This document shows positions 1 to 64,000 of a stretch of DNA of 64,000 nt, one piece after another (within the stretch, counting starts at the first letter, position 1; every line of letters starts with the position of its first letter). The translations under genes and the position numbers were made by a program. The stretch lies in sequence record PZ171032.1; one strand, written 5' to 3'. Below the pieces are notes generated by a model. The model had not been told where the DNA came from. It ran no database searches and saw nothing but the letters and a program-made list of their open reading frames with translations. Source of the DNA: a phage.

Positions 1-54
1 AAATAGGCTCCACACAACACCTTTGTGGTAGTGTTCTTTGTAGATAAATTTCAA
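1..54 (-). CDS. possible start of a gene continuing beyond the window edge (partial)
   Basis: AGGAGA (reverse complement of 62-67) lies 7 nt upstream of a TTG at 54 and the frame stays open to position 1; alternative start and very short, so weak. Confidence 0.2.
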   Translation of the reverse strand, partial: MKFIYKEHYHKGVVWSLF

Positions 55-77
55 TTTGCTGTCTCCTAATGCAAAAA

Positions 78-99
78 GCCCCACCCTTTCGGGCAGGGC
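78..99 (-). terminator. rho-independent terminator-like hairpin after the 106..588 gene
   Basis: GC-rich interrupted stem (gcccc a ccc / ggg c a gggc) with tttc loop, followed on the minus strand by TTTTTGC. Confidence 0.4.
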
Positions 100-105
100 C
101 TAGTG

Positions 106-588
106 TTAAACCCGGATACCTATTGTATACTCGGTGGATACCAATGTCAAATCTAAATTTAAAATTTCTTGCATCTCATAATATGCGTCCAGGGTGAGAT
201 ACATTTCCCCATCCTTTTCTACATACTTGTCCAAGTGCTTGAGGCATTTCGGATAACTATCGAGTGCAGCTTTCAGACACTCAAACTCTGTGCTGTTGAT
301 GAGTCCTTCCATCTTGGCTACCCGTTCTGGGGTAACGATAGCACTGTAGTGAGATTTAGCTTCCTGAATGCAATGGGTCCAAGCATCAACTTTCTCTTCG
401 AAAAGCCCGAAGAATTTCTTTTTGGTGAGCTTCAGATTCTTTAAGTGCTTAAGCACTCGGTTGCCGATCACAGCCACATCACGAAACTTAAGGATCACTT
501 TGTCGATATCCTCGCGGCCTATTTTCACAAAGCAAGCCTCACACATTTCAGGAGCTGCGTAACCTACTTTCCACATAAAATCTGACAT
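106..588 (-). CDS. hypothetical protein, N-terminal Cys motif
   Basis: 160-aa ORF; N-terminal WKxGYAAPxxCExC motif is shared with the 19144..19344 product; no recognisable family. Confidence 0.6.
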   Translation of the reverse strand: MSDFMWKVGYAAPEMCEACFVKIGREDIDKVILKFRDVAVIGNRVLKHLKNLKLTKKKFFGLFEEKVDAWTHCIQEAKSHYSAIVTPERVAKMEGLINSTEFECLKAALDSYPKCLKHLDKYVEKDGEMYLTLDAYYEMQEILNLDLTLVSTEYTIGIRV

Positions 589-600
589 AACACTATCTCC

Positions 601-999
601 TTATTCTTCCTGAAAAGCAACGATATCATATGAACTTGCAGACGATCCTGGTGAAGAATGACTCCAGTCTAGGTCATCAGAGTAGTCAGCGTACTGTGCA
701 CCACTACGTAGTTTATATTTTACCCACTTACCTGGTGCAGGGTTTTCACCACCTTCCCATACTTCCCAGCCTTCTGGCAGGCCGTCCTGGGAATAGTCAT
801 CCACCTCACTAATAATCTTAGGGTTTGGCACCAAGATCCCTGCAGGCTCTTCCTTCCGGATAAGTGTCCACACAACATAGGTGTCTGAGCAGGCGCATGA
901 TAGCAAAGTATATCCACTATTCAGAACTTCTGCAAGCTCTTTTTCAGCATCTTCCAATTTGGTTAAGTGGTATTGGAGAATCTTCACACCTGTAATCAT
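601..999 (-). CDS. hypothetical protein
   Basis: 132-aa ORF packed tightly in the co-oriented minus-strand gene run. Confidence 0.55.
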   Translation of the reverse strand: MITGVKILQYHLTKLEDAEKELAEVLNSGYTLLSCACSDTYVVWTLIRKEEPAGILVPNPKIISEVDDYSQDGLPEGWEVWEGGENPAPGKWVKYKLRSGAQYADYSDDLDWSHSSPGSSASSYDIVAFQEE

Positions 1000-1343
1000 C
1001 AGAAACCTCCCACTTCTTCGGCAAATGCAGCTGCTGTCGTCGCTGCATCCAGATAGGACTCTAGTTCACGGGCTGCACGTTTGTAAATTGAGTGGCGAAT
1101 ATCGTTTGGCAGTTGGTAGAAGTCCACCTCTTCACCGTTGTGGTAAACATGCACATCAGTGATCTGTCTAAATCCGTAATAGTCAACATCAGAATCACGG
1201 CACTCCGGGTCTGGCAACTGGACAACTGCCTGAGCTTCTACAGTGAACATATCGTCAAGTTCGAAATCGATTTCAAAAGTGTATGGTTTATAACGTTTCA
1301 TCATTTGATTGTACTCTTTATTGATCAGACTTATCTTTCGCAA
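999..1343 (-). CDS. hypothetical protein
   Basis: 114-aa ORF; its stop overlaps the start of the next gene. Confidence 0.55.
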   Translation of the reverse strand: MRKISLINKEYNQMMKRYKPYTFEIDFELDDMFTVEAQAVVQLPDPECRDSDVDYYGFRQITDVHVYHNGEEVDFYQLPNDIRHSIYKRAARELESYLDAATTAAAFAEEVGGF

Positions 1344-2643
1344 TTAAGGTCGGGGCAAGTTTGTAATAACGGAAGCCACCACCACCTTGCCAGTTTACAG
1401 ACTTAGAAATACCACCTTGATCTTCCCCATCGATCACTTTTTCCAAGCGCGGAATAATATGGGTATGGCAATGATCACCAATCTCGATGGAGATCCAACG
1501 TCTTTTCATCTTGTGAGCTACAGCGGCAGTAGTTCCCGAACCACCGAATGAATCCAATACCAAATCACCTTCTCGCGTACACATTTCGAAAATCCGCTTC
1601 AAAAGCGCTTCTGGTTTTTTCCCATTTTTGAAACTAACGCCGCCTTCATTTGCTATTCCATTCCAACTAATGTCTGTCCAAACATCAGTTATTAGTTCCG
1701 CAGGTTGCATATCACCGTCAATTTCCAAAAGCCTGTTGGAGTAAAAGACCATTTGCCTACCATTTGCGATATAAAATCCTTCAACATCCTCATTTGGATG
1801 TACATAAACCTTATCCCTATCTTTCTTTGACTTCTCTATAGTTTCTTTTCTCTTTATTTTAGCACCACCACCAATTGCAACAGATTGAAATACACGTTCT
1901 GCATTATCAATTGCAAATTGTGCTAATTCATCATCGAATGTGTCAGGCAGTTTTTTCTTGGCTTCTTTTGCATCTTTATAGCCATTGGCCTTTGCAAACG
2001 CATCGGCAATACCGCACCACGTCCAATTTTTATAATGATCATCCGGGTTTAATAGGTATTTGTTATATCCGGTATCATAACCTTTAGGTATATAGATTTT
2101 GTTAAGCGGTTTCTGGGTGCGATCTTTTGCATATACAAGCAAAAAGTTTGCTGTGGAGAAAACTGTGGCTCCTGTTGCCTTAAATCCCGAAGGGGAATTT
2201 GTGGTCATCGATATGGTATTTAACTGATTTGCACGACCAAAAATCTCGTCCATCAAAACTTTTAAATACGCCATTTCGCAATCATCTAAGTGAACGAATA
2301 TTACCCCGTCATCACTTAGAAGATTACGAATTATTTCTAACCTATCCCTCATTAAGCCCAGCCAAATGGAATGCTCCAGACTATCATCGTAGTGCTCAAA
2401 AGCCCTCCCGGTGTTGAATGGTGGGTCTATGTAAACACACTTCACTTTGCCTGCGTACTCTTGCTCTAGCGCCTTCAATGCTAATAAGTTATCTCCAAAA
2501 ATCAGCTTATTATCAAAAATATCGTTTTCGGTAACTCTCTGGCTGTGGTAAGACTTACTCGAATCTTCTAACAAAATGTGCGGCTCTAATTTTTTGCGCT
2601 CGTTTTTACCTATCCAGGTAAGTTCTAATTTGGTTTTGCTCAT
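1318..2643 (-). CDS. DNA methyltransferase, N6-adenine/N4-cytosine family, beta-class motif order
   Basis: Catalytic motif IV 'YIDPPFNTG' precedes AdoMet-binding motif I 'LDSFGGSGTTAAVA' near the C-terminus, with a long intervening putative target-recognition region; AAGGAGAG Shine-Dalgarno upstream. Confidence 0.85.
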   Translation of the reverse strand: MSKTKLELTWIGKNERKKLEPHILLEDSSKSYHSQRVTENDIFDNKLIFGDNLLALKALEQEYAGKVKCVYIDPPFNTGRAFEHYDDSLEHSIWLGLMRDRLEIIRNLLSDDGVIFVHLDDCEMAYLKVLMDEIFGRANQLNTISMTTNSPSGFKATGATVFSTANFLLVYAKDRTQKPLNKIYIPKGYDTGYNKYLLNPDDHYKNWTWCGIADAFAKANGYKDAKEAKKKLPDTFDDELAQFAIDNAERVFQSVAIGGGAKIKRKETIEKSKKDRDKVYVHPNEDVEGFYIANGRQMVFYSNRLLEIDGDMQPAELITDVWTDISWNGIANEGGVSFKNGKKPEALLKRIFEMCTREGDLVLDSFGGSGTTAAVAHKMKRRWISIEIGDHCHTHIIPRLEKVIDGEDQGGISKSVNWQGGGGFRYYKLAPTLIAKDKSDQ

Positions 2644-2670
2644 CGTTTGGTGCTCTCCTTAGTTTTTTGT

Positions 2671-2687
2671 GGGGAGGAGGCCTCCCC
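2671..2687. other. GC-rich stem-loop between the 2705..3046 gene and the methyltransferase gene
   Basis: ggggagg / cctcccc 7-bp inverted repeat; on the minus strand it is followed by an A-run, not a U-run, so it is not a canonical terminator. Confidence 0.3.
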
Positions 2688-2704
2688 TTTATACTCACAT
2701 CTTA

Positions 2705-3046
2705 CTACTCAAGGTCTTCAGAGTCAAGCTCAAAAAGAATCAAACTGTGCATGCCTGCAGAGAGATCAACACACCCTGCAACAATAAGGGTCTGATAGTA
2801 AGGTTCAGCACCCTCGATGTCTTCGTTAAAATCCACAACAAGGTAGTCACCTTTGTTAAAGGTGTATTTGTCCGATGTGAATGCAAAACCTGCCCAGTCC
2901 CCTACTGCAGGATCTTTATCAGTCACCTTTGTTAGCAGTAGATCTTTTTCACGAGATCTTTTAGTAAAATCGTGAATCACAACATCCTTCTCTTCAGGAG
3001 TTGGATTGCCACACACGTAGTTAACGATATTTCTCCACAAACTCAT
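2705..3046 (-). CDS. hypothetical protein
   Basis: 113-aa ORF; its start overlaps the helicase stop. Confidence 0.55.
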   Translation of the reverse strand: MSLWRNIVNYVCGNPTPEEKDVVIHDFTKRSREKDLLLTKVTDKDPAVGDWAGFAFTSDKYTFNKGDYLVVDFNEDIEGAEPYYQTLIVAGCVDLSAGMHSLILFELDSEDLE

Positions 3047-4413
3047 ACGTCCCCCTCTTCGGCTCTGGTTTCAAAATCTTTCCTGACAATTTTGTCTAAG
3101 TCAGGGAATGTTGTATTGTAAAACTCTACGACTCGCGGGTCAACAATAATGTCAACTTCTCTTAGTGGACGCAACAAGTTTATTCCTTGTATTGTCTTAA
3201 CTCTGCTCAAAGCGACATACGTCATCCCAGGAGAGAAAGCTCCGTTCTTTCCAAGGTCTAGGTTGTAACAATCTAGCGTAAGTCCTTGACTTTTATGAGA
3301 TGTTACGGCGTACCCAGATTTCAGAGGAAGTTGCTTGTATGACCCAATCACTACCCTCTCTATAAACTTCTCCATCTTCCTTTCTGCAATGTTGTATCTC
3401 TGAGATGGCTTATACTCGTTATTCTCCCACAACCTCTGCTCTATGTCAACCTGTGTTCCATCTTCAAGCTCTACCACCACCGCCTTGTTCTTAAATTTAA
3501 CAATTGTGGCACGTGTTCCGTTAACATAATAAGGTACTTTGTGCGTCGGGTCAACATCGTTGGCGGTTATCATAACTTTCATGCCAATTTTCAACTTCAT
3601 CTCCTGCTCAACTGGCAGGGTGGAGGGAAACTTACCCTTCATTTCCCCAGTGTATACCTTCTCCGGGGCGTTGATGGCATCATAGAACCTTCTGTTCACT
3701 TCCTCTGCTTGTTTGTTGGTGGCGCAAATTGTGAGAGCGTCTGTTGGTACACCGCCTTTGTAACAGCGAGCATTAAGTTCTGCTACAACCTCTTTTATGC
3801 GACGACCCTCACGAACACAGTTGAGCATTGTGGCAAATCGAATAGACTCCTGTCGGAACTGATCTATTAGGGCTATGTTGTGGAGGTCAAGCTCTTTCCA
3901 AGATTCGGTATAGCAACACAGGTCTGTATGGTAGAAGTTGAAGTAGGCTTCCTTCTCCATAGAAGAGACAACAGGAGGTGCCTGGTAAAAATCGCCAAAC
4001 AATATGACCTGTATGCCTCCGAAAGGTTTGTCATTTTTTCGAAGGAAGCGAAGTTTCCTATCCATCTCTATAAACTTATCAGCACGGATCATAGAGATTT
4101 CATCGATAATCAGGATGGTAAATGCCTTGCTTTTCAAAGGCTTTGCTGTTTTTGCCCTTATTGCGGTCCAGTCTGACTCCATGCTCACACCTGCTGCAAG
4201 ATCGAAGGTTCGGTGTGCTGTTGCTCCATTAACGTTTAAAGCGGCTACCCCTGTCGGGGCAACCGTTATGCAAGAGTCTCCATACATTGACTGGATCATG
4301 TTGATGAGGTACGTCTTCCCACAACCTGCGGGTCCTGAAACGAAGACATTCTCACCGCTCATGATTGCAACGAGGGCAGCATCTGTGCCTACATCATACT
4401 GCCCTTTTTCCAT
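3043..4413 (-). CDS. Dda/PIF1/RecD-like superfamily 1 DNA helicase
   Basis: Walker A 'VSGPAGCGKTY', Walker B 'ILIIDEISMI', and C-terminal 'SHKSQGLT' and 'YVALSRVKT' motifs typical of RecD/Pif1/Dda helicases. Confidence 0.88.
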   Translation of the reverse strand: MEKGQYDVGTDAALVAIMSGENVFVSGPAGCGKTYLINMIQSMYGDSCITVAPTGVAALNVNGATAHRTFDLAAGVSMESDWTAIRAKTAKPLKSKAFTILIIDEISMIRADKFIEMDRKLRFLRKNDKPFGGIQVILFGDFYQAPPVVSSMEKEAYFNFYHTDLCCYTESWKELDLHNIALIDQFRQESIRFATMLNCVREGRRIKEVVAELNARCYKGGVPTDALTICATNKQAEEVNRRFYDAINAPEKVYTGEMKGKFPSTLPVEQEMKLKIGMKVMITANDVDPTHKVPYYVNGTRATIVKFKNKAVVVELEDGTQVDIEQRLWENNEYKPSQRYNIAERKMEKFIERVVIGSYKQLPLKSGYAVTSHKSQGLTLDCYNLDLGKNGAFSPGMTYVALSRVKTIQGINLLRPLREVDIIVDPRVVEFYNTTFPDLDKIVRKDFETRAEEGDV

Positions 4414-4778
4414 TACGCCTCCTCGTAAAGAATGTCGATAGTGTTACCGTCTCGGTCAACCACGTATTCAATCGGGTCTCCGTCCTTGCGTGCTTCCGGA
4501 GCTACCACAATCTCATAGCGGCATGCACGGCACTTAGCGCTATTGTGTTGGTATGGCACACTAACCACATCTGCAGGGTCAACCATGACAGTCATTACAG
4601 TGCCGTAGCTCTTCGCATACTCTTTGCTGGCGCAGTGTAAGCCATAGGAGCACGCAGCTTCAGGATCATCCTCTACAAAGTTACGAGGCATGGATACAAA
4701 AGCACCTTGGTATTGTGGGACTTTACCACTGTGCCAATCCACCCACTTGCTACCGTTAAACTGAACCCTTTGTAGCAA
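4413..4778 (-). CDS. hypothetical protein; may be the frameshifted continuation of the 4673..5617 gene
   Basis: 121-aa ORF with TTG start, overlapping the 3' end of the upstream ORF by about 105 nt in the -1 frame. Confidence 0.4.
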   Translation of the reverse strand: MLQRVQFNGSKWVDWHSGKVPQYQGAFVSMPRNFVEDDPEAACSYGLHCASKEYAKSYGTVMTVMVDPADVVSVPYQHNSAKCRACRYEIVVAPEARKDGDPIEYVVDRDGNTIDILYEEA

Positions 4779-5617
4779 ATGATTCGACCATCTTCTGCAA
4801 TCTGAATATCATTGGCCTGCATAAAATCGTAGAGCATGTTTACAGATTTTGCAGAAGGATTGCGTAGCAGGCGAACGAGGAATTTCACATAGCGGTCATC
4901 CAGCGTTCCGTCTGCATAATCTTTCTCAATTTTCTTTGCAATGGTGGATCGCATCTCTACACCGTAGTAGTAGAGCTTACCATCTTTCATGATCAGGTTG
5001 TCTGCAAGTGTGGTGAACTCATTCTTGCGTTCCAGCCAGACAAGGATTTCACCAATTGCCTCGTCATATTCCTGAACAGAGATATGGTCGAAGACTTTCT
5101 GGTAAACTTCCTCACTTTCGCTGCGGCGAATTTCAAAAATGCCTTCGTTGCAGGTGATCTGGAGGAGTTCCCCACAAATAACTACCAAAGGCTCGATGCT
5201 TCGAGTTTGTTGCTGAGACACACTGCTCACCACCTCCAGCACCGGATCTTTGACTTCTACTAAAGGTTCTTCTGACTTGATTGCCACCCCAGTGAACCCC
5301 ACACCGTGAACAACACACAGTGGGTATACCACGCCCCAACGTTTAACGGAACCTTCGCCTAAGTCTAAGATCATGGCGTACTTACCATTATCTTCCAATC
5401 CATAGCGGAATAAACGGGCCTCTTCGCGGGTTTCAAAATCCTCACGGGTGTAGCAGACGCTGTCACGGTCAGGATCGAACAACTCTGGGGCACCCACTGC
5501 CAGTGTCCAGGTTGTGTCGCCTTTCTCAATGGCACATGTGAAACCCTTCTTCTCAAGTTCTGCACGGCGGTCTCGTGCTTCTTTACGGGTTTTGAAATGT
5601 TCGTAGATGAAAATCAT
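4673..5617 (-). CDS. hypothetical protein
   Basis: 314-aa ORF; no recognised motif; the last ~35 codons overlap the 4413..4778 ORF. Confidence 0.55.
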   Translation of the reverse strand: MIFIYEHFKTRKEARDRRAELEKKGFTCAIEKGDTTWTLAVGAPELFDPDRDSVCYTREDFETREEARLFRYGLEDNGKYAMILDLGEGSVKRWGVVYPLCVVHGVGFTGVAIKSEEPLVEVKDPVLEVVSSVSQQQTRSIEPLVVICGELLQITCNEGIFEIRRSESEEVYQKVFDHISVQEYDEAIGEILVWLERKNEFTTLADNLIMKDGKLYYYGVEMRSTIAKKIEKDYADGTLDDRYVKFLVRLLRNPSAKSVNMLYDFMQANDIQIAEDGRIICYKGFSLTVASGWIGTVVKSHNTKVLLYPCLVTL

Positions 5618-5627
5618 CTTGGTCTCC

Positions 5628-7610
5628 TTATTTGATGTTATTCTTTGTATCGATCAGTTCACGGTATTCAATCATAGCAGGAGTGTCCCAATATTTCAAG
5701 CCCACATGCTTCAAAAGTGGATATTTCTTTTCCAATCTTGCAATATAGGCCTTTCCGCACTTAACCCGGTTGGCGATTAAGATTTTGGCACGATGATTTA
5801 GCTCACTGTGCTTCCACGCGGTGTTACCTTCCCACTTGTGGAAATGTGGCCGATAATTTCCAAAATCCTGCATGGGGATAATTTTCCCTAATTGTCTATA
5901 CAGGCTGTCATATGAAGTTTCATTTGCTGCGCGAGTCAGTAAGAATTTCCAGGCGTCCTCTTTCAACAAATGTTCCACATTTTTCTCTGTAACATACTGG
6001 CAATCAGGATCAGTCCAAAGCAGACGGGATTCTGATACCAGGTACAGGTCTTCCCCTTCAGGAATCTGGAGTGCCGCACGCACACGGTCATAATTTTGCT
6101 GGTAGATGTTACTCAGCTGTCCCAGCCAACAACTTCCACGTTGGATATCGCCCTCATAAGGAATGCAGTGCTTAATCTTCTTGAACTCTGCCTTAGTAAT
6201 ACGTTCACGACGGAAGTAACCATCCTTCTCAAGCTTTTTAACCCAATAACCTGGCTCGTAATGAGTTTTTGTTTCACCTTTCTTCGCAGGTCGGCGAGGG
6301 AGCTCTGATAACAATTTGACCGTATCTGCAAAGAACGGGTGGTGTGCCGCTTCTTTAAACTCTTCCACCAAATCCGTGTTACGGCAATAGAAAACGTTGC
6401 GTCCGGTGATCTCGCTTAAGTAGTTACACTTATTTCGGTTATATTTGCCGTCTCCGTCGTTAAACACTAAGTAGACCCCTCGTAAGAACTCCGACTTTCC
6501 GTAGCAGGCGTAACCTATGCGGCCTTTATTTAAGCCGCCAGCGAAGATCTCACAATCTCCCAAACTTCCTAGTCCTGTCTCTTCCCATCGGTCCCACATA
6601 AAATTCTTACCGAAGATGTGCCCGAACACTCCACTGTTCTTCATCATCTCACGTGCTTCTGAGGATGTTTTTGCTGTCTCCAATTCCGCAACAACTTCTG
6701 CCCCACGAAGACGGATACCCTCTTTGACAAAAGCCTCCAACCGCTCTTGGAATCCACCATCGTCGTGCCCCTCTATGGTCCATTCGCGCCCAGGGTTAAT
6801 ATTGCAATCCCCAATAGGGATCTCTACACAGATTGCAGGGTAGTCTGTCAATGTTTCCAGAAACTTAGAGCGGTAAGGTTGGTGTCCCATCACCACACGG
6901 CTCTCATCAGAGCTGGTATAACCTTTCAGGATAGTCATTTTCCAACCATCTTTCTCGTAGCGATACTGCGCCTCAACCTTGTCACCTTCCAGCATCTTAC
7001 TGGTCATAGGGTCGGTAACGGTAAACGGAAACTTTGCATAGCGTAGGCATGACGCAATAGCAGTGCGATATTTCAGAATATGCTCTTTCTTAACATGGAA
7101 CTGAACTTTTACCCCGTTGTGCTCTTCAGTCTTTCGCTCGCGGATCTTGGTAACGTTTGGGATACCCTGATCCAAGAACAATAGATATGTGCTTTCAACA
7201 CCATTGTGTACACTGATCACATCGAAAGTGTCCACCATGCTGAACGGGGCCTTTGAACCAACACCTTTATTACCCACCAGAGCGTTGCTGTTGCGCTTGG
7301 TTGACTCTCCGAGGTTCATGAAAGTGTTGCGGACCATCTCTTCTGACATGCCTAATCCAACGTCCTGCACAAAGAAGTATGGTTCAAGGTCTGTAGGAGA
7401 GTGAATGATGATCGGTACATCGCCCCGTCCAGACTCAACATGAGAGTCCACAGCATTGAAGATTGGTTCACGGCAGCTTGCCAGCACCTTATCTTCGTAA
7501 ATCCCTTTAATGATTAGCCCAAAAGTCTCTTTGTTCAGAGAAATTGAGCCCCTGGTGACCTCCATATTTCCAGTTAGCACTGCTTTAGTTTCATTACTGT
7601 TTACAATCAT
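5628..7610 (-). CDS. GHKL-superfamily ATPase, Hsp90-like N-terminal domain, with a large uncharacterised C-terminal region
   Basis: N-box 'EPIFNAVDS', G1 box 'QDVGLGMS', Hsp90-like 'NLGESTKRNS' and G2 box 'GNKGVGSKAPF' within the first ~130 aa; the remaining ~500 aa match nothing I recognise. Confidence 0.6.
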   Translation of the reverse strand: MIVNSNETKAVLTGNMEVTRGSISLNKETFGLIIKGIYEDKVLASCREPIFNAVDSHVESGRGDVPIIIHSPTDLEPYFFVQDVGLGMSEEMVRNTFMNLGESTKRNSNALVGNKGVGSKAPFSMVDTFDVISVHNGVESTYLLFLDQGIPNVTKIRERKTEEHNGVKVQFHVKKEHILKYRTAIASCLRYAKFPFTVTDPMTSKMLEGDKVEAQYRYEKDGWKMTILKGYTSSDESRVVMGHQPYRSKFLETLTDYPAICVEIPIGDCNINPGREWTIEGHDDGGFQERLEAFVKEGIRLRGAEVVAELETAKTSSEAREMMKNSGVFGHIFGKNFMWDRWEETGLGSLGDCEIFAGGLNKGRIGYACYGKSEFLRGVYLVFNDGDGKYNRNKCNYLSEITGRNVFYCRNTDLVEEFKEAAHHPFFADTVKLLSELPRRPAKKGETKTHYEPGYWVKKLEKDGYFRRERITKAEFKKIKHCIPYEGDIQRGSCWLGQLSNIYQQNYDRVRAALQIPEGEDLYLVSESRLLWTDPDCQYVTEKNVEHLLKEDAWKFLLTRAANETSYDSLYRQLGKIIPMQDFGNYRPHFHKWEGNTAWKHSELNHRAKILIANRVKCGKAYIARLEKKYPLLKHVGLKYWDTPAMIEYRELIDTKNNIK

Positions 7611-8107
7611 TTATTGCGCTCCTTGTAGTAGATATGACTCCCGAATTGAGCTGTCCTCTGCATCTTTTTTGCCCATTTCGGTCGTACTTTGGTCGTATGG
7701 TAGTGTGTTGCTCCACCTGTTATATCCATAGCCATGTATGCAACATGGTTGTTATTATAGACCTTTAGAAGCATCTTTGCAAGACTTTTAGCGTGATCCC
7801 ATGAATCTTTTTCTGTCACCTTAAAAGTTTTGCCGTAGTTTGTCCACGAAAACTGATTAGGTTGGTAGACAATCTTTCTTATAGTGTCCGGGTATTTGGG
7901 ATGAGATTTCCTGTTTAGGGTGGCAAACCCAGATGCCAGCATACCCATCGTGCCATCCCCTCTAGCTTCCCTGTAGATATTGCATGCTAGAATGTTTTCC
8001 TTAGTATCTGATGGCTTGCAAGTATGGTATACTTTTTGTTTTGGTGCTGCAACAACAGGCAGCGATAAAAATGCGCTCAAAATAATAGCAAAGATCTTAA
8101 TTTTCAC
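7607..8107 (-). CDS. secreted cell-wall hydrolase, SleB-type (Hydrolase_2 family); candidate endolysin
   Basis: N-terminal signal peptide 'MKIKIFAIILSAFLSLPVVAAP'; 'NIYREARGD...LNRKSHPKYPDTIRKIVYQPNQFSW' matches the SleB consensus (IYxEARGE...LNR...P.FP.TI..V..Q..QF). Confidence 0.7.
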   Translation of the reverse strand: MKIKIFAIILSAFLSLPVVAAPKQKVYHTCKPSDTKENILACNIYREARGDGTMGMLASGFATLNRKSHPKYPDTIRKIVYQPNQFSWTNYGKTFKVTEKDSWDHAKSLAKMLLKVYNNNHVAYMAMDITGGATHYHTTKVRPKWAKKMQRTAQFGSHIYYKERNK

Positions 8108-8127
8108 AATGACTCCAAATAGAAAAT

Positions 8128-8143
8128 CCCCGCCGAAGCGGGG
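8128..8143 (-). terminator. rho-independent terminator after the 8157..8537 gene
   Basis: ccccgc-cgaa-gcgggg hairpin followed on the minus strand by ATTTTCTATTT; the same hairpin sequence recurs at 34562 and in near-identical form at 40373. Confidence 0.6.
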
Positions 8144-8156
8144 GAGGTCTTAGAAA

Positions 8157-8537
8157 TTAATCGTAGTGTGCCAAAATCTCTCCATCGTTGCAAGTTCCCT
8201 CTACAAAGTTATGAAGATTCATGCACTCATCTTGATAGAAGAATTTACCGCTTTTCAGCCGTAGGCCAAACAACTCCGCATCTCCACGATGGCAAGCCTC
8301 TACAAGTTCATAGATTTCATACGGCAACTCTCCGTCGTCATGGAAGAATCCAGCCTTATCGTTGACATAAATGAAGAAATAATCACTGCTATCGCAAGCG
8401 TCCAATATTTTAAACCAGATTTCATCTACATCTTTTTCTCGGATATCGATCACGCAAGTGGAGCTGCATTCGTACTCCTTCTCCGGCTCCTCGGTCAATA
8501 CCACCAGGTAGTTTCCCCGCTTACCTACTTTAGCCAT
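8157..8537 (-). CDS. hypothetical protein
   Basis: 126-aa ORF, acidic and Cys/His-containing; no family recognised. Confidence 0.55.
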   Translation of the reverse strand: MAKVGKRGNYLVVLTEEPEKEYECSSTCVIDIREKDVDEIWFKILDACDSSDYFFIYVNDKAGFFHDDGELPYEIYELVEACHRGDAELFGLRLKSGKFFYQDECMNLHNFVEGTCNDGEILAHYD

Positions 8538-8546
8538 ACAACCCCC

Positions 8547-9731
8547 TTAAGCTTTAGCCAAAATGGCGCTAAACTCTTCACCAAACTCTTTTACAATCTT
8601 CATCAGGTTTGGGTATGCTTTGATCAACTGAGCAACAATCTTGTCACGCCCTTTACCGATAAGCAAGGCATTTCCTAAGGCGTTAGGTTTCATCATCGCC
8701 ATAAAGACTGAGAATACAAAATCTCGGTTCTCGTCCTTGAAATTTTCCCAAAGGAAATCGAGGAAGTTTGCCACACAGCTAACAAGATCTTCGTCGGAGA
8801 TACTTGCATTTTCCATCATATTGCGAATAGCGATACAACCTTCAGATCCAAGAATCCACAAAATGTCTGGCTGCTTAGGACCTACGTATTCTTTGCAGCC
8901 ACCTGCCATAATCCGACCGATTTCCGGTAAATTACGTTTCTTGGTGTGGTAAGTCCAGATCTCTACCGCTGCAGTGTGACCAATAGCACCTTGTAGAAGA
9001 ACACGGGCCATAGCGTCAGAAATAATACCGCTGTCAAAATCGTGCAAGATGTCAGATGCAGCAACCCAAGATCGCGGTGTGGCAAAAGATGGACAATTAA
9101 TCTCAGCCATAGCCTCATAATTATCAATAGCTGAGGGAACTCTTTTCAAATATCCAATTACAGAGGAATGCACCCCATTAAGGAATGCGTAGTCCTCAAT
9201 AAACACCTCTGCATTGCTTGTAACCTCTACAATGATAAAACGGTTAGCCAGAGGGGCTTCGAGCGCCGAAAGAACCGCACCATCTGTAGAACGGTTACCC
9301 GCAGCCACAAAAACAGAACCCTTAGGGAATGCATAGGTGCCGCACTTGTGGTCAAGCATAATTTGCATTGCAACCTTTTGCAGGTAGTTATCTGCATGAG
9401 TGAGCTCATCCAGAAAGATAATTCCGCTCCAGTCAGGATCCGCAGGCCAAAATTCTGGAATTGCAAACACTGTACGTGTAGTTCCATCCGCTTCTACAGG
9501 GATAGGTAGCCCAGATAAGTCGGCAGGATCTTTATCTGACAGTCGCACGTCAACAAGGTTGTCATCTCGCTCACCGAACATATTATCAGCGATCTGCTTC
9601 ATCACCTGGCTTTTACCCACACCCATTGGTCCCAAAATTAGGACAGATCGGCTATGACGTTGGGCAAACTGAATAATAGCTGGCAACTCACGGACAGTGA
9701 TTTGACCACTTTCGAATACGTTTCTTGACAT
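8547..9731 (-). CDS. AAA+ ATPase, MoxR/CbbQ-like
   Basis: Walker A 'LGPMGVGKSQ', Walker B 'IIFLDELTHAD'; size and layout typical of MoxR-type ATPases that partner with VWA proteins. Confidence 0.78.
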   Translation of the reverse strand: MSRNVFESGQITVRELPAIIQFAQRHSRSVLILGPMGVGKSQVMKQIADNMFGERDDNLVDVRLSDKDPADLSGLPIPVEADGTTRTVFAIPEFWPADPDWSGIIFLDELTHADNYLQKVAMQIMLDHKCGTYAFPKGSVFVAAGNRSTDGAVLSALEAPLANRFIIVEVTSNAEVFIEDYAFLNGVHSSVIGYLKRVPSAIDNYEAMAEINCPSFATPRSWVAASDILHDFDSGIISDAMARVLLQGAIGHTAAVEIWTYHTKKRNLPEIGRIMAGGCKEYVGPKQPDILWILGSEGCIAIRNMMENASISDEDLVSCVANFLDFLWENFKDENRDFVFSVFMAMMKPNALGNALLIGKGRDKIVAQLIKAYPNLMKIVKEFGEEFSAILAKA

Positions 9732-10000
9732 TAGTAAAAGTCCTCTACTTGTGTGTAAGTGTTTTCAAAGTTTTCCAAAACAGATATCACATCGAATCTG
9801 TCAATATCATACGTGACTCTCCAGTTGTACGCAACCCTTTCTGCTGTTGCCTCTTCTGGCGCTAGTCGTCTGCTGGCATAAAAGAGTGTTGGAGTACACT
9901 TTCTTGCTTGCCCTCTAACTTTCCCATAATAATATCTGTGAATATCTTTGTCAAAATTTAACTCTTTTTCTGCACGAAGTTCATATTGCTGGTATAACAT
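9731..10000 (-). CDS. hypothetical protein
   Basis: 89-aa ORF; stop overlaps the MoxR start (translational coupling). Confidence 0.5.
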   Translation of the reverse strand: MLYQQYELRAEKELNFDKDIHRYYYGKVRGQARKCTPTLFYASRRLAPEEATAERVAYNWRVTYDIDRFDVISVLENFENTYTQVEDFY

Positions 10001-10044
10001 CTCTACTACTCCTTAAGCAGCATCCTTGCCGCCATTCCTGCCCA

Positions 10045-10425
10045 CTAAAATGCAGTCCGAATCCAGACAAGGTTCTTATCTGCCCAATCATAGAGGCAAG
10101 TCATTGCACTATTGAATTGCTCACACGGAGGATAATCTTCTTCCATCTGGCGCATAGCAGAGCCTTGTGGGTAAAGCTCCCGTGCTGCAAACCACGCGTC
10201 GTAGTCATCAACGGTGTCGAAGTAGTATACAACATCCTCTAACTCAGGATCGAACTTTGAACTATCAGGATCCAGTTGTTCAGGGAACTTGGAGCGTAAC
10301 TTGCCAGCTACAATACTTGCCAACTCGCTAACATGCTTATTGTCCCACTCCACTAGCTTCCCGTCTTCAGTGATGCGTCCTAACCACTGATCATGAAGGT
10401 CAACTGTTGTCTTCCACTGGGCCAT
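10045..10425 (-). CDS. hypothetical protein
   Basis: 126-aa ORF with AAGGAG Shine-Dalgarno downstream for the next gene. Confidence 0.55.
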   Translation of the reverse strand: MAQWKTTVDLHDQWLGRITEDGKLVEWDNKHVSELASIVAGKLRSKFPEQLDPDSSKFDPELEDVVYYFDTVDDYDAWFAARELYPQGSAMRQMEEDYPPCEQFNSAMTCLYDWADKNLVWIRTAF

Positions 10426-10427
10426 TA

Positions 10428-10685
10428 TCAGTCCACCTCTTCTTCTCGTTGTAGTTCAAGATACCCGTAGGTCTGGACATCTTCAAGGGTGTGGAACTCC
10501 CCATCTGCCGCTAATGCACGAACAACTTGGCACAAAACCTTATGAGGAACTTCATCCAGACCAAGATTCAGTGCAGGGAACACCTTATCTAAGTCAACAA
10601 AATAAATGAACTGTAGCTCACCAGCTTCAAAAGGTGTATCTTCAATAAACATCTTCTCGGCATTAGTCAAGATCTGCACTTTCAT
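10428..10685 (-). CDS. hypothetical protein
   Basis: 85-aa acidic ORF. Confidence 0.5.
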   Translation of the reverse strand: MKVQILTNAEKMFIEDTPFEAGELQFIYFVDLDKVFPALNLGLDEVPHKVLCQVVRALAADGEFHTLEDVQTYGYLELQREEEVD

Positions 10686-11041
10686 TATTCTACCTCCTCT
10701 TCTTTTTCTTCGGCATTAGTTTCATGGCTACCCCACTCCGGAGTTTCCACCTCGATAGTAAACTCACGCACTACACGGTAATTGCCCATGAAGCGCTCTA
10801 CTTCGTCAAGGCTTATGGAGAGGCCATTGGCAACCAGGTCTGCAGCACCCTCTTCTACCAGGTAGTCCAGATTGGCTTCCAGAGCCTCAGGTTCAAACCC
10901 TGTCAATGCAATCAGATAACCTTCCCCTTCATCAGGGAGGACAATACAGCCCAATTGATTTTCTTTAAAAAGGCAGTGACCATCATTATTGATTGGGTGT
11001 TCATTGCAGTAAATAGCTGCACGATAAGTAACTTTAGACAT
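10685..11041 (-). CDS. hypothetical protein; start re-assigned to the ATG of MSKVTYRA
   Basis: The ORF-track start at 11062 has no ribosome-binding site; the ATG at 11039-11041 is preceded by AAGGAGA at 8-nt spacing; the first 8 codons lie inside the 29-bp inverted repeat. Confidence 0.55.
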   Translation of the reverse strand: MSKVTYRAAIYCNEHPINNDGHCLFKENQLGCIVLPDEGEGYLIALTGFEPEALEANLDYLVEEGAADLVANGLSISLDEVERFMGNYRVVREFTIEVETPEWGSHETNAEEKEEEVE

Positions 11042-11046
11042 CGGTA
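11018..11046. repeat. 29-bp perfect inverted repeat, copy A
   Basis: tgcacgataagtaactttagacatcggta is the exact reverse complement of 12880..12908. Confidence 0.85.
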
Positions 11047-11054
11047 AGGTCTCC

Positions 11055-11333
11055 TTAGGCAATTGTCATTTTACATTCTTGAAATTTTAACACAAGACGG
11101 TGATTGTGTCTAGTGTCTAAAAAGATTTTTTCAACCATCAGGCACACGGTATAACCGTCCATCTTGTTGACAACAAAATCTCCAGGATGAGGGAGGATGT
11201 CTCCCGGATTGGGGAAACATAGTCCACTCAGAAAGGCATCGTCAGTGGTGGACTTAATAGATTTCCACACACTGTCTGCCTGAACATGTTCACCGACGTA
11301 ATATACATTACCACATGCCTTCATCATAGTCAA
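11055..11333 (-). CDS. hypothetical protein
   Basis: 92-aa ORF; start overlaps the upstream stop. Confidence 0.5.
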   Translation of the reverse strand: MTMMKACGNVYYVGEHVQADSVWKSIKSTTDDAFLSGLCFPNPGDILPHPGDFVVNKMDGYTVCLMVEKIFLDTRHNHRLVLKFQECKMTIA

Positions 11334-12229
11334 ACCCTCGCATAAATTAAACTTGTATCAGTATACTTCTTTAATGGGTAAATATCCTGTCCATAGATGC
11401 AATCATTAAACACCTCATCTACCCAAAGGCTACACTTATATCCCATCATTTCTAAAACACCCATCTCTTCTTCGGTAAACTTATCACCGCTCTTGCAAGA
11501 TGTCAATACCTCATTCTGAACTCTTGCTACCTCGAAGCGGTTATTGGCAATATCGCTATTGGCGATCAAATACTCACCTAGAGGGTGTGCGGCATTAAAG
11601 ATGCACAGTGGACGGCTGACGTAATAGTCTCCGGGTGTATAAAAATTGTTGAGGTCTTTCACTAGAACATTCTTATCAGTCACTTCATTTATAACATCAT
11701 GCATATCGCACATCTTTATATGTTTGAGGATTCCATCCCCCATCACAAAATAAAAACTTGCTGAGACACTTTCGGCATAGATCTTACTAGATCCGTTGTA
11801 GTTGTATTTTACTCGGATGCTAACGGGGGTTTTTCCTGTCGCGTTAGCCATCATCCAAAGAAATGGCAGCTCATACTTCTCCTCTGAGGAAACAAAAGGT
11901 GAGGTAGCCAGAGATCGAAAACCTCCAGAGAAGTTGAAAGTTACAGAACCGCTCCGGCGGTATGATACCGCGTATTCTACTTTTATATCGACATACCCAT
12001 TGGAATAGGTGTGTCCTTCATTATCTAAATATGTCCACTTATCAGACCCAGATACCAATCTACGCTCAATAACCTTCATCACTATAGGAATTAATGGGTT
12101 GGTACAAACCGCTTTTGAAGTAGCTTTATCATCTAAAGCCTCGTAAATTGCAGAAAGGATGTCCCCAGCTGAAAGATTGGTTGTTATGTCCTGTTTCCAC
12201 CGCGTACTAAAACTGTTAAGATTTGCCAT
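11330..12229 (-). CDS. hypothetical protein, first gene of the minus-strand early unit
   Basis: 299-aa ORF; AGGAG Shine-Dalgarno 9 nt upstream; sits directly downstream of a sigma70-like promoter. Confidence 0.6.
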   Translation of the reverse strand: MANLNSFSTRWKQDITTNLSAGDILSAIYEALDDKATSKAVCTNPLIPIVMKVIERRLVSGSDKWTYLDNEGHTYSNGYVDIKVEYAVSYRRSGSVTFNFSGGFRSLATSPFVSSEEKYELPFLWMMANATGKTPVSIRVKYNYNGSSKIYAESVSASFYFVMGDGILKHIKMCDMHDVINEVTDKNVLVKDLNNFYTPGDYYVSRPLCIFNAAHPLGEYLIANSDIANNRFEVARVQNEVLTSCKSGDKFTEEEMGVLEMMGYKCSLWVDEVFNDCIYGQDIYPLKKYTDTSLIYARV

Positions 12230-12269
12230 AAGTAAGTGCTCCTATGTTAGTTTTCTTTCGAATGGGTGC

Positions 12270-12298
12270 ACTATATTGTGGAGTTAGAGTAAAGTCAA
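12270..12298 (-). promoter_or_regulatory. sigma70-like promoter for the minus-strand early unit
   Basis: On the minus strand: -35 TTGACT (reverse complement of 12293-12298), 17-bp spacer, -10 TATAGT (reverse complement of 12270-12275). Confidence 0.55.
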
Positions 12299-12311
12299 CA
12301 CGTTTTTGATG

Positions 12312-12340
12312 TTGACATCTGTTGAGACAATTGATACGAT
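12312..12340 (+). promoter_or_regulatory. sigma70-like promoter for the plus-strand unit
   Basis: -35 TTGACA at 12312-12317, 17-bp spacer, -10 TACGAT at 12335-12340; its -35 box forms an inverted repeat with the -35 of the divergent promoter. Confidence 0.4.
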
Positions 12341-12371
12341 TTCTTCACTTACAGAGCACGAGAGACGACTC

Positions 12372-13349
12372 ATGAATCTTGAAAAATATTATACACCAGA
12401 AGAGTTAGAGCGCTTGCTCAAAAAATATAGACGCAAACAGAATAACGCACGGAAACGAGATATAGAGTTCGACCTGTCATGGGAAGAATACCTCCTATTT
12501 GGTAAAAAACTTTTAGGAGATGGAGTATGCGACTATACCCTTATACCTTTTGACATGCACACAGATGAAAACGGGCTGGGGAATCCTTTCTACCCATCTC
12601 TGGAGCGGATAGATGATGAAGGTCCTTATGCGGTTGATAACTGTTGTGTGGTGGGATTGAGATGCAACTCTCTAAAGGACTGTCTGGTAGATAAAAAGAC
12701 TGCAGTCTTGATTAAAGACGAAACTGATCGAAAAATTGTCCAGCAGATGATGCTCCACCTGAGCGAAGAGCGTATGGAGAAATTGAAAGGTGATTATACT
12801 TTTGAAGATTTCATCTTGCAATATGGAACGGAAGAGGATAAACTAGCACTCTTTGACGAAGAAGAGGAGGAAGATATGCTACCGATGTCTAAAGTTACTT
12901 ATCGTGCACCCAAGAAGCACATTTCCGACATTGTAAACGAGCCTATCACAGAAGAGATTGAAGAAATGACGCAACAGGTGCATGAAGAGGAAAAAGAGAC
13001 TCAGGAGGTCGAAGAGGAGATTACAGAAGAGGTTCCTGCACTACCTGATGATGTTGAGATTGCCAAAGCTTACACTTTCTATTGTCAAACGTTCTACGAT
13101 GTAGGTATGAAAGTTGATCTGTCGTTCAGCCAATTTAAGAGTTCGTATATTCGCAAATGCTGTGCTTTAACTGGTGAACGTCTTGGAGCTGGACTTAAAC
13201 CCCTGTTGGTGACCGACTGGAATAAAGGTTTCACTAAAGGAAACTTTATGGTAGTATCTCCAATTATGGAGAAAGCTATGACAGATCTTATGAAGACCAC
13301 CCGCATGACAATGACCGAGTTGGCAGGTATTTTCAAACACGTTAAATAA
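12372..13349 (+). CDS. hypothetical protein with acidic linker; possibly two fused modules
   Basis: The ORF-track TTG start at 12306 lies upstream of the promoter -35; the first ATG after the promoter is 12372 (MNLEKYY); an internal 'MSKVTYRA' at 12884 lies within the 29-bp inverted repeat and is preceded by GAGGAGG. Confidence 0.55.
   Translation: MNLEKYYTPEELERLLKKYRRKQNNARKRDIEFDLSWEEYLLFGKKLLGDGVCDYTLIPFDMHTDENGLGNPFYPSLERIDDEGPYAVDNCCVVGLRCNSLKDCLVDKKTAVLIKDETDRKIVQQMMLHLSEERMEKLKGDYTFEDFILQYGTEEDKLALFDEEEEEDMLPMSKVTYRAPKKHISDIVNEPITEEIEEMTQQVHEEEKETQEVEEEITEEVPALPDDVEIAKAYTFYCQTFYDVGMKVDLSFSQFKSSYIRKCCALTGERLGAGLKPLLVTDWNKGFTKGNFMVVSPIMEKAMTDLMKTTRMTMTELAGIFKHVK
12880..12908. repeat. 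29-bp perfect inverted repeat, copy B
   Basis: taccgatgtctaaagttacttatcgtgca is the exact reverse complement of 11018..11046. Confidence 0.85.
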
Positions 13350-13361
13350 TGACAGGGGCCA

Positions 13362-14843
13362 ATGGCCCCTTCTGGAGTTTTAATGGATAGCAGAAGTTCA
13401 GAAATCATTGCCTCGCAGAAAGATGATGCCCTGAGAATGTTGCAGGCTGCACGTATGTATCTCCTTGAAAAGCTGCCGTTTTATGGCACACTACTGTCAG
13501 GGTTGCAGTTCGTAGAAAACCACACATGGTGCTCCACCATGGCAACCGACCATAAACGCATCTATTACAGTCCTGAGTTCATTATGGGATTGGCTGATGA
13601 GCGCAAGGCTATTCTTAAGGCTTCTCTAACTGACGAGCAGTTTGAGATGGCTGAAGTTTTCTATTCCCCAAAATCTGTGAAAGAGGTGGCCTTCCTTCTG
13701 TCACATGAGGTGGGGCATATTATCTGTGATCATCTAGTCCGTGGTAAAAGCTTTGAGCCGGAACTGTTCAATATTGCTTGTGATCACGTTATCAACACAG
13801 GCCTTGTGGTTGACTTTAGCAAACCTCCTTGTGTTTTCTTCCCGAAGGGGAAAAGCACTACGTTCATGAAAGGTAAGCCTTTTGGCTTCTTAGCCAGCTG
13901 CTACTGTGACATGAGGTTTCATGGATGGATTGCTGAGAACGTTTATGCAGTTCTTGATAAGCAAAGAGATCAGAATAACGGTAAAAGTAAGAACGGTAAA
14001 GGTGAGAACTCTCAAAGTGATAAGCGACAAACCGATGATCACATGAGTGGGAACGGTGGCACCAGTGATAATCTTGGAAAGGCTATGGGGTATGATCAGC
14101 CACAACCTGTAATCAGCCAATCTGATAAAGATCAGGCCATGCAGGACTCTGGTGATATGCTGGAGGCAGCAATGCAAGCTTCCGGAGGTCGTTGCCCTGA
14201 GGCGGTGCGTGAGTTTGTCAAGAACAGGGGTAAGCCTGTAATCAACTATATAGACATCATTAAGCAACGCATGTTGTCTAAACGAAAGGCTGAACTGACC
14301 TACAGAAAACCTGGTCGCCGATCTGGGTCTTTGACCAGCACAATGCGAAAAGTTGGGGCTATAAACAAGAACCAGCACGTTATTGTTCCCGGTCGTAATC
14401 CGGAAAACACCATAGATATTGTTGTAGCTTTAGACGTTTCTGGCTCGATCTCTCAAAGAACTTTAAAGAAAATGTTCAATGAAATCACCGGATTGTGCAA
14501 TCTGTATAAAGAGTTTAAGGTTACAATGTTCTGTTGGTCAACTGAGGTTGGAGAGGTTAAAGTATACACTCGCGGTAACATAGATGAGATGATCAACTAT
14601 GAGGTCCACTCAACATGGGGCACAACAGCTGCTTGCGTGTTCGAGTATCTAGATGCCAACATACCAAATGCAAAAGATGTCATCGTATTGACCGACCTAT
14701 ACTTTGAGCATAACTTTGAACAAAAGGCTGTTGACAACAAGTGGAAAAAGTACGATACTTTATGGGTTCTCACCGAAGGGTATAATAAAAATTATATCCC
14801 TAGCTTTGGGAAAACTGTGGAATTAATCGAGTACGCTAAGTAA
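13362..14843 (+). CDS. metallopeptidase-like (HExxH) plus von Willebrand factor A domain protein (DUF2201-type layout)
   Basis: 'LLSHEVGHIICDH' zinc-binding-like motif in the N-terminal half; C-terminal VWA MIDAS motif 'VVALDVSGSIS'; this layout commonly partners with MoxR ATPases. Confidence 0.72.
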   Translation: MAPSGVLMDSRSSEIIASQKDDALRMLQAARMYLLEKLPFYGTLLSGLQFVENHTWCSTMATDHKRIYYSPEFIMGLADERKAILKASLTDEQFEMAEVFYSPKSVKEVAFLLSHEVGHIICDHLVRGKSFEPELFNIACDHVINTGLVVDFSKPPCVFFPKGKSTTFMKGKPFGFLASCYCDMRFHGWIAENVYAVLDKQRDQNNGKSKNGKGENSQSDKRQTDDHMSGNGGTSDNLGKAMGYDQPQPVISQSDKDQAMQDSGDMLEAAMQASGGRCPEAVREFVKNRGKPVINYIDIIKQRMLSKRKAELTYRKPGRRSGSLTSTMRKVGAINKNQHVIVPGRNPENTIDIVVALDVSGSISQRTLKKMFNEITGLCNLYKEFKVTMFCWSTEVGEVKVYTRGNIDEMINYEVHSTWGTTAACVFEYLDANIPNAKDVIVLTDLYFEHNFEQKAVDNKWKKYDTLWVLTEGYNKNYIPSFGKTVELIEYAK

Positions 14844-14858
14844 GAGAGGAGGTTATTT

Positions 14859-15122
14859 ATGGCAACAGAGTTAAAATTTGCATCAAACCGTAAAACTAAG
14901 AAGTATCTGTCCTCAGTAGCTCCAGGCACTGTGGTGATGTTTGTTGATGAACTTGGGGATGTGAATACAGCACTTGTTGTAAAATCACATCCTGCAAACA
15001 TATATGTTGGGGTATTTGACCTGTTCAGAAAGGTGTTTGTAGAACTGCCTCACAGTTTGGTTGTTACAGAAATGGATGCCTGCATAGAAATTCTTGGCGA
15101 AGTTATGGTGGAGGAACAATAA
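14859..15122 (+). CDS. small hypothetical protein, member 1 of a 4-gene tandem paralog array
   Basis: 87 aa; shares a G-T/E-VV...ELD.KI.ILGE pattern with the next three ORFs; GAGGAGG Shine-Dalgarno. Confidence 0.6.
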   Translation: MATELKFASNRKTKKYLSSVAPGTVVMFVDELGDVNTALVVKSHPANIYVGVFDLFRKVFVELPHSLVVTEMDACIEILGEVMVEEQ

Positions 15123-15385
15123 TGGCTACCAGCATTGTATTCAATTCTAAGGTGAAGAACAAAAAGCGTGCAGACAGTTTTCCGTGTGGGACCGTGGTAA
15201 GTTGCGACGGAGACGGCATTCAAAACATAGTTATGATTGTCAAAACAGGAGAACATTGTGTGTGGGGGTTCGATTTAGAAAATAATGAGTTGTACGATCT
15301 GCCGCCAAACATGAAAGTTACAGAGCTTGACACCAAAATTACCATCCTTGGAGAGACAAGCTATTCAAAAGAAGGAGGAGAATAA
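15122..15385 (+). CDS. small hypothetical protein, paralog 2
   Basis: 87 aa; start overlaps the preceding stop (TAATGG). Confidence 0.6.
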   Translation: MATSIVFNSKVKNKKRADSFPCGTVVSCDGDGIQNIVMIVKTGEHCVWGFDLENNELYDLPPNMKVTELDTKITILGETSYSKEGGE

Positions 15386-15648
15386 TGACCACAAAAATCA
15401 CTATCGCAGAACCGAAAGCTAACACTCAGCCTATCGAAAAGTTTAAGTGCGGTGAGGTGGTAACATTCACACCAGATAATGAAGATGCTAAGATTTTCGC
15501 AATGGTCACAGCTGAGTGGATGTGTGACAACACCACACAGGTTCTGCGTTTTGACACCTATCTTACCGATGAAATCAGGAACGACAAGATTGTGACTGGT
15601 GTGGATACTGAGATTGTTTTCTACAAGAGCTTTTTAGAGGGTTTCTGA
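15385..15648 (+). CDS. small hypothetical protein, paralog 3
   Basis: 87 aa; start overlaps the preceding stop (ATAATGA). Confidence 0.6.
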   Translation: MTTKITIAEPKANTQPIEKFKCGEVVTFTPDNEDAKIFAMVTAEWMCDNTTQVLRFDTYLTDEIRNDKIVTGVDTEIVFYKSFLEGF

Positions 15649-15649
15649 T

Positions 15650-15883
15650 ATGGCAAAAATTAGAAAATTATCTAGCAATCAGGTTGTGAAAGACTTCGAA
15701 TCTGGAGAGATTCTTTATGTTCGTGATGCAGATGACGAAGGTGAAGATCTCGTTATGTTGGTGGGGCACGCTGAGGACGGATGCATCCAAGCTGTTTTTC
15801 TTGAAACAGCTATGGTGCACTGGATAGAGCTGGACCTGAAAGCACGAAAACCTAAAGCAGAAATCCTGATTTACGAAGATTAA
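15650..15883 (+). CDS. small hypothetical protein, paralog 4 (more diverged)
   Basis: 77 aa; keeps the central Gly, acidic patch and hydrophobic C-terminal pattern. Confidence 0.55.
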   Translation: MAKIRKLSSNQVVKDFESGEILYVRDADDEGEDLVMLVGHAEDGCIQAVFLETAMVHWIELDLKARKPKAEILIYED

Positions 15884-15899
15884 CAAAAAGGAGATAGCC

Positions 15900-16349
15900 G
15901 TGTTGAGCAAACGTGAATGCGACAGCATTAGCCTGAATTCTTATAAGAAACAATGGTTTGGGGTGGAAGTTTGCCGACTGCGGCTAGGCTCCTACCTGAA
16001 CTTCGTTTATTATGAGAGTGACAGTCGTATCGTTTCTTATGAAGTGTTCTACACTAAGAACACATTCGAACTGCGCCGTAAAGTAGATGGCGGGAGAACT
16101 ACCCCCCAGAATAATTGGGAAACTATTCTGCCTCCAGATGTTATAGGAAGTCCCCTGAATGTATCTGAAGATGAAAATCTTATGGTTCATGCTATGATGG
16201 GACTTGACAGCTTAGAGCTGGCAATCTATGATATGTCCATCGAAGCAGTTAAGCTGGACTACATCGAAAACACTTTAGAGGAAGGTATCAAGAAGTTTCT
16301 CAGTGAGAAATTAAAAGACCACTTTCATAAGGAGCTATATCTGTTATGA
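15900..16349 (+). CDS. hypothetical protein
   Basis: 149-aa ORF with GTG start preceded by AAAGGAGA. Confidence 0.55.
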   Translation: MLSKRECDSISLNSYKKQWFGVEVCRLRLGSYLNFVYYESDSRIVSYEVFYTKNTFELRRKVDGGRTTPQNNWETILPPDVIGSPLNVSEDENLMVHAMMGLDSLELAIYDMSIEAVKLDYIENTLEEGIKKFLSEKLKDHFHKELYLL

Positions 16350-16591
16350 AGACCCGTAAAGAACGTAACAAAATTTTACCTGGAGCTCTCGAACACCTGA
16401 TGAAGTGCAGATCTATTTGGCACTCTGCCAAGGAAGGGCAGAAGGTGGTTGTGGTTAGTGACAATACCAACCCGTTTGGAGATTATACCACCATGATGGC
16501 CCCATATGTCCGTGATGGCGTTGTAGAAGTGGTCCCTTACAACGGTTTGCATGAACGGCACTTTGAAAGCACTTTGCTAGTGGAGCTATAG
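16346..16591 (+). CDS. hypothetical protein
   Basis: 81-aa ORF; start overlaps the upstream stop. Confidence 0.5.
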   Translation: MKTRKERNKILPGALEHLMKCRSIWHSAKEGQKVVVVSDNTNPFGDYTTMMAPYVRDGVVEVVPYNGLHERHFESTLLVEL

Positions 16592-16593
16592 TC

Positions 16594-17160
16594 ATGGCGG
16601 TCAATGTGGCTTACAACACAGGAAAGCTTGACAGAGACATTGGGTGTCTTGTCCTTTCAGATACAGAAGAGTATTGGGGTTATGGGTTGCTGTCAGACCC
16701 ACACCCGAGCAACCTTGTATCAACAGTGCTATACCGCTACGACCCTGTGCCAACGGTACACGACAAAGACATTCACGACCTTCGGATCAAGTGTCTGGAA
16801 GATCTGCTGAACAATGGTTGCAACGATCTGCGGGTAGCCAAGGAGAAGCTTACAAACATTCACAAAGAGGAAGTGATGAGTACCCTCAGTAAAAGATCAG
16901 TGCACAAAAAGATGATGCTGAACTTTGCAATGGGTATCTACATGGATGGGTATAAGGGAGGGGATCCGATCCTCAAGCTTCGCTGCCCGACACTGTGGGA
17001 AAGAGTGGTTGACAGTAAGGACGGTACTGCCCTGCTCGAACTCCACACTGCAGGTTGGATTTGGCGGTATGTAGACGGATACCCTCTGTGGGCATGTGGA
17101 CCTGGGGAATTTGTTGACAGACCTAGCGCGGTGGTGGACTTACTATTGCAGTTTGAATAA
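16594..17160 (+). CDS. hypothetical protein
   Basis: 188-aa ORF. Confidence 0.55.
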   Translation: MAVNVAYNTGKLDRDIGCLVLSDTEEYWGYGLLSDPHPSNLVSTVLYRYDPVPTVHDKDIHDLRIKCLEDLLNNGCNDLRVAKEKLTNIHKEEVMSTLSKRSVHKKMMLNFAMGIYMDGYKGGDPILKLRCPTLWERVVDSKDGTALLELHTAGWIWRYVDGYPLWACGPGEFVDRPSAVVDLLLQFE

Positions 17161-17217
17161 AAAGGTGAGTTATAAGGTATTCATACACCTACCAACAATA
17201 CAACAGGAGAGACTAAG

Positions 17218-17493
17218 ATGACGAAAGAAGAGGCCGACGTATTAGATTTTGCACTAGAGGCTACGCAGGAGGCTTTGGTGTTAGCTTGGAAAATGAACCA
17301 GCGTGCTGCAGAATGCAACCGCCGCATCAATGAGATCTTGGGCATGTCTATGTATGATTTCACCATGCATGCCGGAGAGATTCCTGAATTAACTGCCGAG
17401 ATGAATGATCTTGACGATAAAATTAATATCATTCTGAAGACAGCAGAAACAACTCACCAAACCGCCCGTAAATTTATCAACGAGAAGGTGTGA
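17218..17493 (+). CDS. hypothetical protein, predicted helical
   Basis: 91-aa ORF; AGGAGAG Shine-Dalgarno. Confidence 0.55.
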   Translation: MTKEEADVLDFALEATQEALVLAWKMNQRAAECNRRINEILGMSMYDFTMHAGEIPELTAEMNDLDDKINIILKTAETTHQTARKFINEKV

Positions 17494-17960
17494 ATATGGA
17501 CTACAGCTACTGCGGGGAAGAAGTCCCTTTTAATTACAGCAATCTTACCACGAGCAATCCATATGAGACTCGCCACGGCACGCACATCATTGCCATCGAC
17601 TTTGATGGAACGTTTAATGCGAGCCCTTTCATCTTCTCCCGCCTGATCAGGGATCTGAAGAAGGAGGGGTGGACAGTCTACCTTGTGACTTTCCGATTCA
17701 TTACTCAAGACAATGTAGACATTGAGTATTGGCGCAAGGAGCTCGATGTTGGTGTGTTCTACACAGGTGGTGTTCAGAAGGCAGCCTACCTGGCGCAGTT
17801 TGATATCTACCCAGATATCTGGATTGATGATTCTCCGGCATGTATTCCGGCTAAGAATCAGTTAGAGTTTGCAATGAAGGAGATTGAGTATAAGTCTGAG
17901 GCTAAGCGGAACGGATGGCCCTTTATTATTGAAGATTACCCAGATCCTGAACCGGAGTAA
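17490..17960 (+). CDS. HAD-superfamily phosphatase-like protein
   Basis: HAD motif I 'IIAIDFDGT' and motif IV-like 'IWIDDSP'. Confidence 0.55.
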   Translation: MNMDYSYCGEEVPFNYSNLTTSNPYETRHGTHIIAIDFDGTFNASPFIFSRLIRDLKKEGWTVYLVTFRFITQDNVDIEYWRKELDVGVFYTGGVQKAAYLAQFDIYPDIWIDDSPACIPAKNQLEFAMKEIEYKSEAKRNGWPFIIEDYPDPEPE

Positions 17961-17965
17961 GAGCC

Positions 17966-18136
17966 ATGAGGCGAAGATATCATTACCTGATGTGGAAGTT
18001 ATATCAAAATGCTGCCAAAGCCTATCATACCATGTTTGGCAATGACGATCACTACATCATGTTACATCTCACCGCTATTGAGCATCACAATGAGTGGATT
18101 CATGCAATCGTGGCAGGTGATAAAGACTTTAAGTAA
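17966..18136 (+). CDS. small hypothetical protein (not in the ORF track, below 60 aa)
   Basis: 56-codon ORF MRRRYHYLMWKLYQ... with GGAGTAAGAG Shine-Dalgarno; fills an otherwise empty 226-nt gap. Confidence 0.3.
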   Translation: MRRRYHYLMWKLYQNAAKAYHTMFGNDDHYIMLHLTAIEHHNEWIHAIVAGDKDFK

Positions 18137-18186
18137 AGTATACCTCAAAAACGTATAGTGCGGCTTTCTAGACGGAGACTGATTAA

Positions 18187-18567
18187 ATGTGCAAGTGTAA
18201 ATCCTATAATTGGAAAGTGAAAGGTGCCAATCATCCAAATGTTATCGTTGATGTGCCTAAAAATCTTCGTGACGGCAAAAAACGTGTGTGCCTTGATAAG
18301 TGTATGGCTAAGCCTATCATGAGTTTGTGGGCAGCAGGTTTGAAAACGCTAAACTGCTGCTGTGGTCATAACAAAGATATTCCAAGCATCATTATCCCAG
18401 AAGATGCAGATCCTAAAGCTTATGCCAAAATACTGACCCGCTATCCCAGCACCTTCCTGATCGGAAAATGGTGTCACGATGAACTCCAATGGTGGATAGC
18501 CTATGGTAGTATAGGCACTACTTTTGGCTTCCCAGCTTTGTCAGAGCGCTATGTCAAAGTGTCATAA
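18187..18567 (+). CDS. Cys-rich hypothetical protein
   Basis: 126-aa ORF with CKCK...C..KC...NCCCGH cysteine cluster; GGAGACTG Shine-Dalgarno. Confidence 0.55.
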   Translation: MCKCKSYNWKVKGANHPNVIVDVPKNLRDGKKRVCLDKCMAKPIMSLWAAGLKTLNCCCGHNKDIPSIIIPEDADPKAYAKILTRYPSTFLIGKWCHDELQWWIAYGSIGTTFGFPALSERYVKVS

Positions 18568-18576
18568 TAGAATTTA

Positions 18577-18594
18577 AGGCCTCAAACGAGGCCT
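18577..18594 (+). terminator. weak terminator-like hairpin
   Basis: aggcctc-aaac-gaggcct 7-bp stem; the downstream U-run is poor. Confidence 0.3.
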
Positions 18595-18671
18595 GTGCCT
18601 TCATAAATTTCCCCACCCTGTGCGATTGCCTTCCTGAATAAAATACCCTCTCAGATCTCTTAAAATTAAGC

Positions 18672-18700
18672 TTGACACCACCACCAGATCTATATATAAT
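18672..18700 (+). promoter_or_regulatory. consensus sigma70 promoter
   Basis: -35 TTGACA at 18672-18677, exactly 17-bp spacer, -10 TATAAT at 18695-18700; followed by GAGGAG Shine-Dalgarno and the ATG at 18733. Confidence 0.65.
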
Positions 18701-18732
18701 TCTCACCAACCAACCAAACAGAGGAGATCGTC

Positions 18733-19140
18733 ATGGATAATCTTGCAGATGTAAATGTCGAAATTGTTAAACTAAAGTTCTTGGGCTTTCGGGACCCTTA
18801 TTCTTTAACAGCCATACTAATGGATACTCACTTCACACCAGGTAAAGAGTACACTGCCTTCCGTTATATTTGCGGAGATCACGAATCAGCTTACAGTGTG
18901 AATACAAACCTCGGCGAGGGATATTTCATCAGAGATATCACAGATCACTTGTGGGGCATGTGGGAGTTGGTGGAGGAAGAGAATAAATCCCTTCCTAAAG
19001 AGATTTGGGTGCACACCTTCCACACAGGTAAGTTTGGAGGTACGGAACATAAGTCTATCCACTATGATGAAGAAAGTGCCATCAAACAACAAGCTGTGCT
19101 TGGTGGATCTATAGAAAAATTTGTTAAATGCGAGGACTGA
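18733..19140 (+). CDS. hypothetical protein
   Basis: 135-aa ORF directly downstream of the consensus promoter. Confidence 0.6.
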   Translation: MDNLADVNVEIVKLKFLGFRDPYSLTAILMDTHFTPGKEYTAFRYICGDHESAYSVNTNLGEGYFIRDITDHLWGMWELVEEENKSLPKEIWVHTFHTGKFGGTEHKSIHYDEESAIKQQAVLGGSIEKFVKCED

Positions 19141-19143
19141 GAA

Positions 19144-19344
19144 ATGGCTGATTTTTGTAAAGATTGCTCTGAAGAGTTGTTTGGCTTTGACTGCAAAGAT
19201 TTGGAAGGTCTGATCACTGAGGATCAGTGGAAGGAAGGCTATGCAGCACCTGTTATTTGTGAAGGTTGTGGCTATACCTATGTTGACCATAAAGGTAAGC
19301 GCGTCAAGCCGTCTGAAGATGGGGCATGTTGGGAGTATTACTAA
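19144..19344 (+). CDS. small zinc-ribbon-like protein
   Basis: 66 aa with two CxxC pairs (CKDC, CEGC); 'WKEGYAAPVICEGC' motif shared with the 106..588 product. Confidence 0.5.
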   Translation: MADFCKDCSEELFGFDCKDLEGLITEDQWKEGYAAPVICEGCGYTYVDHKGKRVKPSEDGACWEYY

Positions 19345-19357
19345 CTATAAAAAGAAA

Positions 19358-19373
19358 GGGGCCGTTTGGCCCC
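19358..19373. terminator. bidirectional rho-independent terminator at the convergence point
   Basis: ggggcc-gttt-ggcccc hairpin flanked by AAAGAAA upstream and TTTTTATTT downstream, so a U-run follows it on both strands. Confidence 0.65.
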
Positions 19374-19391
19374 TTTTTATTTACCCCCTTG

Positions 19392-22300
19392 TTAACGAGA
19401 AAAGGTTGCGTAGGCTTCTAGACGATACTGCTGGTCACCAGGGAACATAACACCTATAGAGGCTGTCCCTAGAATCCTGCCTTCCTTTCCAGACTCCATT
19501 CTGAACCCTACCCATCCTGAACTCCTTGCAGCCTCGATGTTGTCGCTATACCCGAAAGTGGCAAGATCGTCAACACCAGCCCCAAACAGCAACTGAAGCT
19601 GACTTCTCGGAAGCCCTATAATTTCAGGAATATACGCACCAAAGTACACCATCTGCCCTACCTTAGGACCGCTGCCGTACTCCATCGGTTTGCTTGTAGA
19701 GAAAGTCTTCATACCAGAAGTACCTGCCGGATTAGGGTATGCCCCGTTTGTTGCTGTACCTATCCACATTCTCCACTGTGGTGCCATCTGTTTGACAGTA
19801 AAAGATGTTGAAGACGTTTTGCGCCCTGCATCATCTGTAACTACAAACTTTATGGTGACATTCCCAGTAGCTTTAAATGTTACCAGTCCTGTGGTGGCAT
19901 CCACTGTTGCAATGTTGGTATTACTACTTTCCCAAGTCTTTCTAATCCCGGATACGTTGGAAGGGGTAATAGAAGGTTCCTGCATCTGCAGTTTACCGCC
20001 CACAATCCCTATGCCGTTGCCAGGATTATACAGTGCACCAACCTCGTCTATAATGTTCCCTGCTTTGAGACTATACTTCCTTGAGAAATTGTAGGTTCCG
20101 TTATAAGTGTGTGTCCCTGAGAAGGTGACATCTGCCTTCCCGTAAGAGATGCAAACCAACGCATACTTCCTGTCAGGCAACGTTTCTCCAGTCTCTGGGT
20201 GAGTTTTACCTACCTGGAACACACTCGGGTCAGTAGAGTCGTGACTATCACTAACGGAGCTTGGACCGCCCATCAACTGTGACAAACAATTCCTTACCCA
20301 TGTCCAGTTATTATCGCTGGAGAAGTCCACAGTCAAATCAAACACAACCCACTCATTTGGCTTCCACACAGGTGTTGTAATGGACTTGCCTACACCACCT
20401 CCTTGGAGTGTTGCCGACTGTTCAGTGATCAGGGCCGCATAGGCCAGAGTTCCTAAACTCAGAGTCTGGCTTGCTGTCCTCACTACCTTAGAATCAGCAT
20501 CTGTGAAGTTGTTGATGATTTGGAATGTGCCATAAGTGTTTTTACAGGTAATTCTGGCGTTCAGTGTGTCAATCTTCCTCACATCTGCCATAGCAGTGTT
20601 AGACACAGAGAAGTCAGAAGCTTTAGCTGAGTTTGCCGCAACAGCAGGATCAACGTTAAGAGTTGCGTTGAACTGACAAGCAGGAGTAACCAGTAGCTTG
20701 TTATCACCTATTTGCTTCCATGAAACACTTTGAACAGGGAGATTCCATTTAATACCTGAGAAAACCTTAGCAACCCTTGGCCCCAAAGCTCCAGTCCTGT
20801 TGTCTTTACAGCACATAGACATGGTGATCGTTGACGGAGTGGCCTGACCAAATAATTGCTGTGCTTTTGCAGAGGACATAGTGTAGAAATTGTCCTTAAC
20901 AAACTCATCAGCAGCTAAAGATCCATCAGCTCTCCACCACTGAACCTGATACCCTGTTTTGTCCCAACCACCGACCTGCTTCAAGTCCTCCCAGGAGATT
21001 TCCAGATCCCCGGTGGTAGGATTGATTGCAGCAGTTCCTGGTGTTCCAGATGACCATATTGGAATATCGAACCACGCTGGTTTAACCGACTGCACTGCGC
21101 TGGGACCTATTGCGGCAGCAAGTTGCTGGCCCATCAATACGCGAGCATCTTTCACCAGACCCCACTCAATCATAGACCCAGAGTAACCTTCTTTCTTGTA
21201 GGCTGAGGATCCGTTCAAATGGATGAGTCGGCTTGTGCCAAAGTTATGTGCTCCACCACCGTTGTCGTCTGCAAAATTGGTTATGATTCTGTCCCTGATA
21301 TTTTTCCATGCCCTGCCTCCAATCTCGTAGTCATGGTCATAACATCTTTGCAGTGTTGTCCAGCAAATGATCGCCATCCTTCTACCATTGCTGAAGCCAA
21401 AGGCCTGATCGTTAAGCTCTCTCCACAAGTAGCAGTTGGTGGTCCACATGGCCCTATGAATGTTAAACCAGTTTATAGATTTGGCTGAGTTGTTCCACTG
21501 AGTCCCAGGTAATTCAGGCCATACTGCATTAACCAGCATGTCTTCTGTTCCTGCATCAACCAGGAACCCTCTCACCTTCTTACCCATGCCTACCCTATCT
21601 TTTGCAATCCAACTGCCAAACAATCTCAGTTTTGGACCGTAGACAACATCTTCCGGATGCTCAAAAGAAATATATTTTAGGTATATTGTAGGGTCACCAT
21701 AGGTGCCATCACAAACAGCTTTGTGCATGTTCTCACCAAGGTCTAGACGAAGTCCTGTTACAACTCTAGACGTGTCGGTGAATTTGTCTGTTAAATCAAA
21801 CTCATACCACCACCAACCTGCACCCAACAATACTTTCTTACAACGCTGTGCATCTGTATCAGATATTCTCTTATCGCCTGCAAAAGGTGAGTCAGCAAAC
21901 TGATAGTGCAGAGCAACCTCAAAAGGATGTGTGGATGTCCCGTTTTCTGCAAGAACTTGTTTACCTATCAGGTCGCACTTAATGATCATCACAACACGTT
22001 TGTATCCGTTTGTTACCGGAATTTGCATGGACATGGATGTCCCATCCATGTTTGATCTCAGTGCAGTCATGATGATATAAGGGTCAACGGCATTGCCCAA
22101 AGTCTCAGGACCGGGGATTATCTTATACTTCTTGACCTGCCCCATGATGTAGTCACTTGCGTAAGTTGCCTCATTCAAGCAAGATCCTCCACCAGGTAAC
22201 TCACCAGGTCCCCAGAAAAATGCGCCGTAACAGTTGTAGAACCACTTGTTAGGATCGTATTTATTCTTGAAGGTCTGAACCTCGTTGGCCTGTTTTGTCA

Positions 22301-25028
22301 AGAAAACCTGCGTGTCTGTGAAGATTGCAGGGTTTACTCTCGCCTGTCTTGGAGGGTAACCTGTAGTTTGGTTAAACCACAAATTACAAGAGTAATCCCT
22401 CATATAGTCATAATCAGAGTATTTGTTTACATCTTCGTTCCAACACATGTTTAGGTTGGTACCGCCCATGCATACAATATATTCTGCGACATACTTATCA
22501 CTTCTGGTAGGAATACCTATGAACCATCTGTTAACAGGCTCATCCCAAGCTGTGCGCTCATCTTTAACGCAGATAGCAATCCAGTCATGTGTTCCTGTTT
22601 TCTTGCACACATCTCGCTTCATACCATAGTAGAACTCTTTAGTATTCGGCTCAGGTGCATTTATCAGGTAACTCCATGCCTGATTTGCATAAGTTCCATT
22701 GGTGCGTGGATCATGATCAAAGGCATACATGATGATCCTTTCCCCACCAAGATGTTCGCCAAGAGTAACTTTGACATTCACATCGCCGTAACCATTGCGA
22801 ACAACATCCATATTGTCAATAGAGATGCCTCTGGGAGTGTAGGCAATCTTCAGCGAGTTATCCTCACTAGTGCCACCAAGTGTAATCCCTATGTTGTTTG
22901 TTGTCCCGTCGGCATATCTTACTGTGGCTTCCCAGCGTATTCCGAAATATCCTGCATCATGGCTAACAATTTTCAGTGTACGAGCACCAGAGTTAGGTTT
23001 TCCAGGATCAGGCCAAGGATTTGGATGTTCATGGACAGTCAACGATGTCCCGTTTTGCTCGTTGACCTGCAACATTTTACCGCCTCTGCCGTTAGGGTTG
23101 AACTCCCACAAGGCTTGTGTTTTCACAATATTGTCATACGTGGTACGTCTCTGATCGTAGATCTCCTGAGTCACATCGTAGGTTACAGACCCGGCATCCA
23201 TTCTATGGAGTCGTACTATATACGATGTATCGCCTTCTACAGCAGGTTGAGCTGCGTTAAGCCCGAAGTATACAGTATCGTTGACATGGAACTGTTTGTT
23301 TCTACCGACAGTATGCCACTTGCCGTTGGACGGGTACGCTGGGACGATAGTGTTCCAGTTCAAAGTCCTTGTTGTGTGGGTTCTGCCTGTGCCATGTTTG
23401 TCATGATAGGTTATTTTTACAGAGTACAGTCCACGTCTGTTAACATTTCTGTTATATTGGGTAACAACAACTTCGTTGGCCCCGCCGTGGTTCCAGTTGG
23501 TGGAGAATTGGTAATTTGCATCTGTAACAACCGTGCCTGCAGCATTTACCAGTTCAATCTTGTCAATAATGAACGTAGCCCCCTCTGGCTGAGGCTTCAA
23601 TTTCATCTTGACCGTGTCACCAATGTAAATATTGCTAACGCTGCTAACACCGTTAACTTCGAAAATATAATCAACACCCCAACTGTCTACTGGGACATTT
23701 TTATACCAATTCTCAGGAACCTCTGTGAACCCCTGGCTATTAAGTCTGCCGCCAAACAGGTTGTTAGATCCTGCAAAACTTCCCCTTGGGATGCCTGACC
23801 ACCAAAGTTTACCATTAACAACAGTAAAGGTTCCTAAGAAACCTTCTCTGTGGATGCCTTGGAAATAAACACTCTCTGTCCAGCTAACTGGCAGGCGTTG
23901 CTCAACATATTTAGCTGTAGCAAGAGCTTGATAGTGGATAAAATTAGCCCTAGGGCTATTGTTTGCAGATTGTGCACCAATATCATTACACAAGTTGCGA
24001 GAGAATCCACGATACTGTTTAGTGCCATTATTGAAGAAAATGCCACTTGTGCCATATCCACGAGCCATTATCACCTCATGGGTGTAGGTGATATTTAAGG
24101 AACGCCATGTGTCATCTCCCCAGACGTCTTGCCCGTAGAATACGTTAACAAGCTGCTGGTCATTGGGTTTGTGCATCCTCTGTGTGGCAATTATTGCCCC
24201 GTTAGGGCCACACATAAACCCTTTCCACTCCTCATCTGCAGGAATGCCCCTCAAATCGTTACGAGTAATCTGCACAGGGGGCCAAACAAGGTCGTTTCTA
24301 CTGTTATTTCTCAGAAAGTCGTATCCAGCAATCCAGAAACCCCTAGGACCACCGAAAATAACAGAGTTGTCATGCACCTCACAGTTGATGCTTGGGTTTT
24401 TCCAAGGGCCTGTTTCAGGATTTTCCGATGTCTCACCAATCTTTACAGGGGTTGCATGCTGATTTTTATCTACATGCAAAGATCCGTAGGTGTTGTTACC
24501 AGATCCATACAGGTTAAGTATGCCAGTACCTTCTGCCTCTGCAATAACCCAGACAGTGTTGTTAATACCGCCCATCACCTCAATAAGGCGTTCTGGGTGG
24601 GTGTCAAGGTGCAATCCTTTAACAATCTGCTCTGGGAGTGGTGTCCACTCGTTTACGCAAACATCATTACCGCCTGCCGCAGTGGATCCGATAAGACCTG
24701 CAGTGCAGCCGATGTAGAAAAACTGGTTATCAAAAGTCCGGATCACAAACGCGCGGTCTGCTCTCCACACATGATCAACATTCCAGGCTGTTTCGCTCGG
24801 ATAGTTTATAGGGCTACGATCCCCAGTGCGGCACTCTCCGAACTTGTTATAGCCAGTAATATTAAGCTGACCATCATCAAAAAGTATAGCTAAGCTATTT
24901 ACATAGGATACTGTGTTGCTTGTACCATCACTGTTGTCTATTGGGTATGACAGAACAGCAAGTTCCTTAATTCCACCCCTCTTATCGAGGAAATGACGAC
25001 CAAGTTTTAGCAAAGGGATTGGAAGCAT
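19392..25028 (-). CDS. giant virion-associated protein (1878 aa), probable tail fiber/tailspike with RCC1-like N-terminal repeats
   Basis: Largest ORF in the window, at the distal end of the fiber cluster; N-terminus has RCC1-like repeat signatures ('ILFDDGQLNITGYNKFGE', 'VWVIAEAEGTGILNLYGSGNNTYG'); Trp/Tyr/Asn-rich. Confidence 0.6.
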   Translation of the reverse strand: MLPIPLLKLGRHFLDKRGGIKELAVLSYPIDNSDGTSNTVSYVNSLAILFDDGQLNITGYNKFGECRTGDRSPINYPSETAWNVDHVWRADRAFVIRTFDNQFFYIGCTAGLIGSTAAGGNDVCVNEWTPLPEQIVKGLHLDTHPERLIEVMGGINNTVWVIAEAEGTGILNLYGSGNNTYGSLHVDKNQHATPVKIGETSENPETGPWKNPSINCEVHDNSVIFGGPRGFWIAGYDFLRNNSRNDLVWPPVQITRNDLRGIPADEEWKGFMCGPNGAIIATQRMHKPNDQQLVNVFYGQDVWGDDTWRSLNITYTHEVIMARGYGTSGIFFNNGTKQYRGFSRNLCNDIGAQSANNSPRANFIHYQALATAKYVEQRLPVSWTESVYFQGIHREGFLGTFTVVNGKLWWSGIPRGSFAGSNNLFGGRLNSQGFTEVPENWYKNVPVDSWGVDYIFEVNGVSSVSNIYIGDTVKMKLKPQPEGATFIIDKIELVNAAGTVVTDANYQFSTNWNHGGANEVVVTQYNRNVNRRGLYSVKITYHDKHGTGRTHTTRTLNWNTIVPAYPSNGKWHTVGRNKQFHVNDTVYFGLNAAQPAVEGDTSYIVRLHRMDAGSVTYDVTQEIYDQRRTTYDNIVKTQALWEFNPNGRGGKMLQVNEQNGTSLTVHEHPNPWPDPGKPNSGARTLKIVSHDAGYFGIRWEATVRYADGTTNNIGITLGGTSEDNSLKIAYTPRGISIDNMDVVRNGYGDVNVKVTLGEHLGGERIIMYAFDHDPRTNGTYANQAWSYLINAPEPNTKEFYYGMKRDVCKKTGTHDWIAICVKDERTAWDEPVNRWFIGIPTRSDKYVAEYIVCMGGTNLNMCWNEDVNKYSDYDYMRDYSCNLWFNQTTGYPPRQARVNPAIFTDTQVFLTKQANEVQTFKNKYDPNKWFYNCYGAFFWGPGELPGGGSCLNEATYASDYIMGQVKKYKIIPGPETLGNAVDPYIIMTALRSNMDGTSMSMQIPVTNGYKRVVMIIKCDLIGKQVLAENGTSTHPFEVALHYQFADSPFAGDKRISDTDAQRCKKVLLGAGWWWYEFDLTDKFTDTSRVVTGLRLDLGENMHKAVCDGTYGDPTIYLKYISFEHPEDVVYGPKLRLFGSWIAKDRVGMGKKVRGFLVDAGTEDMLVNAVWPELPGTQWNNSAKSINWFNIHRAMWTTNCYLWRELNDQAFGFSNGRRMAIICWTTLQRCYDHDYEIGGRAWKNIRDRIITNFADDNGGGAHNFGTSRLIHLNGSSAYKKEGYSGSMIEWGLVKDARVLMGQQLAAAIGPSAVQSVKPAWFDIPIWSSGTPGTAAINPTTGDLEISWEDLKQVGGWDKTGYQVQWWRADGSLAADEFVKDNFYTMSSAKAQQLFGQATPSTITMSMCCKDNRTGALGPRVAKVFSGIKWNLPVQSVSWKQIGDNKLLVTPACQFNATLNVDPAVAANSAKASDFSVSNTAMADVRKIDTLNARITCKNTYGTFQIINNFTDADSKVVRTASQTLSLGTLAYAALITEQSATLQGGGVGKSITTPVWKPNEWVVFDLTVDFSSDNNWTWVRNCLSQLMGGPSSVSDSHDSTDPSVFQVGKTHPETGETLPDRKYALVCISYGKADVTFSGTHTYNGTYNFSRKYSLKAGNIIDEVGALYNPGNGIGIVGGKLQMQEPSITPSNVSGIRKTWESSNTNIATVDATTGLVTFKATGNVTIKFVVTDDAGRKTSSTSFTVKQMAPQWRMWIGTATNGAYPNPAGTSGMKTFSTSKPMEYGSGPKVGQMVYFGAYIPEIIGLPRSQLQLLFGAGVDDLATFGYSDNIEAARSSGWVGFRMESGKEGRILGTASIGVMFPGDQQYRLEAYATFSR

Positions 25029-25047
25029 TGTGTTCTCCAGATAAGAA

Positions 25048-25069
25048 AACCGCCCCGTCAGGAGCGGTT
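25048..25069 (-). terminator. weak terminator-like hairpin
   Basis: aaccgc / gcggtt stem with a 10-nt loop; U-rich tract follows on the minus strand. Confidence 0.25.
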
Positions 25070-25076
25070 AGATATA

Positions 25077-26822
25077 TTAACGTTGTGCAATTACTACGTC
25101 TACAATATCACCAACACCACAATATGTTAATTGCAGCAGGGTAACACTGTTAGCCTTGTTGTTAATAACAGGTGTTGCCGACAGGATAGCATACTTATCG
25201 TGCAAAGTCACGTTGTGACCTACAGCATCCTGAATGACATAGATAACTGCAGTGAATGGATAAGGTTTATCTTCCGCTGATGTCCCAGGCCACTGCCCTA
25301 TTGTAAAATCCCCTTTAGCGTGGACAACATACATACTGGCCTGCCCGTTAGGTGTCCATGTCCCACTAGATGCGTCAACCTCCTCTAAGTCAAAGTCTAC
25401 TTTTCCTGCATGGAAAGAAGGGGCGGTGATAGTTTTACCTGCCTCGATCTCTTGTGAGGTGGTTATCTTGCCACTAGAGTTGATACCATTACAGACAAAG
25501 TTAACATTAGAGAAATCTGGCAACCACCCTGTCACTGTGCCAGAAATCTCAAGGTTATGCAGGCGTGTTGTTCCTGTGCCGTTGTCATTTAAGCTAACAT
25601 CACCATTTACCTGCAAGTTTCTGGTAACGTTGCAGTTTTCAGAGTTTGCAGTTGTTGCAGTTAAAGTGGTTGTTGTCAGCTCGGTAATTATGCCTTTGTT
25701 GGCTGTAAGACCTTCCCCTTCAAAAGTTGCACGCTCATTGACTCTCAGGGTATTCAGAGCTATGTTTTGGATAGAGGCTGTACCTCGAATAACTACAGAC
25801 CCGCCAACCTCTAAATCGCCATTTACCAATGCATCGCCCGTGCTTTCAATGTAGCTAGGGTAGATCATGGTGCCATCGACAGAGTAGGTTATCCCTGTAA
25901 CGGTGCCTGTCACCTCAAGGTTCTTAACCCTAGCGGTCCCATCGACCTGCAATGTCGGTTCGGTTGCTGCCTTCATGGCATTGCCACGAATGTACACGTA
26001 GTCAAAAAAGTTATTACCCAGACCATCAAAATGCACATCGTTATTATTAGCCACTGGTTTCCCAGAAGTTATAGTGTCAGCTATAATCCTGTGGGTGGAC
26101 ACTTCATGAGGTTGCAGCTCTGTGCTTCTCCAGTCTGCATGCTTAGGATCGCTCCACGCAAAAGTAAGTGTAGAAGTATTTGCCGTGAGGATCAGGTTCC
26201 TGAAGCGTGCATTGGAATCTGCTCCATTAACAGGCCCATGTAAGGTAAGTGTGCCCCCAACTATGGTGTTGGCAAGTTCTGTAAGACCTTTTACCACCAA
26301 AGACCCTACAGTAACTTTCATCCCCTCCATGGCTTTAAATATACTATCTACATAGTCAACAACAAACTCTGTGTTTGCTATAGACTCAGACTTATCGTCC
26401 ATTGGAGGAGTAGGTACTCGCGGGTCACCTTCGAACCTTGGGCTGTTAAGTTTTGCGTAGTATTTTGCCATTACTGCAGAGTCGGTGTATAATCTCCAGT
26501 TTGGAGATTGTGAAGGATCTGCTGGCATTCTAACCGGGTTAGATTTTGATGCTGCGGGAGCGTACCACCACTGAGGGCCTGTGTCCCCTTTAAACTCATA
26601 CAACTGGTTAAAAACTGTTGTGGATGCACCATACGCCCAAGGGATTGGTGGCGTTTTAAAATAAAGGGTGTCAAGCATGGCTTTTCGTACCGTAGGGATA
26701 GTGGTCCCATCCTCTACGACAACTTCATCCACAGCGTTACCGTTGACAATCAAGTGCAAACGTTCAGAATCAACAATTACTTGATCTACCGCCTGCTCGA
26801 AGCTTGTCATGTCTTGCGCCAT
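25077..26822 (-). CDS. tail fiber/tailspike-like protein
   Basis: 581 aa, Thr/Asn/Gly/Val-rich repetitive beta-strand-like sequence ('NLEVTGTVTGITYS', 'LEISGTVTGW'); located in the fiber cluster. Confidence 0.5.
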   Translation of the reverse strand: MAQDMTSFEQAVDQVIVDSERLHLIVNGNAVDEVVVEDGTTIPTVRKAMLDTLYFKTPPIPWAYGASTTVFNQLYEFKGDTGPQWWYAPAASKSNPVRMPADPSQSPNWRLYTDSAVMAKYYAKLNSPRFEGDPRVPTPPMDDKSESIANTEFVVDYVDSIFKAMEGMKVTVGSLVVKGLTELANTIVGGTLTLHGPVNGADSNARFRNLILTANTSTLTFAWSDPKHADWRSTELQPHEVSTHRIIADTITSGKPVANNNDVHFDGLGNNFFDYVYIRGNAMKAATEPTLQVDGTARVKNLEVTGTVTGITYSVDGTMIYPSYIESTGDALVNGDLEVGGSVVIRGTASIQNIALNTLRVNERATFEGEGLTANKGIITELTTTTLTATTANSENCNVTRNLQVNGDVSLNDNGTGTTRLHNLEISGTVTGWLPDFSNVNFVCNGINSSGKITTSQEIEAGKTITAPSFHAGKVDFDLEEVDASSGTWTPNGQASMYVVHAKGDFTIGQWPGTSAEDKPYPFTAVIYVIQDAVGHNVTLHDKYAILSATPVINNKANSVTLLQLTYCGVGDIVDVVIAQR

Positions 26823-26831
26823 GATTTCTCC

Positions 26832-27098
26832 TTAAGCTTTTTGCTCTTCGTTTTTAACGTGGTCAGGGTGCTGGCAACCCCACCGGAGCGAGATGAATTT
26901 GCTAATAAGCTGGGGGCAGGCTACTGAAGGTGCATATATCCACGCATACCATTCAGGAAGCGTATCATTATACCCCATATGAATAAACACCCCAGTCATC
27001 ACCGCCATGCCTATGTTCGACCATAGCTTAGATTGGGATACTTTCGTAGGGTCATCAGATGCCGCAACCAGTCCCCATAAAAACTGAGTTAGTTTCAT
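26832..27098 (-). CDS. small membrane protein (holin-like topology)
   Basis: 88 aa with 2-3 hydrophobic segments ('FLWGLVAA', 'IGMAVMTGVFIHMGY', 'WYAWIYAPSVA') and a charged C-terminus; directly downstream of a fiber gene. Confidence 0.45.
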   Translation of the reverse strand: MKLTQFLWGLVAASDDPTKVSQSKLWSNIGMAVMTGVFIHMGYNDTLPEWYAWIYAPSVACPQLISKFISLRWGCQHPDHVKNEEQKA

Positions 27099-27109
27099 TT
27101 ACCCTCTTT

Positions 27110-28156
27110 TTAAGCATAAGATATAGTGATCCATTGACCGTTTACAAGTTTTTGGATAGCACCTGTCCAGTAATCACCTTGATAAGGGTGTTTATAAGCG
27201 TAGTTACCAGAGCACATCACATGTCCAGGGTAGACTCTTGACTCTCTGTAGGTGGTTTTGAAACGGTTCGCTATCCTTACATCGTCAACCCCTCTACTGG
27301 GCATAGGGACAGTAAGGTTACCACTACCGTCTGCGCTGTTACCGTTTACCCTGCGGACCACGTTTCTTCCACCAACGGTTGCATATTGGCCTCTAACGGT
27401 TTCATCGTTACAATCAACTCTTCCACCTATTTGAGCGCTTCCGCAGGATTGTTGTCCGTTAACAGTGGCTCTTGGTATCGTGACCGCATTGGCATTTGCA
27501 GAGGAACTTTTTGCATCGTTGCATTCAAGATTTCCTTGGATAGCCAGTCTTGCACGGTTGGCAGTTATAGCATTGAGCTTCATAGCCGAAAACACAGTCT
27601 GCCCACCAGAAGGTTGAAATCTCCAACGGAACCCGTCTATTTGGTGAGAAGGATCATCAAGGTCTGTGCCGTCAGCACCACCGATGTTGTCCATAATCCA
27701 GAAGTCCATCGTCGTCTTGTCTGGAGTTATGGTGGTATATATTGCCGCATTGTCTGTTGACGCAGATGCAAACTCGATTCTTTGAAGGCCTAAAGTTTGA
27801 GTCTGAGTCATTATGTCTCCAGACTTGTCAACATACAGATCGTCCATTTCTTCAGGCGAGTATACATTGAGAACTTGACGTGCAGCAGCTTTGTCTGGAA
27901 CGTCTGCTAGATTATTAGTGACCCTTAAGAATCTATTATCCCATCCTGGGACAACATCTTCTGTTAAATGCTTTAACCACGCAGAAAGCATGTGAAGTTC
28001 AAAGTTAACAACTTCACATGCCACTCTTTGTGTCATATCCCAACCTTTCAATCTCTCTTCTTTTTTTGGTTGAGACTTATTCAACTCTCCCGTATTTTCA
28101 AGCACAACATCCTGATTGGCCCAAATATCAAGAGGGATAACTGGTTTAGTCATCAC
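27110..28156 (-). CDS. tail fiber protein with P2 gpH-like C-terminal tip (paralog 2)
   Basis: 348 aa; C-terminus '...AIQKLVNGQWITISYA' resembles the conserved P2 H / Mu S tip ending; paralogous to 29168..30208. Confidence 0.7.
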   Translation of the reverse strand: MMTKPVIPLDIWANQDVVLENTGELNKSQPKKEERLKGWDMTQRVACEVVNFELHMLSAWLKHLTEDVVPGWDNRFLRVTNNLADVPDKAAARQVLNVYSPEEMDDLYVDKSGDIMTQTQTLGLQRIEFASASTDNAAIYTTITPDKTTMDFWIMDNIGGADGTDLDDPSHQIDGFRWRFQPSGGQTVFSAMKLNAITANRARLAIQGNLECNDAKSSSANANAVTIPRATVNGQQSCGSAQIGGRVDCNDETVRGQYATVGGRNVVRRVNGNSADGSGNLTVPMPSRGVDDVRIANRFKTTYRESRVYPGHVMCSGNYAYKHPYQGDYWTGAIQKLVNGQWITISYA

Positions 28157-28183
28157 GTTCTCCTGAGAAAATTCCTTAGGACT

Positions 28184-28212
28184 ATTTTAACACTTTAGGG
28201 AACAAAATGCAA
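28184..28212 (-). promoter_or_regulatory. sigma70-like promoter with extended -10 (TGnTAAAAT)
   Basis: On the minus strand: -35 TTGCAT, 17-bp spacer, TGT-TAAAAT; sits right after the 28212..28233 terminator and before the fiber gene. Confidence 0.4.
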
Positions 28213-28233
28213 GAACGGAGTCCTTTCCGTTCT
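28212..28233 (-). terminator. rho-independent terminator-like hairpin
   Basis: agaacgga-gtcctt-tccgttct 8-bp stem followed on the minus strand by TGCATTTTGTT. Confidence 0.45.
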
Positions 28234-28242
28234 GACCTTTGT

Positions 28243-28557
28243 TTACCTTTTACTATGCTCTACGAGCATGTGCAAAATCTTTTGTACATCGGCTCTGATG
28301 CCGGAGACATCTGTCCTGACATCCTGCTTAAGGTCGTTAATATCGGCCTCTAGCTTGCTTAACCGGGTCTCTATAACGGAATCAAGTTTATCTTTTGTAA
28401 CCATACTGTTTTTCACTAAGATGAGGTCTTTCTCCAGCTCATCCAACCTCTTGGAAATGCCTTTCCATTTGGTGTGCCACTGGTTGAAAGCCCATACACA
28501 GATCGGGACAACGGTACCCATGCAGATACCGTACAATGCCGCCAAATCCAACTCCAC
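28243..28557 (-). CDS. membrane-anchored coiled-coil protein
   Basis: 104 aa; N-terminal hydrophobic segment 'LAALYGICMGTVVPICVWAF' followed by a charged helical region. Confidence 0.5.
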   Translation of the reverse strand: MELDLAALYGICMGTVVPICVWAFNQWHTKWKGISKRLDELEKDLILVKNSMVTKDKLDSVIETRLSKLEADINDLKQDVRTDVSGIRADVQKILHMLVEHSKR

Positions 28558-28568
28558 AACACCTCCTC

Positions 28569-29153
28569 TTAGAGGGTAGGTCGCTCCGGGAAGAAAATGT
28601 CAGGGGCTTTAGATGTATCTATTTCAAGAAGTTTTACCCTGTACATTTTCAAATCTCTGATGTTACGTTTCTGGTCATCAGTAAGATCATATTCAAGGTC
28701 AATCATGTCTTGATAGGCACCAATTCTAGCAGTAGCCCAAGCAAGTTCTGTCTCTATGACACCCTCTGCCTGTTGAACAAAGAATTCATTATCTGTGACA
28801 AATTCATCACCAACTAAACGCAAAGCGTCGTGGTGAAGCATAATGTTTTCTGGTACCTCTTCTTTTTTGGCGATAACCACACGAAGACCTGGAGCAGGCC
28901 ATAAGGCATCAGGTTCTTCTGTAGATGTCTTAAGAATTCCCTTCTCGTCAACAAGTAGGAAGATACAACCCGGATTTTCTTGTCGCAATGTTCGTGACTG
29001 CACATACCAATCGCCATCATCATTACGTAAAAAATACCCAGTGTATGCGGTGTAATCCTCAACCTCTTGAGGGGTCAGCTCCTTGGTTTCCTTGTTGGCG
29101 TGGTATTCGCCAGATCCCGGTTGGTAAAGTTTAAACTCTTTAAGTATTTTCAT
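28569..29153 (-). CDS. tail fiber assembly protein (Tfa chaperone family)
   Basis: C-terminal 'LTDDQKRNIRDLKMYRVKLLEIDTSKAPDIFFPERP' matches the Tfa signature as recalled (a conserved Y-R, a D-x-S and an A-P-D-I ... P tail); immediately downstream of a gpH-like fiber. Confidence 0.75.
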   Translation of the reverse strand: MKILKEFKLYQPGSGEYHANKETKELTPQEVEDYTAYTGYFLRNDDGDWYVQSRTLRQENPGCIFLLVDEKGILKTSTEEPDALWPAPGLRVVIAKKEEVPENIMLHHDALRLVGDEFVTDNEFFVQQAEGVIETELAWATARIGAYQDMIDLEYDLTDDQKRNIRDLKMYRVKLLEIDTSKAPDIFFPERPTL

Positions 29154-29167
29154 GCTAGTCCTCCGAT

Positions 29168-30208
29168 CTATGCATAATTAACAGTGATCCATTGACCATT
29201 TACAAGTTTTTGTAAAGGTCCTGCCCAGTAAGTTGAACCACGCATCTCTTTTTTGTCACCGAAATGCCAGCCTGTGACAACGTAGCCGTTGCGGATTGGA
29301 GATTCAGAAACGCCGTCCACAAGTCTTGCACCGATTCTGATGTCTTGCACACCCGTCTGCGGGATAGTGATCGTTACATCACCGTTACCGTTAGCCGTCA
29401 CTCCGTTCACAGAGCGAACCACATTTCTGTTACCTACAACACAGTGCTGGCTTCTTACAACCATACTGTCACAACTTGCACCACCATTAACATATACTGA
29501 CCCAGCCGTCAACTGACTAGCCACATTACAGTTGGTGAATGTTGCGGTATTGCTGATAGTAAGGTTATTGCACCTCATGTTATCGACAACTTCAACATTG
29601 CCTACCACTTTCAACAGCGCACGGTTAGCCGTGATCGCGTTAAGGTACATCAAAGTGAACTCTGGATTAATATCCGGCTGAGTTGGCTGGAATCTCCAAC
29701 GAAACGCATCTATTGTAGATGTGCCACCATCATCAAACGACCCAAAATTATCACTTAACCCAAAGTCGAGAGTTGTCTTATCTGGGCCAATAGTTGTCTC
29801 TATCCAAGCCTTATCTGTCTCGGCAGCTTTAAAGTTGATACGTTGCAAACCCAATGGGCCTGTCATTGTATCACCTGTAACTTTTACATACCTAGCGTCT
29901 GCCTCTTCCTTAGTAATAATCCCAAGGTTTCTACGGGCAACAGGAATGTTCAAAAGATCACTCAAGTTATTATCACGTACCAGATAACGGCCTTCTTGAG
30001 CGGGGATCTGCTCGTCAGCAATGTATTTTGCCCAAGTCCCGAGCATATTGAAAATATAGTTAAGCTCTTCGCATGAGGGCTTTTGACCAAGATCCCAACC
30101 TTTTCTCCACAAATCATCAATCGGGCGTAGCCTGTTCTGTCTGTGGGTGTTAGGCAGAACCTGATCCTCCTCTGCCCAAATCTCTAATGGAAAACTAGGT
30201 TTTGACAT
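29168..30208 (-). CDS. tail fiber protein with P2 gpH-like C-terminal tip (paralog 1)
   Basis: 346 aa; C-terminus '...GPLQKLVNGQWITVNYA'; N-terminal and central regions align with 27110..28156. Confidence 0.7.
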   Translation of the reverse strand: MSKPSFPLEIWAEEDQVLPNTHRQNRLRPIDDLWRKGWDLGQKPSCEELNYIFNMLGTWAKYIADEQIPAQEGRYLVRDNNLSDLLNIPVARRNLGIITKEEADARYVKVTGDTMTGPLGLQRINFKAAETDKAWIETTIGPDKTTLDFGLSDNFGSFDDGGTSTIDAFRWRFQPTQPDINPEFTLMYLNAITANRALLKVVGNVEVVDNMRCNNLTISNTATFTNCNVASQLTAGSVYVNGGASCDSMVVRSQHCVVGNRNVVRSVNGVTANGNGDVTITIPQTGVQDIRIGARLVDGVSESPIRNGYVVTGWHFGDKKEMRGSTYWAGPLQKLVNGQWITVNYA

Positions 30209-30220
30209 TTTATCTCCTGA

Positions 30221-32293
30221 TTATGAGAAGTCTGGCGGGACAACATCTTCTACATACCCTTTCAGAGCAACCTGCCCCATATGAAGCACGGTAGAATCTC
30301 TAGCGGTAACAGTGATGCTGTCAGACATTACTTGCGGGTATGCCCACACATACTGTTTTACCTCAGGGTATCTATACTCTATAGTTGCCATGTTTCCGCA
30401 AATACATCTCCATAAAAATTCTTGGTAATTCCTAGTTGGGTCGTAGCCATATACCGGAGCAAGCTCTTTACTAGGAACGAACCCTGCAAGGTATTGTATT
30501 TCAGACGGTTGCCAACCTAACTTAACGATAGGTATGTTTACAGACTCTTTTGCCTTTTCAATACCTCCCTGCATCACCCAATCGTAGCACTCAGTGCAGA
30601 AGAAATCAAGAGCACCTGCTTCCTTTTTATATTGGTCAGCAAGGTTCAGCTTTTGCGTAAGCTCGGTTTCCATAATGGTTGGGAAAAACAGCAAAGCTGT
30701 CATCTGAGCTGATGCAGCGTGTGCTTTTATTGCCTTTGAAATAGCCGCAATACGAGCGCCAAGCTTACCACGACAAAATGCTACATACTTGTCGTAAACA
30801 CCGCCAGTTTTAGGATCGTCAATAGTCCCAATATCTAATGCATACTCGCCTGTCTCATCATAAAACGCCTGTTTTGTAGGGTAATCATAAATACAAGGTC
30901 TACGAGTATCGGTATTGTACCACCACCACGGTTCACCAACCTGCATAATCACTGGCAGGTTGTTTCTCATAGCGGCTGATGCAAAATTCTTAAATACTGC
31001 AGTAAGGAAATTCATACCCTCTTCAATGGTTGGAGACAGGAGGTAGCTACAAGGTGTATACCCTGTTTTAGCGTAGTTATCGTTCCAGTCTCTTTGGGTC
31101 CATTCCAACGGGCAGGCGTCGCTGAAAAGCTCAAAACTTACAGATTGCATAACGTCGAAGTTATGTCGTTTGGCATTGTACATAAAATCATCATGCCATT
31201 TATAAGCTGCAGCGTTTAGCGCTCCTGTTCTGTTTATAGACCATTGGGTTCCTGACCATGTGTAGTCATAATAATGACTCATACCAACATAATGGTTTAT
31301 GGTTCCGGTATAGCCCAGACGCTTGATATTGTTCAACACCCTTAAAGGAGACACGTTCCACATATCGTCATATGCGGTGCAGATCCCAACATCGTGCTCT
31401 TTAACCTGAATATTGTTAAGTTGCATCATTTTCCAGCCTGTGTCTGGCTGGAGCAGATCTAGGCGCAACTCACACTCTACATTTTCCGTTCTCGGGTCTG
31501 TGCTATTACTTACCCAGTCTTTAGGCATGAGCGGTATTAAAATCCTTCTCACCTGCCGAGGATCAACACCCATCATGTTGTTGTTCTGGTCCATCCCGAC
31601 GCAGTCCTCAAAATCAATATGAATTTCTGCAACATTCTTATCCTCTGAGATGCTGACAGCATATTGAGCTAAAGGAACATAGATGATTGTGCCATCAACA
31701 AGGTCTACAGTCATAATCATCTTTTCAGGAGTGGAGAAGTTGCTGGCGTTGGTTATTGACATTCTGAACCAAAGCTTGGTGTTTCTCATCTCATAGTGAT
31801 CATCAAACCCAATACCGAAATGGTCATACTTGTCAACTGTTTCCCAAATGCACCCAGCCATACCCCCATATGTTCTTGACACTAAACGGTTAATACAACA
31901 GTTGTTATCTGCAACAATACAGGTACTTTCAGTCTGCTGAGTAGTTGTAACCCAATACCTTGGGTGAAACATTCTCTCCTCAACAGTATCCCAAGATATC
32001 CTGTCAAGATTCTCATCTGAAACTATTGTACATTTCGCCCTTTGTGTTCCAATCATCACCCCTTGAGATTTTGATGAAAACTCCATAAAGAAGCTTCTTG
32101 GCAACCTGTTGGGTAATTTGTCAACAATTTCCACAGGGATCTCAATACTGGTTGCCCCAATTGGGATAGTTACATCGCCCTCAACATGATTATAATCCCT
32201 ACCAGGAACGGCAGTATCCTGAACTGTTCGGTAATGAAACTGTGCAGCCATTGTAGAGTAATCACGGTAAGGTTTAAAAACAGCTGTTGCCAT
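30221..32293 (-). CDS. baseplate/tail fiber-associated protein with possible glycoside-hydrolase-like C-terminal domain
   Basis: 690 aa; aromatic-rich C-terminal half ('GEPWWWYNTD', 'FFCTECYDW') reminiscent of carbohydrate-active enzymes; position between baseplate and fiber genes. Confidence 0.45.
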   Translation of the reverse strand: MATAVFKPYRDYSTMAAQFHYRTVQDTAVPGRDYNHVEGDVTIPIGATSIEIPVEIVDKLPNRLPRSFFMEFSSKSQGVMIGTQRAKCTIVSDENLDRISWDTVEERMFHPRYWVTTTQQTESTCIVADNNCCINRLVSRTYGGMAGCIWETVDKYDHFGIGFDDHYEMRNTKLWFRMSITNASNFSTPEKMIMTVDLVDGTIIYVPLAQYAVSISEDKNVAEIHIDFEDCVGMDQNNNMMGVDPRQVRRILIPLMPKDWVSNSTDPRTENVECELRLDLLQPDTGWKMMQLNNIQVKEHDVGICTAYDDMWNVSPLRVLNNIKRLGYTGTINHYVGMSHYYDYTWSGTQWSINRTGALNAAAYKWHDDFMYNAKRHNFDVMQSVSFELFSDACPLEWTQRDWNDNYAKTGYTPCSYLLSPTIEEGMNFLTAVFKNFASAAMRNNLPVIMQVGEPWWWYNTDTRRPCIYDYPTKQAFYDETGEYALDIGTIDDPKTGGVYDKYVAFCRGKLGARIAAISKAIKAHAASAQMTALLFFPTIMETELTQKLNLADQYKKEAGALDFFCTECYDWVMQGGIEKAKESVNIPIVKLGWQPSEIQYLAGFVPSKELAPVYGYDPTRNYQEFLWRCICGNMATIEYRYPEVKQYVWAYPQVMSDSITVTARDSTVLHMGQVALKGYVEDVVPPDFS

Positions 32294-32979
32294 TAACCCT
32301 CCTGTCTAGTTGCGTTTACTGTAATACTTTCACAATAAATGGTTGTGGTGTCCCAATCAGGTCTTACGTCAGGAACATATAGCAAAGTAGCCAGCCCACC
32401 AACTCCGAATTGGTTTTCTTCCCACACTGATCCGAAGCCAAGAGCTGTGGAGTCCCCTTCAAAACCAAAAGCTTGCCCTTGCGATTCTGTAAGACGCAAA
32501 TGACAAGGCAATGGTAGCATATCTAAGATCTGGTCGATAGACTGCAGTATGTCAAAGCAGGTTTTTCTAATGTTTATGTCAAACCTGAAGTTGTCTCCTT
32601 TCCACGTATCGAAATTGTCTCTTCCGAACAATTGTCGCAAGGTAGAGATGACATCTTCGCGAGTCCCGCCCCTTGATGCTGCGGCCTGCTGAATAATTAG
32701 TGTGGCACGAAAATCAGCATCTGAAAGTCCATTTCTAAGAATACCAAGTTGATTACCAACTTCGTCAAGGTATCTTCCGCTGGCATTGTTAAGCAATCTT
32801 CCTTCAGCCAAACCTACCAGCATCTTATCAACATCCTCCAACCTTTTAAGGTACACGGTTAAGAATGTGACTAAATTAACCTTCTCAGCCAGAAAATCTC
32901 CAGGCAGGTAGTCAAGACCTCCCTGAACAAAATCTGGCAGAGTGTGGATGTGGTTAACATCCGACTTAATCTCTGCCAT
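32293..32979 (-). CDS. putative baseplate wedge/tail-fiber attachment protein
   Basis: 228 aa directly downstream of the baseplate-J-like gene with overlapping stop and start; assignment is by position. Confidence 0.35.
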   Translation of the reverse strand: MAEIKSDVNHIHTLPDFVQGGLDYLPGDFLAEKVNLVTFLTVYLKRLEDVDKMLVGLAEGRLLNNASGRYLDEVGNQLGILRNGLSDADFRATLIIQQAAASRGGTREDVISTLRQLFGRDNFDTWKGDNFRFDINIRKTCFDILQSIDQILDMLPLPCHLRLTESQGQAFGFEGDSTALGFGSVWEENQFGVGGLATLLYVPDVRPDWDTTTIYCESITVNATRQEG

Positions 32980-32990
32980 ATCTCGCCGCC

Positions 32991-34481
32991 TTAAATAGTT
33001 TGTTGGAAAGTTATATTACTTTCGTCGAGGTCAAACACCTCGGTCATGTTCGCAACAATATCGTTTGTAGTGTAAGCTTCATCAGAAGCTCCTACTGGTT
33101 TAACTTGAATTACCAGTCTATTAAATCTGCCTATTGACACAGCAGCAGATGCAGCACCGACCAATTGGATATTATACAACGTATCTGCAACATCCAGTCC
33201 GTTAACAACCTGCAAAAGAGCCTCTACAATGGCATCTTTTTCGGTTGTGGAAAGCGCAGCACCGGAGTAGGTAATTCTTACATCCAGTCGGTAGGTATTT
33301 GCCTTGGAATAATAAATTCTTTCAGTTTGACCGTCAGATGTAGTGACATCGTAGAAAATATTACCATAAGTCCTGTTCGTACAGGCGATAGTTTGGTAAA
33401 GCGCTTGGCAAATGTCCTCCGTTGCACCACCAAACACAACCACTTGGAACTTGTAAGGAGGTATACCTTTAGCATCAGTTTTATCGGTGTTGTTGGAGAA
33501 CACTCTCACTTTCTCAACACCTTTCACCTCGCTTACAGCGCTAAGGATTGCAGGACGAGTGGCCTTAGATGTTAACTGTTTTGTGCTGGAAGCTCTTAAG
33601 CGATACTCGGAGTCTTTCTCAACATCCCTGCCCTCATTGAATCTTTCTCGGTTGGTAAGTTTGATAAATCCACTGGGCGTAGGCGACATTGTTGTTACGG
33701 TTTCTGCCTCTCTTGACAGCTCACCAGCCTCGTTGGCGATAACATCCAGGGTGATAGTTCTTTCCCCTACAATCGGGGATACTCTGAAATCTACTCTACT
33801 ATTAAGTCCAACTTGATCAAGATTCGAATTGTACCCTATCCACAACGTCCCTGTCAACATATCGATCTGAATCAAATCGTCGTTCAACAGGGTTGTATTA
33901 TCGACAATGAATTGCTTAATCTCTCCGTAAAAGCTTGGCAAATCAGAAGAGTCCAGAGACTTATCTGTTAAAACCAGGCTTTTTGTTTTGATACTTCCAT
34001 CTGTCTGGTTGGTAATTTGGAAGTTGTATTTCCCAATCCTTAGGTCTGGAGCATTTATTCTGTGAGCAATAAGATTCCCTGCTACTTGCACATCGTTGCT
34101 AAGAACAAAGTTGCCACTGTCCAGCGTATAAGTTTTGGAATCATAAATCATATTGTACGGCACAGTTGTGTTGATTGTCAACTGGCAGGTACCTGATGAT
34201 TTAGAACGGCCTCTTCGGTAAATACCCTGTCTTCCAAGAAGCTCATCTAGGTAAATACCTTCTGCCCCATACAGCGTCTGTGATGCGTATACAGATGCTG
34301 CCATAAGAATAAGTTGATACTCTCTCTCGTTGAAGATAGTGGTCAGCTTATCTGCAACGGAGTTACTCTGTACGTTGAAGTTTTCGCCAAAAGCACGGAT
34401 CAGGCTTTGCTTAGTTTCAACGATTAGGTCATTTAGGGTTGGTATAACGAAACCAGCCTCTGTCAATCCATACTTAGCCAC
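32991..34481 (-). CDS. baseplate J-like protein
   Basis: 496 aa; N-terminal pattern 'YGLTEAGFVIPTLNDLI...L..AFGENF' typical of the baseplate J family; preceded by its own promoter. Confidence 0.5.
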   Translation of the reverse strand: MAKYGLTEAGFVIPTLNDLIVETKQSLIRAFGENFNVQSNSVADKLTTIFNEREYQLILMAASVYASQTLYGAEGIYLDELLGRQGIYRRGRSKSSGTCQLTINTTVPYNMIYDSKTYTLDSGNFVLSNDVQVAGNLIAHRINAPDLRIGKYNFQITNQTDGSIKTKSLVLTDKSLDSSDLPSFYGEIKQFIVDNTTLLNDDLIQIDMLTGTLWIGYNSNLDQVGLNSRVDFRVSPIVGERTITLDVIANEAGELSREAETVTTMSPTPSGFIKLTNRERFNEGRDVEKDSEYRLRASSTKQLTSKATRPAILSAVSEVKGVEKVRVFSNNTDKTDAKGIPPYKFQVVVFGGATEDICQALYQTIACTNRTYGNIFYDVTTSDGQTERIYYSKANTYRLDVRITYSGAALSTTEKDAIVEALLQVVNGLDVADTLYNIQLVGAASAAVSIGRFNRLVIQVKPVGASDEAYTTNDIVANMTEVFDLDESNITFQQTI

Positions 34482-34514
34482 GTCACTCCTCCGGTATGAA
34501 AATCTCTACAAGGT

Positions 34515-34543
34515 ATTTTACCAAATTTTGTAACAATAGTCAA
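34515..34543 (-). promoter_or_regulatory. sigma70-like promoter with extended -10
   Basis: On the minus strand: -35 TTGACT (reverse complement of 34538-34543), 17-bp spacer, TGG-TAAAAT (reverse complement of 34515-34523). Confidence 0.55.
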
Positions 34544-34561
34544 TCTGAGCATAAAAATAAA

Positions 34562-34577
34562 CCCCGCCGAAGCGGGG
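34562..34577 (-). terminator. rho-independent terminator
   Basis: ccccgc-cgaa-gcgggg hairpin followed on the minus strand by TTTATTTTTAT. Confidence 0.65.
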
Positions 34578-34586
34578 CTTTAAAGG

Positions 34587-37500
34587 TTAGTCGTGAGACT
34601 CGTTCCAAGGTCCCTGGAAGCTTGAGTTAGAACGGCTTACTACAACAGTAGGACAGGATATTGCGACCCCTGTTACAGAAGACGTTGACCATGGTGTGTA
34701 GATTTCAACAACAATATCTATGGTTTGTTCACCAAGACCTGTTATCCCTACCGCACACATGCCGTTGTTGTCGTTTCCGTACTTCTTACCTGCAAGGATT
34801 TGATGTCCGGCTATCCAAACGTTGAGCTGGGAGCTGGCAAGAGTACCATTCAGTTTAAAGAAGAATGTTACGTTCTTACCCTGACCTGAAACGTTATCTA
34901 CGTATCTCCACCTCCAACGGCAAACCCTTTGCTGGGAGTTATATACTGGAGCACAATCCCCATAAGTCCTGTGTGCAACAATTGCACCTTCGAACTGGTT
35001 AGCGCGGATAACAGAAGCTTCTACACGACCACGGAAGGTACCTCCGGTTGCGTCTATGGTGCCTCTAAAGCTACCATTATTGGCATAAACATCCCCACGG
35101 AAGGTACCACTAGTGGCGTTAACTGCCCCTGTGAAGTTACCAGAACTGGCGTTGATGTTGCCTTTCACCCACACATCCATAAATTGGGCGTGCCCGTTCT
35201 TGTTAATATACCAACCGTATTTATGGTACCCGTTGCCATCGTAGTTGTTTGACGAAATTTCTTGTGCGATCTTGGCAGAGGAGATCGTGCCATTCTCTAT
35301 AAAAGCGTCTTTCAAGAATGCTTGGTTGTTCTTGATTGCGAAAGCAAGGGTTGCTGTTCCATTGCCTGGGTTGTATACCGCAAAATTGTTTGCACTAACC
35401 ATGAAGTAGGATTGAACTTGGCCCCCAGACCCTTCCATCCCCAACTGGATACCTGCAACATATTTATTCCCTGCGGAGTCTACCTGTATTTTTGTGCCCC
35501 ACTGAGCATTTACTTTACCCTCTAAGTCGGTTACAGCCTTAGATGTTGTAGCTACTGCAGCCCTGATCTCGGACACATCCCCAACACCATCAATGATCTC
35601 CTGCTTAGCAACGGCAAGTTCTTGACGAATAGCTGACGCTGTGCCGTTAATCAGATCAACAGTGGCGTTATTAGTTTCAGAAATATTCGCAGACAAGTCT
35701 TTCTTCGTCTGAGTCAGCTTATTGTCCAACCCAGTAATATTATTGGTGTTGGTTGTAATCTGCCCTTTAGCAGTGGTTAACTGCTCAGTCAAAGCTGCCG
35801 TTTTCTGATTCAACAGGTCAGTTGTGGCCTTGTTGGTGGTAGAAATCAACGTATTAAGATCAGACTTGGCGGTGTTTATCTTACCATCAAGCGTGGTGTA
35901 GTTTTTGGACACTGTGGCGTTGGTCTGGCTAATCTTCTGGTCAAGAGTCTCAGAAGTTCTGTTCAGCAAGTCCACAGTGGCCTGGTTAGTGCTCAGAATG
36001 CTCGCATCCAACTCAGATCTTTGAGTATTCAACTTGCCCTCTAGGCTCTTATCACCAGCCAGATAGCCTTTTTCAACATCTCCGATCTGCTCAGTCAACT
36101 CGCCCTGTGCAGCAACCAGTTTTTCATCCAACGCCTCTGTTTTCTTATTAAGAAGATCAGTGGTGGATTTGTTGGTTGACTCAATCAAGGATGATAGTTT
36201 AGCACTCTCATTCTGCAGGTTGTTGGTCAACTCACCTTTCGTTGCTGTCAGCTTGCTGTCTAAAGCCTCGGTTTTCCGATTAAGGAGATCTGTAGTCGTT
36301 TTATTGGTTGATACAATCAGAGAGTTCAGCTCAGAGCTTTCCTGTGCTAAAGCATCTTCCAATTCACCCCTTGTTGAAACAATCTTCTCGTCCAAAGCTT
36401 CAGTTTTCTGATTTAACAGATCGGTTGTAGCTTTGTTAGTGGTCTGGATTAGAGAAGTCAACTTGCCACTTTCTTTAGAAAGATCATTTGCAAACTTATT
36501 CTGAGTGGCTACCAGTTTCTGGTCTAGAGTGGTAAGCGTTCCATTAACGTCCTGGAAGTTGTCGTGGGTTTCTTGGATGAATATTCCAACCCTATCCCCC
36601 AACTGAGCATACAGCTTGTCTACTCTAGAGAACTCACCTTCCATGTGGTCAAAAGCCTCGTCAACTCTACCATCCATGTACCTGTTAAGTTCTGTGACAC
36701 GATTTTCAACCTCTTCAATAGAGGAATCCAAAGTGCTCATCAACTCTTTATAAGTTTCTGTCTTTTTGAATTCAGCATCTATCTGAGGCATCAAATCCTC
36801 GATAGAGGTGTAGCAGCGTGCAGCGCATTCTACAAACTGAGAGCTACCAAAAGCGTTTGTGGTTCTAATATACCAATAATAAACCTTATCGTTCTGCAGG
36901 CCTTCAGATGTCCAAGTTGAACCAACACCCATACGGGTGGCGTTTGAAGTAACGGTTGCATCACTGGTGTCGGGCAACCTTGTCATACCAGATGTCCAAA
37001 AGTCATACTGGGTGCTTACACTTGCTAAATCCCTGCTGTGTGGAATCAAGGTGATAGCAAAGTATCCCTGCTTAACCTCTACAGAAACAGGAGCTTCAGG
37101 TGCCTGAATGTTAAACTCGCAGTACGCTTCTGGAGATACACCACCTTTATAAGATGTTGCAACCACGGTTGCTGTGTATGATCCTTTGGTCAAGCCTTCT
37201 ACTCGGACAAACTGCTCAACTGTCTGTGCTGTCCAAACAATCTCTCCGTTCTTTCTTACCTGTACAATATTTTGAGCGTAAGTTCCAACGTTGTCCCAAG
37301 CCAAAACACCGTGAGTTACTTCTCCGGCTTGGAGAACGGAATATCTGAAGTTTTGCGGTTGAGCTACACCAGATGGAGATATCGGAATATCTACATTGCC
37401 AGAATCCGGAAGTTGCCCTGTGGCATCATTCCACTCTTTAGCATCTTGACGAAGTTTTACCTTGACACCACCCTTTTTGGTAAACTCCCATTCAAGAACC

Positions 37501-38732
37501 CTCATTTCTTGGCCCACTATACCAATACTTGGAAGGTTCATTGTAACGTAACGACCAGGTTTAAATTTAAAACCTCGCATATTGCAGGTGACTTCAATAA
37601 TCCTGCCAGCTCTAGCGCGTCTTAAGAAGATTGCAGAAACACGCTGAGCTTGATAAGGACTGGTAACAAAGCGATAGTCTATATCGATTATCTTTCTTTC
37701 TCCATCCTTCTCTATCCACTCTGGGACAAACACTGATGGAAAATCTGTTTCAGAATACCCTTTGGTCGGACTAGTGAATCTGCCAGTTATTGTGTTGGAT
37801 CTTTTGTCAAATGAGGCTTCCGGATAGATCTTGACCTCACCACAGACACAATCCTCACTCAGCGTCATTGTTGCCGGGCCATAGTATGCACCAACCAGCA
37901 AACCATACTTACCAGCTACATAGCTGAGATCTGCGCCACAAGCTTTCAGCATTTCTGCCATAATGCTTGCCGGAGCCTCGTCCATGTCAAACTCGCCATT
38001 AATGGTGTATCGGCGCTCACTGGTTCCGTCTGCGTTTTTTACCGCCTCGTCGCATATGTTAGCAGCCTCCTTGAAGGACTCCCAGTTGATGGTTTCGTCA
38101 GGACATTTAAGGTACGTTCTTAAATAGTCTAGAATCACCAAGGACGCGTTATTGGTATACACCTCTTTACTGATGCGAGGATCATAGCATTTTTTACCAA
38201 CCTTGACGAGTGTAACGTTTGGCAACCCAAAAGGAAACTTGTTAGGGTCGAACTTGAAGCTGGCACGTAGCCAACTGATCCCTCTACCTATCATGTCTGG
38301 TGACCACGATGGGCAGTGTGTCCCCATGAAAGGATCAGCCGTTTTTCTGTCGTTATGTAACTCCCACGATACCAAATCTCCATACGAGGAAATAGGATTA
38401 CCATCGACAAGTATATCTTCTATACCTTCCAGAGGGTGATTGGCAAGAACAATAGCACAATGGAGGGTTTTGTCTCTATCCTGCTCCAAAAACGCAAGCA
38501 ATCCAGATGTGCGTGTCTTTCCATACACTACAGAGCAAGGTGCAGCAGAAGATCTGAGAAGCTTTTGTCTATCTTGCTGACTTCTGTAAGATTTGTTGCC
38601 CTCAAAAATCTTATCCAGAGTTCTGGTGGTAACAGTGTTCAGGCTGTCAGCCAGAGCTGCCTTGGATGCGTTCCAGTCATAACTTGAAGATCTTGCAGAA
38701 GCAACGATGTTATCAATCATTGCAATTGGCAT
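34587..38732 (-). CDS. large tail fiber protein (1381 aa) with central coiled-coil repeat shaft
   Basis: Central ~300 aa of ~44-aa tandem repeats ('LIxSTNKxTTDLLNxKTEALDxKL...GEL'); C-terminal Gly/Asn/Thr-rich region; large structural ORF in the fiber cluster. Confidence 0.7.
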   Translation of the reverse strand: MPIAMIDNIVASARSSSYDWNASKAALADSLNTVTTRTLDKIFEGNKSYRSQQDRQKLLRSSAAPCSVVYGKTRTSGLLAFLEQDRDKTLHCAIVLANHPLEGIEDILVDGNPISSYGDLVSWELHNDRKTADPFMGTHCPSWSPDMIGRGISWLRASFKFDPNKFPFGLPNVTLVKVGKKCYDPRISKEVYTNNASLVILDYLRTYLKCPDETINWESFKEAANICDEAVKNADGTSERRYTINGEFDMDEAPASIMAEMLKACGADLSYVAGKYGLLVGAYYGPATMTLSEDCVCGEVKIYPEASFDKRSNTITGRFTSPTKGYSETDFPSVFVPEWIEKDGERKIIDIDYRFVTSPYQAQRVSAIFLRRARAGRIIEVTCNMRGFKFKPGRYVTMNLPSIGIVGQEMRVLEWEFTKKGGVKVKLRQDAKEWNDATGQLPDSGNVDIPISPSGVAQPQNFRYSVLQAGEVTHGVLAWDNVGTYAQNIVQVRKNGEIVWTAQTVEQFVRVEGLTKGSYTATVVATSYKGGVSPEAYCEFNIQAPEAPVSVEVKQGYFAITLIPHSRDLASVSTQYDFWTSGMTRLPDTSDATVTSNATRMGVGSTWTSEGLQNDKVYYWYIRTTNAFGSSQFVECAARCYTSIEDLMPQIDAEFKKTETYKELMSTLDSSIEEVENRVTELNRYMDGRVDEAFDHMEGEFSRVDKLYAQLGDRVGIFIQETHDNFQDVNGTLTTLDQKLVATQNKFANDLSKESGKLTSLIQTTNKATTDLLNQKTEALDEKIVSTRGELEDALAQESSELNSLIVSTNKTTTDLLNRKTEALDSKLTATKGELTNNLQNESAKLSSLIESTNKSTTDLLNKKTEALDEKLVAAQGELTEQIGDVEKGYLAGDKSLEGKLNTQRSELDASILSTNQATVDLLNRTSETLDQKISQTNATVSKNYTTLDGKINTAKSDLNTLISTTNKATTDLLNQKTAALTEQLTTAKGQITTNTNNITGLDNKLTQTKKDLSANISETNNATVDLINGTASAIRQELAVAKQEIIDGVGDVSEIRAAVATTSKAVTDLEGKVNAQWGTKIQVDSAGNKYVAGIQLGMEGSGGQVQSYFMVSANNFAVYNPGNGTATLAFAIKNNQAFLKDAFIENGTISSAKIAQEISSNNYDGNGYHKYGWYINKNGHAQFMDVWVKGNINASSGNFTGAVNATSGTFRGDVYANNGSFRGTIDATGGTFRGRVEASVIRANQFEGAIVAHRTYGDCAPVYNSQQRVCRWRWRYVDNVSGQGKNVTFFFKLNGTLASSQLNVWIAGHQILAGKKYGNDNNGMCAVGITGLGEQTIDIVVEIYTPWSTSSVTGVAISCPTVVVSRSNSSFQGPWNESHD
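35590..36490. repeat. imperfect tandem repeats (~132-nt period) encoding the coiled-coil shaft
   Basis: About six degenerate copies of the motif gttttctgatt-aacagatc-gttgt-gc-ttgttgg visible in the nucleotide sequence; boundaries approximate. Confidence 0.6.
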
Positions 38733-39169
38733 TAATACCTCCAGACATCAACAACGATAGAATCTTTCATATCGAACATAAAGACCCCTTTATCACCTTT
38801 CGCCCAAATCTGGTTGTTCCAGAACACACCAGCGGTGAGCCCGTTCAGACCCTCGAAGATAACAATATCGCCACGCTGAACCTGTTTAGGAGTATCTAGT
38901 CGAGTCATAAAGAGATCAAAAATAGTAGGCAGGTGTGTGGTTTTGAAACGGAGCATGCACCATCTTTTGCTTTCCAACTCTGTTTTATACGTTCCTTCGA
39001 AGTTAGAAAGAAAATCTGTTCCGTATTGGGCATCAACACACTTAGCTGCAAAGGTGCAGCAATCGTGGAATCCCCATTCAAAAGGTATGGTGGCCTCTTC
39101 GTCAAACACTTTCCACAATCTTTCTTGCCAATCCACTAAACGAGGGTGTGTGCTCATTAAACCTCCCAA
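38732..39169 (-). CDS. hypothetical tail-associated protein
   Basis: 145 aa; 'WGFHDCCTFAAK' looks superficially like a Cys-peptidase motif but no matching catalytic His was found; stop overlaps the fiber start. Confidence 0.45.
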   Translation of the reverse strand: MGGLMSTHPRLVDWQERLWKVFDEEATIPFEWGFHDCCTFAAKCVDAQYGTDFLSNFEGTYKTELESKRWCMLRFKTTHLPTIFDLFMTRLDTPKQVQRGDIVIFEGLNGLTAGVFWNNQIWAKGDKGVFMFDMKDSIVVDVWRY

Positions 39170-39723
39170 ATGATCGGGCGGCTCGCCACCTGATCCACAT
39201 ATTTAAAAAATCTGTCATTATCGTTTCTTGAGCTGTGGCTTTCCTCCGTGTACCGATAAGGAAAACCTCTTAACCAGCTGTTGAAGATGGAAGAGATGGA
39301 TATGGACAAAGCACTATTCTCACCTGTCTGAATAGCCATATCTGTTATAAGTCCGTCAAACAAGCCATTAGTTGTAACAGGTAGACCATTCTCCATAGCG
39401 GTAATGTACAACGTGGCACGACAACCAGAATACTCCGTCTTCAGCAGATCACCCACATACTTAGGATCAAACCCGTTTAATGTTGCTACCACAGATCCGA
39501 AGTTGGTGGCATCTTTCTCAGACACAGCAGTTAATGTTGCTGATCCCCCTATCCCTATAAAATGTTGCCCCTCAATTACTACAACACCAGTGCCTGAGCA
39601 CACTCTGACAGTTCCTGTCGGTAGCTCCAGCTTTGCAGCAATTAAGATCTCAACACCATCAAGCTCCAGCTTTTCAAGAAATAAATTATCTAATGGCGCT
39701 CTGATCATCTTAGAAATCCTCAA
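39157..39723 (-). CDS. hypothetical tail-associated protein
   Basis: 188-aa ORF co-transcribed with the fiber genes. Confidence 0.5.
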   Translation of the reverse strand: MRISKMIRAPLDNLFLEKLELDGVEILIAAKLELPTGTVRVCSGTGVVVIEGQHFIGIGGSATLTAVSEKDATNFGSVVATLNGFDPKYVGDLLKTEYSGCRATLYITAMENGLPVTTNGLFDGLITDMAIQTGENSALSISISSIFNSWLRGFPYRYTEESHSSRNDNDRFFKYVDQVASRPIIWEV

Positions 39724-40300
39724 AGAAGTTGATAACTATATTATCACCTTTTTGCATAGCATCGACTTTTTGCTTAATTTTATAAATATCTCTGATATGA
39801 AACCTACCCTTCGGGGATTGAGTTATTATCTTCATAGTGTCCCCTGCGGCAATAGGTTTTCTAAGTCTTGGAGATATGCTTATAACAGCAGACCCAACAC
39901 CATCGCTACGCACTGGAGCTGTTACCACTTTCAATTCATCATTGACAGATATTTTATCCCCAGCTCTGGCTATGTCTCTGTTTGGCTCCCACCCAACCGT
40001 CTTCAAAAAATCGTCGTTACCAGTAGGCCCAAGGGCGATTGGCTCATTAGCTGTTACCGAGTGACCGTAAGTTTTAATAAGAAAGATGTTCCCATCTTTA
40101 TACACCTGATCAACAAAGCTCTTAAGCTCTAGCAACTGTGACTCGCTGATATTGGAAACCGTCAAAGTGCCTTTCCAGTTGGGTGTGGCATAGGTTACTT
40201 TTTGCGTTTTACCTGTAAACGGACTTTTAAACGTAACAATATCTGCCAGCAGCTCCAATCTAATATCTGGAAGGTATCTAGGCCTTTCCCATAAAAACAT
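39710..40300 (-). CDS. hypothetical tail-associated protein
   Basis: 196-aa ORF, first gene after the 40373 terminator and promoter. Confidence 0.5.
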   Translation of the reverse strand: MFLWERPRYLPDIRLELLADIVTFKSPFTGKTQKVTYATPNWKGTLTVSNISESQLLELKSFVDQVYKDGNIFLIKTYGHSVTANEPIALGPTGNDDFLKTVGWEPNRDIARAGDKISVNDELKVVTAPVRSDGVGSAVISISPRLRKPIAAGDTMKIITQSPKGRFHIRDIYKIKQKVDAMQKGDNIVINFFEDF

Positions 40301-40331
40301 TGTGCCTCCAGGTTAAACAATCATGATAATT

Positions 40332-40360
40332 ATTTTACCAGATTTTGAGTTAATACGCAA
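40332..40360 (-). promoter_or_regulatory. sigma70-like promoter with extended -10
   Basis: On the minus strand: -35 TTGCGT, 17-bp spacer, TGG-TAAAAT (reverse complement of 40332-40340). Confidence 0.4.
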
Positions 40361-40372
40361 TACAAACAAAAA

Positions 40373-40392
40373 GCCCCCGCCGAAGCGAGGGC
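40373..40392 (-). terminator. rho-independent terminator
   Basis: gcccccgc-cgaa-gcgagggc hairpin (one mismatch) followed on the minus strand by TTTTTGTTTG. Confidence 0.5.
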
Positions 40393-40399
40393 AAAACAG

Positions 40400-43300
40400 T
40401 TACTTCAGTTTCTCTTGCAACCCAGCAACAACCTCTGTCAATTTTTTAACCTGCTCCTCAAGGGCAGTTATTTTATCGTCCTGTTCCCTGCAAACCTGGA
40501 CAAGCAAGCCTGTTACAGCTGCGTAATCCACGCTGTAGAATCTTTCCTCTGTTATTAAAGGAGTTCCATCCTGATCAGGGTTTGGGATTTCCTTGCTTTG
40601 CACGAAAGAGCTAACTGCTTCCGGCAGCGCTTCAAGCACTTCTTGTGCTATAACACCTGCATAAGGCATACCATTCTCTTTTAAAGTGTAGGTATAGCCC
40701 TTCATCTTCCTGATAGCTTCTAACGCGTTAGGAATAACCTCTATGTTATCCTTCAGGTCGCGGTCAGAGTTTTGGTTCACAGATACACAGTTCACTGCAC
40801 CGTTTACAGAAAGGTATCTTGATTTATCTGGCAAGGTACCACAATGCCATACCCAATTTGATTGAGAATCGTCAAGAACCTTAAACTCCAACACGTTTGG
40901 ACGATTTCCTGTACTGCCGTTGCCCCAATAGTGCATATGAGCGCTATTCGCAGGCATGTTGCCACCGTTATTAGTAACATGGCTTCCAGAAATATATACC
41001 TTTAACTCTGAGGTCGGTATTTCCCCTTCGGGAGTTGTTCCTCCATATCTGAAGCTAACACCATTGCCACCTGTTTGGGTCCACGGGCCCCAAGTGAAGG
41101 TTTGTCTCACCATATTACCATAACGTATAAATCTATCGCCGTGATAGGTAATATACTCTTGAACACACCCATTACCGTTATTGGCGTTATTCTGCAACAC
41201 AATAAGTGTTCCAGCTTCATTTACCGGATAATGACGATCATATGTTGCATCATTATTTGCCGATTGATGGTAAATGCCTTCCCACAACCCATTATAGGTG
41301 TCAAGGTCTGAGGTACCGAGACCCTGACCCCTGTGCTGCATAGCTTTATTCCAGGGGTGGTGATTACCGCCTTCTATAGACCTGGTGTATAAGTTACTTT
41401 GTCTGCCAGCAATCTGGAAAGCGTAGTTTCCCGAGAATCCTACAGATAAACCTCCTACAACCATGGTGTCTTGTGGACCGTTAACATTACCAGCCATTAT
41501 TTTTGACGGGTTATTAGGCCCGAACTGGTTGTTCCAGTCTCCACCAGTATGACATACAAAACCACCTGGGGCTGAAAAAGTACCATCCTTATTGAAGTTG
41601 TAGAATCTATGAGCTGTGCCCACAACATCTCGAACAATAACTTGACCAGCCTCTGGAGTAGACCTGAACTCTGCTTGACCTTTAAGGCCAGCACCATTAC
41701 CGCATTTAGAGGTAAACGTGCCGTTAGTTAGATCCTCTGTTCCATCTGATGCACACTGGAATCCTGCGTTAGAGAATAGCGCCTTTCTAGGACCACTGTA
41801 GCACAAATAGTCAAAACCGTCAGCCCATAGCTCTACTTTAGGCATGTTCATTTTGCTCATTATCGCATAGCGTTCAGCAGTGCCTATATAGTGCCACTGT
41901 GTGCCGCCGCCAGTGTAGAACCCTGAAGTCCCTTTGAAGTCAACAATAGGTCTAGTGTTGGTATTGTTATCTCCAAGAACAGCCAGATTTAAATCTGCTG
42001 ACTGGAGAGGTGCAACGAACTTAACACCGTCCTGATTGTTTGTTACAGAGCCGACTTGATAATCTTGCTCTCTGGTAAACACTTCGACAACATTTCTACT
42101 TGCGTATATGCTGACAGGGAAAGCACGAGCCTCTGCATAGAAAGCAACATACTCTTGTTTACCCCTTGTTGGAGCAACCATCCCAAGAAGTGCTTTTTCA
42201 TTTTGATAGAAATTCACTACCCCGTAGAAAGAGTCCCCTCTATCTGTCCAACCACCAGTTCTATAGTGACACTGTAAGGTGGCGCAGTTCATAGGGTCAC
42301 CGCCGGATGACGATCTGGTGACTAGGGTAATATCAGTGCCAGTTGCTGGAGCATAATACGGATCTGTTCTAACGATGATTGGGTAGTATTTCCCATCTTC
42401 CATCCCTGCAGTTCTTGGCAGTGTTAAGAAATCTTTGACACCCGCAGCTATAGGAACTTTGAACAGATTCTGAGCATCTGCCAGGGTTGTAGCCCCTGTA
42501 CCACCTGCTGCATGAGGTAAAGGTTCCCACTTAGCCTTCCGGTTGTTATAAACACCCCACTCCAGACTTCCGTTACCGGATTCGTCCATCCCACCATCCC
42601 AGATAACCATCTTGGCGGCTTTCTTGGACCCCCAGAAGCCTCTTTCTGCTCCTGAACTACGGATCCACTCTCCAAGTCCCCAGTTTGTCAGCTGACCAGT
42701 AAGATCCCCAACCTGCATGTATTTAGGGCAGTCTAATACACCGTCTTCGCGGAAACCTAGATATCTATGAGTTTCAGATCCTTTTGCACCTTTGTGCAGG
42801 TGGATTGTCAACCAAGCTTTATTGTCGTTTCTTACCTCAGAGTAGATCCTATATCCATGCTCAAGGACACCGTCAGCGCTATATTTGTCCCCGTTAACAA
42901 TACCGGATGCTGACTTAACATCAGCAGAACTTTGAGACAGGTAAAGGTGCCCGAAGGTAGGGGAGTTTCTAGACCCGAGACCGATGTGCGATCTAAAGGT
43001 ATCATCGTTACGAGGTCTGACCATCGGCTGCCATGAAGTCCACTGGTTTGTGTTGGCCTGATAGGTTCTCAAATACCAAACATCTACGTTAGAGAATGGA
43101 TAGTATTCCTGACGACAGCCTGTACCGCCGTTAGCATTGTTCTGCCAAACAATCAAGTGACCAGCACCAGAACCTGCAGGGTAACCATTTGCCTCGGTTG
43201 CATAAGCAGTCATCGGCTGATAGTATACACCATCCTGATTACCAGTCAAGTTATTGATATTGAAATTTGGCTCAAGGGCTGCACGTTGCTTATAGAAAGC

Positions 43301-44212
43301 CCCTAAGTTAATGCGTGCACCTGCGGCATCTCTGGCCCCAGTACCGCCTTGCTCTATAGCAAGAGGTTGCCACGAAGCTGTTTGTTGGTTCCACATGCCC
43401 CAACGGCCTGTTGCATCAAGCTGCAAGTACCCTGCTGTGTTTAAATCATCTCCAGCACGGATAACTGTTCTTGTTGGGTTGTTTGCCTCTAGGCGTTTAA
43501 ATTCATCACGAAGTGCTATTCTTTTTGTTGTTGCTACACCGTTGGTTACTGCAATGGTATACATGGCTCCGGTGGTAGCGCCACGGAAAATACCATCAAC
43601 AGTTGTAGTATCACGACGAGATACCACACCATTCAGAAATTTTTCACCAGCTGCTACAGAAGGGTAGTTGGTAGTTCTTCCCTCTTCAATAACTGCAGGA
43701 CCAACAAAGTTATCAAGGTGAATAACATCACCTACAGTGTGCACTGTACCAAAATCTACACGCTGTGCAAGTGCTTTAGCATCGTTAGCTGTCTGAACAG
43801 TAACATCCATTACATCCTGGACAGACTGCCCTTCGGCTGTCATAATCATAGATGCACCAATGGTAGATTCCAGCTCCTCCCTTAGGGACGGGTCAGTATA
43901 TACCATCCATGCAGCGTCAGTAATCCCACCATCTGAGTACGGTGAAGACAATGCAGGAACAGTGTGTGGAAATTCGCCTTTCCAACGCAGGTAGAGGTCT
44001 TCCTCTTCGAAGTAGGCAAAATCCATTGGGCCGTTTAACTTACCACCTTCCTTAAAGGAGATTACATGAGAAACAGTCCCATCAACATGGACAACATCGC
44101 CAATTTTTACACGACGGGTCAGGTCTGGTTGTTGAACAACCAGGTAATCATCCTCTGTCACTGCGGTAGTGGCAGGAAGAGATTCAATTCTGACAACTTT
44201 AATATCAGCCAT
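40400..44212 (-). CDS. tail fiber/tailspike (1270 aa) with C-terminal intramolecular chaperone domain (peptidase S74-type)
   Basis: C-terminal 'NQNSDRDLKDNIEVIPNALEAIRKMKGYTYTLKENG...AGVIAQEVLEALPEAV' matches the autoproteolytic chaperone signature (SDxRxK ... GxIAQEVxxxLPEAV); N-terminal ~100 aa homologous to the 46847..47515 product. Confidence 0.85.
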   Translation of the reverse strand: MADIKVVRIESLPATTAVTEDDYLVVQQPDLTRRVKIGDVVHVDGTVSHVISFKEGGKLNGPMDFAYFEEEDLYLRWKGEFPHTVPALSSPYSDGGITDAAWMVYTDPSLREELESTIGASMIMTAEGQSVQDVMDVTVQTANDAKALAQRVDFGTVHTVGDVIHLDNFVGPAVIEEGRTTNYPSVAAGEKFLNGVVSRRDTTTVDGIFRGATTGAMYTIAVTNGVATTKRIALRDEFKRLEANNPTRTVIRAGDDLNTAGYLQLDATGRWGMWNQQTASWQPLAIEQGGTGARDAAGARINLGAFYKQRAALEPNFNINNLTGNQDGVYYQPMTAYATEANGYPAGSGAGHLIVWQNNANGGTGCRQEYYPFSNVDVWYLRTYQANTNQWTSWQPMVRPRNDDTFRSHIGLGSRNSPTFGHLYLSQSSADVKSASGIVNGDKYSADGVLEHGYRIYSEVRNDNKAWLTIHLHKGAKGSETHRYLGFREDGVLDCPKYMQVGDLTGQLTNWGLGEWIRSSGAERGFWGSKKAAKMVIWDGGMDESGNGSLEWGVYNNRKAKWEPLPHAAGGTGATTLADAQNLFKVPIAAGVKDFLTLPRTAGMEDGKYYPIIVRTDPYYAPATGTDITLVTRSSSGGDPMNCATLQCHYRTGGWTDRGDSFYGVVNFYQNEKALLGMVAPTRGKQEYVAFYAEARAFPVSIYASRNVVEVFTREQDYQVGSVTNNQDGVKFVAPLQSADLNLAVLGDNNTNTRPIVDFKGTSGFYTGGGTQWHYIGTAERYAIMSKMNMPKVELWADGFDYLCYSGPRKALFSNAGFQCASDGTEDLTNGTFTSKCGNGAGLKGQAEFRSTPEAGQVIVRDVVGTAHRFYNFNKDGTFSAPGGFVCHTGGDWNNQFGPNNPSKIMAGNVNGPQDTMVVGGLSVGFSGNYAFQIAGRQSNLYTRSIEGGNHHPWNKAMQHRGQGLGTSDLDTYNGLWEGIYHQSANNDATYDRHYPVNEAGTLIVLQNNANNGNGCVQEYITYHGDRFIRYGNMVRQTFTWGPWTQTGGNGVSFRYGGTTPEGEIPTSELKVYISGSHVTNNGGNMPANSAHMHYWGNGSTGNRPNVLEFKVLDDSQSNWVWHCGTLPDKSRYLSVNGAVNCVSVNQNSDRDLKDNIEVIPNALEAIRKMKGYTYTLKENGMPYAGVIAQEVLEALPEAVSSFVQSKEIPNPDQDGTPLITEERFYSVDYAAVTGLLVQVCREQDDKITALEEQVKKLTEVVAGLQEKLK

Positions 44213-44226
44213 TCTTTCTCCTGAAA

Positions 44227-44243
44227 GGGGGCAAACAGCCCCC
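44227..44243 (-). terminator. intercistronic hairpin (attenuator/terminator-like)
   Basis: gggggc-aaaca-gccccc hairpin immediately after the upstream stop codon; followed on the minus strand by TTTCAGGAGAAAGAATG (Shine-Dalgarno and start of next gene). Confidence 0.4.
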
Positions 44244-44247
44244 TATG

Positions 44248-46845
44248 TTAAAGGTACAATCCACGGTATTGAGCATAGAGGCCCAGACCGCGAAGGATTT
44301 CGCCAGAGTGATAGCCTACCGGATCAGAAACTGCCCAGCAGCCGTTTAAAACATTATCCCCATTAATGAAGTGGTGCTTTTGCAGTAGCTTCACACAGGC
44401 TTCTACAACAATGTCTATTTGAGGTATTGTCTCTGAATACCCGCACAGACCTAGCCAGCAGCAACCTGCAAGCCATTCACCTACCACCCACATCCTGTCT
44501 CCTCTGTCTTGATAAGAATATCCCCCAGAGGTGTTAAAGTCTGTAGGCAGATTTCCTGAATGAGATGACTGGAATCTGTTGAGGAACCATGCCCATTTCT
44601 GGCAGAACAGGAATAGTCTTTCATCAACAGGTTCTTTATGTTTCTTGAGCTCATATATTGTGCGGCACGCAGCAACAAAAGATCTTGACTGGAGCTTAGA
44701 GTTATCTACCATCTCCCACCAACCAGCCAACCCTTCATTACCTCTTTGCCATACATAACGTGAGGCAACTGGACCCTCTGTCTTAAATGTATTGTTATAC
44801 CAGACTTGAGCGTCATACAGAAAGCCTATTGTATTTGACAATCTATGGCGATCTATGTTTTCTGCACCCATGCAGTAGACTGCTGGGTATTGCATGCCAG
44901 GATAGGGCCAATTTGGCCTTTCCTCTAAAAGATAGTTTTCCTTATCTATTACCTTTCCGGCAGGGAACACACCTGGTGTGTGCCTGTATGCACCTTGCTT
45001 GTAGTTTCTGACATAGCAATCGCCAACCTTAGCGGTTGATTCTGTCTTGCTTGCCATCCACACGCTAAACCAGATTAGATAAGCATCTCTATCTGCAATA
45101 TAGAATTGCGGCAGCGTGTTGACGCAATACAGATCAAACAAGCCATTACCTATCTGCCTGTCGCTTAGGCTGAAATCTACAGAGGTGAGCCCCTTAGGAT
45201 TAGCAAAGAAAGGTTTAATCTCTTCTTCGGTGTGATGAGGTTGTGTCGGATCTAGTTTGAAATCTCCTAGAGTAAGAGTTTCTGTTATCCATTGTCCATT
45301 AGTGGCATATAGATCAGCATACCATAACCACCTGTCTTTGTCAAGAAATTTGACCCTTACCATCTCATCATCTGATCGATAAGTTACTGAGTTTAAAGAA
45401 ATCTCTCTCCCAAAATTGAAAGTTACTTTACCTCTTGCTATATTACAACGGGTGAAGTTGTCAGAGTGGTTGTAAATGTCTGTATCATACTGCATACTAA
45501 CACTAGCGCCACCGCTTACGGCAATGTTTTCCTCTTTAGGTAAGAGATACGGATTACCGTCTTTACCAACTACCTCTACGAAATCAGTAACCTTGGCAAC
45601 TATTTCTGTTACCTCTGCCCCTCCAAAAGGAACCCCTATCCTGTACTGTTTTTTGTTATTGTTGCCATCATTAAGGATGAAATGTGGCTGGAACAGAACC
45701 CCTTCTCCTCCGAAATTCATAACAATTTCAGCATCTCTGCCTATTTTGTATGTAGTCCCTTTTTGAATTATTTCGCAAGGCTGGCGTGCGTTCATTCTAA
45801 AATTGATATACCCGTCACTGTCCCTGCTCATGACAGGAACTGTTCCTGCAACAAGACAAGCACCATCTGTAAACGGTGCCTTAACCAACGTGGTCTTTCT
45901 AAACAGTTTGTCGTAGGCGTTTATGTCACTGAAATTAAGCAACTTGTTGTAAGACTGTTTAAACGCGGTGTAATACTTTTCCTCACCTGTCAAGGTGTAG
46001 AGTTGATAACAAGCGTCACACCACATTTCTTCCCCGTCCAACTCTGGGGCCTGATTATCTGCAACCACGTTTATAGGATTTACAATTACAGGGGATCCTG
46101 CAGGTATCACCGATCCACCCTGCTCTTGAGGTAATCTCACACAATAGGTTACCTTGTGGCTGCCTGTAACACCCTTATCTTGTAATTGGATTGTGCCGAA
46201 CTCTACAGACGTATGACCACTATCGGCTATGCTACCGTTAGCCCAATAGCGGTTACCATCCCATGCTATATACCACTCAACCCACCAACTTAATCCGGAT
46301 GTTGTCCAATCCGGGTTAGCATCTGTGCCGCCGTAAACATCAGAGTCTACAGTGTTTCTTCCTAACACACCGTTATACGCTTGGAATGCCTTGTCCAGGT
46401 ATTCCCCCCATGTCGGAGATCCAGCTGGGATTTTTCCTCTACCATTGGTAAAAGACACCACCACATCTTTAAACCCACCATGTGATGGAACCCCATCTGT
46501 GGATAGAGGGTAGTGGGACAATCTTTGCATTTTACTTTCTACTGCATATGCACCCAGAAGATGGCTATTGTAAGCTTCCCAAGCATCTTTTGCCCTATCC
46601 AAGTAGAAATCGCTTTTCGATGCCCTGTATGCTTCAATGTACCCCAGAATCAACACAGCTTGGGACTCATGCATTGCCCAATCATTATTTATCTTATTAC
46701 CTGACCACCCTGCAGCTATAAGACCATCAGGGTTTACTAGCTTATTTTGTGTAGGGGTGTTGGTAATACCTGTGTTGTTATCGAGGCACTTCCTGTGCCC
46801 CTCAATCATCTGAAATACGTTATCAATGTTGTGTTGAATACGCAT
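44248..46845 (-). CDS. tailspike-like protein with probable enzymatic (glycosidase/depolymerase-like) domain
   Basis: 865 aa, Trp/Tyr-rich ('SWWVEWYIAWDGNRYW', 'VGEWLAGCCWLG'); lacks its own N-terminal anchor; its start (ATG at 46843-46845) abuts the upstream adapter stop codon (46847-46849). Confidence 0.55.
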   Translation of the reverse strand: MRIQHNIDNVFQMIEGHRKCLDNNTGITNTPTQNKLVNPDGLIAAGWSGNKINNDWAMHESQAVLILGYIEAYRASKSDFYLDRAKDAWEAYNSHLLGAYAVESKMQRLSHYPLSTDGVPSHGGFKDVVVSFTNGRGKIPAGSPTWGEYLDKAFQAYNGVLGRNTVDSDVYGGTDANPDWTTSGLSWWVEWYIAWDGNRYWANGSIADSGHTSVEFGTIQLQDKGVTGSHKVTYCVRLPQEQGGSVIPAGSPVIVNPINVVADNQAPELDGEEMWCDACYQLYTLTGEEKYYTAFKQSYNKLLNFSDINAYDKLFRKTTLVKAPFTDGACLVAGTVPVMSRDSDGYINFRMNARQPCEIIQKGTTYKIGRDAEIVMNFGGEGVLFQPHFILNDGNNNKKQYRIGVPFGGAEVTEIVAKVTDFVEVVGKDGNPYLLPKEENIAVSGGASVSMQYDTDIYNHSDNFTRCNIARGKVTFNFGREISLNSVTYRSDDEMVRVKFLDKDRWLWYADLYATNGQWITETLTLGDFKLDPTQPHHTEEEIKPFFANPKGLTSVDFSLSDRQIGNGLFDLYCVNTLPQFYIADRDAYLIWFSVWMASKTESTAKVGDCYVRNYKQGAYRHTPGVFPAGKVIDKENYLLEERPNWPYPGMQYPAVYCMGAENIDRHRLSNTIGFLYDAQVWYNNTFKTEGPVASRYVWQRGNEGLAGWWEMVDNSKLQSRSFVAACRTIYELKKHKEPVDERLFLFCQKWAWFLNRFQSSHSGNLPTDFNTSGGYSYQDRGDRMWVVGEWLAGCCWLGLCGYSETIPQIDIVVEACVKLLQKHHFINGDNVLNGCWAVSDPVGYHSGEILRGLGLYAQYRGLYL

Positions 46846-46846
46846 C

Positions 46847-47515
46847 TTAGATAGCTCCTGCGATAATCAGTGCCCCGTACCAAGTTAACCCGTTGTCGTA
46901 GGTTTCCAACTTGAAAATATCTGTTGCACCAGCTGTAAATGTTAGGATAGGATCTCTTCCGTAGGACCATTTAACATTACCAGGCCAATAGACTTTGTTG
47001 CCGCCAGAGGTCTGAGTAATGCATACGGTTATAGTTCTCGCCACTCCTTCAAGACCTTCTGTTTGATTTTCAAAAGAGATTGTGGTATTTGAAGTTAGTC
47101 GAACCTTAAAGGTATCCGCAACTTCAAGATCCATATCAAGCTGACCACCGATAGATCCGTAATCAACTATTCTGCCAGAAGAAGTTGCAGCAAGCTCACC
47201 AAAAACAGACCAGGCATTTGCAGACACACCCCCAGCACCCTCTACAGTGGAGTCTGGGAGGATTATTTTAGGATAATCCCCGTTCCACGTGTAGTAGCGC
47301 TTAGTTTCTGGGTCATAAGCAAAGTCCTTCTTGCTCTTAAGATAACCACCCTCTGTGAAATAGACTATCTTAGTAATGCTAAGATCGTTGACAACATCGT
47401 CAATCTTAGCCTTTCTTGTCCCATCAGTCTGGTTGACAACCAAGAAGTCATCACTCAGGACTGTTTCTGCATCTTCAAGATCTGGAATTGGTATTGTAGG
47501 ATAAGCTACAGCCAT
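46847..47515 (-). CDS. tailspike adapter/anchor protein
   Basis: 222 aa; N-terminus 'DDFLVVNQTDGTRKAKIDDVV...FTEGGYLKSKKDFAY' is homologous to the N-terminus of the 40400..44212 fiber. Confidence 0.55.
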   Translation of the reverse strand: MAVAYPTIPIPDLEDAETVLSDDFLVVNQTDGTRKAKIDDVVNDLSITKIVYFTEGGYLKSKKDFAYDPETKRYYTWNGDYPKIILPDSTVEGAGGVSANAWSVFGELAATSSGRIVDYGSIGGQLDMDLEVADTFKVRLTSNTTISFENQTEGLEGVARTITVCITQTSGGNKVYWPGNVKWSYGRDPILTFTAGATDIFKLETYDNGLTWYGALIIAGAI

Positions 47516-47524
47516 GATTTCTCC

Positions 47525-48241
47525 TTAGTTAACATCAATAGCACGACCAGACTGGTTGGCAATAGCCTCATCATTGGAGGTAGCAATAACACCAGAGTAT
47601 TCGCGCTCATCTGGAGCAAGCGTCCAGGTATTGCGGTTAATGGTTTGTTCTGCCTCAGTCATCAGCAGATCTTTATCCTGAGTCAACAGAGAGCCTACAG
47701 GGATCGGGTTTTCCATCTCAGGACCAGCATACTGGTTCCACCATGTGGCATCTCCGGTTCTAGGTAATCTGAAGTTGATCAGGTAGTACAGTTTATTAGC
47801 CCACTTAATCCAACCCTCATCATCACAGAGAGAGGTTGTCCCAGAATCAGGTTGTGGGTAGGTGAACTGATCAAGACCTACGAAAGCCAGCCTTACAATC
47901 TCGTTCTCTTTGGTAACAACCTCGAAGAACGCTTGGTATGTTCTCGATCTTCGGTCCATGGTAGACTGGAAGTTTATGATGTTTAGCACATCCGGCTCTT
48001 GTCTTGCCACTTCCATGATCTTGTTATCAAGAACAGTCTTCATGACCTTCTTGCTGAGAAAGTCCATATAAGGGAAGCCAAACAGCTCGTCAAAGTACCA
48101 GCTCCCCTTCCACGTATTAAACCTCATCCACAAGCGCTGGCGCAGACTTACCTGGTTTGAATCTATCAACTCAAGACCTTTGTCTATCGCCAAATCGCCT
48201 GTCTGCGGGTCCATCAATATATCACTATAAAGCGTAGCCAT
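47525..48241 (-). CDS. baseplate wedge protein, gp25/gpW-like
   Basis: 238 aa; N-terminal 'DPQTGDLAIDKGLELIDSNQVSLRQRLWMRFNTWKGSWYFDELFGFPYMDF' matches the GPW/gp25 pattern. Confidence 0.5.
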   Translation of the reverse strand: MATLYSDILMDPQTGDLAIDKGLELIDSNQVSLRQRLWMRFNTWKGSWYFDELFGFPYMDFLSKKVMKTVLDNKIMEVARQEPDVLNIINFQSTMDRRSRTYQAFFEVVTKENEIVRLAFVGLDQFTYPQPDSGTTSLCDDEGWIKWANKLYYLINFRLPRTGDATWWNQYAGPEMENPIPVGSLLTQDKDLLMTEAEQTINRNTWTLAPDEREYSGVIATSNDEAIANQSGRAIDVN

Positions 48242-48253
48242 GAAAGCCCTCTA

Positions 48254-48931
48254 TTAGTGCGGTCCACTTGTCTCGCCATCAGGGCAAGAGTGGGTATGAC
48301 CTTTATATTCTGCATAGAATGAATCCAAATCCACACCTGCAGCAGTTATAATTCTACCAGATGGGTCTATTGTAGCACCATTCATTCTGATATTCCCATC
48401 CACAGCAGCTCGCAAATTGGCAGCCCCGTTAGTGAAAGAAAACTCCCCGCTGCTGTCGCACCGTAATGTCCCACCAGGTGTTTGAAGCTCAAAATCGCCA
48501 GAAGGTGTCAGTTTAAAATAAACTCTATCATTCCATAACTCTACGTTATCAGGATCGATCTGTAAGGCGTTTGAGTCTGAATGAACAGAGGTGATTGCCC
48601 ACCCTGGAAACAGGCCGTGAGTTTGTTGATCGTCATTATTGTTTTCATTCCTCTCTGAAAACTGCAATCCTACAACATCTCCAGCCTTAATAGGAAGTGT
48701 TAACCTTGCCTTTCCGCTGTTTGCAGACATCACCTGAATTGGAACGTCATAGATAAGAGGGTATCTCTCCACATCTCCGTCATCAAACGTGGTTTCAGCT
48801 ATTGGCTGCACGGCTGCAGAAGGTATACTGTAGTCAACACTGACAACTCTGGCCCTGATACTTGTGTGGTAATCCCTCATTATTTTTTCTATGAAGGATC
48901 TTACAGCAGCATCTTTCCTATTTATTGCCAT
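48254..48931 (-). CDS. baseplate central spike, gpV-like
   Basis: 225 aa; C-terminal 'YKGHTHSCPDGETSGPH' is an apex-type His-containing motif; sits between the baseplate hub and wedge genes. Confidence 0.55.
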   Translation of the reverse strand: MAINRKDAAVRSFIEKIMRDYHTSIRARVVSVDYSIPSAAVQPIAETTFDDGDVERYPLIYDVPIQVMSANSGKARLTLPIKAGDVVGLQFSERNENNNDDQQTHGLFPGWAITSVHSDSNALQIDPDNVELWNDRVYFKLTPSGDFELQTPGGTLRCDSSGEFSFTNGAANLRAAVDGNIRMNGATIDPSGRIITAAGVDLDSFYAEYKGHTHSCPDGETSGPH

Positions 48932-49935
48932 TATACCTCCTCAGTTTTGTCAACAACTCCACCCACTGTTTCCCCAAGGCCAAGCTCTGTAGTGTAATCA
49001 CCTCCTTCTATGGTGCCCTTATGATGCACCGTGATCACCTTATAGAATCCTGTATATTGCTTGCTTTTAAGATAAATAGTGGACTCTGGGAGGATAGCTC
49101 CGTTAAGGCATGTGGTTACAGTAAGGCCAACATCCTCTCTCGGGTTTTTCTTTTTCTTTTTAGATGTCGAACCACCTTTGGCAGCAGCTTTAGCTTTTCG
49201 TTTTTTAGCAGGTTCTGGGTTTTTAGGGGTAGGCGATCCGTGCATCCCAGACTCTGCACTTATTTCAAACACAGAGTCTTTGAACCTTTTTCCAACCTTG
49301 GTCCAATACAAAGCTCCATCCTGAACGCTAAACGTGGAGTTGGTCAGCCTTGCAAACCTGCGTAGGTTCTCTGCAGTGTTTCCAGAGAAAGCCATAGAGT
49401 ATTGCAAAGTCTGGTTTCCAAAACCAACAACCCTACCTTTTGGCAAGTTCATATCCTTCAGCAGGTCATTAAGCACAGAATTCAGAGGTGTTCCTTTCTG
49501 ATAAGATCTTGTGCTTTGGCACTTAATGATGTTCTCAGTACCATCCCCAAAGATGAACTTAGTTTTTCTGGTCGGACCTTCCCACCTGTCTTCAACAAAC
49601 TCTACAGTTCCGGAGAATATCAACTGGTTCTCATCATCATAGCCAGCCTCAAACATGACTGCAAGGGCATCAGCCTGATGCATATCCAGATAGTTAACTG
49701 TATCGTCAGACAGGTTGTAAACTGTCACATAACCTTTGTTTGGCTCTTTGGTATTGTCCTTTTGTATGTCAAACTCTATATTGGCAGCACCAGTGTCTGA
49801 GCTAACTTCATAAACTCCGGAATCACTATCCCCTTTCTTTTCAACAGATTTTGGGATATTGGTTTTTGATTTACCGCCATGTTCTACCGGACGACCAAAC
49901 AATAATCGCCATGTTCTACGTCTGTACTCTGCCAT
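48931..49935 (-). CDS. baseplate hub/tail protein with Lys-rich low-complexity insert
   Basis: 334 aa; contains 'PAKKRKAKAAAKGGSTSKKKKKNPRE'; assignment by position after the tape measure gene. Confidence 0.45.
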   Translation of the reverse strand: MAEYRRRTWRLLFGRPVEHGGKSKTNIPKSVEKKGDSDSGVYEVSSDTGAANIEFDIQKDNTKEPNKGYVTVYNLSDDTVNYLDMHQADALAVMFEAGYDDENQLIFSGTVEFVEDRWEGPTRKTKFIFGDGTENIIKCQSTRSYQKGTPLNSVLNDLLKDMNLPKGRVVGFGNQTLQYSMAFSGNTAENLRRFARLTNSTFSVQDGALYWTKVGKRFKDSVFEISAESGMHGSPTPKNPEPAKKRKAKAAAKGGSTSKKKKKNPREDVGLTVTTCLNGAILPESTIYLKSKQYTGFYKVITVHHKGTIEGGDYTTELGLGETVGGVVDKTEEV

Positions 49936-50315
49936 TATTCTAACCCTTGCTGTTCCTTGTAAAGATCAACCGGAGTGCCGTATACAAGTTGTAGCTCAGA
50001 TCTCGCCCCAAGGTTATATCTTCCAACCCTACCCCAATATTGATCGTCTTTAAACGACAGCACCATCAGTCTACCTTTCGGTAAATCATCTCTGTAATGC
50101 AGTCCGTCTAAAATATCTTGACAAGCTGTTACTTTTCTGGTTACTAAAGGGCTGTCACCTACTGGACCAAGAGATAACCACCAGGACTCATCCCTCTCAT
50201 TCCATTGCATACGCATTTCATACGTTTCGTTGTCTAAAACAACACGCATGGTTTGATCAGGAAAGCCGTCAATGTCCCACACAAAGGTGATTATGCACCA
50301 ATCTTTAAGCTCCAT
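49935..50315 (-). CDS. hypothetical tail/baseplate protein
   Basis: 126-aa ORF, translationally coupled to its neighbours. Confidence 0.5.
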   Translation of the reverse strand: MELKDWCIITFVWDIDGFPDQTMRVVLDNETYEMRMQWNERDESWWLSLGPVGDSPLVTRKVTACQDILDGLHYRDDLPKGRLMVLSFKDDQYWGRVGRYNLGARSELQLVYGTPVDLYKEQQGLE

Positions 50316-50327
50316 TATACGCTCCCC

Positions 50328-51212
50328 TTATTTCCCGTTAACTCTGTTGTAGTTTCCCTGCTCAGATGGGACTATGGTAGAGGGTCTTCCATATTCCTGA
50401 TAATACCAATCAGCAGCTGATTGGGTAACACCGTTTTCATCTGTCCACATCATGGATTTATATGGCTGCCACTCCTCTGCAGCATTTGTGGATGCAGTGT
50501 CTGCAAATGCCCCTGTGTCCCTCTTGTTACCTACGTTACTACCATTCTTACAGTCGTTGACAGCACCTTTTTGTTGGGTCTTGCCTACTTTCTTGGGATT
50601 GCTGTATACAGTTGCATTAACAACCTTGTTCAAGTAGAATGTGCGGAACTCTGTAAGTTCTACATCAAAAACCATTGCAGCACCTTCGCCAACAGACTTG
50701 CTGGCAGAAAGACTGGTTATGATATAGTTCTCAAGAAGTCTCTCCTCGGTAACCAAAGAAACCAACTGTCGCTTATTAATGATCTCAGTCAAAGCCTCCA
50801 GTGCAGCACTTGGTCGCATAGATGCTGCGGGGTTTTTAGAGTCAGTATTCCTATCGATGTAGTTTTGCTCATAGATTATATGTGGAGATGTATTTACCCT
50901 ACCAGTAAAAGAAAATACACCATCTTTAATTACAGCGTGGTCTGACAGGGTAGATTTATCTTCCACCGCAAACCCAGTCTTATCAACAGAATGTTTGAAA
51001 GAGTAATTCTCAACCTGATCGAAGATAATGGCAAGATCGTTAGTAAAGTTTTTACCCTTCATCTCTATGTTGCGACCGCCATAGTTAAGACCGCTGACAA
51101 ACATGGTGTACTTTACATCGCTTTCGGTTTGCTGCTCTGCCTTTTCAGCCTTTGGAGATTTAACCTCTCGAGGCTTGTACAGGTCTTTTTCATCAACTAT
51201 ATTACTTTGCAT
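50328..51212 (-). CDS. tail/baseplate protein (post-tape-measure gene)
   Basis: Start re-assigned to the ATG of MQSNIV (preceded by GGAGAGG); the ORF-track start at 51239 lies inside the promoter region. Confidence 0.5.
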   Translation of the reverse strand: MQSNIVDEKDLYKPREVKSPKAEKAEQQTESDVKYTMFVSGLNYGGRNIEMKGKNFTNDLAIIFDQVENYSFKHSVDKTGFAVEDKSTLSDHAVIKDGVFSFTGRVNTSPHIIYEQNYIDRNTDSKNPAASMRPSAALEALTEIINKRQLVSLVTEERLLENYIITSLSASKSVGEGAAMVFDVELTEFRTFYLNKVVNATVYSNPKKVGKTQQKGAVNDCKNGSNVGNKRDTGAFADTASTNAAEEWQPYKSMMWTDENGVTQSAADWYYQEYGRPSTIVPSEQGNYNRVNGK

Positions 51213-51245
51213 AACCTCTCCAGGACACTCCGATACCATCTAAAT

Positions 51246-51274
51246 ATTGTATCATAAAATAGCCGTTTTTACAA
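51246..51274 (-). promoter_or_regulatory. sigma70-like promoter
   Basis: On the minus strand: -35 TTGTAA, 17-bp spacer, -10 TACAAT, between the 51290 terminator and the gene start. Confidence 0.35.
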
Positions 51275-51289
51275 CACTGATAGAATAAA

Positions 51290-51305
51290 GGGGGCCAGAG
51301 CCCCC
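51290..51305 (-). terminator. rho-independent terminator after the tape measure gene
   Basis: gggggc-caga-gccccc hairpin followed on the minus strand by TTTATTCTAT. Confidence 0.6.
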
Positions 51306-51316
51306 TGCACAGTTTA

Positions 51317-53653
51317 TTACCAAAGGTCGGTAGACATGAAGTTGATATCTTTATTGTTCTCCCACTCCAGTTTTGCATCAAATATTTTGTTAAACTCACC
51401 CTCATCTATTGAAATCGTGATTTTCCCATCACTGATTTCTAAAGGTAACATTTCCATAGTTCTTAATTGAGAAGCAAAACCAGGGCCACCTGGTAACGGA
51501 AGAGTCCCGCCCGGCAAGGTGTCCAAAGGATTAACAAACCCGTTACCTCCTGATATGATATCTTTGCGAATCATATCGCTGATAGTATCCAGCTGCTGAT
51601 TTCTTTCACTCAACGGGTTGTAACGGTCATTAAACAATTCCCCGGCGCTTAGTATTGTACCGATAATGCCTAACTTACCGAGCAGACCAACTTTGCCACC
51701 AGGTGTCTTGAGGCCACCTCCCCCCTTTCCTGCCGGAGCGCCACCACCAGATCCTTCTGTAGTAGCGGCACCCGCTGCTCCAGCTGCACCCCTTAGAGAG
51801 TTAAGGAATTTAAAGGTTTTTACAAGCATGGATGCCATGACAAAACCTTTTGTAAGGGCGTTCACTACCAGCATGATGGCAGCAGCAAACCCTGCCCATT
51901 TAGCATAGCTAAAGGTGTCATGAAGCTCTTCAGAATATTCCTTCGTCTTGGCTGTTATGAATCCCCATTTAATCCCCCATTCAAGGAAAAACATGCGGAT
52001 CTTGACTATAGTGTTGTTTAGTTCACCAACTACCCAGTTAAGGCCTCTCACAAATCCACTAACAAAATCACCAGAGGCATCCCACACAAATTGCAGAGTC
52101 TCGCCAGTGCGGATTAGTGTATAATAGAACTCTGTCAGTTCGTCAGACCAACGGGTGAACAGTTTCTGACGAGTCAGTTCGATGAAGGTTTTCAGTCTGT
52201 TTTCTGCCAGCACGTTAGACTTCTGCATTCTTTCATAGCCAGCTGCAGATGCCTCGTTCATGTACTTAGCCACATACTTCATGATCTTGGCTGTTTTAAC
52301 CTCACCTTTCTTCATCATGTCCATGAACTGATCCATGGATAGTTCAGAAAGACCAAAAGCCTCTTTAGTGGCCTTGATAAAAGGTTCGTATGCACCCGGC
52401 AATGCTTCAGCAAGTTGTTGCTTCAGTTCTTCGGACATTACTTGTCCTTTCCCAAGCATCTGTTGGATTGCCATAATACCGCGCTGGTATTTTACCTCAT
52501 CAGCACCATAAGCAGCAGCATACTGGGAGTATGCAGAAAACAGCTCATGCACTTCCTGATTTGTCATCTGGTTTTTGGCGTTTACCGACATCTGGGCGTA
52601 ACCTTGAAGACCAGATTTGAGATCAAAACCAAGACGCATAGCCTCTTGCTGGACAAACGCAACCTCACTGTTGGCTTTGTTTGGATCTCCAGTAACAGCA
52701 GTAAGAGCAGCACTTGCGCCCTCCATCATGTGACCGGATCTGTTAACCGCAGCAAATCCAGAAAAAGCTGTATACGCAGCTGTTGCATTAATAACAGATC
52801 TACGTAAGTCTCTCATGGCATCGCCTAGTGTAAGCGTTTGGCTGGTGGCACTTTTAAATCCAGACTGCAGCGCTGACAGGTGGGCGTTAAAGGTTGACTT
52901 TTTCATTTCCCCGCGAGCAAACCTGGACTCTAACTCTGAGTATCCTGGCAAGCTTCCACGGAATCCTGCCCCATACTTGGCAGAGAGTCTTATCGCAGAG
53001 TTGTAGAGGTGGGTTCTTCTTGCCTCACGATCCGACATAAGCCTATTATCCATACCAGCTTTACTGTCTCTTCTTAGCTGTCTATGATAACGATTCATAG
53101 CGGCTGTCTGGGCTTTCACAAGATTAGGATCTGAAGCCACCCCACCCATGTTCGGGTTGCCTGGAATATATCTGAAAGACTTGGCGTTAGCAAGAACTCT
53201 TGCCTTAGGTGCCTTATAACCCCCATAGGATACTGGTGCAGATTTGGCAGCTTTTTTAGCCTCTTTAGCTTGCTGCTGGTAGAACTTACGCATCCTAGCC
53301 ATCTCTGGGTTTTTGGCGGTAAGATTGCCTACAGCTTGCCTACGTCTTGCATTCTCCCTACGCTCTATTGCAGCCTTTACTGCAGCCTCTTTCTTGGCCT
53401 GAGCAACGCTCTCCCTGTGCAGTTTAGCATTTGCCTGAGATTGCTGTCTGGCAACCCTCTGCATTGTCTGCTGGGTTTTAACAGCTACCGCCTGCCATCT
53501 ACTCATGGGGTTGGCTGAGTTAAAATCCTCGCCCAGTTTCCTGAACTCCCTCCCAATACTGCGAATTTTCTCTACAGCTTTTTTGTAGGAGGAGTTCTCT
53601 ATCTCAAAGCCAATCTTGTTGACTGTTGTGGCAACTATTTTGTTTGTAGCCAT
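51317..53653 (-). CDS. tail tape measure protein
   Basis: 778 aa, Ala/Gln/Lys-rich helical N-terminal half, Gly-rich C-terminal region; position after the frameshifted chaperone pair. Confidence 0.8.
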   Translation of the reverse strand: MATNKIVATTVNKIGFEIENSSYKKAVEKIRSIGREFRKLGEDFNSANPMSRWQAVAVKTQQTMQRVARQQSQANAKLHRESVAQAKKEAAVKAAIERRENARRRQAVGNLTAKNPEMARMRKFYQQQAKEAKKAAKSAPVSYGGYKAPKARVLANAKSFRYIPGNPNMGGVASDPNLVKAQTAAMNRYHRQLRRDSKAGMDNRLMSDREARRTHLYNSAIRLSAKYGAGFRGSLPGYSELESRFARGEMKKSTFNAHLSALQSGFKSATSQTLTLGDAMRDLRRSVINATAAYTAFSGFAAVNRSGHMMEGASAALTAVTGDPNKANSEVAFVQQEAMRLGFDLKSGLQGYAQMSVNAKNQMTNQEVHELFSAYSQYAAAYGADEVKYQRGIMAIQQMLGKGQVMSEELKQQLAEALPGAYEPFIKATKEAFGLSELSMDQFMDMMKKGEVKTAKIMKYVAKYMNEASAAGYERMQKSNVLAENRLKTFIELTRQKLFTRWSDELTEFYYTLIRTGETLQFVWDASGDFVSGFVRGLNWVVGELNNTIVKIRMFFLEWGIKWGFITAKTKEYSEELHDTFSYAKWAGFAAAIMLVVNALTKGFVMASMLVKTFKFLNSLRGAAGAAGAATTEGSGGGAPAGKGGGGLKTPGGKVGLLGKLGIIGTILSAGELFNDRYNPLSERNQQLDTISDMIRKDIISGGNGFVNPLDTLPGGTLPLPGGPGFASQLRTMEMLPLEISDGKITISIDEGEFNKIFDAKLEWENNKDINFMSTDLW

Positions 53654-53707
53654 GGTTTCCTCATAATAAAAAGGGCCAGATCCCAGAAAAGGAATCCGGC
53701 CCTTAGA

Positions 53708-53956
53708 TTATCCTCTCCTGCGCTTAGCTTTCGCAGCAGCTGCGGCAGCCTTCTGCTCCCGCTCCATTTCCCTGTTTTGGACGGTATCTAGGAATTCTTC
53801 GATATCAAGATACTCACAGAGCTTCAGGAAATACGCCATATCTGCAAGATTTAGCGATTCAAAATTTTCCCCTTTGAAATTCTTGAGCACCCTGCACCAA
53901 AGAAAGTCGAACCAGTTGAGTGAACTATTCTTAGCTGCCCACTCACTGGCCCTCAC
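53708..53956 (-). CDS. tail assembly chaperone, frameshift extension segment (T-like part)
   Basis: 82-aa ORF with GTG start, in the -1 frame relative to 53968..54441; that frame is open upstream back to the slippery site. Confidence 0.55.
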   Translation of the reverse strand: MRASEWAAKNSSLNWFDFLWCRVLKNFKGENFESLNLADMAYFLKLCEYLDIEEFLDTVQNREMEREQKAAAAAAKAKRRRG

Positions 53957-53967
53957 AACAACCTTGC

Positions 53968-54441
53968 TTATTCCTGCTCTTCCGGAGTCTGATCCAGGTT
54001 GTTCACCTGCTGAATCATACCCATCTGCTGTAACATCTCCAGAAGGCTTCCTAAACCGTCTTGTGTGAAAAAACAGCCGTAGTTAACCTCCAGAACCTTA
54101 CCTGCCAGCTTAATCATCTCCAGCAGATGCCCTGCAAACACAACATCAGGGTTAAGCTTATCCACACCATCTACGGTAATATCTTCGAACAAGATTTTAA
54201 ATAACTCTTCAATAGAGCTATCATCGAGTTCTTGGAACAGGTAAGCCAGAGCAGTAGGAAGGACCTCTGCCATATTCTGACCACCAGAGATAATAGATCC
54301 ACCGATAGCACCTAGCGGGACAGCCACAATCTTACCGATTTTAGGCATGTTTTTCATTGCTTTCATCGGTCCCCAGTGGGTGATCACGAAGTTGTGCCCT
54401 GCTAAATCAATCTCTGTTGTAGGTCTAAAGTTTATAGCCAT
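53968..54441 (-). CDS. tail assembly chaperone (G-like part)
   Basis: 157 aa, between the tube and tape measure genes; contains an in-frame U UUU UUC slippery heptamer. Confidence 0.65.
   Translation of the reverse strand: MAINFRPTTEIDLAGHNFVITHWGPMKAMKNMPKIGKIVAVPLGAIGGSIISGGQNMAEVLPTALAYLFQELDDSSIEELFKILFEDITVDGVDKLNPDVVFAGHLLEMIKLAGKVLEVNYGCFFTQDGLGSLLEMLQQMGMIQQVNNLDQTPEEQE
54067..54073 (-). other. candidate programmed -1 ribosomal frameshift site
   Basis: Minus-strand heptamer T TTT TTC, phased X XXY YYZ with the 53968..54441 reading frame; the -1 frame is open from here through the 53708..53956 ORF. Confidence 0.5.
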
Positions 54442-54484
54442 TTTATAGCATCCTTATTAGTCATGTTGTGCACCATATTTGTGT

Positions 54485-54513
54485 ATTTTACCATGATTAT
54501 GGTGCATTGTCAA
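54485..54513 (-). promoter_or_regulatory. sigma70-like promoter with extended -10 and overlapping inverted repeat
   Basis: On the minus strand: -35 TTGACA (reverse complement of 54508-54513), 17-bp spacer, TGG-TAAAAT; a 9-bp inverted repeat TGCACCATA / TATGGTGCA (54469-54477 and 54498-54506) straddles the -10 element. Confidence 0.55.
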
Positions 54514-54565
54514 TTTAACCTTTCAAGCAATTCAAGAACGTGTGTCAAAACCATAAAAGCAAAAA

Positions 54566-54585
54566 GCCCCACCCGAAGGTGAGGC
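54566..54585 (-). terminator. rho-independent terminator after the tube gene
   Basis: Minus-strand GCCTCACC-TTCG-GGTGGGGC hairpin (one G-U pair) followed by TTTTTGCTTTTAT. Confidence 0.65.
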
Positions 54586-54603
54586 TTATGCTAAAGTGTG
54601 CCC

Positions 54604-55077
54604 TTAGATAATACCTGCAAGACCTGCGAGGCCAGTAAGAGCACCAGTGATGTTATCACGGTTGAGCCATGCATCCAGAATACCGATATCCCAGTCCAGT
54701 TGGCCTACTTCGGTTCCGTAAGTCAGGTCAGGCTGTTTCTGGATCCAACCGATTGTGGAAATACCAGGACCCTGGCTACCTTCCAGCAGAACCGGGAAGA
54801 ATACCAGACCAGTAATCGATGCCTGTTTCTGCCAGTCAGAAAGGTAAGCGTTCCATACAGAAGTGTTCTGCAAAGACACGGTCATAACACCAGATTGGTT
54901 ACGGGACAGAGCTGCAGACATTTCACCATCCACACCAACGTGAGGATAAATGTTGTCTTCGTTTCTTGAAACAACAATCTTGGTGTCAGCAGCGAAGCCA
55001 GTGACACGCTGCTGCATCAGATACAGTTTGACCTTTTTAGGGTCATACGCATAAGGAGTTAAAATTTGAGTTTCCAT
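54604..55077 (-). CDS. tail tube protein
   Basis: 157-aa ORF directly downstream of the sheath-sized gene and upstream of the chaperone/tape-measure unit; followed by a strong terminator. Confidence 0.55.
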   Translation of the reverse strand: METQILTPYAYDPKKVKLYLMQQRVTGFAADTKIVVSRNEDNIYPHVGVDGEMSAALSRNQSGVMTVSLQNTSVWNAYLSDWQKQASITGLVFFPVLLEGSQGPGISTIGWIQKQPDLTYGTEVGQLDWDIGILDAWLNRDNITGALTGLAGLAGII

Positions 55078-55087
55078 CTAGGCTTCC

Positions 55088-56464
55088 TTATTCAGTCATT
55101 GCAACAGCATTGGTGGATTTAGAACCAACTTTGTCCAGAAGGACGTTGATCCGGATACGAACGAAGTGCAGGGCGTTGTTATACACCAGTTCTACTTTCA
55201 CACCTTCCAGAACACGAGCAGCCAACTGATTGGTTGGGATTTCTGCACGTTTAGGAACTGTGATGATCGGGTCGTAGAATACATTATTGTCTTCGTCGAA
55301 ACCCGTCAGGATCGCACCATTCTTAATGCCAGTGTTGATTGGGTTGTTCATCAAGACAGATTTGATAACCGGAAGATCATCATCAGACATCTTCATGCTT
55401 AAACCCATATTGGAGCGACGATGCATGTACCCAAACATGGATTCTTCAGATCTGAACTTGATCCAGTGTGCAAAACGAATAGCGTCTGCATACTGACCTG
55501 AAGCACACTTGCCTTCCCAGAAAGCACCAACACCATTAATCATTCTGTAGAAGTTAACGTGGTTTTCCCAAATCGCCATACGCTGAGTTAAAGTCAGAGA
55601 TGGGGCAATCACACCCGGCATCTGTTTTAAGTGCAAGCTGTCACCGTAAGACGGATCGTTGGATGCCATAGCGCCTACGATACCACCCTCTGGAAAATCT
55701 TTATCAGCACGAGGATCGTACATGCCAACACTGTCATACTGTGCAGCCATTAGCTTGGTGGCGATGTTATTATCTTTACCAGTCACATCTTCTGCAGTAG
55801 AGTAGACATGCAGCTTGTAGTTAGCCTGAGCCCACTTAGCACATGCTTCAATGTCGGTGTGGTCTTCATGGCACAGGAAGTACCAATTGTCACGCTCAGC
55901 ATTGATCTTATCAACTACTGTCGAAGGTTTTTCAGCATTGGCGATATTTTTGATTGTATAGTTACCGGTATGATAACCAACAGTGCAGTCACCAGTGATG
56001 GTGAGAACACCTTCATCAGCCTCTACAGTGATATCGTTCAAGCTATCATCTGCTTCAATTTTAGTCTTCATTGACTCTGCAATCTGAGTTGCACCTGTTC
56101 CACCAGAGATAGGCACTATCAAAGAAGTATTGTAGCTACCTTTTGCAATAGTCATTACGACATCGGTATCAGCTGCGGCAGCAATACCTTTAAAATCTAC
56201 AGTGGTCTTTTCTTTGGCCTGTCTGCCGATCATAACATATTGTGGAGGGAATACACCACCAAAAGCTTTTGCTGCAAACTCATACGCTGCAGAGCCTTGT
56301 GCGAAACCATCTTCCACCATCTGGTCCAGCTCAGCATATACGCGAGCTCGCTCAGTAAAGTTATTGTGGATAGCGATGAACAGGGGAGTTTCGAAACCTA
56401 CAGTGTCAATAGGCTGGGTTCCGAGGTTAACTGTAACATCTACCACTTTATCTAAATATGGCAT
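55088..56464 (-). CDS. tail sheath protein
   Basis: 458-aa ORF immediately upstream of the tube gene (conserved sheath-tube-chaperone-tape-measure order); assignment by synteny and size. Confidence 0.55.
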   Translation of the reverse strand: MPYLDKVVDVTVNLGTQPIDTVGFETPLFIAIHNNFTERARVYAELDQMVEDGFAQGSAAYEFAAKAFGGVFPPQYVMIGRQAKEKTTVDFKGIAAAADTDVVMTIAKGSYNTSLIVPISGGTGATQIAESMKTKIEADDSLNDITVEADEGVLTITGDCTVGYHTGNYTIKNIANAEKPSTVVDKINAERDNWYFLCHEDHTDIEACAKWAQANYKLHVYSTAEDVTGKDNNIATKLMAAQYDSVGMYDPRADKDFPEGGIVGAMASNDPSYGDSLHLKQMPGVIAPSLTLTQRMAIWENHVNFYRMINGVGAFWEGKCASGQYADAIRFAHWIKFRSEESMFGYMHRRSNMGLSMKMSDDDLPVIKSVLMNNPINTGIKNGAILTGFDEDNNVFYDPIITVPKRAEIPTNQLAARVLEGVKVELVYNNALHFVRIRINVLLDKVGSKSTNAVAMTE

Positions 56465-56503
56465 TTGTTTCCTCTTAATATCTGTGCACGGATATCAAAC
56501 ACG

Positions 56504-56520
56504 CAGTGTAATCATTACAC
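56504..56520. promoter_or_regulatory. perfect 17-bp palindrome upstream of the sheath gene
   Basis: AGTGTAAT-C-ATTACACT lies between a TATAAT hexamer (reverse complement of 56526-56531) and the sheath Shine-Dalgarno. Confidence 0.4.
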
Positions 56521-56536
56521 TACACAATTATAACGA

Positions 56537-57088
56537 TTACTGACCGCTGTCTGTAACCGCTTGACCAGCATCGGGTGAAGGGAAATGTGTGGTTACTTCA
56601 GCCTTGATTCCCTGGAGATCTTCAAAAGCCCCAATGTCTGTCTCAACAAACCTTACGTTAAATGTCAGCATTACTGTGGCTCTATTTTCATACGTCTGCT
56701 TATTCAACGGCACCCTTTGAGGTGAGATTGTTGAATTGTTGGAGTAGGCAAAGCACGACCCCAGAGGGAAATACTTGTCATAAAACATTGGAAGATTTAT
56801 TGCTTGCAATACTCTACTCAGTGCAGCATATGCCCTGCCACGATAAGCTGTTAACAGATAAGTAACAGTGTAACTGTGGGTGACGTAAGCATTACCCTCC
56901 GCATCTTGAAACTCATTGTCTTCCCAAGTGGTGGGGTTGATCGCCAAAGTTTGTAAAAGTACAAACTCACCTTCCGGCTTCGGTATAGTAGAACTTTCTG
57001 CCAGAACCACAGTTCTTCCTGTAGCAACCTTGACGAGTTTAGCAATAGTGGTTTCAAGATCAGAAAAAACTTTTTCGAAAGCTTCCAT
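56537..57088 (-). CDS. virion neck/tail completion protein (by position)
   Basis: 183-aa ORF in the head-tail joining block. Confidence 0.5.
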   Translation of the reverse strand: MEAFEKVFSDLETTIAKLVKVATGRTVVLAESSTIPKPEGEFVLLQTLAINPTTWEDNEFQDAEGNAYVTHSYTVTYLLTAYRGRAYAALSRVLQAINLPMFYDKYFPLGSCFAYSNNSTISPQRVPLNKQTYENRATVMLTFNVRFVETDIGAFEDLQGIKAEVTTHFPSPDAGQAVTDSGQ

Positions 57089-57513
57089 TAGTTTTCTCCT
57101 TCAGGCTCTTCTACCACAAAAAATCTATATCTCCCCCCGCCAGACGTGACATATGCATCACACTTTAAAACGGTAAACCATTTCAAGTCACCACGGATGT
57201 CAGGCAGTTGAATTTGATCAGCCATTGCATACGTTCCTTCATCTGGACTATACAACTTGGTTGATGAGTAAACTGTAAAAGCCTCATACTGTCTGTCACC
57301 TTCAGGGTTTATTTGAGAGGAGTAATCTTTAGCTGCCCTTCCTGTCAACGGCTGCACAACACACTCTAAGACATCAAACTCTTCATACTCAAGTTCTAAC
57401 CCCTCGTTGACAAAAGGCCCACCAGTTGTTTTGTTATACACTCTGTGGCGACCTTTGAATGTTTTACGAGGTATTAGCCTGTTCTTTCCTATCAGCCTAT
57501 AACCTGCTGCCAC
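57088..57513 (-). CDS. virion neck/head-tail joining protein (by position)
   Basis: 141-aa ORF, translationally coupled. Confidence 0.5.
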   Translation of the reverse strand: MAAGYRLIGKNRLIPRKTFKGRHRVYNKTTGGPFVNEGLELEYEEFDVLECVVQPLTGRAAKDYSSQINPEGDRQYEAFTVYSSTKLYSPDEGTYAMADQIQLPDIRGDLKWFTVLKCDAYVTSGGGRYRFFVVEEPEGEN

Positions 57514-57522
57514 TCAACCCCC

Positions 57523-57987
57523 TTATTTTTGCTGTCCGATTTTAAAGGTTGCAGATTCAAGCAGCACATCGTAATGCCGCATAGCTTCGTTGAAGCCCTT
57601 CTCTTGTGCCCACTGCTCACTAACCGTAGGATTACTAAACTGCCCAGCCTCAATAACAAACTGGATAGCTTTGGCCCCTGTATCCCCCATCTGCCTGAGA
57701 ATGGCCTCTGCACTTGACCCTCTAGCCATAGCTCTCAACAATTTTTCTGTTAAGGTCTGCAGTTGAGTGCTGTGAAATGCAAAGGCTGTCTCCATAAAAT
57801 TGCGAACAGGCAGCCCGTTCCAACCGAAGTTGTGAATAGCTGCCAATGTCGCCATATTTAAGCCCGAAGGGTGAGGTTCGTCATAAAAGCCGTAGGTTAT
57901 TGTTTTGCTCTCAAGTTTCACAAGTTCTTTGTAAAAGCGATCTAAACGCTTTAGGTTGAACCTTGTTTGACATTTAACCTTTAGCAT
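57523..57987 (-). CDS. virion neck/head completion protein (by position)
   Basis: 154-aa ORF downstream of an extended -10 promoter. Confidence 0.5.
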   Translation of the reverse strand: MLKVKCQTRFNLKRLDRFYKELVKLESKTITYGFYDEPHPSGLNMATLAAIHNFGWNGLPVRNFMETAFAFHSTQLQTLTEKLLRAMARGSSAEAILRQMGDTGAKAIQFVIEAGQFSNPTVSEQWAQEKGFNEAMRHYDVLLESATFKIGQQK

Positions 57988-58006
57988 TATTATTCCTCAC
58001 TAATGT

Positions 58007-58035
58007 ATTTTACCACAAAGATGAATCAAAAGCAA
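58007..58035 (-). promoter_or_regulatory. sigma70-like promoter with extended -10
   Basis: On the minus strand: -35 TTGCTT, 17-bp spacer, TGG-TAAAAT (reverse complement of 58007-58015). Confidence 0.4.
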
Positions 58036-58041
58036 CAATTT

Positions 58042-58662
58042 TTAAAAGCTGCGTTTGCGTCTCGGGTGGCGAGGAGGTTGGTTATTTAGACCACTGATAG
58101 GTGTAATCCCCTGGACATCGAACGGTCCGTTGCTGTTTTCATTAAATTTAACCCGAATTCCTTCATCTACACGAACACCACCAATGATAATCATTCTGCT
58201 GTAAGCATCTAGCTCAGAGTCTACATAGTCTGGGTGTGCCAGCAGCCAATCAAGGAAATCTTTCCATTGGGCGTAGGAAGATCCACCACGAATCTCTATG
58301 GTCTCATCCCCTATTTTTTCCAGACGGGAAGTTATACTTGCATTACCGCTGGACACTTCCTGCATCATCAGCCACCGCACAAGCTGCACAAGCACATTGT
58401 ACTTAAGCAGAGGTAGCTTATCAGGATCTGCCGGATAATTTAGTTTCAGCTTCTCCATGTCAAGGAATGTTTTAATTACCTCGTCAGAGAGGGTTTCCTC
58501 ATCAACATTGCCAAGCAACAACCTAATAATATTAATAAGAGGTTGGTCTGGATCAGGTTCCGGAGGTACAGGATCTTCTTTTGGTGGTTCTTCTGGGGTA
58601 TCAACTACACCATCATGGTTAGGCGGGGACGGGATAATCTCTTCATCTTCATACCATGCCAT
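58042..58662 (-). CDS. hypothetical virion protein (head-tail connector region)
   Basis: Start re-assigned to the ATG of MAWYEDEE (GAGG Shine-Dalgarno 9 nt upstream); the ORF-track N-terminal extension to 58719 covers the terminator hairpin. Confidence 0.5.
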   Translation of the reverse strand: MAWYEDEEIIPSPPNHDGVVDTPEEPPKEDPVPPEPDPDQPLINIIRLLLGNVDEETLSDEVIKTFLDMEKLKLNYPADPDKLPLLKYNVLVQLVRWLMMQEVSSGNASITSRLEKIGDETIEIRGGSSYAQWKDFLDWLLAHPDYVDSELDAYSRMIIIGGVRVDEGIRVKFNENSNGPFDVQGITPISGLNNQPPRHPRRKRSF

Positions 58663-58686
58663 TTGAAAATACCTCGTAAAAATAAA

Positions 58687-58711
58687 GCCCCATTCCTGAT
58701 TTGGAAGGGGC
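58687..58711 (-). terminator. terminator-like hairpin
   Basis: gcccc ... ggggc stem with inner ttcc/ggaa pairing, followed on the minus strand by TTTATTTTTAC. Confidence 0.4.
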
Positions 58712-58721
58712 CTTAACAAAA

Positions 58722-59567
58722 TTATGCCAGTGCAGCCTCAAAATCTTTCATCATATTTTGGAAAGTTTTTGCCTTACTTAAGGTAACACCGTACTCTTTG
58801 GCGAAGGTTTGGAGTGCATCTTTTGAACCACTTTTGTCATCTTCGTTGTTAAGAGCTGCTGCCTGCTGTAGTATGGCATCAACATCACTACGAGAAGATC
58901 TTGATTCTTGTGCCTGTTCAGGATCCTGCTCAGTGCCTTCCTCAGGTACAGTCGGGCCTTGGGATTCTTCACCACCACCAGGTTCAGTAGGACCTACAGG
59001 CGGCTCCGGCTCTGGTTCAGGCGGTGGAGCTATCGTAGAGACCAGTCCAAGATTTACAACCTGAGAACGTTTCTTAGGCCACTCAATGGTGAAAGTTTGG
59101 GTATCTTCTTCATAAACAATGTTGCATTCCTCATCGTTTATGGTCACTTTTTTAGGCATCCCTACAGGGTCCCATAGATGGCCCTCTGCCACGGAAACTT
59201 GGAAAGCCGCATCTACCTCTTTAAACACTGACGGGGTGAGTGTGATATTGACATCCCCGCTTTGCAGTGTTAAAGTGCTTTCATCAAGGTTCTCTGTGAA
59301 GAACAGAAGAATAACACCCATACGGATAGTTGAAATACCAGTATCAATTGGCAGGCCTGTGTGTTTTGCAATCTTCTCGAAGAAGTCTACAATCGTTCTA
59401 CATGGATAGTGAACACTGCCGATAACGAATTCTGTTGGTGGCAGCAGGGCTGATAAACCAACATTGATTTCTGGGTTATATTGTGCTAAAAATTGATAAA
59501 AACTTAACTGATTGTTGAAAACTCTTAATAGAGGATCATACTCAACTGGATATACGGCTCTCTTCAC
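58722..59567 (-). CDS. hypothetical virion protein with Pro/Glu-rich linker
   Basis: 281 aa with GTG start and AGGAG Shine-Dalgarno; contains 'PPPEPEPEPPVGPTEPGGGEE'. Confidence 0.55.
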   Translation of the reverse strand: MKRAVYPVEYDPLLRVFNNQLSFYQFLAQYNPEINVGLSALLPPTEFVIGSVHYPCRTIVDFFEKIAKHTGLPIDTGISTIRMGVILLFFTENLDESTLTLQSGDVNITLTPSVFKEVDAAFQVSVAEGHLWDPVGMPKKVTINDEECNIVYEEDTQTFTIEWPKKRSQVVNLGLVSTIAPPPEPEPEPPVGPTEPGGGEESQGPTVPEEGTEQDPEQAQESRSSRSDVDAILQQAAALNNEDDKSGSKDALQTFAKEYGVTLSKAKTFQNMMKDFEAALA

Positions 59568-59600
59568 GGGACACTCCTGTTAAACCCTAATAAATAAAAA

Positions 59601-59623
59601 GGGGAGGGGAGAACCCCCTCCCC
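59601..59623 (-). terminator. strong rho-independent terminator after the major capsid gene
   Basis: 9-bp GC stem ggggagggg / cccctcccc with agaac loop, followed on the minus strand by TTTTTATTTATT. Confidence 0.7.
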
Positions 59624-59647
59624 ATATGGGATGAATCACCTTAGTGA

Positions 59648-60658
59648 TTAGCCACCGTTTTTCAGAGTTACTTTAACAACCAGCTCTGGGCGGGTGTTAA
59701 CTGCCAGCATAGAAGTTTCAGATTCAATCTTCTCTTCACGCAGGTATGCAGAGTGTTTGTACCACATGTACAGTTCCTGTGCTGGAGTGTTTGCTTCGTT
59801 AACATCGTCTGCCGGAGCAAAGTGCAGCTGGAACATCTGATCAATACCCATCGGCAGGATGCGAGCCTCTTTCTTAGGAATATTGCCAGAGATATCTTCG
59901 ATAAAGGTGATACCTTTATGCTCAAACACACGGTATACGCTGTCTTGACCGCCAGCACCCAGACGGCGACGCAGAGGTTCCTGAGCAGAGCCGTAATAGG
60001 TGTATGCCAGTTCTACCAGAGGATGATGGGTAATAGCACTGAAGAACTCTGGTGAGCACAGGGCTACAATACGATAGCCAGCTGCGTTATCGCCAGCTTG
60101 CAGCGCGATGTGCAGACGAGCTTCTTCCAGAACCTCCATCGGATCCTGATCTGCTTTTGCAGGGTCAATCTCAACAGACTTCTGAGAAACACCCCACAGA
60201 GTGTAGTAGTCATACTGACAGGTTGTGTCGCCAGGTGCATAGGATTTACCCAGAATAGCCTGGAACAGCGCCTTCTCACGCAGTGCTTCATGAGAAACAC
60301 GGATACGGCGAACAACGCGGGTTACTACATCCTGAACAGTTTTCGGAGCATCAGGGGTGAAGTAACGACGGAAGTTCTGAACATCTGCTGCGGTGATGCC
60401 TTTGTCCAGAGGGAAGAACGGGATGTTCAGGTTTTTAACCTGAGCACGTTCACTACCAACGTAGTTACGCTCACCGCCACGACGGCGTGCCGGAATGTCG
60501 GTTACAACTTCATCAACACGCTCAATCTGGGCAATTGTTGAGGTGCCGAGACGGGTTTCGAACAGATCCATACCAGTAATCAGGCGGAATTGACGCGGAA
60601 CAAGGTCCAGAGTAGCACCTAAATCAACAATGCCAAATTCATCTTTACGAGTAATCAT
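59648..60658 (-). CDS. major capsid protein (lambda gpE-like family)
   Basis: 336 aa; follows the scaffold and decoration-like genes as in lambda-type head modules and is followed by the strongest terminator in the window; the family assignment is from recalled resemblance to lambda gpE (~341 aa) and is not verified. Confidence 0.65.
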   Translation of the reverse strand: MITRKDEFGIVDLGATLDLVPRQFRLITGMDLFETRLGTSTIAQIERVDEVVTDIPARRRGGERNYVGSERAQVKNLNIPFFPLDKGITAADVQNFRRYFTPDAPKTVQDVVTRVVRRIRVSHEALREKALFQAILGKSYAPGDTTCQYDYYTLWGVSQKSVEIDPAKADQDPMEVLEEARLHIALQAGDNAAGYRIVALCSPEFFSAITHHPLVELAYTYYGSAQEPLRRRLGAGGQDSVYRVFEHKGITFIEDISGNIPKKEARILPMGIDQMFQLHFAPADDVNEANTPAQELYMWYKHSAYLREEKIESETSMLAVNTRPELVVKVTLKNGG

Positions 60659-60706
60659 TTATTTCTCCAAAGTAAAACTTAAATATTTTCCCGAACAATT
60701 TAGGGC

Positions 60707-61096
60707 TTACTCTTCACCAAGAGTCTGGACGTGAACTTTGTTACCCAGAGCTTCCAGCTTTTCAAGAACAGCCTGCTTAGCTGCTTCACCGTTAGACCCC
60801 AGCAGCTTATCTTTTGCAAAGGTAACACCGTGAACTGCAACAACCAGTTTATATTTCTGACCTGTTTGCAGAGGCTCAGCGAGATGAACTTTTCCTGCAT
60901 CTTTTACCAGAGCTCGGTCTACGAGAACGCCATAAACGTCTGAGCCATCATCGTTAGCGATAGTGCCAGTTTTTGTTACAACAGTACCAGCATGATGGTG
61001 CTCTGTCAGTGTAATTTCCATCTCTTTAAAATTGTAGCCAGCATCGCTAGAATCAACTTTGCCGAGCACGATATCAGAATATTGAGCGGTAATCAT
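60707..61096 (-). CDS. head decoration-like small capsid protein
   Basis: 129-aa ORF between scaffold and major capsid genes, the position of gpD in lambda-like head modules. Confidence 0.45.
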   Translation of the reverse strand: MITAQYSDIVLGKVDSSDAGYNFKEMEITLTEHHHAGTVVTKTGTIANDDGSDVYGVLVDRALVKDAGKVHLAEPLQTGQKYKLVVAVHGVTFAKDKLLGSNGEAAKQAVLEKLEALGNKVHVQTLGEE

Positions 61097-61116
61097 TTAT
61101 TTCCCCCGTTAATGTC

Positions 61117-62094
61117 TTATTTGTTAGATTCTGCACGTGCACGAGCAAGTGCTTTTGCAACGTTTTCAGCAAGAATTTCTTCTGCGGATTTTGCAATATC
61201 ATCCACAACAGGTTCGCCATCATTACCATGTTCAGTGGTGGCAAACTCTTCTTTGGTTTTATGCACCTCTGCTTCCAGCTCTTCAATTTTTGCTTGAGCT
61301 TTCTCCAGCATAGCTACGATAGGTTCGTTAGCTTTTTCCAGCATGAAGTCAACCAGGGTTGCATGATCTTCTTCACCAACAAAGCTTAAAGCTTGAGCCT
61401 TAGTCAGCATTTTAGCTTTTTCAACTTCAACCTGGGCCTTGATGATTTCTTCAGCTTTACTCTGGGTTGCTTTCAGCTCTTCTACTTGCTTCAGCAGATC
61501 CAGATACTCTTTAGTTTTGGTTACGTCCACCGGATTCTCCTCGGTATTTGCGGATTTTGCAACATCATCCACCTCGGTAGTTTTATCCACCTCAGCAGGT
61601 TCCTGTACCGCCTTGATCAGGTTCCCTTCTTTATCGAAGAGATCAGCGGTTACTTGTTCAAAAATCTGTTGTGTTTTTAACAGGCTGTACTGATCTACCA
61701 CACTAAGCTGCTTGCCTTCTTTTGCAGCCTTATGAATGGTCACGTTATCACAACGCTCTTCCAGCCATGCAATACAAGACTCTGCGTCAGCTTGCGCCCA
61801 TTCCCAATCAGGATGCTCTTTAGCCCAAGCCTCCTCTTCAATCTCAAAACCAAGCATGTGTGCAAGTGCTTTAGCATCATCATACCACATATCGAAGAAA
61901 CGACGCAGGTATTCTTCAAAACTAAGCTCCACAGTAACTTGGCGAAGTGCCTTAACAATATCGTCTGTTAACTGCTCAGGCTTAAGATCACTCTTCATCA
62001 AAAGAGATACAGGTCTGTTGTTAGCGCTATAGCCTTGCGCCTTATGGCACAGGGCAATCCCCTTCTCTTTAATAGTAATCGTTTTTTCAGACAT
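61117..62094 (-). CDS. capsid scaffolding protein
   Basis: 325 aa, acidic and Ala/Glu/Lys-rich with coiled-coil character ('KIEELEAEVHKTKEE'); directly upstream of the capsid genes. Confidence 0.6.
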   Translation of the reverse strand: MSEKTITIKEKGIALCHKAQGYSANNRPVSLLMKSDLKPEQLTDDIVKALRQVTVELSFEEYLRRFFDMWYDDAKALAHMLGFEIEEEAWAKEHPDWEWAQADAESCIAWLEERCDNVTIHKAAKEGKQLSVVDQYSLLKTQQIFEQVTADLFDKEGNLIKAVQEPAEVDKTTEVDDVAKSANTEENPVDVTKTKEYLDLLKQVEELKATQSKAEEIIKAQVEVEKAKMLTKAQALSFVGEEDHATLVDFMLEKANEPIVAMLEKAQAKIEELEAEVHKTKEEFATTEHGNDGEPVVDDIAKSAEEILAENVAKALARARAESNK

Positions 62095-62525
62095 TATTCA
62101 TTGCCCTCTTCTACAACACTGATCCCGAAGTTTACGTTGGTAATTTCACCAGTTTCTTCATCAACATTACCTGTTGCCTGAATGCTTAGGCCACCAACAA
62201 TGCCAGCCTTCTTAGCTTCCCATAATTCAGGATTATTGTATTTAACTTTAGCAACCCAAGAGCCAGCCTTGATGACCTGCTCAGTGCCAATTACTACAAC
62301 ATCAAACTCTTCTTGAATCCACGTCTTTTCAATAGTGAAAGCATCTGTAGAGGTCAAGTGAAAAAGGTTTTCAGAAACTAGGCCTGCGGCGTATGCTGCG
62401 TCCCAGTTATCTTTAGCCTTTTTGATGGTGTCTTTACTCATCCACTCACCGTGAGCATCTTTAGTGTCAGGCTCGTAGATGATTTCGTAGGAAATCATTT
62501 CTTCCTGTGGCATCTTATTCCCCAT
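62094..62525 (-). CDS. putative prohead protease/head maturation protein
   Basis: Located between portal and scaffold; the ORF-track N-terminus overlaps the portal gene by ~90 nt, so the start is set to the internal Met (MGNKMPQEEM); no catalytic motif verified. Confidence 0.35.
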   Translation of the reverse strand: MGNKMPQEEMISYEIIYEPDTKDAHGEWMSKDTIKKAKDNWDAAYAAGLVSENLFHLTSTDAFTIEKTWIQEEFDVVVIGTEQVIKAGSWVAKVKYNNPELWEAKKAGIVGGLSIQATGNVDEETGEITNVNFGISVVEEGNE

Positions 62526-62580
62526 GTGGATTATTTTATCACGCCAAAGGAGGTTTTGCAACCCCCTGTGTTGATAATTT

Positions 62581-63993
62581 TTAATTTTCCATGTTGGATA
62601 TGGAATTATCTCTGGTTGATGACATCTTAGAAGTGCCGTTGCCAGTGGATCCTGCAGCCATTCCATCACCAGCCCTACTGATGTCCTGGCCCAAGAGCTT
62701 CATCAGCTCTTCCTGATCCATGTCCTCGTCAAATCTTTCATCAAACCCGCCTACTTCAAGAATCTTATTAATTACTGCAGGAGTTTTTGGCAAGTAACCT
62801 ACAGCACCGATCCTCTGGACAAACTTGGAGAAGCTCTCCATATCCACTTCTTCAATCAGACCAGGTTTCAGTTTAGGCATATCATCATCTTCAAGGATGA
62901 TACCATTCAATGCCAGAAGCTGCGGAATAAGATCTTTATTGAAGGCCTCAGTGATAATATCTATATCACGCTGAACAAAATGACCATGGATAGACTGTTT
63001 TGACTCAGACAGAGAGAAGGACCCAACGTTATCGTTACCGAGGTTAATAAAGCCAGCACCGAAACGGTCAAGAATCGCCTTCTTACGGGCATCAATCAAA
63101 TCTTTAGTGGAATACTGCTTACCCATACCGTCAACCCCCTTCAGGGTCATGGAGTAAAGCTCTTTACCAGACTTATCTCTATCAGACGGAAGTATAAAGA
63201 AACTTTGCTCACCACTATGGGCGTTTGCTGCGTCAAGCATAAGGTCTGCAACCATTCTCCCTTCCATTGAATTCGGGTCAATGCTGGCCTTGTTCAAAAT
63301 ATTGGAAGGAATTTTCAGCTCAAGCACACCACCAAGGTCTTTGGAACAGCCAACAACCTCAAGGTTTTCAATCAGAACTTTCTCACGGAAAGATCTGTAG
63401 CAACCTATCATCGGTGACACACCTGCAGGGTTAGATTCTGTTCCTGACAGGGTCATGAGCATAAGCTTTTTAGCAGGGATGAAAATTTCAGGCTCATTAA
63501 AGCCTTTTGAAGGCATTGCAGCAAGAGGTCCAGCCCAGCGTGCATTCTGAGTGTTTAGAAATGCATTAGGTGATTGATAAATACCTGTCAGTGTTCTACT
63601 ATTCTTGTCAAAGACAAACGGCTCTGATCTGGACAAACTGGCCTGAGGTCGGAATGCAATTTTATCAATAAGAAGCATCCCGGCATATTTACCTTCTTTC
63701 TCTCTGCGGTATACTTTCTCAAACAGTGAAAAACCATACTCGTTAAAGGTAGCTGCACTTCTTGCAATATCTCGAAGAGTTTGTTGGTTTGCCAAATTAC
63801 GCAAAGAATACTCTATAAGCTCGGCAGCTTTCTTAGAGTCTTCACTTTTAACATTATAAAGGATCTTAAAATCATTAAATGCTTTCGTGATGAAAACATA
63901 TTTTGTATCTAAGGCAGTAGCAACTGTGGAATCACATTTCATAGTCTCCACTGTAGCAATCAGCTGAGGCCAACGCAATTCCTCAACCATCAT
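62581..63993 (-). CDS. portal protein (5' end probably beyond the window)
   Basis: 470+ aa, first gene of the head module with an acidic Gly/Ser-rich C-terminus; the frame upstream of the first ATG stays open to the window edge. Confidence 0.5.
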   Translation of the reverse strand: MMVEELRWPQLIATVETMKCDSTVATALDTKYVFITKAFNDFKILYNVKSEDSKKAAELIEYSLRNLANQQTLRDIARSAATFNEYGFSLFEKVYRREKEGKYAGMLLIDKIAFRPQASLSRSEPFVFDKNSRTLTGIYQSPNAFLNTQNARWAGPLAAMPSKGFNEPEIFIPAKKLMLMTLSGTESNPAGVSPMIGCYRSFREKVLIENLEVVGCSKDLGGVLELKIPSNILNKASIDPNSMEGRMVADLMLDAANAHSGEQSFFILPSDRDKSGKELYSMTLKGVDGMGKQYSTKDLIDARKKAILDRFGAGFINLGNDNVGSFSLSESKQSIHGHFVQRDIDIITEAFNKDLIPQLLALNGIILEDDDMPKLKPGLIEEVDMESFSKFVQRIGAVGYLPKTPAVINKILEVGGFDERFDEDMDQEELMKLLGQDISRAGDGMAAGSTGNGTSKMSSTRDNSISNMEN

Positions 63994-64000
63994 AGATTGC

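Follow-up and report, generated by a model that had tools for sequence, protein, structure and literature searches.

gp27 of an rV5-like Vequintavirus: a giant protein with an RCC1-like N-terminus at the end of the tail-fibre module and a possible accessory adhesin of the virion

We analysed a 64,000-nucleotide stretch of phage DNA (sequence record PZ171032.1), referred to here as the window, in which one very long open reading frame (ORF) closes a block of structural genes. The features at this locus are the following:

19355..19376, both strands: bidirectional intrinsic terminator hairpin, shared with a convergent 66-aa gene (19144..19344, plus strand)
19392..25028, minus strand: gp27 ORF, 1878 aa plus stop, ATG start, complete
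25035..25038, minus strand: GGAG ribosome-binding site, 6 nt 5' of the gp27 ATG, read from the sequence
25048..25069, minus strand: intrinsic-terminator-like hairpin with U-run, between the gp28 stop (25077) and the gp27 ATG
25077..26822, minus strand: gp28 (581 aa), always directly 5' of gp27

The 1878-aa ORF is the largest of the window (the runners-up have 1381 and 1270 aa) and the last gene before the bidirectional terminator, as a preliminary description had stated. Its start codon is supported by the GGAG at 25035–25038 and by the N-terminal sequence M-x-P-I-P, which is invariant across genera. Sequence comparison identifies the window as that of an rV5-like Vequintavirus and the gene as the ortholog of gp27 of E. 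coli phage rV5, which also has 1878 aa (208 kDa, rV5 Table S3). The PHROG 15684 profile aligns collinearly with the window protein over positions 1–1878 of 1878 (4497 bits), the nucleotide identity is 99.7% to phage ECP2303 and 97% to Murica and CarlMeissner, and the location, after gp28 and before the convergent early genes, is that found in rV5-like genomes. The gene is present in more than 100 deposited genomes with 88–99.7% nucleotide identity across its full length, and tblastn returned full-length matches in 110 records (90–99.9% identity). With a dN/dS of 0.07–0.08 overall and 0.02–0.15 in every region, gp27 is a genuine gene and evolves under strong purifying selection. It is an already catalogued gene and not a new one; the literature searched contained no functional study of it. 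Existing annotations of PHROG 15684 and gp27 read "Ig-like domain-containing protein", "structural protein with Ig domain", and "lateral tail fiber protein with intimin domain". The homolog search placed only 15 clusters in the gp27 family. A word-indexed search with the N-terminal 447 aa gave only three near-identical matches, and one with the family alignment added no further members. No paralogs were found within the window, and BLAST detected no internal repeats.

The hairpin downstream of gp27 has folding energies of -18.7 kcal/mol (minus strand) and -19.6 kcal/mol (plus strand), with U-runs on both strands and convergent genes on either side. The hairpin upstream of gp27 folds at -14.9 kcal/mol (z -4.0) and is presumed to be an attenuator that sets low gp27 expression. 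Hairpins ahead of the gp27-type gene were seen in four lineages; ESCO5, GAP31, PVP-SE1, and one divergent metagenomic relative also carry one, with stems unrelated in sequence, and in phages Alma and phiTE the annotation lists a terminator at the same position. Comparison of gp28 with the PDB revealed that aa 8–325 match the chain "Putative tail fiber protein" of entry 9CUY, the baseplate-anchored fibre of phiTE (E 1.8e-77), and gp28 orthologs match the Pfam families Phage_phiTE_241_N/C. The gp28–gp27 gene pair is kept in the same position across three genera (Vequintavirus, Phapecoctavirus, and Seunavirus). gp27, placed before at the end of the structural unit, thus belongs to its tail-fibre end and closes the tail-fibre module.

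Combining family profiles, conservation, and structure models gave the following domain map of gp27:

23694..25028, minus strand: aa 1–445, RCC1-like domain, presumed seven-bladed beta-propeller, most conserved part (about 0.75)
23349..23693, minus strand: aa 446–560, probable Ig-like beta-sandwich (beta strands, pLDDT 50–69)
22833..23348, minus strand: aa 561–732, region without family match in Pfam and PHROGs, model confidence below 35
22494..22832, minus strand: aa 733–845, Ig-like beta-sandwich (all-beta, pLDDT 75–82)
22137..22493, minus strand: aa 846–964, conserved helix-rich stretch with invariant columns and low-confidence helices
21654..22136, minus strand: aa 965–1125, beta-sandwich of a type not assignable to a family (pLDDT 57–81 over about aa 1000–1120)
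21099..21653, minus strand: aa 1126–1310, predicted helical region, second most conserved (helices at pLDDT 20–33)
20739..21098, minus strand: aa 1311–1430, beta domain with a tentative FN3-like pattern read by eye (strands at pLDDT 42–62)
20049..20738, minus strand: aa 1431–1660, region swapped in divergent lineages (identity to other members 0.16–0.36)
19830..19985, minus strand: aa 1682–1733, Big_2 (intimin-type) Ig-like domain, passes Pfam PF02368
19395..19775, minus strand: aa 1752–1878, C-terminal tip domain, allelic cassette of which cultured phages carry two types

Profile comparison indicates that the N-terminal 445 aa or so are an RCC1-like domain. The window protein alone gave no match to Pfam RCC1 at E ≤ 1, and 12 of 16 family members gave sub-threshold WD40_RLD matches (17–21 bits at about aa 50–205 in the four members scanned singly, against a PF25390 cut-off of 150). 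The positional orthologs ESCO5 gp226 and GAP31_232, from two other genera (Phapecoctavirus and Seunavirus), pass PF00415 (24.2 and 32.7 bits, respectively, versus 21.7) and match WD40_RLD (PF25390) at E of about 1e-10 over aa 40–332. A profile of the cross-genus N-terminal alignment (A4), which includes the window protein and is collinear to about aa 445, matched UVR8 (1e-15), HERC1 (1.5e-13), HERC2 (3e-9), RPGR (3e-8), RCC2 (1e-6), and ATS1 in the PDB. In addition, an HMM built from UVR8 blades only scored the window N-terminus at 11.6 bits, compared with a maximum of 5.9 in 300 shuffles, and placed blades at aa 52–77 and 172–197. Seven blade motifs can be read by eye near aa 57, 105, 174, 233, 297, 339, and 409, and the length of about 445 aa is compatible with seven blades; the AF2 model over aa 151–400 (pLDDT 21–38) is too poor to confirm the propeller fold. 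The RCC1-like character proposed earlier is upheld by the A4 profile, the Pfam matches of the orthologs, and the UVR8-blade HMM, whereas the proposed extent of about 250 aa is too short.

The positional orthologs of gp27 are phAPEC8/ESCO5 gp226 (890 aa), GAP31_232 (567 aa), and PVP-SE1 gp40 (604 aa), annotated as "tail protein" (PHROG 11922). Like gp27, each is the last gene of its fibre module, lies behind a terminator hairpin directly after a gp28-type fibre gene, and encodes a homologous RCC1-like N-terminus of about 440 aa with Big_2 further on. In these orthologs Big_2 directly follows the propeller, whereas the window protein has about 1200 extra residues between the two with no detectable homologs, and the C-termini are similar only at the level of Big_2. 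By these comparisons, the RCC1-like domain is the only part of gp27 conserved across Vequintavirus, Phapecoctavirus, and Seunavirus; sharing with other genera at the BLAST level covers aa 1–197 only, and PHROG 11922 matches aa 41–197. The RCC1-like start had been regarded as an oddity. It is the sole element common to all positional orthologs, and is therefore a trait of the family. The gene after the phiTE fibre, phiTE_242, aligned weakly with the propeller start (hhalign probability 9.5%) and has no Pfam match and no PDB entry; this likeness may be taken as a hint only.

UVR8, the RCC1-like domains of HERC1/HERC2, RPGR, RCC2, and ATS1 share profile-level homology and the blade signature with gp27. 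The solved domains are eukaryotic protein-interaction or GEF platforms, whereas that of gp27 is the N-terminal module of a protein from a phage structural module; the window copy is too diverged for Pfam alone, and its closed seven-blade fold is presumed. Our literature search turned up no paper connecting phage tail fibres with RCC1-like domains. In the virions of W70, a related phage, RCC1-annotated proteins have been detected (PMC11370258). DNA condensation in the capsid, which has been suggested for RCC1-annotated virion proteins, was considered and rejected, as RCC1 is a historical name for what is a general-purpose interaction propeller.

For the body of the protein, AF2 was run on aa 1–850 (9 sequences, mean pLDDT 42) and on aa 731–1878 (7 sequences, mean pLDDT 49), and about half of gp27 was modelled at pLDDT below 50. 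Both models are poor, so that the fold-search matches rest on the confident Ig-like parts only. The combination of structure prediction and Foldseek suggested in the preliminary description accordingly brought out the Ig-like parts, but left the propeller and the helix-rich modules too poorly modelled. Foldseek against the PDB matched cadherin ectodomains, S-layer proteins, and NUP210, and the search against BFVD matched Ig-bearing phage structural proteins, PVP-SE1 protein 40 among them. In the models, the parts of the body that can be built are mainly Ig-like beta-sandwiches. The best part of the first model is aa 733–845 (pLDDT 37–61 in the second), and aa 1530–1660 or so were modelled as Ig-like beta-sandwiches with pLDDT 62–86 over most of their length. 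Sub-threshold matches to Bact_surface_Ig-like fall at about aa 506–560 in three of the four matching orthologs and at aa 1762–1808 in the fourth. Big_2 is the sole domain of the window protein that passes Pfam.

The two helix-rich regions in the centre are strongly conserved. The first (aa 846–964) carries the motifs GGTNLN and FTD..FL.KQANEVQ..KN.YD..KW and has no homologs in Pfam or the PDB; the beta-sandwich that follows (aa 965–1125) has no family match in Pfam. In the second (aa 1126–1310), conservation reaches 0.68 over aa 1151–1200, and the invariant polar residues include E1162, D1163, N1186, N1189, H1191, R1192, R1228, Y1230, E1235, E1280, Y1282, and E1288, making this region a candidate catalytic or interface module. 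Pfam searches at E ≤ 10 on three orthologous slices of the central conserved region gave no match, and a PDB profile search with the full gp27 family returned nothing usable for it. When the profile of aa 731–1878 was compared with 1.84 billion representative proteins, the best 150 matches were the gp27 family itself and Big_2 repeats only, with no homologs of the central body among them; the Big_2 repeats swamped this search, and weaker matches may lie hidden behind them. The earlier statement that most of the protein belongs to no recognised family thus holds.

Sequence identity within the family drops from the N- to the C-terminus, from 0.75 to 0.16–0.36. Homologs P0003–P0015 span only 76% of the query, and the last 450 aa or so are replaced in divergent lineages. 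Comparison of the window gp27 with that of phage nomine revealed 96–99% identity over aa 381–1755 and only 61% over aa 1752–1878, and megablast loses the 381 nt of the tip in many records. Over the last 289 aa, the records fall into two groups, with identities of at least 95% (74 records) and of 80–90% (34 records), the tip allele of the window being the more frequent one. These sequence patterns indicate that the last 127 aa or so are an exchangeable cassette, and the BASEL authors have independently noted moderate allelic variation in gp27. PHROG 215 matches aa 1592–1877, and the C-terminal model superimposes on the BFVD model of a V18 fragment with a TM score of 0.84.

Several independent deposited isolates that form plaques carry a nonsense, frameshift, or deletion allele of gp27. 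These include W82* in nomine, Q1439* in phita32, a 2-nt deletion at aa 1051 in ime, 1-nt deletions in naswa and Alma, and large deletions in V18; the gene is annotated as split in APECc02 and YP-6. Errors of assembly may account for the alleles with single-base indels. The 1381-aa neighbour, used as a disruption control, gave no clean count and is uninterpretable, because its matches spill into adjoining genes and its middle is variable. Taken as deposited, the disrupted alleles indicate that gp27 is dispensable for infecting the propagation host.

Virion proteomics had also been suggested as a check, and existing rV5 data answer it in part. MudPIT mass spectrometry of rV5 lists gp27, albeit with three weak, non- or semi-tryptic peptides (9 spectra, 3.1% coverage, modest scores). 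The same list includes gp1 (660 aa) and gp228, which are taken to be non-structural, and a later paper puts the number of rV5 proteins confirmed by mass spectrometry at only six. Mass spectrometry thus gives weak support for gp27 in virions.

We read gp27 as an accessory virion fibre or adhesin that is present in low copy and is not essential, an interpretation to which we give about even credence. It has parallels among known surface proteins. T4 Hoc, the C-terminal domain of lambda gpV, and T5 pb6 resemble gp27 in placing Big_2 or Ig-like folds on structural proteins and in being dispensable in the laboratory. In these cases, a capsid or tail-tube protein carries between one and four added Ig domains, whereas gp27 is a separate protein of 208 kDa that combines a propeller head with helix-rich modules not assignable to any known family. 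Bacterial intimin/invasin, Lig, and S-layer proteins (Sap, SbsC) have a similar beads-on-a-string Ig-like architecture, and intimin is similar in Big_2. Unlike these bacterial arrays, gp27 lacks a beta-barrel anchor, a C-type lectin tip, and a secretion signal, and its similarity to intimin is limited to one domain (NCBIfam intimin 22.6 bits versus a cut-off of 1400). Ig-like accessory domains of phage particles (Fraser et al. 2006) have been proposed to bind surface carbohydrates weakly.

The "very large tailspike" of the preliminary description corresponds to a canonical lateral tail fibre or tailspike, that is, a trimeric receptor-binding protein that makes up one of the three sets of fibres in Vequintavirinae. 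The position of the gene in the tail-fibre module, its annotation in BASEL genomes as "lateral tail fiber protein with intimin domain", the variable C-terminus, and the match of aa 41–197 to a "tail protein" PHROG agree with such a role. The architecture shows no sign of it: no beta-helix, triple beta-helix, depolymerase domain, coiled coil, collar, or C-terminal intramolecular chaperone was found in Pfam, NCBIfam, PHROGs, PDB sequences, or the fold search (the last with about half of the protein modelled at pLDDT below 50, too weak to speak against trimerisation), and the N-terminus is a globular propeller domain instead of a trimeric adaptor. No assembly chaperone was found adjoining gp27, the sole Caudo_TAP chaperone (28569–29153) lying beside the short fibres; isolates with truncated gp27 still form plaques; and phi92-like phages, which have three fibre sets by cryo-EM (PMC13450770), lack the RCC1-like domain. 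A canonical fibre or tailspike is hence unlikely, and gp27 is probably not a trimeric beta-helical spike. The other suggestion made before, a virion-associated enzyme, would make aa 846–964 and 1126–1310, together with the beta-sandwich they flank, a new glycan- or envelope-degrading unit, with the Ig-like domains and tip as carbohydrate-binding appendages. With their strong conservation and invariant polar residues, both regions could form an enzyme of an unrecognised type, but the conservation may equally reflect a structural interface, in regions where the model confidence is 20–33. Neither an esterase, a peptidase, nor any other enzyme family was matched in Pfam (even at E ≤ 10), NCBIfam, PHROGs, or PDB sequences, and the fold search returned no catalytic folds, the few enzyme chains listed matching through Ig-like or other non-catalytic parts. 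We regard an enzyme as quite unlikely.

Two further readings place gp27 away from the tail. A Hoc-like, Ig-bearing decoration fibre on the capsid or collar, serving adherence to mucus or surfaces, would accord with the match of the C-terminal 290 aa to PHROG 215 (category head and packaging, described as "structural protein with Ig domain"), with a Hoc-like protein and capsid Ig domains among the fold matches, with a weak PDB profile match to a decoration protein, and with a dispensability like that of Hoc. PHROG categories are unreliable for Ig domains, however, because the domain is promiscuous, and gp27 lies about 30 kb from the head genes and in all genera forms a close pair with the gene of a baseplate-anchored fibre. 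The gene context points to the baseplate instead of the head, and decoration of the head or neck is very unlikely. Similarly improbable, in our estimate, is a non-virion late protein with a role inside infected cells or in the lysate, such as a decoy adhesin for debris, a factor in superinfection control, or a partner in an RCC1-type protein interaction. The weak mass-spectrometric evidence, the terminator in front of the gene, and its dispensability would suit this reading, while the orientation and operon context shared with the fibre genes and an Ig-like architecture typical of phage surface proteins speak against it; no signal peptide or membrane segment was evident when the sequence was read by eye.

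For an accessory fibre or adhesin, we propose the following mechanism. The propeller would act as a docking module that fixes gp27 to the fibre network. Its likeliest partner would be the gp28 fibre, encoded next to gp27 and homologous to the fibre that phiTE anchors at its baseplate. The copy number of gp27 would stay below that of gp28 because transcription has to read through the terminator upstream. From the docking point, the Ig-like chain may project the variable tip tens of nanometres outward, where the tip and the Ig-like domains could bind surface glycans weakly and reversibly. Such binding would improve adsorption on natural hosts and be dispensable on laboratory strains. A bolder version holds that the propeller is an undescribed virion-docking module of Vequintavirus, Seunavirus, and Phapecoctavirus, that a single giant, probably monomeric Ig-chain "tentacle" branches off the trimeric gp28 fibre and is kept at low copy by the conserved terminator, and that aa 846–1310 or so found a new family of glycan-active enzymes or lectins; that all of this is true together is unlikely.

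Among broad-host-range coliphages, the rV5-like phages belong to those isolated most frequently, and both therapy and food safety are potential uses. The assignment of genes to fibres in these phages is still unsettled (PMC8594841, PMC13450770). The present analysis takes the largest gene of the locus off the list of candidate essential tailspikes and recasts it as an accessory adhesin, at the even credence given above. It also provides a domain map of gp27 that marks the propeller as conserved and the final 127 aa as a tip open to exchange, and it identifies naturally occurring knockouts (nomine, phita32, ime, and V18) that are ready for phenotyping. If the propeller does dock gp27 to the virion, it would be a useful handle for engineered fibre display.

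Comparison of the ORFs within the window supported the earlier statement that gp27, the ortholog of rV5 gp27, is the largest, with 1878 codons. The first residues, M-x-P-I-P, are invariant among homologs from other genera, indicating that the assigned start is right. Downstream of gp27 lies a convergent 66-aa gene, and the hairpin between the two (-18.7 and -19.6 kcal/mol on its two strands) carries U-runs on both strands; the preliminary description was therefore correct in placing gp27 last ahead of a bidirectional terminator. The features are as follows:

19392-25028, minus strand, gp27, ATG-started ORF of 1878 codons
6 nt 5' of the gp27 ATG, minus strand, GGAG
19355-19376, hairpin with U-runs on both strands, between gp27 and the convergent 66-aa gene

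The gp27 DNA is 99.7% identical to that of Escherichia phage ECP2303 and ~97% identical to those of Murica and CarlMeissner (Bas48), and most of the gene is present in 108 phage records recovered by the DNA search; these matches identify the window as an rV5-like Vequintavirus. The gene itself is already catalogued as the known rV5 gp27 family: rV5 gp27 is entered as a conserved hypothetical protein of 1878 aa and 208 kDa with a Big_2 domain (PMC3606486), the Bas48 annotation reads 'lateral tail fiber protein with intimin domain', and PHROG 15684 matches gp27 end to end. The kind of protein, an Ig-bearing accessory protein on phage particles, is also known, and no functional study of gp27 was found in the searched literature. 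In the early region 3' of gp27, the opposite strand carries three directly adjoining ORFs, every one exactly 87 aa long (14859-15122, 15122-15385, and 15385-15648, plus strand); they are hypothetical in the Bas48 annotation and look like tandem paralogs.

In the window protein alone, RCC1 gave no Pfam match at E<=1, and the sole Pfam pass was Big_2 (aa 1682-1733). The RCC1-like domain model gave sub-threshold matches in 12 of the 16 family members (17-21 bits over aa ~50-205 in the four checked individually). The tblastn search showed that gp27 aa 1-197 is 30-42% identical to the last fibre-module gene of Phapecoctavirus and Seunavirus, and these positional orthologs score above the Pfam threshold for the RCC1 repeat and, over aa 40-332, align to the RCC1-like domain model with E ~1e-10. 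A cross-genus alignment of seven sequences is collinear up to ~aa 445 of the window gp27, and its profile matched solved RCC1-like propellers (UVR8, 1e-15; HERC1, 1.5e-13; also HERC2, RPGR, RCC2, and ATS1). On the window N-terminus, a UVR8-only blade model scored 11.6 bits versus at most 5.9 in 300 shuffles, with blades at aa 52-77 and 172-197, and seven blade motifs were counted by eye. The AF2 model of aa 1-850 (mean pLDDT 42) was too poor to check the predicted propeller fold. The RCC1-like N-terminus proposed earlier was thus confirmed by the sub-threshold family matches, the ortholog Pfam matches, the cross-genus profile, and the UVR8 blades, with an extent of ~445 aa rather than 250; far from unusual, this predicted domain is the defining module of the family. 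That three genera conserve it at the N-terminus of the gene closing the fibre module was not found described in the searched literature and is a modest addition.

The upstream neighbour gp28 (581 aa, 25077-26822, minus strand) matched the phiTE baseplate fibre chain (PDB 9CUY/9MJN) with E 1.8e-77 over aa 8-325, and its orthologs carry Pfam families derived from phiTE protein 241. The modelled phiTE fibres attach to the wedge and the sheath initiator (PMC11972413), and the homology provides a structural anchor for one rV5 fibre, an assignment 'unclear' to the BASEL authors. A gp28-type gene adjoins the propeller gene (gp27 and its positional orthologs) in Vequintavirus, Phapecoctavirus, and Seunavirus, and in every lineage examined the ~45-nt spacer between them holds a GC-rich hairpin with a U-run:

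25048-25069, minus strand, spacer hairpin of the window, -14.9 kcal/mol
ESCO5, spacer hairpin, -15.8 kcal/mol
GAP31, spacer hairpin, -20.2 kcal/mol
PVP-SE1, spacer hairpin, -20.7 kcal/mol
Divergent metagenomic relative, spacer hairpin, -18.3 kcal/mol
Positions of the spacer hairpins outside the window, L002:8961-8981, L003:7961-7984, L006 ~2842-2864, and L004:7972-7993

The arrangement recurs in four lineages; the stems have unrelated sequences, which makes the conservation one of structure and not of sequence. In phages Alma and phiTE, a terminator is annotated by others at the corresponding place. This terminator-like hairpin across lineages suggests that gp27 would be expressed by read-through, below the level of gp28; a terminator ahead of the propeller gene was not found described in the searched literature, again a modest addition. 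In phiTE, the fibre gene and its terminator are followed by phiTE_242 (L015:29109-30350, hypothetical, 413 aa), which had no Pfam or PDB match. In hhalign it aligned weakly but collinearly with the beginning of the propeller (probability 9.5%), and it could be a highly diverged positional equivalent. Elsewhere in the window, a 690-aa protein (30221-32293, minus strand) carries N4 non-contractile tail sheath N-terminal and TIM-barrel domains (PF23844/PF23845, E 4e-80) and an additional Calx-beta domain, and published work proposed this component as an ECA/NGR-binding deacetylase fibre. Across the fibre genes, 15-20 unannotated GenBank 'Campylobacter phage' records (MG065635-MG065690, host C. 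jejuni) are 86-99% identical to this E. coli rV5-like phage, and they are probably mislabelled or contaminant genomes.

The gp27 family forms 15 clusters in a 5.8-billion-protein collection; in 13 of these the identity is 45-58% and the match spans only the first 76% of the protein. The identity of these divergent members to the window gp27 is about 0.75 over aa 1-450, 0.3-0.7 over aa 450-1450 (peak 0.68 at aa 1151-1200), and 0.16-0.36 over aa 1450-1878. The dN/dS ratio measured against five relatives came to 0.07-0.08 for the whole gene and to 0.02-0.15 within each of five regions, indicating that all 1878 codons are kept by selection. Comparison with phage nomine revealed 96-99% identity over aa 381-1755 and only 61% over the last 127 aa. 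The last 289 aa fall into two groups, at least 95% (74 records) and 80-90% (34 records) identical, and megablast left exactly the C-terminal end unmatched in many genomes. Such a profile is usual where a conserved attachment end is joined to an exchangeable specificity tip, the putative arrangement here.

Plaque-forming isolates whose genomes have been deposited carry copies of gp27 broken at differing places:

nomine, codon 82 changed from TGG to TAG
phita32, codon 1439 changed from CAA to TAA
ime, loss of 2 nt at codon 1051
naswa and Alma, deletions of 1 nt
V18, large deletions

In APECc02 and YP-6, gp27 is annotated in pieces. The single-base indels are possible assembly errors, and the control gene for disruption frequency was uninterpretable; such an origin is harder to argue for the two nonsense substitutions and for the deletions. 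These alleles suggest that growth on laboratory hosts probably does not require gp27. Such null alleles were not found described in the searched literature, a further modest addition, and they are natural knockouts open to phenotyping.

That most of gp27 belongs to no recognised family, as previously noted, held in our searches: only Big_2 passes Pfam; the Pfam, NCBIfam, PHROGs, and PDB sequence searches added nothing for the central body; and the 150 listed matches of an aa 731-1878 profile against 1.84 billion representatives comprised only its own family and Big_2 repeats. AF2 modelled aa 731-1878 poorly overall (pLDDT 49); the usable parts of the model (aa 733-845, aa ~1530-1760, and roughly aa 1000-1120) are all beta-sandwiches. 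Foldseek against the PDB returned cadherin ectodomains, S-layer proteins, and NUP210, which are strings of Ig-like domains, and the BFVD fold search returned the protein's own orthologs, followed by phage structural proteins with Ig domains, PVP-SE1 protein 40 among them. These searches showed no fold of the beta-helix, depolymerase, esterase, or chaperone type. A canonical trimeric fibre or spike is unlikely. An unrecognised enzyme in the conserved core, where aa 846-964 and 1126-1310 are conserved, predicted helical, rich in invariant polar residues, and free of family matches, appears rather improbable. Decoration of the head or neck and a non-virion protein both seem very improbable.

In the rV5 MudPIT table, gp27 is represented by 9 spectra of 3 peptides that are non- or semi-tryptic, have modest scores, and give 3.1% coverage; the 19 proteins of the table include gp1 (660 aa) and gp228, taken to be non-structural, and a later paper counted only six rV5 proteins as MS-confirmed. 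Virions of the related phage W70 contain three RCC1 superfamily-annotated proteins (PMC11370258), which were not among the tblastn matches to the gp27 propeller. Unlike the gp27 family, the phi92-like phages, in which three fibre sets were imaged, have no RCC1-like propeller; phi92 gene 152 (NC_023693.1 91365-91484; also other Justusliebigvirus records) has just a 40-aa Big_2 piece in common with the Phapecoctavirus ortholog, and the annotation of one relative calls this gene a tail carbohydrate esterase.

The best reading, to which we give about an even chance, is that gp27 is an accessory, low-copy fibre or adhesin. The data show that the gene is real and where it lies, which domains it contains, that conservation declines along it, that its tip is a cassette, that knockouts are tolerated, and that the hairpin is conserved; we infer its copy number, oligomeric state, ligand, and docking partner. 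The propeller would attach gp27 to the fibre network, with gp28 as the most plausible partner, the Ig-like chain would extend the variable tip, and the tip and Ig-like domains may bind surface glycans reversibly.

Follow-up and report, generated by a model that had tools for sequence, protein, structure and literature searches.

Two small conserved genes in the tail fiber locus of an rV5-like Escherichia coli phage are candidate lysis genes

Two small genes embedded in the tail fiber locus of an rV5-like phage may encode membrane components of its lysis system. By analogy with T4 (gene t) and T7 (gene 17.5), the 88-aa product of one gene (gp29 in the numbering of phage rV5) would be a holin and the 104-aa product of the other (gp31) a regulator of lysis, both carried on the late fiber operon; we hold the chances of this reading to be about even. 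That the two are lysis membrane proteins of some kind is probable because their relatives sit in the lysis clusters of Mu-like phages. The assignment of gp29 as a holin is by association only, being suggested by the gene position of its distant homologues.

As we picture it, gp29 and gp31 would be inner-membrane lysis components expressed from the late tail-fiber transcript, apart from the endolysin. During late gene expression gp29, a holin of a family so far not labelled as such, would accumulate in the cytoplasmic membrane and then form holes through which the soluble endolysin gp89 could reach the cell wall. Membrane-tethered gp31 would modulate lysis: it might time the event, as antiholins do, or behave like a releasin. 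The rV5-like phages are among the most often isolated E. coli phages and are therapy candidates, and their holin has never been identified; our analysis points to a specific, widely conserved candidate gene pair for their lysis.

The two genes and their setting

The DNA analyzed (the window) is a stretch of 64,000 nucleotides from sequence record PZ171032.1. The features discussed here are:

7607..8107, minus strand: SleB-type cell wall hydrolase (rV5 gp2), Pfam Hydrolase_2, E 4e-19
26832..27098, minus strand: 88-aa ORF, orthologue of rV5 gp29, PHROG 1322; candidate class II-type holin
27102..27107, minus strand: Shine-Dalgarno-like AGAGGG (core GAGGG), 3 nt before the ATG of the 88-aa ORF, from reading the sequence
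28212..28233, minus strand: putative terminator-like hairpin, an 8-bp stem then TGCATTTTGTT, from a pattern scan and the sequence
28243..28557, minus strand: 104-aa ORF, orthologue of rV5 gp31, PHROG 5345; candidate lysis regulator (releasin- or antiholin-like)
28562..28568, minus strand: Shine-Dalgarno sequence GAGGAGG, 4 nt before the GTG of the 104-aa ORF, from reading the sequence

Both ORFs are genuine and conserved, and belong to a Vequintavirus, an rV5-like E. coli phage. An earlier sequence-only reading had placed them at these positions, and there they are, on the minus strand. Identity of the locus to 118 rV5-like phage records is 97-98%, and homologues of the 88-aa and 104-aa proteins occur in 374 and 224 phage records, respectively. 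The two are core genes that keep their synteny across the Vequintavirinae and phi92-like phages, a point on the side of the lysis reading. The 88-aa ORF begins with ATG, and its ribosome-binding sequence lies close behind the stop codon of STF2 (27110-27112). The 104-aa ORF begins with GTG, a start consistent with the N-termini of family members, and its GAGGAGG comes straight after the point where the tail fiber assembly (Tfa) gene stops. Both genes are thus tightly coupled in translation to fiber genes, and neither has a promoter signal of its own; in rV5 they fall inside a predicted transcription unit, genes 27-81, together with structural genes. The 104-aa ORF is separated by 86 nt from the second short-tail-fiber gene, and the terminator-like hairpin lies in this gap. 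The hairpin marks the junction at which rV5-like phages have STF2 and sister genera have a gene for a protein with four transmembrane (TM) segments instead.

Where are the other lysis genes? The recognised endolysin of rV5 is gp89, a soluble lysozyme-type enzyme encoded outside the window; the spanins gp66/67 have been assigned to genes next to that for TerL, and rV5 has no validated holin. The gp29 and gp31 genes have fiber genes as neighbors, and in this genome both stand apart from the genes for endolysin and spanins. The idea that the two proteins time lysis was originally drawn from the want of a holin next to the SleB-type hydrolase gene. Inspection of that neighborhood indeed revealed no holin or other lysis gene, but the argument is weak because the enzyme is Sec-secreted, having a classical cleavable signal peptide (MKIKIFAIILSAFLSLPVVA, followed by AP), and the endolysin recognised in rV5 is a different protein. 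What sustains the idea is the occurrence of relatives in Mu-like lysis cassettes. As to the SleB-type enzyme, whose gene is not adjacent to the two ORFs, we infer only that it is a possible partner of the lysis system.

The gp29 family and the lysis cassettes of Mu-like phages

Along residues 1-87, gp29 matches positions 1-86 of the 87-position phrog_1322 profile (E 2.7e-32). This family is annotated in PHROGs as 'membrane protein' in the category 'moron, auxiliary metabolic gene and host takeover'. A profile search with gp29 recovered 72 family representatives (at 50% identity), and all 71 of those scanned match phrog_1322; word-indexed searches found close relatives only. The Mu-like homologues are distant, at about 35-40% identity, and hhalign joins 63 of them to the rV5-type family with 98.7% probability (E 1.8e-16, 70 columns). 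Common to both is a motif S-H/Q-T/S-K-L/F-W-x-N followed by helix 1, a short acidic loop, helix 2, K-F/W-I/L-x-L-R/K-Y/W-G, and a polar or charged tail. A weak match to DUF2644 was given by 3 of the 71 members. Neither gp29 nor its homologues in PVP-SE1 and phi92-like phages gave a Pfam match at E <= 1, holin models included, and gp29 gave no NCBIfam match, again including holin models. PHROG 1322 carries no holin annotation in Pfam, NCBIfam or PHROGs, and limited literature searches found no experimental test of any member.

The hydropathy peaks of gp29 are weak (Kyte-Doolittle 1.05-1.27 at residues 25-43 and about 0.95-1.0 at residues 50-71). The PVP-SE1 record lists one transmembrane domain (TMD) for the homologue, and the TMHMM/Phobius scan of the rV5 paper lists none for rV5 gp29. 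Two moderately hydrophobic segments are conserved across 71 family members, with median KD17 maxima of 1.42 and 1.31, and 34 of 75 Mu-like members have no segment at KD17 >= 1.5. In these 71 members lysine and arginine are over-represented near the N-terminus and behind segment 2, and the loop is acidic; this charge pattern, taken with the two segments, fits an N-in/C-in protein with two helices, not three. The '2-3 TM segments' originally predicted for the 88-aa ORF go too far for a protein with two weak hydrophobic segments, in which the rV5 scan has none. The charged C-terminus noted at the same time is plain to see: the tail of gp29 is hydrophilic and charged (RWGCQHPDHVKNEEQKA), and tails throughout the family are polar or charged and 10-60 residues long. 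An AlphaFold2 model of gp29 built from a 14-sequence alignment was of low confidence (pLDDT 58), making it unusable for fold search. We infer that gp29 inserts in the membrane as two weakly hydrophobic helices, N-in/C-in, with a cytoplasmic charged tail.

The case for a lysis function comes from the company that relatives of gp29 keep. In Ralstonia phage RS138 the gene order is late activator, endolysin, gp29-family member (ORF27), Rz-like spanin. In Pseudomonas phage Bise it is Mor, M15 peptidase, a gp29-family protein of 80 aa, an i-spanin with embedded o-spanin, and a TM/coiled-coil protein. Searching IMG/VR with a 4-sequence alignment yielded 75 Mu-like (pro)phage loci. In 74 of the 75 the upstream ORF ends at or just before the start of the family member, and a spanin-like ORF of 165-245 aa with an N-terminal TM helix starts at the member's end. 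The upstream ORFs were de-duplicated to 43 before typing. Pfam models identified 10 as Amidase_2, 10 as VanY/M15, and one each as Phage_lysozyme, GH19 and CHAP; motifs identified a further six as lambda-R-like and four as the RS138 endolysin type. Peptidoglycan hydrolases account for at least 33 of the 43 distinct ORFs and belong to seven or more unrelated types.

The endolysins of the Amidase_2, VanY/M15 and RS138 types have no N-terminal hydrophobic segment, and in the lambda-R-like ones moderate hydropathy sits in a conserved part of the catalytic domain, with no export signal. Since these upstream enzymes lack export signals, a hole-former is needed in those cassettes. In 63 of the 75 loci the family member has no other small same-strand ORF near it that shows two or more hydrophobic segments; another small multi-TM ORF is present in 12. 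Judged by gene order, then, the gp29 family occupies the holin slot between diverse endolysins and spanins of Mu-like phages. That said, phage Mu lyses its host without a holin (PMC9239132), so that the holin-slot argument is not automatic in Mu-like phages.

gp31 and its relatives

The sequence-only description of the 104-aa ORF as an N-terminal membrane anchor followed by a coiled coil holds good. Residues 3-24 form the predicted TM helix (Kyte-Doolittle 19-residue mean up to 1.9), and the AlphaFold2 model (pLDDT 88.6) is a helical hairpin of two long helices, 5-49 and 55-103. Two acidic residues, E2 and D4, precede the TM helix and four basic ones, K30, K32, K36 and R37, follow it, a pattern that by the positive-inside rule predicts an N-out/C-in protein with a cytoplasmic coiled coil. 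The hairpin of gp31 thus probably faces the cytoplasm, tethered by the N-terminal helix.

Aligned by hhalign, the gp31 family matches the ORFs of about 100 aa that encode TM/coiled-coil proteins after the spanins in Mu-like loci (90.6%, E 1.3e-6, score 39.2); architecture-preserving shuffles scored a mean of 13.6 (sd 2.8, maximum 21.3). By this measure gp31 resembles the membrane-tethered coiled-coil proteins of Mu-like cassettes. The alignment of gp31 with the DUF2730 family of Mu gp25 is marginal (62%, E 7.8e-5, 99 columns). In local mode it gave 41% and a score of 27.1 against architecture-preserving shuffles with a mean of 11.2 and a maximum of 18.8, values to be read with the reservation that single-sequence hhalign controls are not equivalent to profile controls. 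PF10805 (DUF2730), which Mu gp25 itself matches at E 2.5e-13, is absent among the Pfam matches of gp31 at E <= 1. The link to the Mu gp25 releasin family is accordingly no better than marginal. Coiled-coil composition inflates hhalign scores of this kind.

Could gp31 be an Rz-like i-spanin? We rejected this on three counts. The predicted topology is opposite (i-spanins are N-in/C-out); a lipobox is missing from the one ORF that overlaps on the same strand (28416..28562), leaving no o-spanin partner; and hhalign against four i-spanins scored just 9.6-19.4. Fold searches of BFVD with gp31 returned generic helical hairpins, none at E <= 0.001, and sequence searches of the PDB returned coiled-coil noise only.

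A more specific version of the lysis reading would pair an unrecognised holin family, PHROG 1322, with a distant releasin-like, membrane-tethered cytoplasmic coiled-coil protein, and would add the 4-TM protein as a third partner in most genera. We regard this version as tentative, and well short of an even chance.

Other roles, and likeness to known lysis systems

The two proteins might instead be non-virion, membrane-anchored factors in fiber or baseplate morphogenesis, gp31 working with a gpU-like chaperone and gp29 serving as chaperone for the STF2 paralogue or the next lateral fiber. Gene position fits such a role, which we nevertheless think unlikely. Both genes lie within the fiber/baseplate module in every genus examined, and the gp31 gene always comes immediately after the Caudo_TAP fiber chaperone gene, phi92-like phages included. 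One GenBank record calls the 88-aa ORF 'tail fibre assembly protein similar to phi92 gp144'. Like known chaperones (CB7_32), moreover, the proteins are undetected in virions: the CB7 virion proteome includes CB7_31, 36 and 37 but lacks CB7_32-35, which they flank, rV5 mass spectrometry gave no gp29 or gp31 peptides, and gp144 and gp149 are absent from the phi92 cryo-EM model. This absence also counts for the lysis reading. Weak coiled-coil matches to fibritin-type families were also obtained, but at E about 1e-3 these are generic noise. Neither ORF matches PF02413 (Caudo_TAP), chaperone models or the PHROG tail-assembly families, whereas the neighboring 194-aa ORF matches both PF02413 (E 8.5e-12) and phrog_136 (E 7e-37). 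The position of gp29 homologues also tells against morphogenesis. In Mu-like phages they are encoded between endolysin and spanin, far from fiber genes; in Busanvirus and Menderavirus (T4-like) the gene adjoins that for DNA polymerase; and in phi92-like phages it is four genes away from the gp31 homologue, and the next gene encodes a baseplate wedge protein rather than a fiber.

It is also conceivable, though distinctly unlikely, that gp29 takes part in lysis but is not the holin, acting as an antiholin, a pinholin-like depolariser or a regulator of the endolysin. The true hole-former would then be rV5 gp129, Bas58_0116 or the 4-TM protein, or lysis would proceed via the Sec-secreted SleB-type enzyme. 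The weakly hydrophobic, Gly/Ala/Ser-rich helices of gp29 do look more like SAR or pinholin-type domains than like the TMDs of canonical holins, and Mu shows that lysis control without a holin exists (PMC9239132). There are, besides, other candidates with two TMDs in these genomes, and the 12 Mu-like loci with a further multi-TM ORF point the same way. However, gp129 and Bas58_0116, the holin candidates previously proposed, are encoded in the small-ORF region, and topology was the sole ground for choosing them. The 4-TM gene, found between the gp29 and gp31 homologues in sister genera, is absent from all rV5-like genomes and so cannot be a universal holin. In the 63 Mu-like loci noted above, the gp29-family member is the sole small protein with two hydrophobic helices alongside soluble endolysins.

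That gp29 and gp31 are superinfection-exclusion or host-takeover morons, blocking entry of related phages at the inner membrane much as T5 Llp or T4 Imm/Sp do, is very improbable: the PHROGs category, the encoding of two small predicted membrane proteins beside receptor-binding proteins, and the CB7 and rV5 virion data all agree with it, but the genes are core rather than accessory, with fixed positions, tight translational coupling and no promoter signal of their own, their homologues are located in lysis cassettes, a PADLOC scan gave nothing significant (coiled-coil noise at E >= 1.5e-3 only), and expression from the predicted structural (late) unit would come too late. Exclusion and fiber assembly, both of which had been offered as alternatives at the outset, gained no positive support from the Caudo_TAP and PADLOC searches or the CB7 virion proteome, and are less supported than lysis. 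Functional data for gp29 or gp31 were not found in the rV5, CB7, BASEL, phi92 cryo-EM and CRISPRi-ART papers.

If gp29 and gp31 are confirmed as lysis proteins, the annotation of lysis genes would improve in several hundred phage genomes, and engineers would gain a means of adjusting when lysis occurs. PHROG 1322, at present labelled 'membrane protein / moron', is suggested as the holin family of many Mu-like prophages, and releasin-like membrane-tethered proteins are suggested to occur beyond the transposable phages. Were this true, releasin-type lysis control would extend to large virulent myoviruses, and might link to the Sec-secreted SleB-type hydrolase encoded next to rIIA/rIIB.

How does the proposed pair compare with systems already described? 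The closest relatives of gp29 among lysis-cassette proteins, RS138 ORF27 and the Bise 80-aa protein of PHROG 1322, show clear homology to it and are uncharacterised; their genes lie between endolysin and spanins, whereas the gp29 gene lies between short tail fiber and lateral fiber genes. T7 gp17.5, a class II holin (Phage_holin_2_2), is likewise small with a charged C-terminus, and gene 17.5 directly follows the tail fiber gene 17; as in rV5, the T7 spanin genes are beside terminase. An L-x-E-W-F/Y motif prompted a comparison of gp29 with the T7 holin, and homology was rejected (BLASTP E 0.32, no PF10746 match).

In T4, holin gene t comes after gene 38 and closes the 34-38 tail fiber operon, and the phage also has rI/rIII and rIIA/B. 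The likeness to gp29 as proposed here is that the T gene is on a late fiber transcript, apart from the genes for endolysin and spanins, and rV5 too encodes rIIA/rIIB (gene 1 and its neighbor). T4 T has 218 aa, a single TMD and an extensive periplasmic domain, and is not known to resemble gp29 or gp31.

The pinholin S21 of phage 21 is like gp29, as predicted here, in having two helices, at least one of them weakly hydrophobic and rich in Gly/Ala/Ser, an N-in/C-in topology and a charged tail. S21 works with a SAR endolysin, whereas in Mu-like phages the partners of the gp29 family are soluble endolysins; no SAR endolysin was identified here, since the signal peptide of the SleB-like enzyme is an ordinary one.

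For gp31 the nearest parallel would be the Mu releasin gp25. The cytoplasmic domain of gp31 is charge-neutral whereas that of gp25 is anionic, the gp31 gene follows a fiber chaperone gene and is not within five genes of an endolysin, and its phage is virulent rather than transposable. That said, both proteins have about 100 aa, an N-terminal TMD and a helical cytoplasmic part, Mu gp25 has the N-out/C-in architecture predicted for gp31 (PMC9239132), and their profiles align collinearly over the full length, with a shared turn motif, Y-A/V-S/T-K/R-D/E.

Two small genes in the fiber locus

Over 5.3 kb the fiber locus shares 97-98% identity with rV5-like Escherichia phages of the genus Vequintavirus (118 records). 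All genes of the locus are on the minus strand, and in the direction of transcription they are:

30221-32293, minus, lateral fiber protein (690 aa) with a TIM-barrel domain
29168-30208, minus, short tail fiber STF1 (346 aa)
28569-29153, minus, gpU/Tfa-type fiber chaperone (194 aa; Pfam Caudo_TAP, E 8.5e-12)
28243-28557, minus, 104-aa ORF (rV5 gp31 orthologue)
27110-28156, minus, STF2 (348 aa), a short tail fiber paralogue
26832-27098, minus, 88-aa ORF (rV5 gp29 orthologue)
seventh, minus, fiber protein (581 aa)
eighth, minus, fiber protein (1878 aa)

The 88-aa and 104-aa ORFs are genuine genes. Each has a good ribosome-binding site and is packed tightly against its neighbors, and the two match phrog_1322 (E 2.7e-32) and phrog_5345 (E 1.1e-48), respectively, over their full length. 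Tblastn found homologs of the 88-aa protein in 374 phage records and of the 104-aa protein in 224; these cover all Vequintavirinae genera, and the 88-aa family extends also to phi92-like/Phapecoctavirus and Aeromonas phages. Three-TM variants of the gp29 family occur as isolated genes in Busanvirus ACP17 and Menderavirus Moby (T4-like), at 4926-5363 and about 5001-5321 of the extracted loci, on the opposite strand to the DNA polymerase gene that they adjoin; the Moby ORF is not annotated. It is of note that 16 to 21 GenBank records of the MG0656xx series, named 'Campylobacter phage' (host C. jejuni), are ~97% identical to the rV5-like E. coli locus; their host label looks doubtful.

Gene order varies among genera. 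In PVP-SE1 (Seunavirus), PcCB7V (Certrevirus), Mydovirus, Henunavirus and Serratia phage Kashira it is STF, Tfa, 104-aa homolog, a ~155-aa four-TM protein, 88-aa homolog, fiber, with the 104-aa and four-TM genes overlapping in the PVP-SE1-type arrangement. The four-TM gene (phrog_7451) is found in 110 records, none of them rV5-like. In rV5-like phages its slot is filled by STF2, and the 86-nt spacer upstream of STF2 contains a terminator-like hairpin (28212-28233), which suggests a gene replacement specific to Vequintavirus (27110-28242). In the phi92-like phage Eryne a fiber gene and a baseplate wedge gene flank the 88-aa homolog. The place of the 104-aa protein, behind the chaperone gene, is taken in Eryne by a 113-aa TM/coiled-coil protein with the same architecture but a weak match to the gp31 family profile (phrog_5345, E 0.0018).

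The virion proteome of Certrevirus CB7 contains the flanking fiber proteins CB7_31, 36 and 37, whereas CB7_32-35 were not detected; by synteny with PcCB7V these four would correspond to the chaperone plus three membrane proteins of small size. The rV5 mass spectrometry supplement has no tryptic peptide from gp29 or gp31, and gp144, gp148 and gp149 are nowhere mentioned in the 2026 phi92 cryo-EM paper.

The 88-aa family in Mu-like lysis cassettes

The sequence-only reading gave the 88-aa protein two to three TM segments and a charged C-terminus. The charged tail stands, but there are two weak segments, far less hydrophobic than implied (Kyte-Doolittle [KD] maxima 1.05-1.27 at residues 25-43 and about 1.0 at 50-71); in the TMHMM/Phobius scan by the rV5 authors, gp31 has one TMD and gp29 none. 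Both segments are conserved across 71 family members, as helices rich in Gly/Ala/Ser/Thr and of moderate hydrophobicity. Because K/R residues are enriched before helix 1 and after helix 2 and the loop is acidic, the family would fit an N-in/C-in hairpin with a charged tail. Some distant members have an additional N-terminal TMD, and in 34 of the 75 Mu-like members no stretch of 17 residues reaches KD 1.5.

Where else does this family occur? A profile built from rV5-type sequences and run against 1.84 billion proteins gave 72 representatives at 50% identity, and phrog_1322 was matched by all 71 members scanned. Some distant members belong to transposable phages of the Mu-like kind. Ralstonia phage RS138 has the late activator and then the endolysin ahead of its gp29-family member and, behind it, an Rz-like spanin in which the o-spanin is embedded. 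Pseudomonas phage Bise has Mor and an M15 peptidase ahead of the member, which is followed by i-spanin/o-spanin and a TM/coiled-coil protein of 92 aa. Homology between rV5-type and Mu-type members, as judged by hhalign (98.7%, E 1.8e-16, 70 columns), is solid.

Scanning IMG/VR gave 80 loci, mostly on 35-40 kb contigs, with the member ORF callable in 75. In 74 of these 75 the member's start coincides with, or closely follows, the end of an upstream ORF, and likewise in 74 an ORF of 165-245 aa with an N-terminal TM helix starts at the member's end. Among 43 de-duplicated upstream ORFs, Pfam identified 10 Amidase_2, 10 VanY/Peptidase_M15, and one each of Phage_lysozyme, Glyco_hydro_19 and CHAP; motif inspection added six lambda-R-like transglycosylases and four of the RS138 endolysin type. 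The Amidase_2, VanY/M15 and RS138-type enzymes show no hydrophobic segment at the N-terminus; in the lambda-R-like group the moderate hydrophobicity comes from a conserved stretch of the catalytic domain. These muralytic enzymes lack N-terminal export signals and, for that reason, would need a hole-forming partner. No other small same-strand ORF with at least two hydrophobic segments was nearby in 63 of the 75 loci. A single family with many unrelated muralytic enzymes on one side and spanins on the other is the classical holin signature, and none of the curated libraries scanned (Pfam, NCBIfam, PHROGs) names the gp29 family as holin.

The 104-aa protein and releasin

The 104-aa protein has a strongly hydrophobic helix at residues 3-24 (KD 1.9), with acidic residues ahead of it and four K/R behind, so that the positive-inside rule predicts an N-out/C-in topology. 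Its AlphaFold2 model is confident (pLDDT 88.6; helices 5-49 and 55-103) and portrays a membrane helix that would run on into a cytoplasmic helical hairpin, in keeping with the N-terminal anchor and coiled coil read from the sequence.

About 35 of the 75 Mu-like loci, by a crude filter, encode a protein of 80-125 aa right behind the spanins, in which an N-terminal TMD is combined with a helical, charged domain. In RS138, whose cassette lacks an N-terminal-TM coiled-coil protein, ORF30 (73 aa; 6023-6244 of the extracted locus), two genes behind the spanins, has the inverse architecture, a coiled coil and then a C-terminal TM helix. Hhalign aligned the gp31 family with one post-spanin group of 12 sequences (90.6% probability, E 1.3e-6, 84 columns); the score was 39.2, against a mean of 13.6 (sd 2.8, maximum 21.3) for 100 shuffles that kept the TM/soluble architecture.

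In position and architecture the post-spanin proteins are the same as the releasin of Mu, gp25, a membrane-tethered cytoplasmic DUF2730 protein (N-out/C-in) needed to release the Mu SAR endolysin (PMC9239132). Chamblee et al. found the DUF2730 family in transposable phages only, some of which have soluble endolysins (PMC9239132). Because the comparison of the gp31 and gp25 families is marginal (hhalign 62%, E 7.8e-5 over full length, above shuffles), Pfam gives no DUF2730 match for gp31, and single-sequence scores with gp25 are similar to those of spanin controls, we treat gp31 as an architectural and positional equivalent of the loose post-spanin group, not as a DUF2730 member.

Lysis genes and alternative functions

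The rV5 paper names gp89, a T4-lysozyme-type enzyme, as the endolysin; in its lysis spectrum, according to the LysECP26 paper, an rV5-type endolysin resembles LysPA26, which has no signal-anchor-release domain. In CB7, rV5 and PVP-SE1 the Rz/Rz1 spanins adjoin the large terminase gene, and the holin is hard to find because there is no lysis cassette (CB7 paper). The SleB-type cell wall hydrolase (7607-8107, minus strand) has a classical, cleavable Sec signal peptide (MKIKIFAIILSAFLSLPVVA/AP, the slash marking the cleavage site) and at its 3' end shares 4 nt with the start of rIIA (5628-7610), the gene downstream. It is unusual for a secreted muralytic enzyme to be coupled to rII genes; this one may be a second endolysin or have another role. 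No small membrane ORF adjoins this hydrolase, in agreement with the sequence-only reading, which saw no holin there. The proposal of that reading that the two fiber-locus proteins could be lysis-timing components gains from their apparent relatives in Mu-type cassettes, which hold both together, but loses from the fact that the lysis genes of this genome are unlinked to gp29 and gp31. The simplest reading, to which we give about an even chance, is that gp29 would be the holin and gp31 a cytoplasm-facing regulator, both carried on the late fiber transcript.

A role in fiber or baseplate morphogenesis is unlikely, if worth weighing. The synteny of gp31 with the fiber chaperone gene is persistent, and record OR062943 labels the 88-aa ORF (2833-3099 of the extracted locus) 'tail fibre assembly protein similar to phi92 gp144', but no chaperone family model agrees. 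Rather improbable is a lysis role with a hole-former other than gp29. Lysis without a holin exists in Mu (PMC9239132), and there are two published, still putative, holin candidates. One is rV5 gp129, proposed from topology alone after no holin homolog was found (rV5 paper); the other is the 123-aa 'putative holin' of BASEL phage Bas58 in a small-ORF region (MZ501073, 86794-87165; 8295-8666 of the extracted locus), a protein whose two N-terminal TMDs are strongly hydrophobic and whose tail of 70 aa is soluble. Superinfection exclusion we consider very improbable.

A gp29 holin and gp31 regulator within a fiber operon would have precedents in layout: in T7, gene 17.5 comes after fiber gene 17 and the spanins adjoin terminase, and in T4, gene t comes after gene 38. 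Holins are a known kind, as are those displaced into fiber operons; new are the assignment for a specific, widespread and unannotated family, gp29, and the possibility that releasin-like proteins extend to virulent myoviruses.

Follow-up and report, generated by a model that had tools for sequence, protein, structure and literature searches.

The stretch of DNA analysed here (the window: 64,000 nucleotides of record PZ171032.1) carries two related tail fibre genes and a single chaperone gene, which raises the questions of what the two fibres are, how the second arose and how one chaperone could serve both. The window comes from a Vequintavirus, an rV5-like myovirus infecting E. coli: it is 99.5% identical in DNA to a deposited phage over the full query, and a DNA search with it gave at least 80% query coverage in 114 records. 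Fibre A, the tail fibre assembly protein (Tfa) and fibre B correspond to rV5 gp33, gp32 and gp30, the gene order is identical in the window, the BASEL phage annotation and the rV5 annotation, and the fibre genes are syntenic, lying after the baseplate wedge genes as in relatives. We identify the locus as the short-tail-fibre module of this phage; its genes are as follows.

29168..30208, minus strand: short tail fibre copy A, rV5 gp33; 346-aa ORF matching phrog_4465 'tail fiber protein' at E 2e-171.
28569..29153, minus strand: Tfa, tail fibre assembly chaperone of the Mu U / P2 G class, rV5 gp32; 194 aa, Pfam PF02413 Caudo_TAP.
28243..28557, minus strand: 104-aa protein, rV5 gp31; a single transmembrane segment at the N-terminus, the rest coiled-coil-like, phrog_5345 (function unknown).
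27110..28153, minus strand: short tail fibre copy B, rV5 gp30; 347-aa ORF matching phrog_4465 at E 3e-165.
26832..27098, minus strand: 88-aa conserved small protein, rV5 gp29; phrog_1322, annotated as a membrane protein.

Two short fibres of the Mu S / P2 H type with one chaperone is a correct description of this locus but an ordinary one, as the arrangement is already known for rV5 and its relatives. Kropinski et al. 2013 (PMC3606486) described rV5 gp33, gp32, gp31, gp30 and gp29, with the fibre paralogy at 42.3% and a late promoter P030, and Maffei et al. 2021 (PMC8594841) labelled the BASEL Vequintavirus locus 'short tail fiber x2 + tail fiber chaperone' with Mu GpS/GpU homology; the idea that paired fibres address two LPS chemotypes is also in print (PMC3606486 / PMC8594841). 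Ours is the same locus in another isolate of the genus, with nothing of substance different: relative to rV5, 2 of 346 residues are changed in copy A and 6 of 347 in copy B, and in the intergenic stretch that precedes copy B 2 of 121 aligned positions vary (99% mean column identity). The text of the rV5 paper states that mass spectrometry detected gp30, gp32 and gp33, whereas its mass spectrometry table of 19 proteins has no entry of 346, 347 or 194 residues, so that the fibres are absent there (PMC3606486). A phage Tn-seq preprint that matched 'gp30/gp33' was discarded, as it concerns unrelated phages. What we add is comparative detail only, namely the replacement of a 157-aa gene, a B-type N-terminus and tip homogenisation in a relative.

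Both fibres match phrog_4465 over all 342 of its profile positions, and copy A divides into recognisable ends. In a PDB-wide phmmer search its N-terminal stretch, residues 1-108, hits 9CUY (E 1.4e-19), the phiTE short tail fibre model that covers the baseplate-binding part (PMC11972413), and its residues 286-343 align to 440-501 of Mu S 5YVQ_A (E 8e-7). Copy A is 98-100% identical among deposited Vequintavirus genomes and clusters with single-copy orthologs in an N-terminal tree; by sequence comparison its orthologs are phi92 gp147 and the one short tail fibre present in other Vequintavirinae. Pfam gave no match above threshold for either fibre or the small proteins, and NCBIfam none among the five proteins of the locus. 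An AlphaFold2 monomer of copy A, built from a 9-sequence alignment only, reached a mean pLDDT of 34.5 and a pTM of 0.22, too low to be of use. AlphaFold3 trimers published for the phi92 ortholog look similar to Mu gp49 (PMC13450770), and phi92 gp147 itself is fibre III, present as six trimers under the wedge protein gp145 and proposed to act in irreversible binding (PMC13450770). The short fibres of phi92 and phiTE (gp236, PDB 9CUY) are orthologs with the same N-terminal wedge-docking domain as those of the window, but each is single-copy; the phiTE fibre also differs distally, where it has a coiled coil and an Ig domain, and it is proposed to bind flagella (PMC11972413), and phi92-like phages are without copy B and without the 157-aa and 88-aa genes.

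The earlier note had recognised a gpH-type tip in the fibre C-termini, and the alignments bear this out. A profile of ten fibre orthologs matches Mu S 5YVQ_A at E 1e-10, and in pairwise comparison with the fibre C-terminus Mu S scores E 1e-6 and P2 H E 1e-3 over the same segment, so that the C-terminus is homologous to Mu S and P2 H aligns there. The likeness to Mu S (gp49)/U (PDB 5YVQ) and P2 H/G extends over the C-terminal ~60 residues, up to a terminal P-[LIV]-Q-K-x-[LIV]-N-G-x-W motif. The window fibre is much shorter, at 346 aa against 504 and 669 aa for the Mu S / P2 H pair, and its N-terminus is of the Vequintavirinae / phiTE type, unlike that of Mu S and P2 H. The T4 short tail fibre gp12 is a functional analogue that binds the LPS core for irreversible adsorption; it uses gp57A as chaperone and attaches differently to the baseplate. 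HHpred similarity to T4 gp12 was given for both gp30 and gp33 (Kropinski, PMC3606486).

Assignment of the 194-aa protein as Tfa, also made in the earlier note, was confirmed by Pfam Caudo_TAP well above threshold (45.8 bits against a cut-off of 22.1, E 8.5e-12, residues 121-192), by phrog_136 (E 7e-37) and by alignment of the family profile to Mu U (5YVQ_B) over its full length, positions 1-174 (E 3.3e-25). Like Mu U, to which it is homologous throughout, Tfa is encoded directly downstream of a fibre; its N-terminal class differs from that of Mu U, the Mu-U-like MxHLKN class being found in GAP31-type relatives. Tfa proteins combine a variable N-terminal fibre-binding domain with a conserved C-terminal helical domain (PMC9608196), and in the window protein, whose two-domain layout matches Mu U, conservation is concentrated in the C-terminal third. 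As claimed, Tfa follows only the upstream fibre: its gene starts 14 nt after the copy A stop, whereas copy B is followed by the 88-aa ORF, and neither the ORF list nor PHROG profile matches gave a second Tfa downstream of copy B. The tip is coupled to its chaperone: across nine phages the identity of the tip follows that of Tfa (Mantel r 0.73, p 2e-4), whereas that of the N-terminus does not (r 0.17). Because copy B keeps a tip class and terminal strand that match the single Tfa, one chaperone most likely folds both fibres, a reading drawn from these shared features together with the co-variation.

Copies A and B are 43% identical over their full length (BLASTP, E 9e-95), which upholds their proposed paralogy, yet the similarity is unevenly distributed. 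Near-identical C-termini had been described for the pair, and this is accurate for the quoted end strings (LQKLVNGQWITVNYA in copy A and IQKLVNGQWITISYA in copy B, both exact) and for the last ~20 residues (75% identical), but does not reach the tip loops at 293-326 just upstream of the shared end, which at 21% are the least similar segment of the two proteins. The shared end is also visible in the DNA.

27111..27173, strand not assigned: 3' end of copy B, one member of a 63-nt direct repeat; the other lies at 29169-29231, at the 3' end of copy A (repeat search).

This repeat pair is 83% identical, compared with 52% for the fibre genes overall, and within the last 20 codons identical residues share their codon in 10 of 13 cases, compared with 44 of 129 in the rest of the genes (Fisher p 0.005). 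In the lineage of L017, a metagenomic relative, the tips of A and B are nearly identical (88%), while in the window they differ; residues 287-344 of copy A share 58.6% identity with fibres of Salmonella phages of ~52 kb. The ~60-aa tip is a swappable module. Tip diversification by duplication, the interpretation offered in the earlier note, fits the window genome, but the paralog difference that is constant across relatives lies in the N-terminal domain and not in the tip; the nearly identical L017 tips further imply that dual receptor specificity is not the general reason for keeping two copies. Mu presents alternative tips by DNA inversion (G segment, invertase), whereas the window holds them as two co-resident genes. 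An invertible arrangement like the Mu G segment was rejected, as flanking inverted repeats and an invertase are lacking: the search gave a single inverted repeat, 18 nt long and 78% complementary, and no gene annotated at the homologous locus codes for an invertase.

Copy B is listed among the open reading frames as 27110-28156 from a GTG, but we place its start at the conserved ATG at 28153 since the GTG codon reads GCG in rV5; a ribosome-binding site, AGGAG, lies at 28160-28164. Eighteen positions that are invariant in copy A and seven single-copy orthologs are altered in copy B, 11 of them within residues 19-67, and the RPIDDLW motif is changed by I30K, D32E, L33E and W34R. Identity to the orthologs across the N-terminal 70 residues is 60% for copy A and 43% for copy B. 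The B-type N-terminus forms its own clade (76% support) and is conserved in three lineages, and the two-copy layout recurs in the divergent relatives L017, L018 and L019, with copy B retained down to 52% identity. Taken as sequence evidence, these features mark copy B as an old, derived paralog that has a separate type of N-terminus and tip loops of its own.

The region upstream of copy B holds two candidate regulatory elements.

28212..28233, minus strand: terminator-like hairpin between the two putative transcription units (terminator scan; extended fold -17.5 kcal/mol, z -3.3).
28184..28212, minus strand: TTGCAT, 17 nt, TGtTAAAAT, a promoter-like element preceding copy B (sequence; TGTTAAAAT match).

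A terminator and an extended -10 promoter had been proposed between the copies. The promoter part corresponds to rV5 putative late promoter P030 (Table S4C, PMC3606486): TGtTAAAAT at 28184-28192 fits a TGnTAtAAT-like -10, upstream TG included, with a -35-like hexamer at 17 nt, TGGTAAAATA-like motifs are enriched on the window minus strand (17 matches against 6 expected), and L017 and L018 keep both hexamers ahead of their copy B. The terminator part fared less well: the hairpin is stable, but its tail, UUGCAUUUUGUU, has an interrupted U-tract and overlaps the -35-like hexamer, and it was not called in the rV5 terminator list (ARNold/MFOLD; PMC3606486). Its position is kept in L018 and L017 with some two-sided stem changes, although it is weaker there. 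Copy B would accordingly be a candidate for independent transcription from the predicted promoter.

The small proteins around copy B were described as interleaved membrane proteins, which agrees with the strong hydrophobic segment of the 104-aa protein (Kyte-Doolittle 1.91 over residues 5-23); for the 88-aa protein the label comes from annotation only (phrog_1322, RefSeq), and no 19-residue segment of it reaches Kyte-Doolittle of at least 1.2. The two were considered as paralogs and rejected at 18% identity. A lysis (i-spanin-like) role for the 104-aa protein would draw on topology and weak PHROG matches only and was not adopted. The 104-aa gene follows Tfa in all Vequintavirinae examined (Av-05, Seunavirus, and the Klebsiella and Erwinia relatives), and the 88-aa protein is 51-52% identical to its counterpart at the same position in sister genera. 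Single-copy genera have the order fibre, Tfa, 104-aa, 157-aa, ~88-aa, fibre, and copy B occupies the place of their 157-aa membrane-protein gene; tblastn with eight queries gave no significant remnant of that gene in the window (best E 0.065).

We consider it quite probable that the locus as a whole is a two-fibre, one-Tfa short-fibre module with an old paralog B. In the working that we propose, the N-terminal ~100 residues of copy A would dock the trimer under the baseplate wedge, a beta-rich shaft would follow, and the last ~60 residues would form a Mu S / P2 H-type tip that binds the LPS core and needs Tfa to trimerise, with gp32, encoded directly after A, acting as a Mu U-type chaperone. 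Copy B would have replaced the gene for the 157-aa polytopic membrane protein two genes downstream and have brought or acquired the hairpin and a sigma-70-like / late promoter, with which it would head a second late unit, gp30-gp29-gp28. The two copies differ mainly in the N-terminal attachment domain, across three lineages, and, in the window genome, in the tip loops. Most likely, we infer, the virion here carries short fibres of two kinds, docked differently and each directed at its own LPS-core epitope in irreversible adsorption.

Duplication is the best explanation for where copy B came from, because its shaft is closer to that of copy A (61%) than either is to the orthologs (43%). Copy B, or at least its N-terminal half, could instead have been gained by recombination from an unknown phage. 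In the N-terminal tree B copies fall outside all A copies and single-copy orthologs, sister support for A and B drops from 50% for the whole protein to 2% for the N-terminal domain alone, and tip modules move between unrelated phages, as the Salmonella phage match illustrates; weak support of this kind leaves room for a chimeric or foreign B N-terminus. We nevertheless hold recombination to be improbable, since nothing closer to copy B than A-type fibres turned up outside two-copy genomes in 50,697 phage records or in a 5.8-billion-protein search, and shaft and terminal strand share derived similarity with A. Far less credible is the view that copy B does nothing of its own, as a redundant duplicate or one in decay. 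The chaperone gene adjoins A only and copy B gathers 2-7 times as many amino-acid changes as copy A within the genus, but its ORF is intact in every Vequintavirus record examined and its within-genus dN/dS of 0.06-0.07 (the two copies together span 0.03-0.07) contradicts decay. Copy B also comes with a separate ribosome-binding site and a promoter-like element that is conserved, survives in distant relatives, and is matched at 90% protein identity or more in 117 records, every listed genome record carrying both copies. Both fibre copies are functional and under purifying selection.

If copy B arose by duplication and is maintained, the question is where its product sits. A and B might compete for the same six wedge sites or form heterotrimers, giving a mixed fibre population. 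Both N-termini match the phiTE-type attachment domain phrog_12846 (A 2e-19, B 2e-10), single-copy phi92 has six fibre III trimers per baseplate (PMC13450770), and a shaft core and last 20 residues as similar as those of A and B (61% and 75%) could permit co-trimerisation. Such sharing is nonetheless unlikely in our judgement: copy B has lost residues, RPIDDLW among them, that are invariant in A and all single-copy orthologs, and a separate, supported N-terminal clade kept in three lineages looks like adaptation to another partner and not drift. Going beyond the two-fibre module with its old paralog B, we tentatively suggest, as a possibility that we would not yet favour, two independently anchored fibre sets whose ~60-residue tips are shuffled between the genes by intragenomic exchange, Tfa limiting which tips are allowed.

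rV5-like phages rank among the E. coli phages most often isolated and are candidates for use in therapy and biocontrol, and their terminal receptor step relies on short fibres. For host-range engineering two points are useful: the tip forms a self-contained module linked to a single chaperone, and copy B differs chiefly in attachment. If separately anchored sets and tip shuffling do prove true, they would represent a DNA-inversion-free counterpart of the Mu/P1 tip switch, with avidity weighed against breadth.

The 3.5-kb region carrying the two short tail fibre genes matches Escherichia phage 241Ecol014PP at 99.5% identity and is present at ≥80% query coverage in 114 deposited rV5-like genomes. 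In BASEL annotations, two genes of the locus are named 'short tail fiber protein' and one 'tail fiber chaperone'; the genes of the region are listed below in transcription order.

Genes of the fibre region
32991-34481, minus strand: baseplate wedge protein, ORF, first in transcription order
32293-32979, minus strand: 228-aa baseplate protein
30221-32293, minus strand: 690-aa protein with N4-type 'non-contractile tail sheath' domains
29168-30208, minus strand: fibre copy A, 346 aa, phrog_4465 end to end, rV5 gp33
28569-29153, minus strand: Tfa (tail fibre assembly chaperone), 194 aa, above the Pfam Caudo_TAP threshold, rV5 gp32
28243-28557, minus strand: 104-aa protein, rV5 gp31, then an 89-nt gap before copy B
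27110-28153, minus strand: fibre copy B, 347 aa, phrog_4465 end to end, rV5 gp30
26832-27098, minus strand: 88-aa protein, rV5 gp29
after the 88-aa gene in transcription order, minus strand: 581-aa fibre, then 1878-aa fibre

The Calx-beta, NCTSP_N and TIM-barrel_NCTSP domains of the 690-aa protein (E 4e-80) are those of the N4 gp65 non-contractile tail sheath protein, and a 2026 preprint describes its family as the N4 glycan receptor binder in Vequintavirus and Justusliebigvirus. Between 16 and 21 GenBank records titled 'Campylobacter phage', with Campylobacter jejuni as stated host, are ~98% identical to the locus; this host label looks doubtful.

An earlier note had interpreted the locus as duplicated fibres of the P2 gpH and Mu S type accompanied by one Tfa. 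Copies A and B share 43% identity over their full length (E 9e-95) and end in exactly the strings quoted there. In PDB-wide searches, residues 286-343 of copy A aligned with residues 440-501 of the Mu tail fibre S (5YVQ_A, E 8e-7) and residues 1-108 with the phiTE short tail fibre (9CUY, E 1.4e-19), values that reached 1e-10 and 1.7e-31 with a profile of ten orthologs. The C-terminal segment that aligns with Mu S also aligned with P2 H (pairwise E 1e-3), and every Vequintavirinae fibre, like Mu S and P2 H, carries the terminal motif P-[LIV]-Q-K-x-[LIV]-N-G-x-W. The match of a nine-ortholog Tfa profile to Mu U (5YVQ_B) spans the whole protein (E 3.3e-25). Because the C-terminus is homologous to Mu S and P2 H and the 194-aa protein is a Tfa, the interpretation is essentially correct. 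An AlphaFold2 monomer model was unusable (pLDDT 34.5).

The locus is also an already published feature of rV5-like phages. According to Maffei et al. 2021 (PMC8594841), Vequintavirinae sensu stricto have a pair of short tail fibre paralogs and a chaperone, homologous to the single locus of phi92-like phages and ultimately to Mu GpS/GpU. The phi92 ortholog gp147 is fibre III, present as six trimers under the wedge protein gp145, with irreversible binding proposed (PMC13450770). According to the text of the rV5 paper (PMC3606486), virion proteomics detected gp30, gp32 and gp33; its MS table (Additional file 5) lists 19 proteins, none of 346, 347 or 194 residues.

In every single-copy genus examined (Avunavirus, Seunavirus, a Klebsiella group and Henunavirus), the order is fibre, Tfa, 104-aa protein, 157-aa polytopic membrane protein (phrog_7451), ~88-aa protein and fibre, with the start of the 157-aa gene overlapping the 104-aa gene by 4 nt; in phi92-like phages nothing but a 113-aa protein lies between the Tfa, which follows the fibre, and the next fibre. 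The 157-aa gene was located in three single-copy Vequintavirinae loci, and at equivalent positions in others:

L004 6949-7422
L005 7087-7560
L011 5961-6434

Vequintavirus has lost this gene: it was not found within the window, where copy B and its upstream signals occupy its exact place. Copy A is closer to the single-copy orthologs than copy B, both overall (tblastn identity 40-48% versus 36-39%) and over the first 70 residues (60% versus 43%). Eighteen positions invariant in seven orthologs and copy A are altered in B, 11 of them within residues 19-67 and including the RPIDDLW motif, whereas the reverse pattern occurs at only 6. In the shaft (126-200), A and B are 61% identical while either copy is 43% identical to the orthologs, which favours a within-lineage duplication; in the whole-protein neighbour-joining tree, the grouping of A with B has a support of only 50%.

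The upstream signals comprise a hairpin at 28212-28233, 3' of the 104-aa gene (extended form -17.5 kcal/mol, z -3.3), whose tail UUGCAUUUUGUU is an interrupted U-tract overlapping TTGCAT. This hexamer is followed after 17 nt by TGtTAAAAT and then by an AGGAG ribosome-binding site and the ATG of copy B; the promoter-like sequence appears as putative late promoter P030 in Table S4C of Kropinski et al. (PMC3606486). The coding strand of the window holds more matches to the TGGTAAAATA-like motif, the putative rV5 late-promoter motif, than expected (17 with at most one mismatch versus 6); several have a TTGAC-type -35 element, and four are exact:

34514-34523, minus strand: exact TGGTAAAATA copy
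40331-40340, minus strand: exact TGGTAAAATA copy
54484-54493, minus strand: exact TGGTAAAATA copy
58006-58015, minus strand: exact TGGTAAAATA copy

Two divergent relatives keep both hexamers, with a weaker but partly compensated hairpin. The stretch gp30-gp29-gp28, up to the terminator at 25048-25069, could plausibly form a second late unit.

In single-copy genera, three conserved small proteins (104, 157 and ~88 aa) are encoded inside the tail-fibre operon. The interleaved membrane proteins of the earlier note hold for the 104-aa protein, which has an N-terminal membrane anchor, and look doubtful for the 88-aa protein, in which no convincing hydrophobic segment was found. The phi92-like 113-aa protein (locus L006, 6555-6896) occupies the same position as the 104-aa protein, and in both the anchor is followed by a coiled-coil-like region, an i-spanin-like topology within a tail-fibre operon. 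For the 113-aa protein there is a weak match to an Rz-like spanin PHROG (E 5e-4), and the 2013 rV5 paper (PMC3606486) assigned no spanin. In the divergent two-copy contig L017 the gp29 homolog (7076-7432) has 118 rather than 88 residues, with a C-terminal extension rich in R-Y-S-D/G repeats (ERYSGTGYSRYSDDRYSDNKYSDF).

Searching a large protein collection with copy B gave matches at 78% and 46-49% identity, on contigs (L018/L019 and L017, respectively) that retain the full two-copy layout. Identities to the window proteins are 87% (A), 78% (B) and 77% (Tfa) in L018, and 72%, 52% and 47% in L017. In a tree of residues 1-125, A copies group with single-copy orthologs (100%) and B copies form their own clade (76%); copy B is defined by its own N-terminal type. 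In the tip tree (287-346), L017 A is sister to L017 B (100%), and window B pairs with L018 B on a long branch. At residue ~290 the identity between L017 A and B rises from ~55% to 90-100% in amino acids and from ~50% to 75-88% in nucleotides, and three further members of this lineage (P0003, P0005 and P0006) also have a tip common to both copies. This sisterhood and jump in identity indicate that the ~60-residue tip is a module exchanged between paralogs within a genome. The module also passes from one phage to another unrelated one: over residues 287-344, copy A shares 58.6% identity with fibres of ~52-kb Salmonella phages. The sole DNA repeat in the region of the window is 63 nt at the 3' ends of A and B (83% identity), where codon identity is in excess (10/13 versus 44/129, p 0.005; post hoc, small region), and it may be a remnant of tip homogenisation between the copies.

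Across nine phages, Tfa identity co-varies with that of the tip (Mantel r 0.73, p 2e-4) but not with that of the N-terminus (r 0.17). Seunavirus NINP13076 and GAP31 have differing tip/Tfa pairs within one genus. The A and B tips are both of the class that accompanies the window-type Tfa and have the terminal strand in common, which fits a single Tfa that would act on both fibres.

Both copies are maintained within the genus, with dN/dS of 0.03-0.06 for A and 0.06-0.07 for B; the most divergent isolates carry 14-16 substitutions in B versus 2-8 in A. Neither tip shows signs of continuing diversification inside the genus. A single hypervariable site, residue 155 of copy A (~29744-29746) in the shaft loop 'DNFGSFDDGG', is F, A, T, V or I among six Vequintavirus proteins otherwise 98-100% identical. 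Synonymous divergence between phage BP9 and the window is 0.087 in copy A and 0.024 in Tfa but 0.285 in copy B, a difference that implies recombination inside the genus, with its breakpoint between Tfa and copy B.

In summary, our analysis adds modestly to the published picture of this locus: copy B stands in place of a membrane-protein gene, has an N-terminal type specific to it, and belongs to a pair of paralogs between which the tip is exchangeable.
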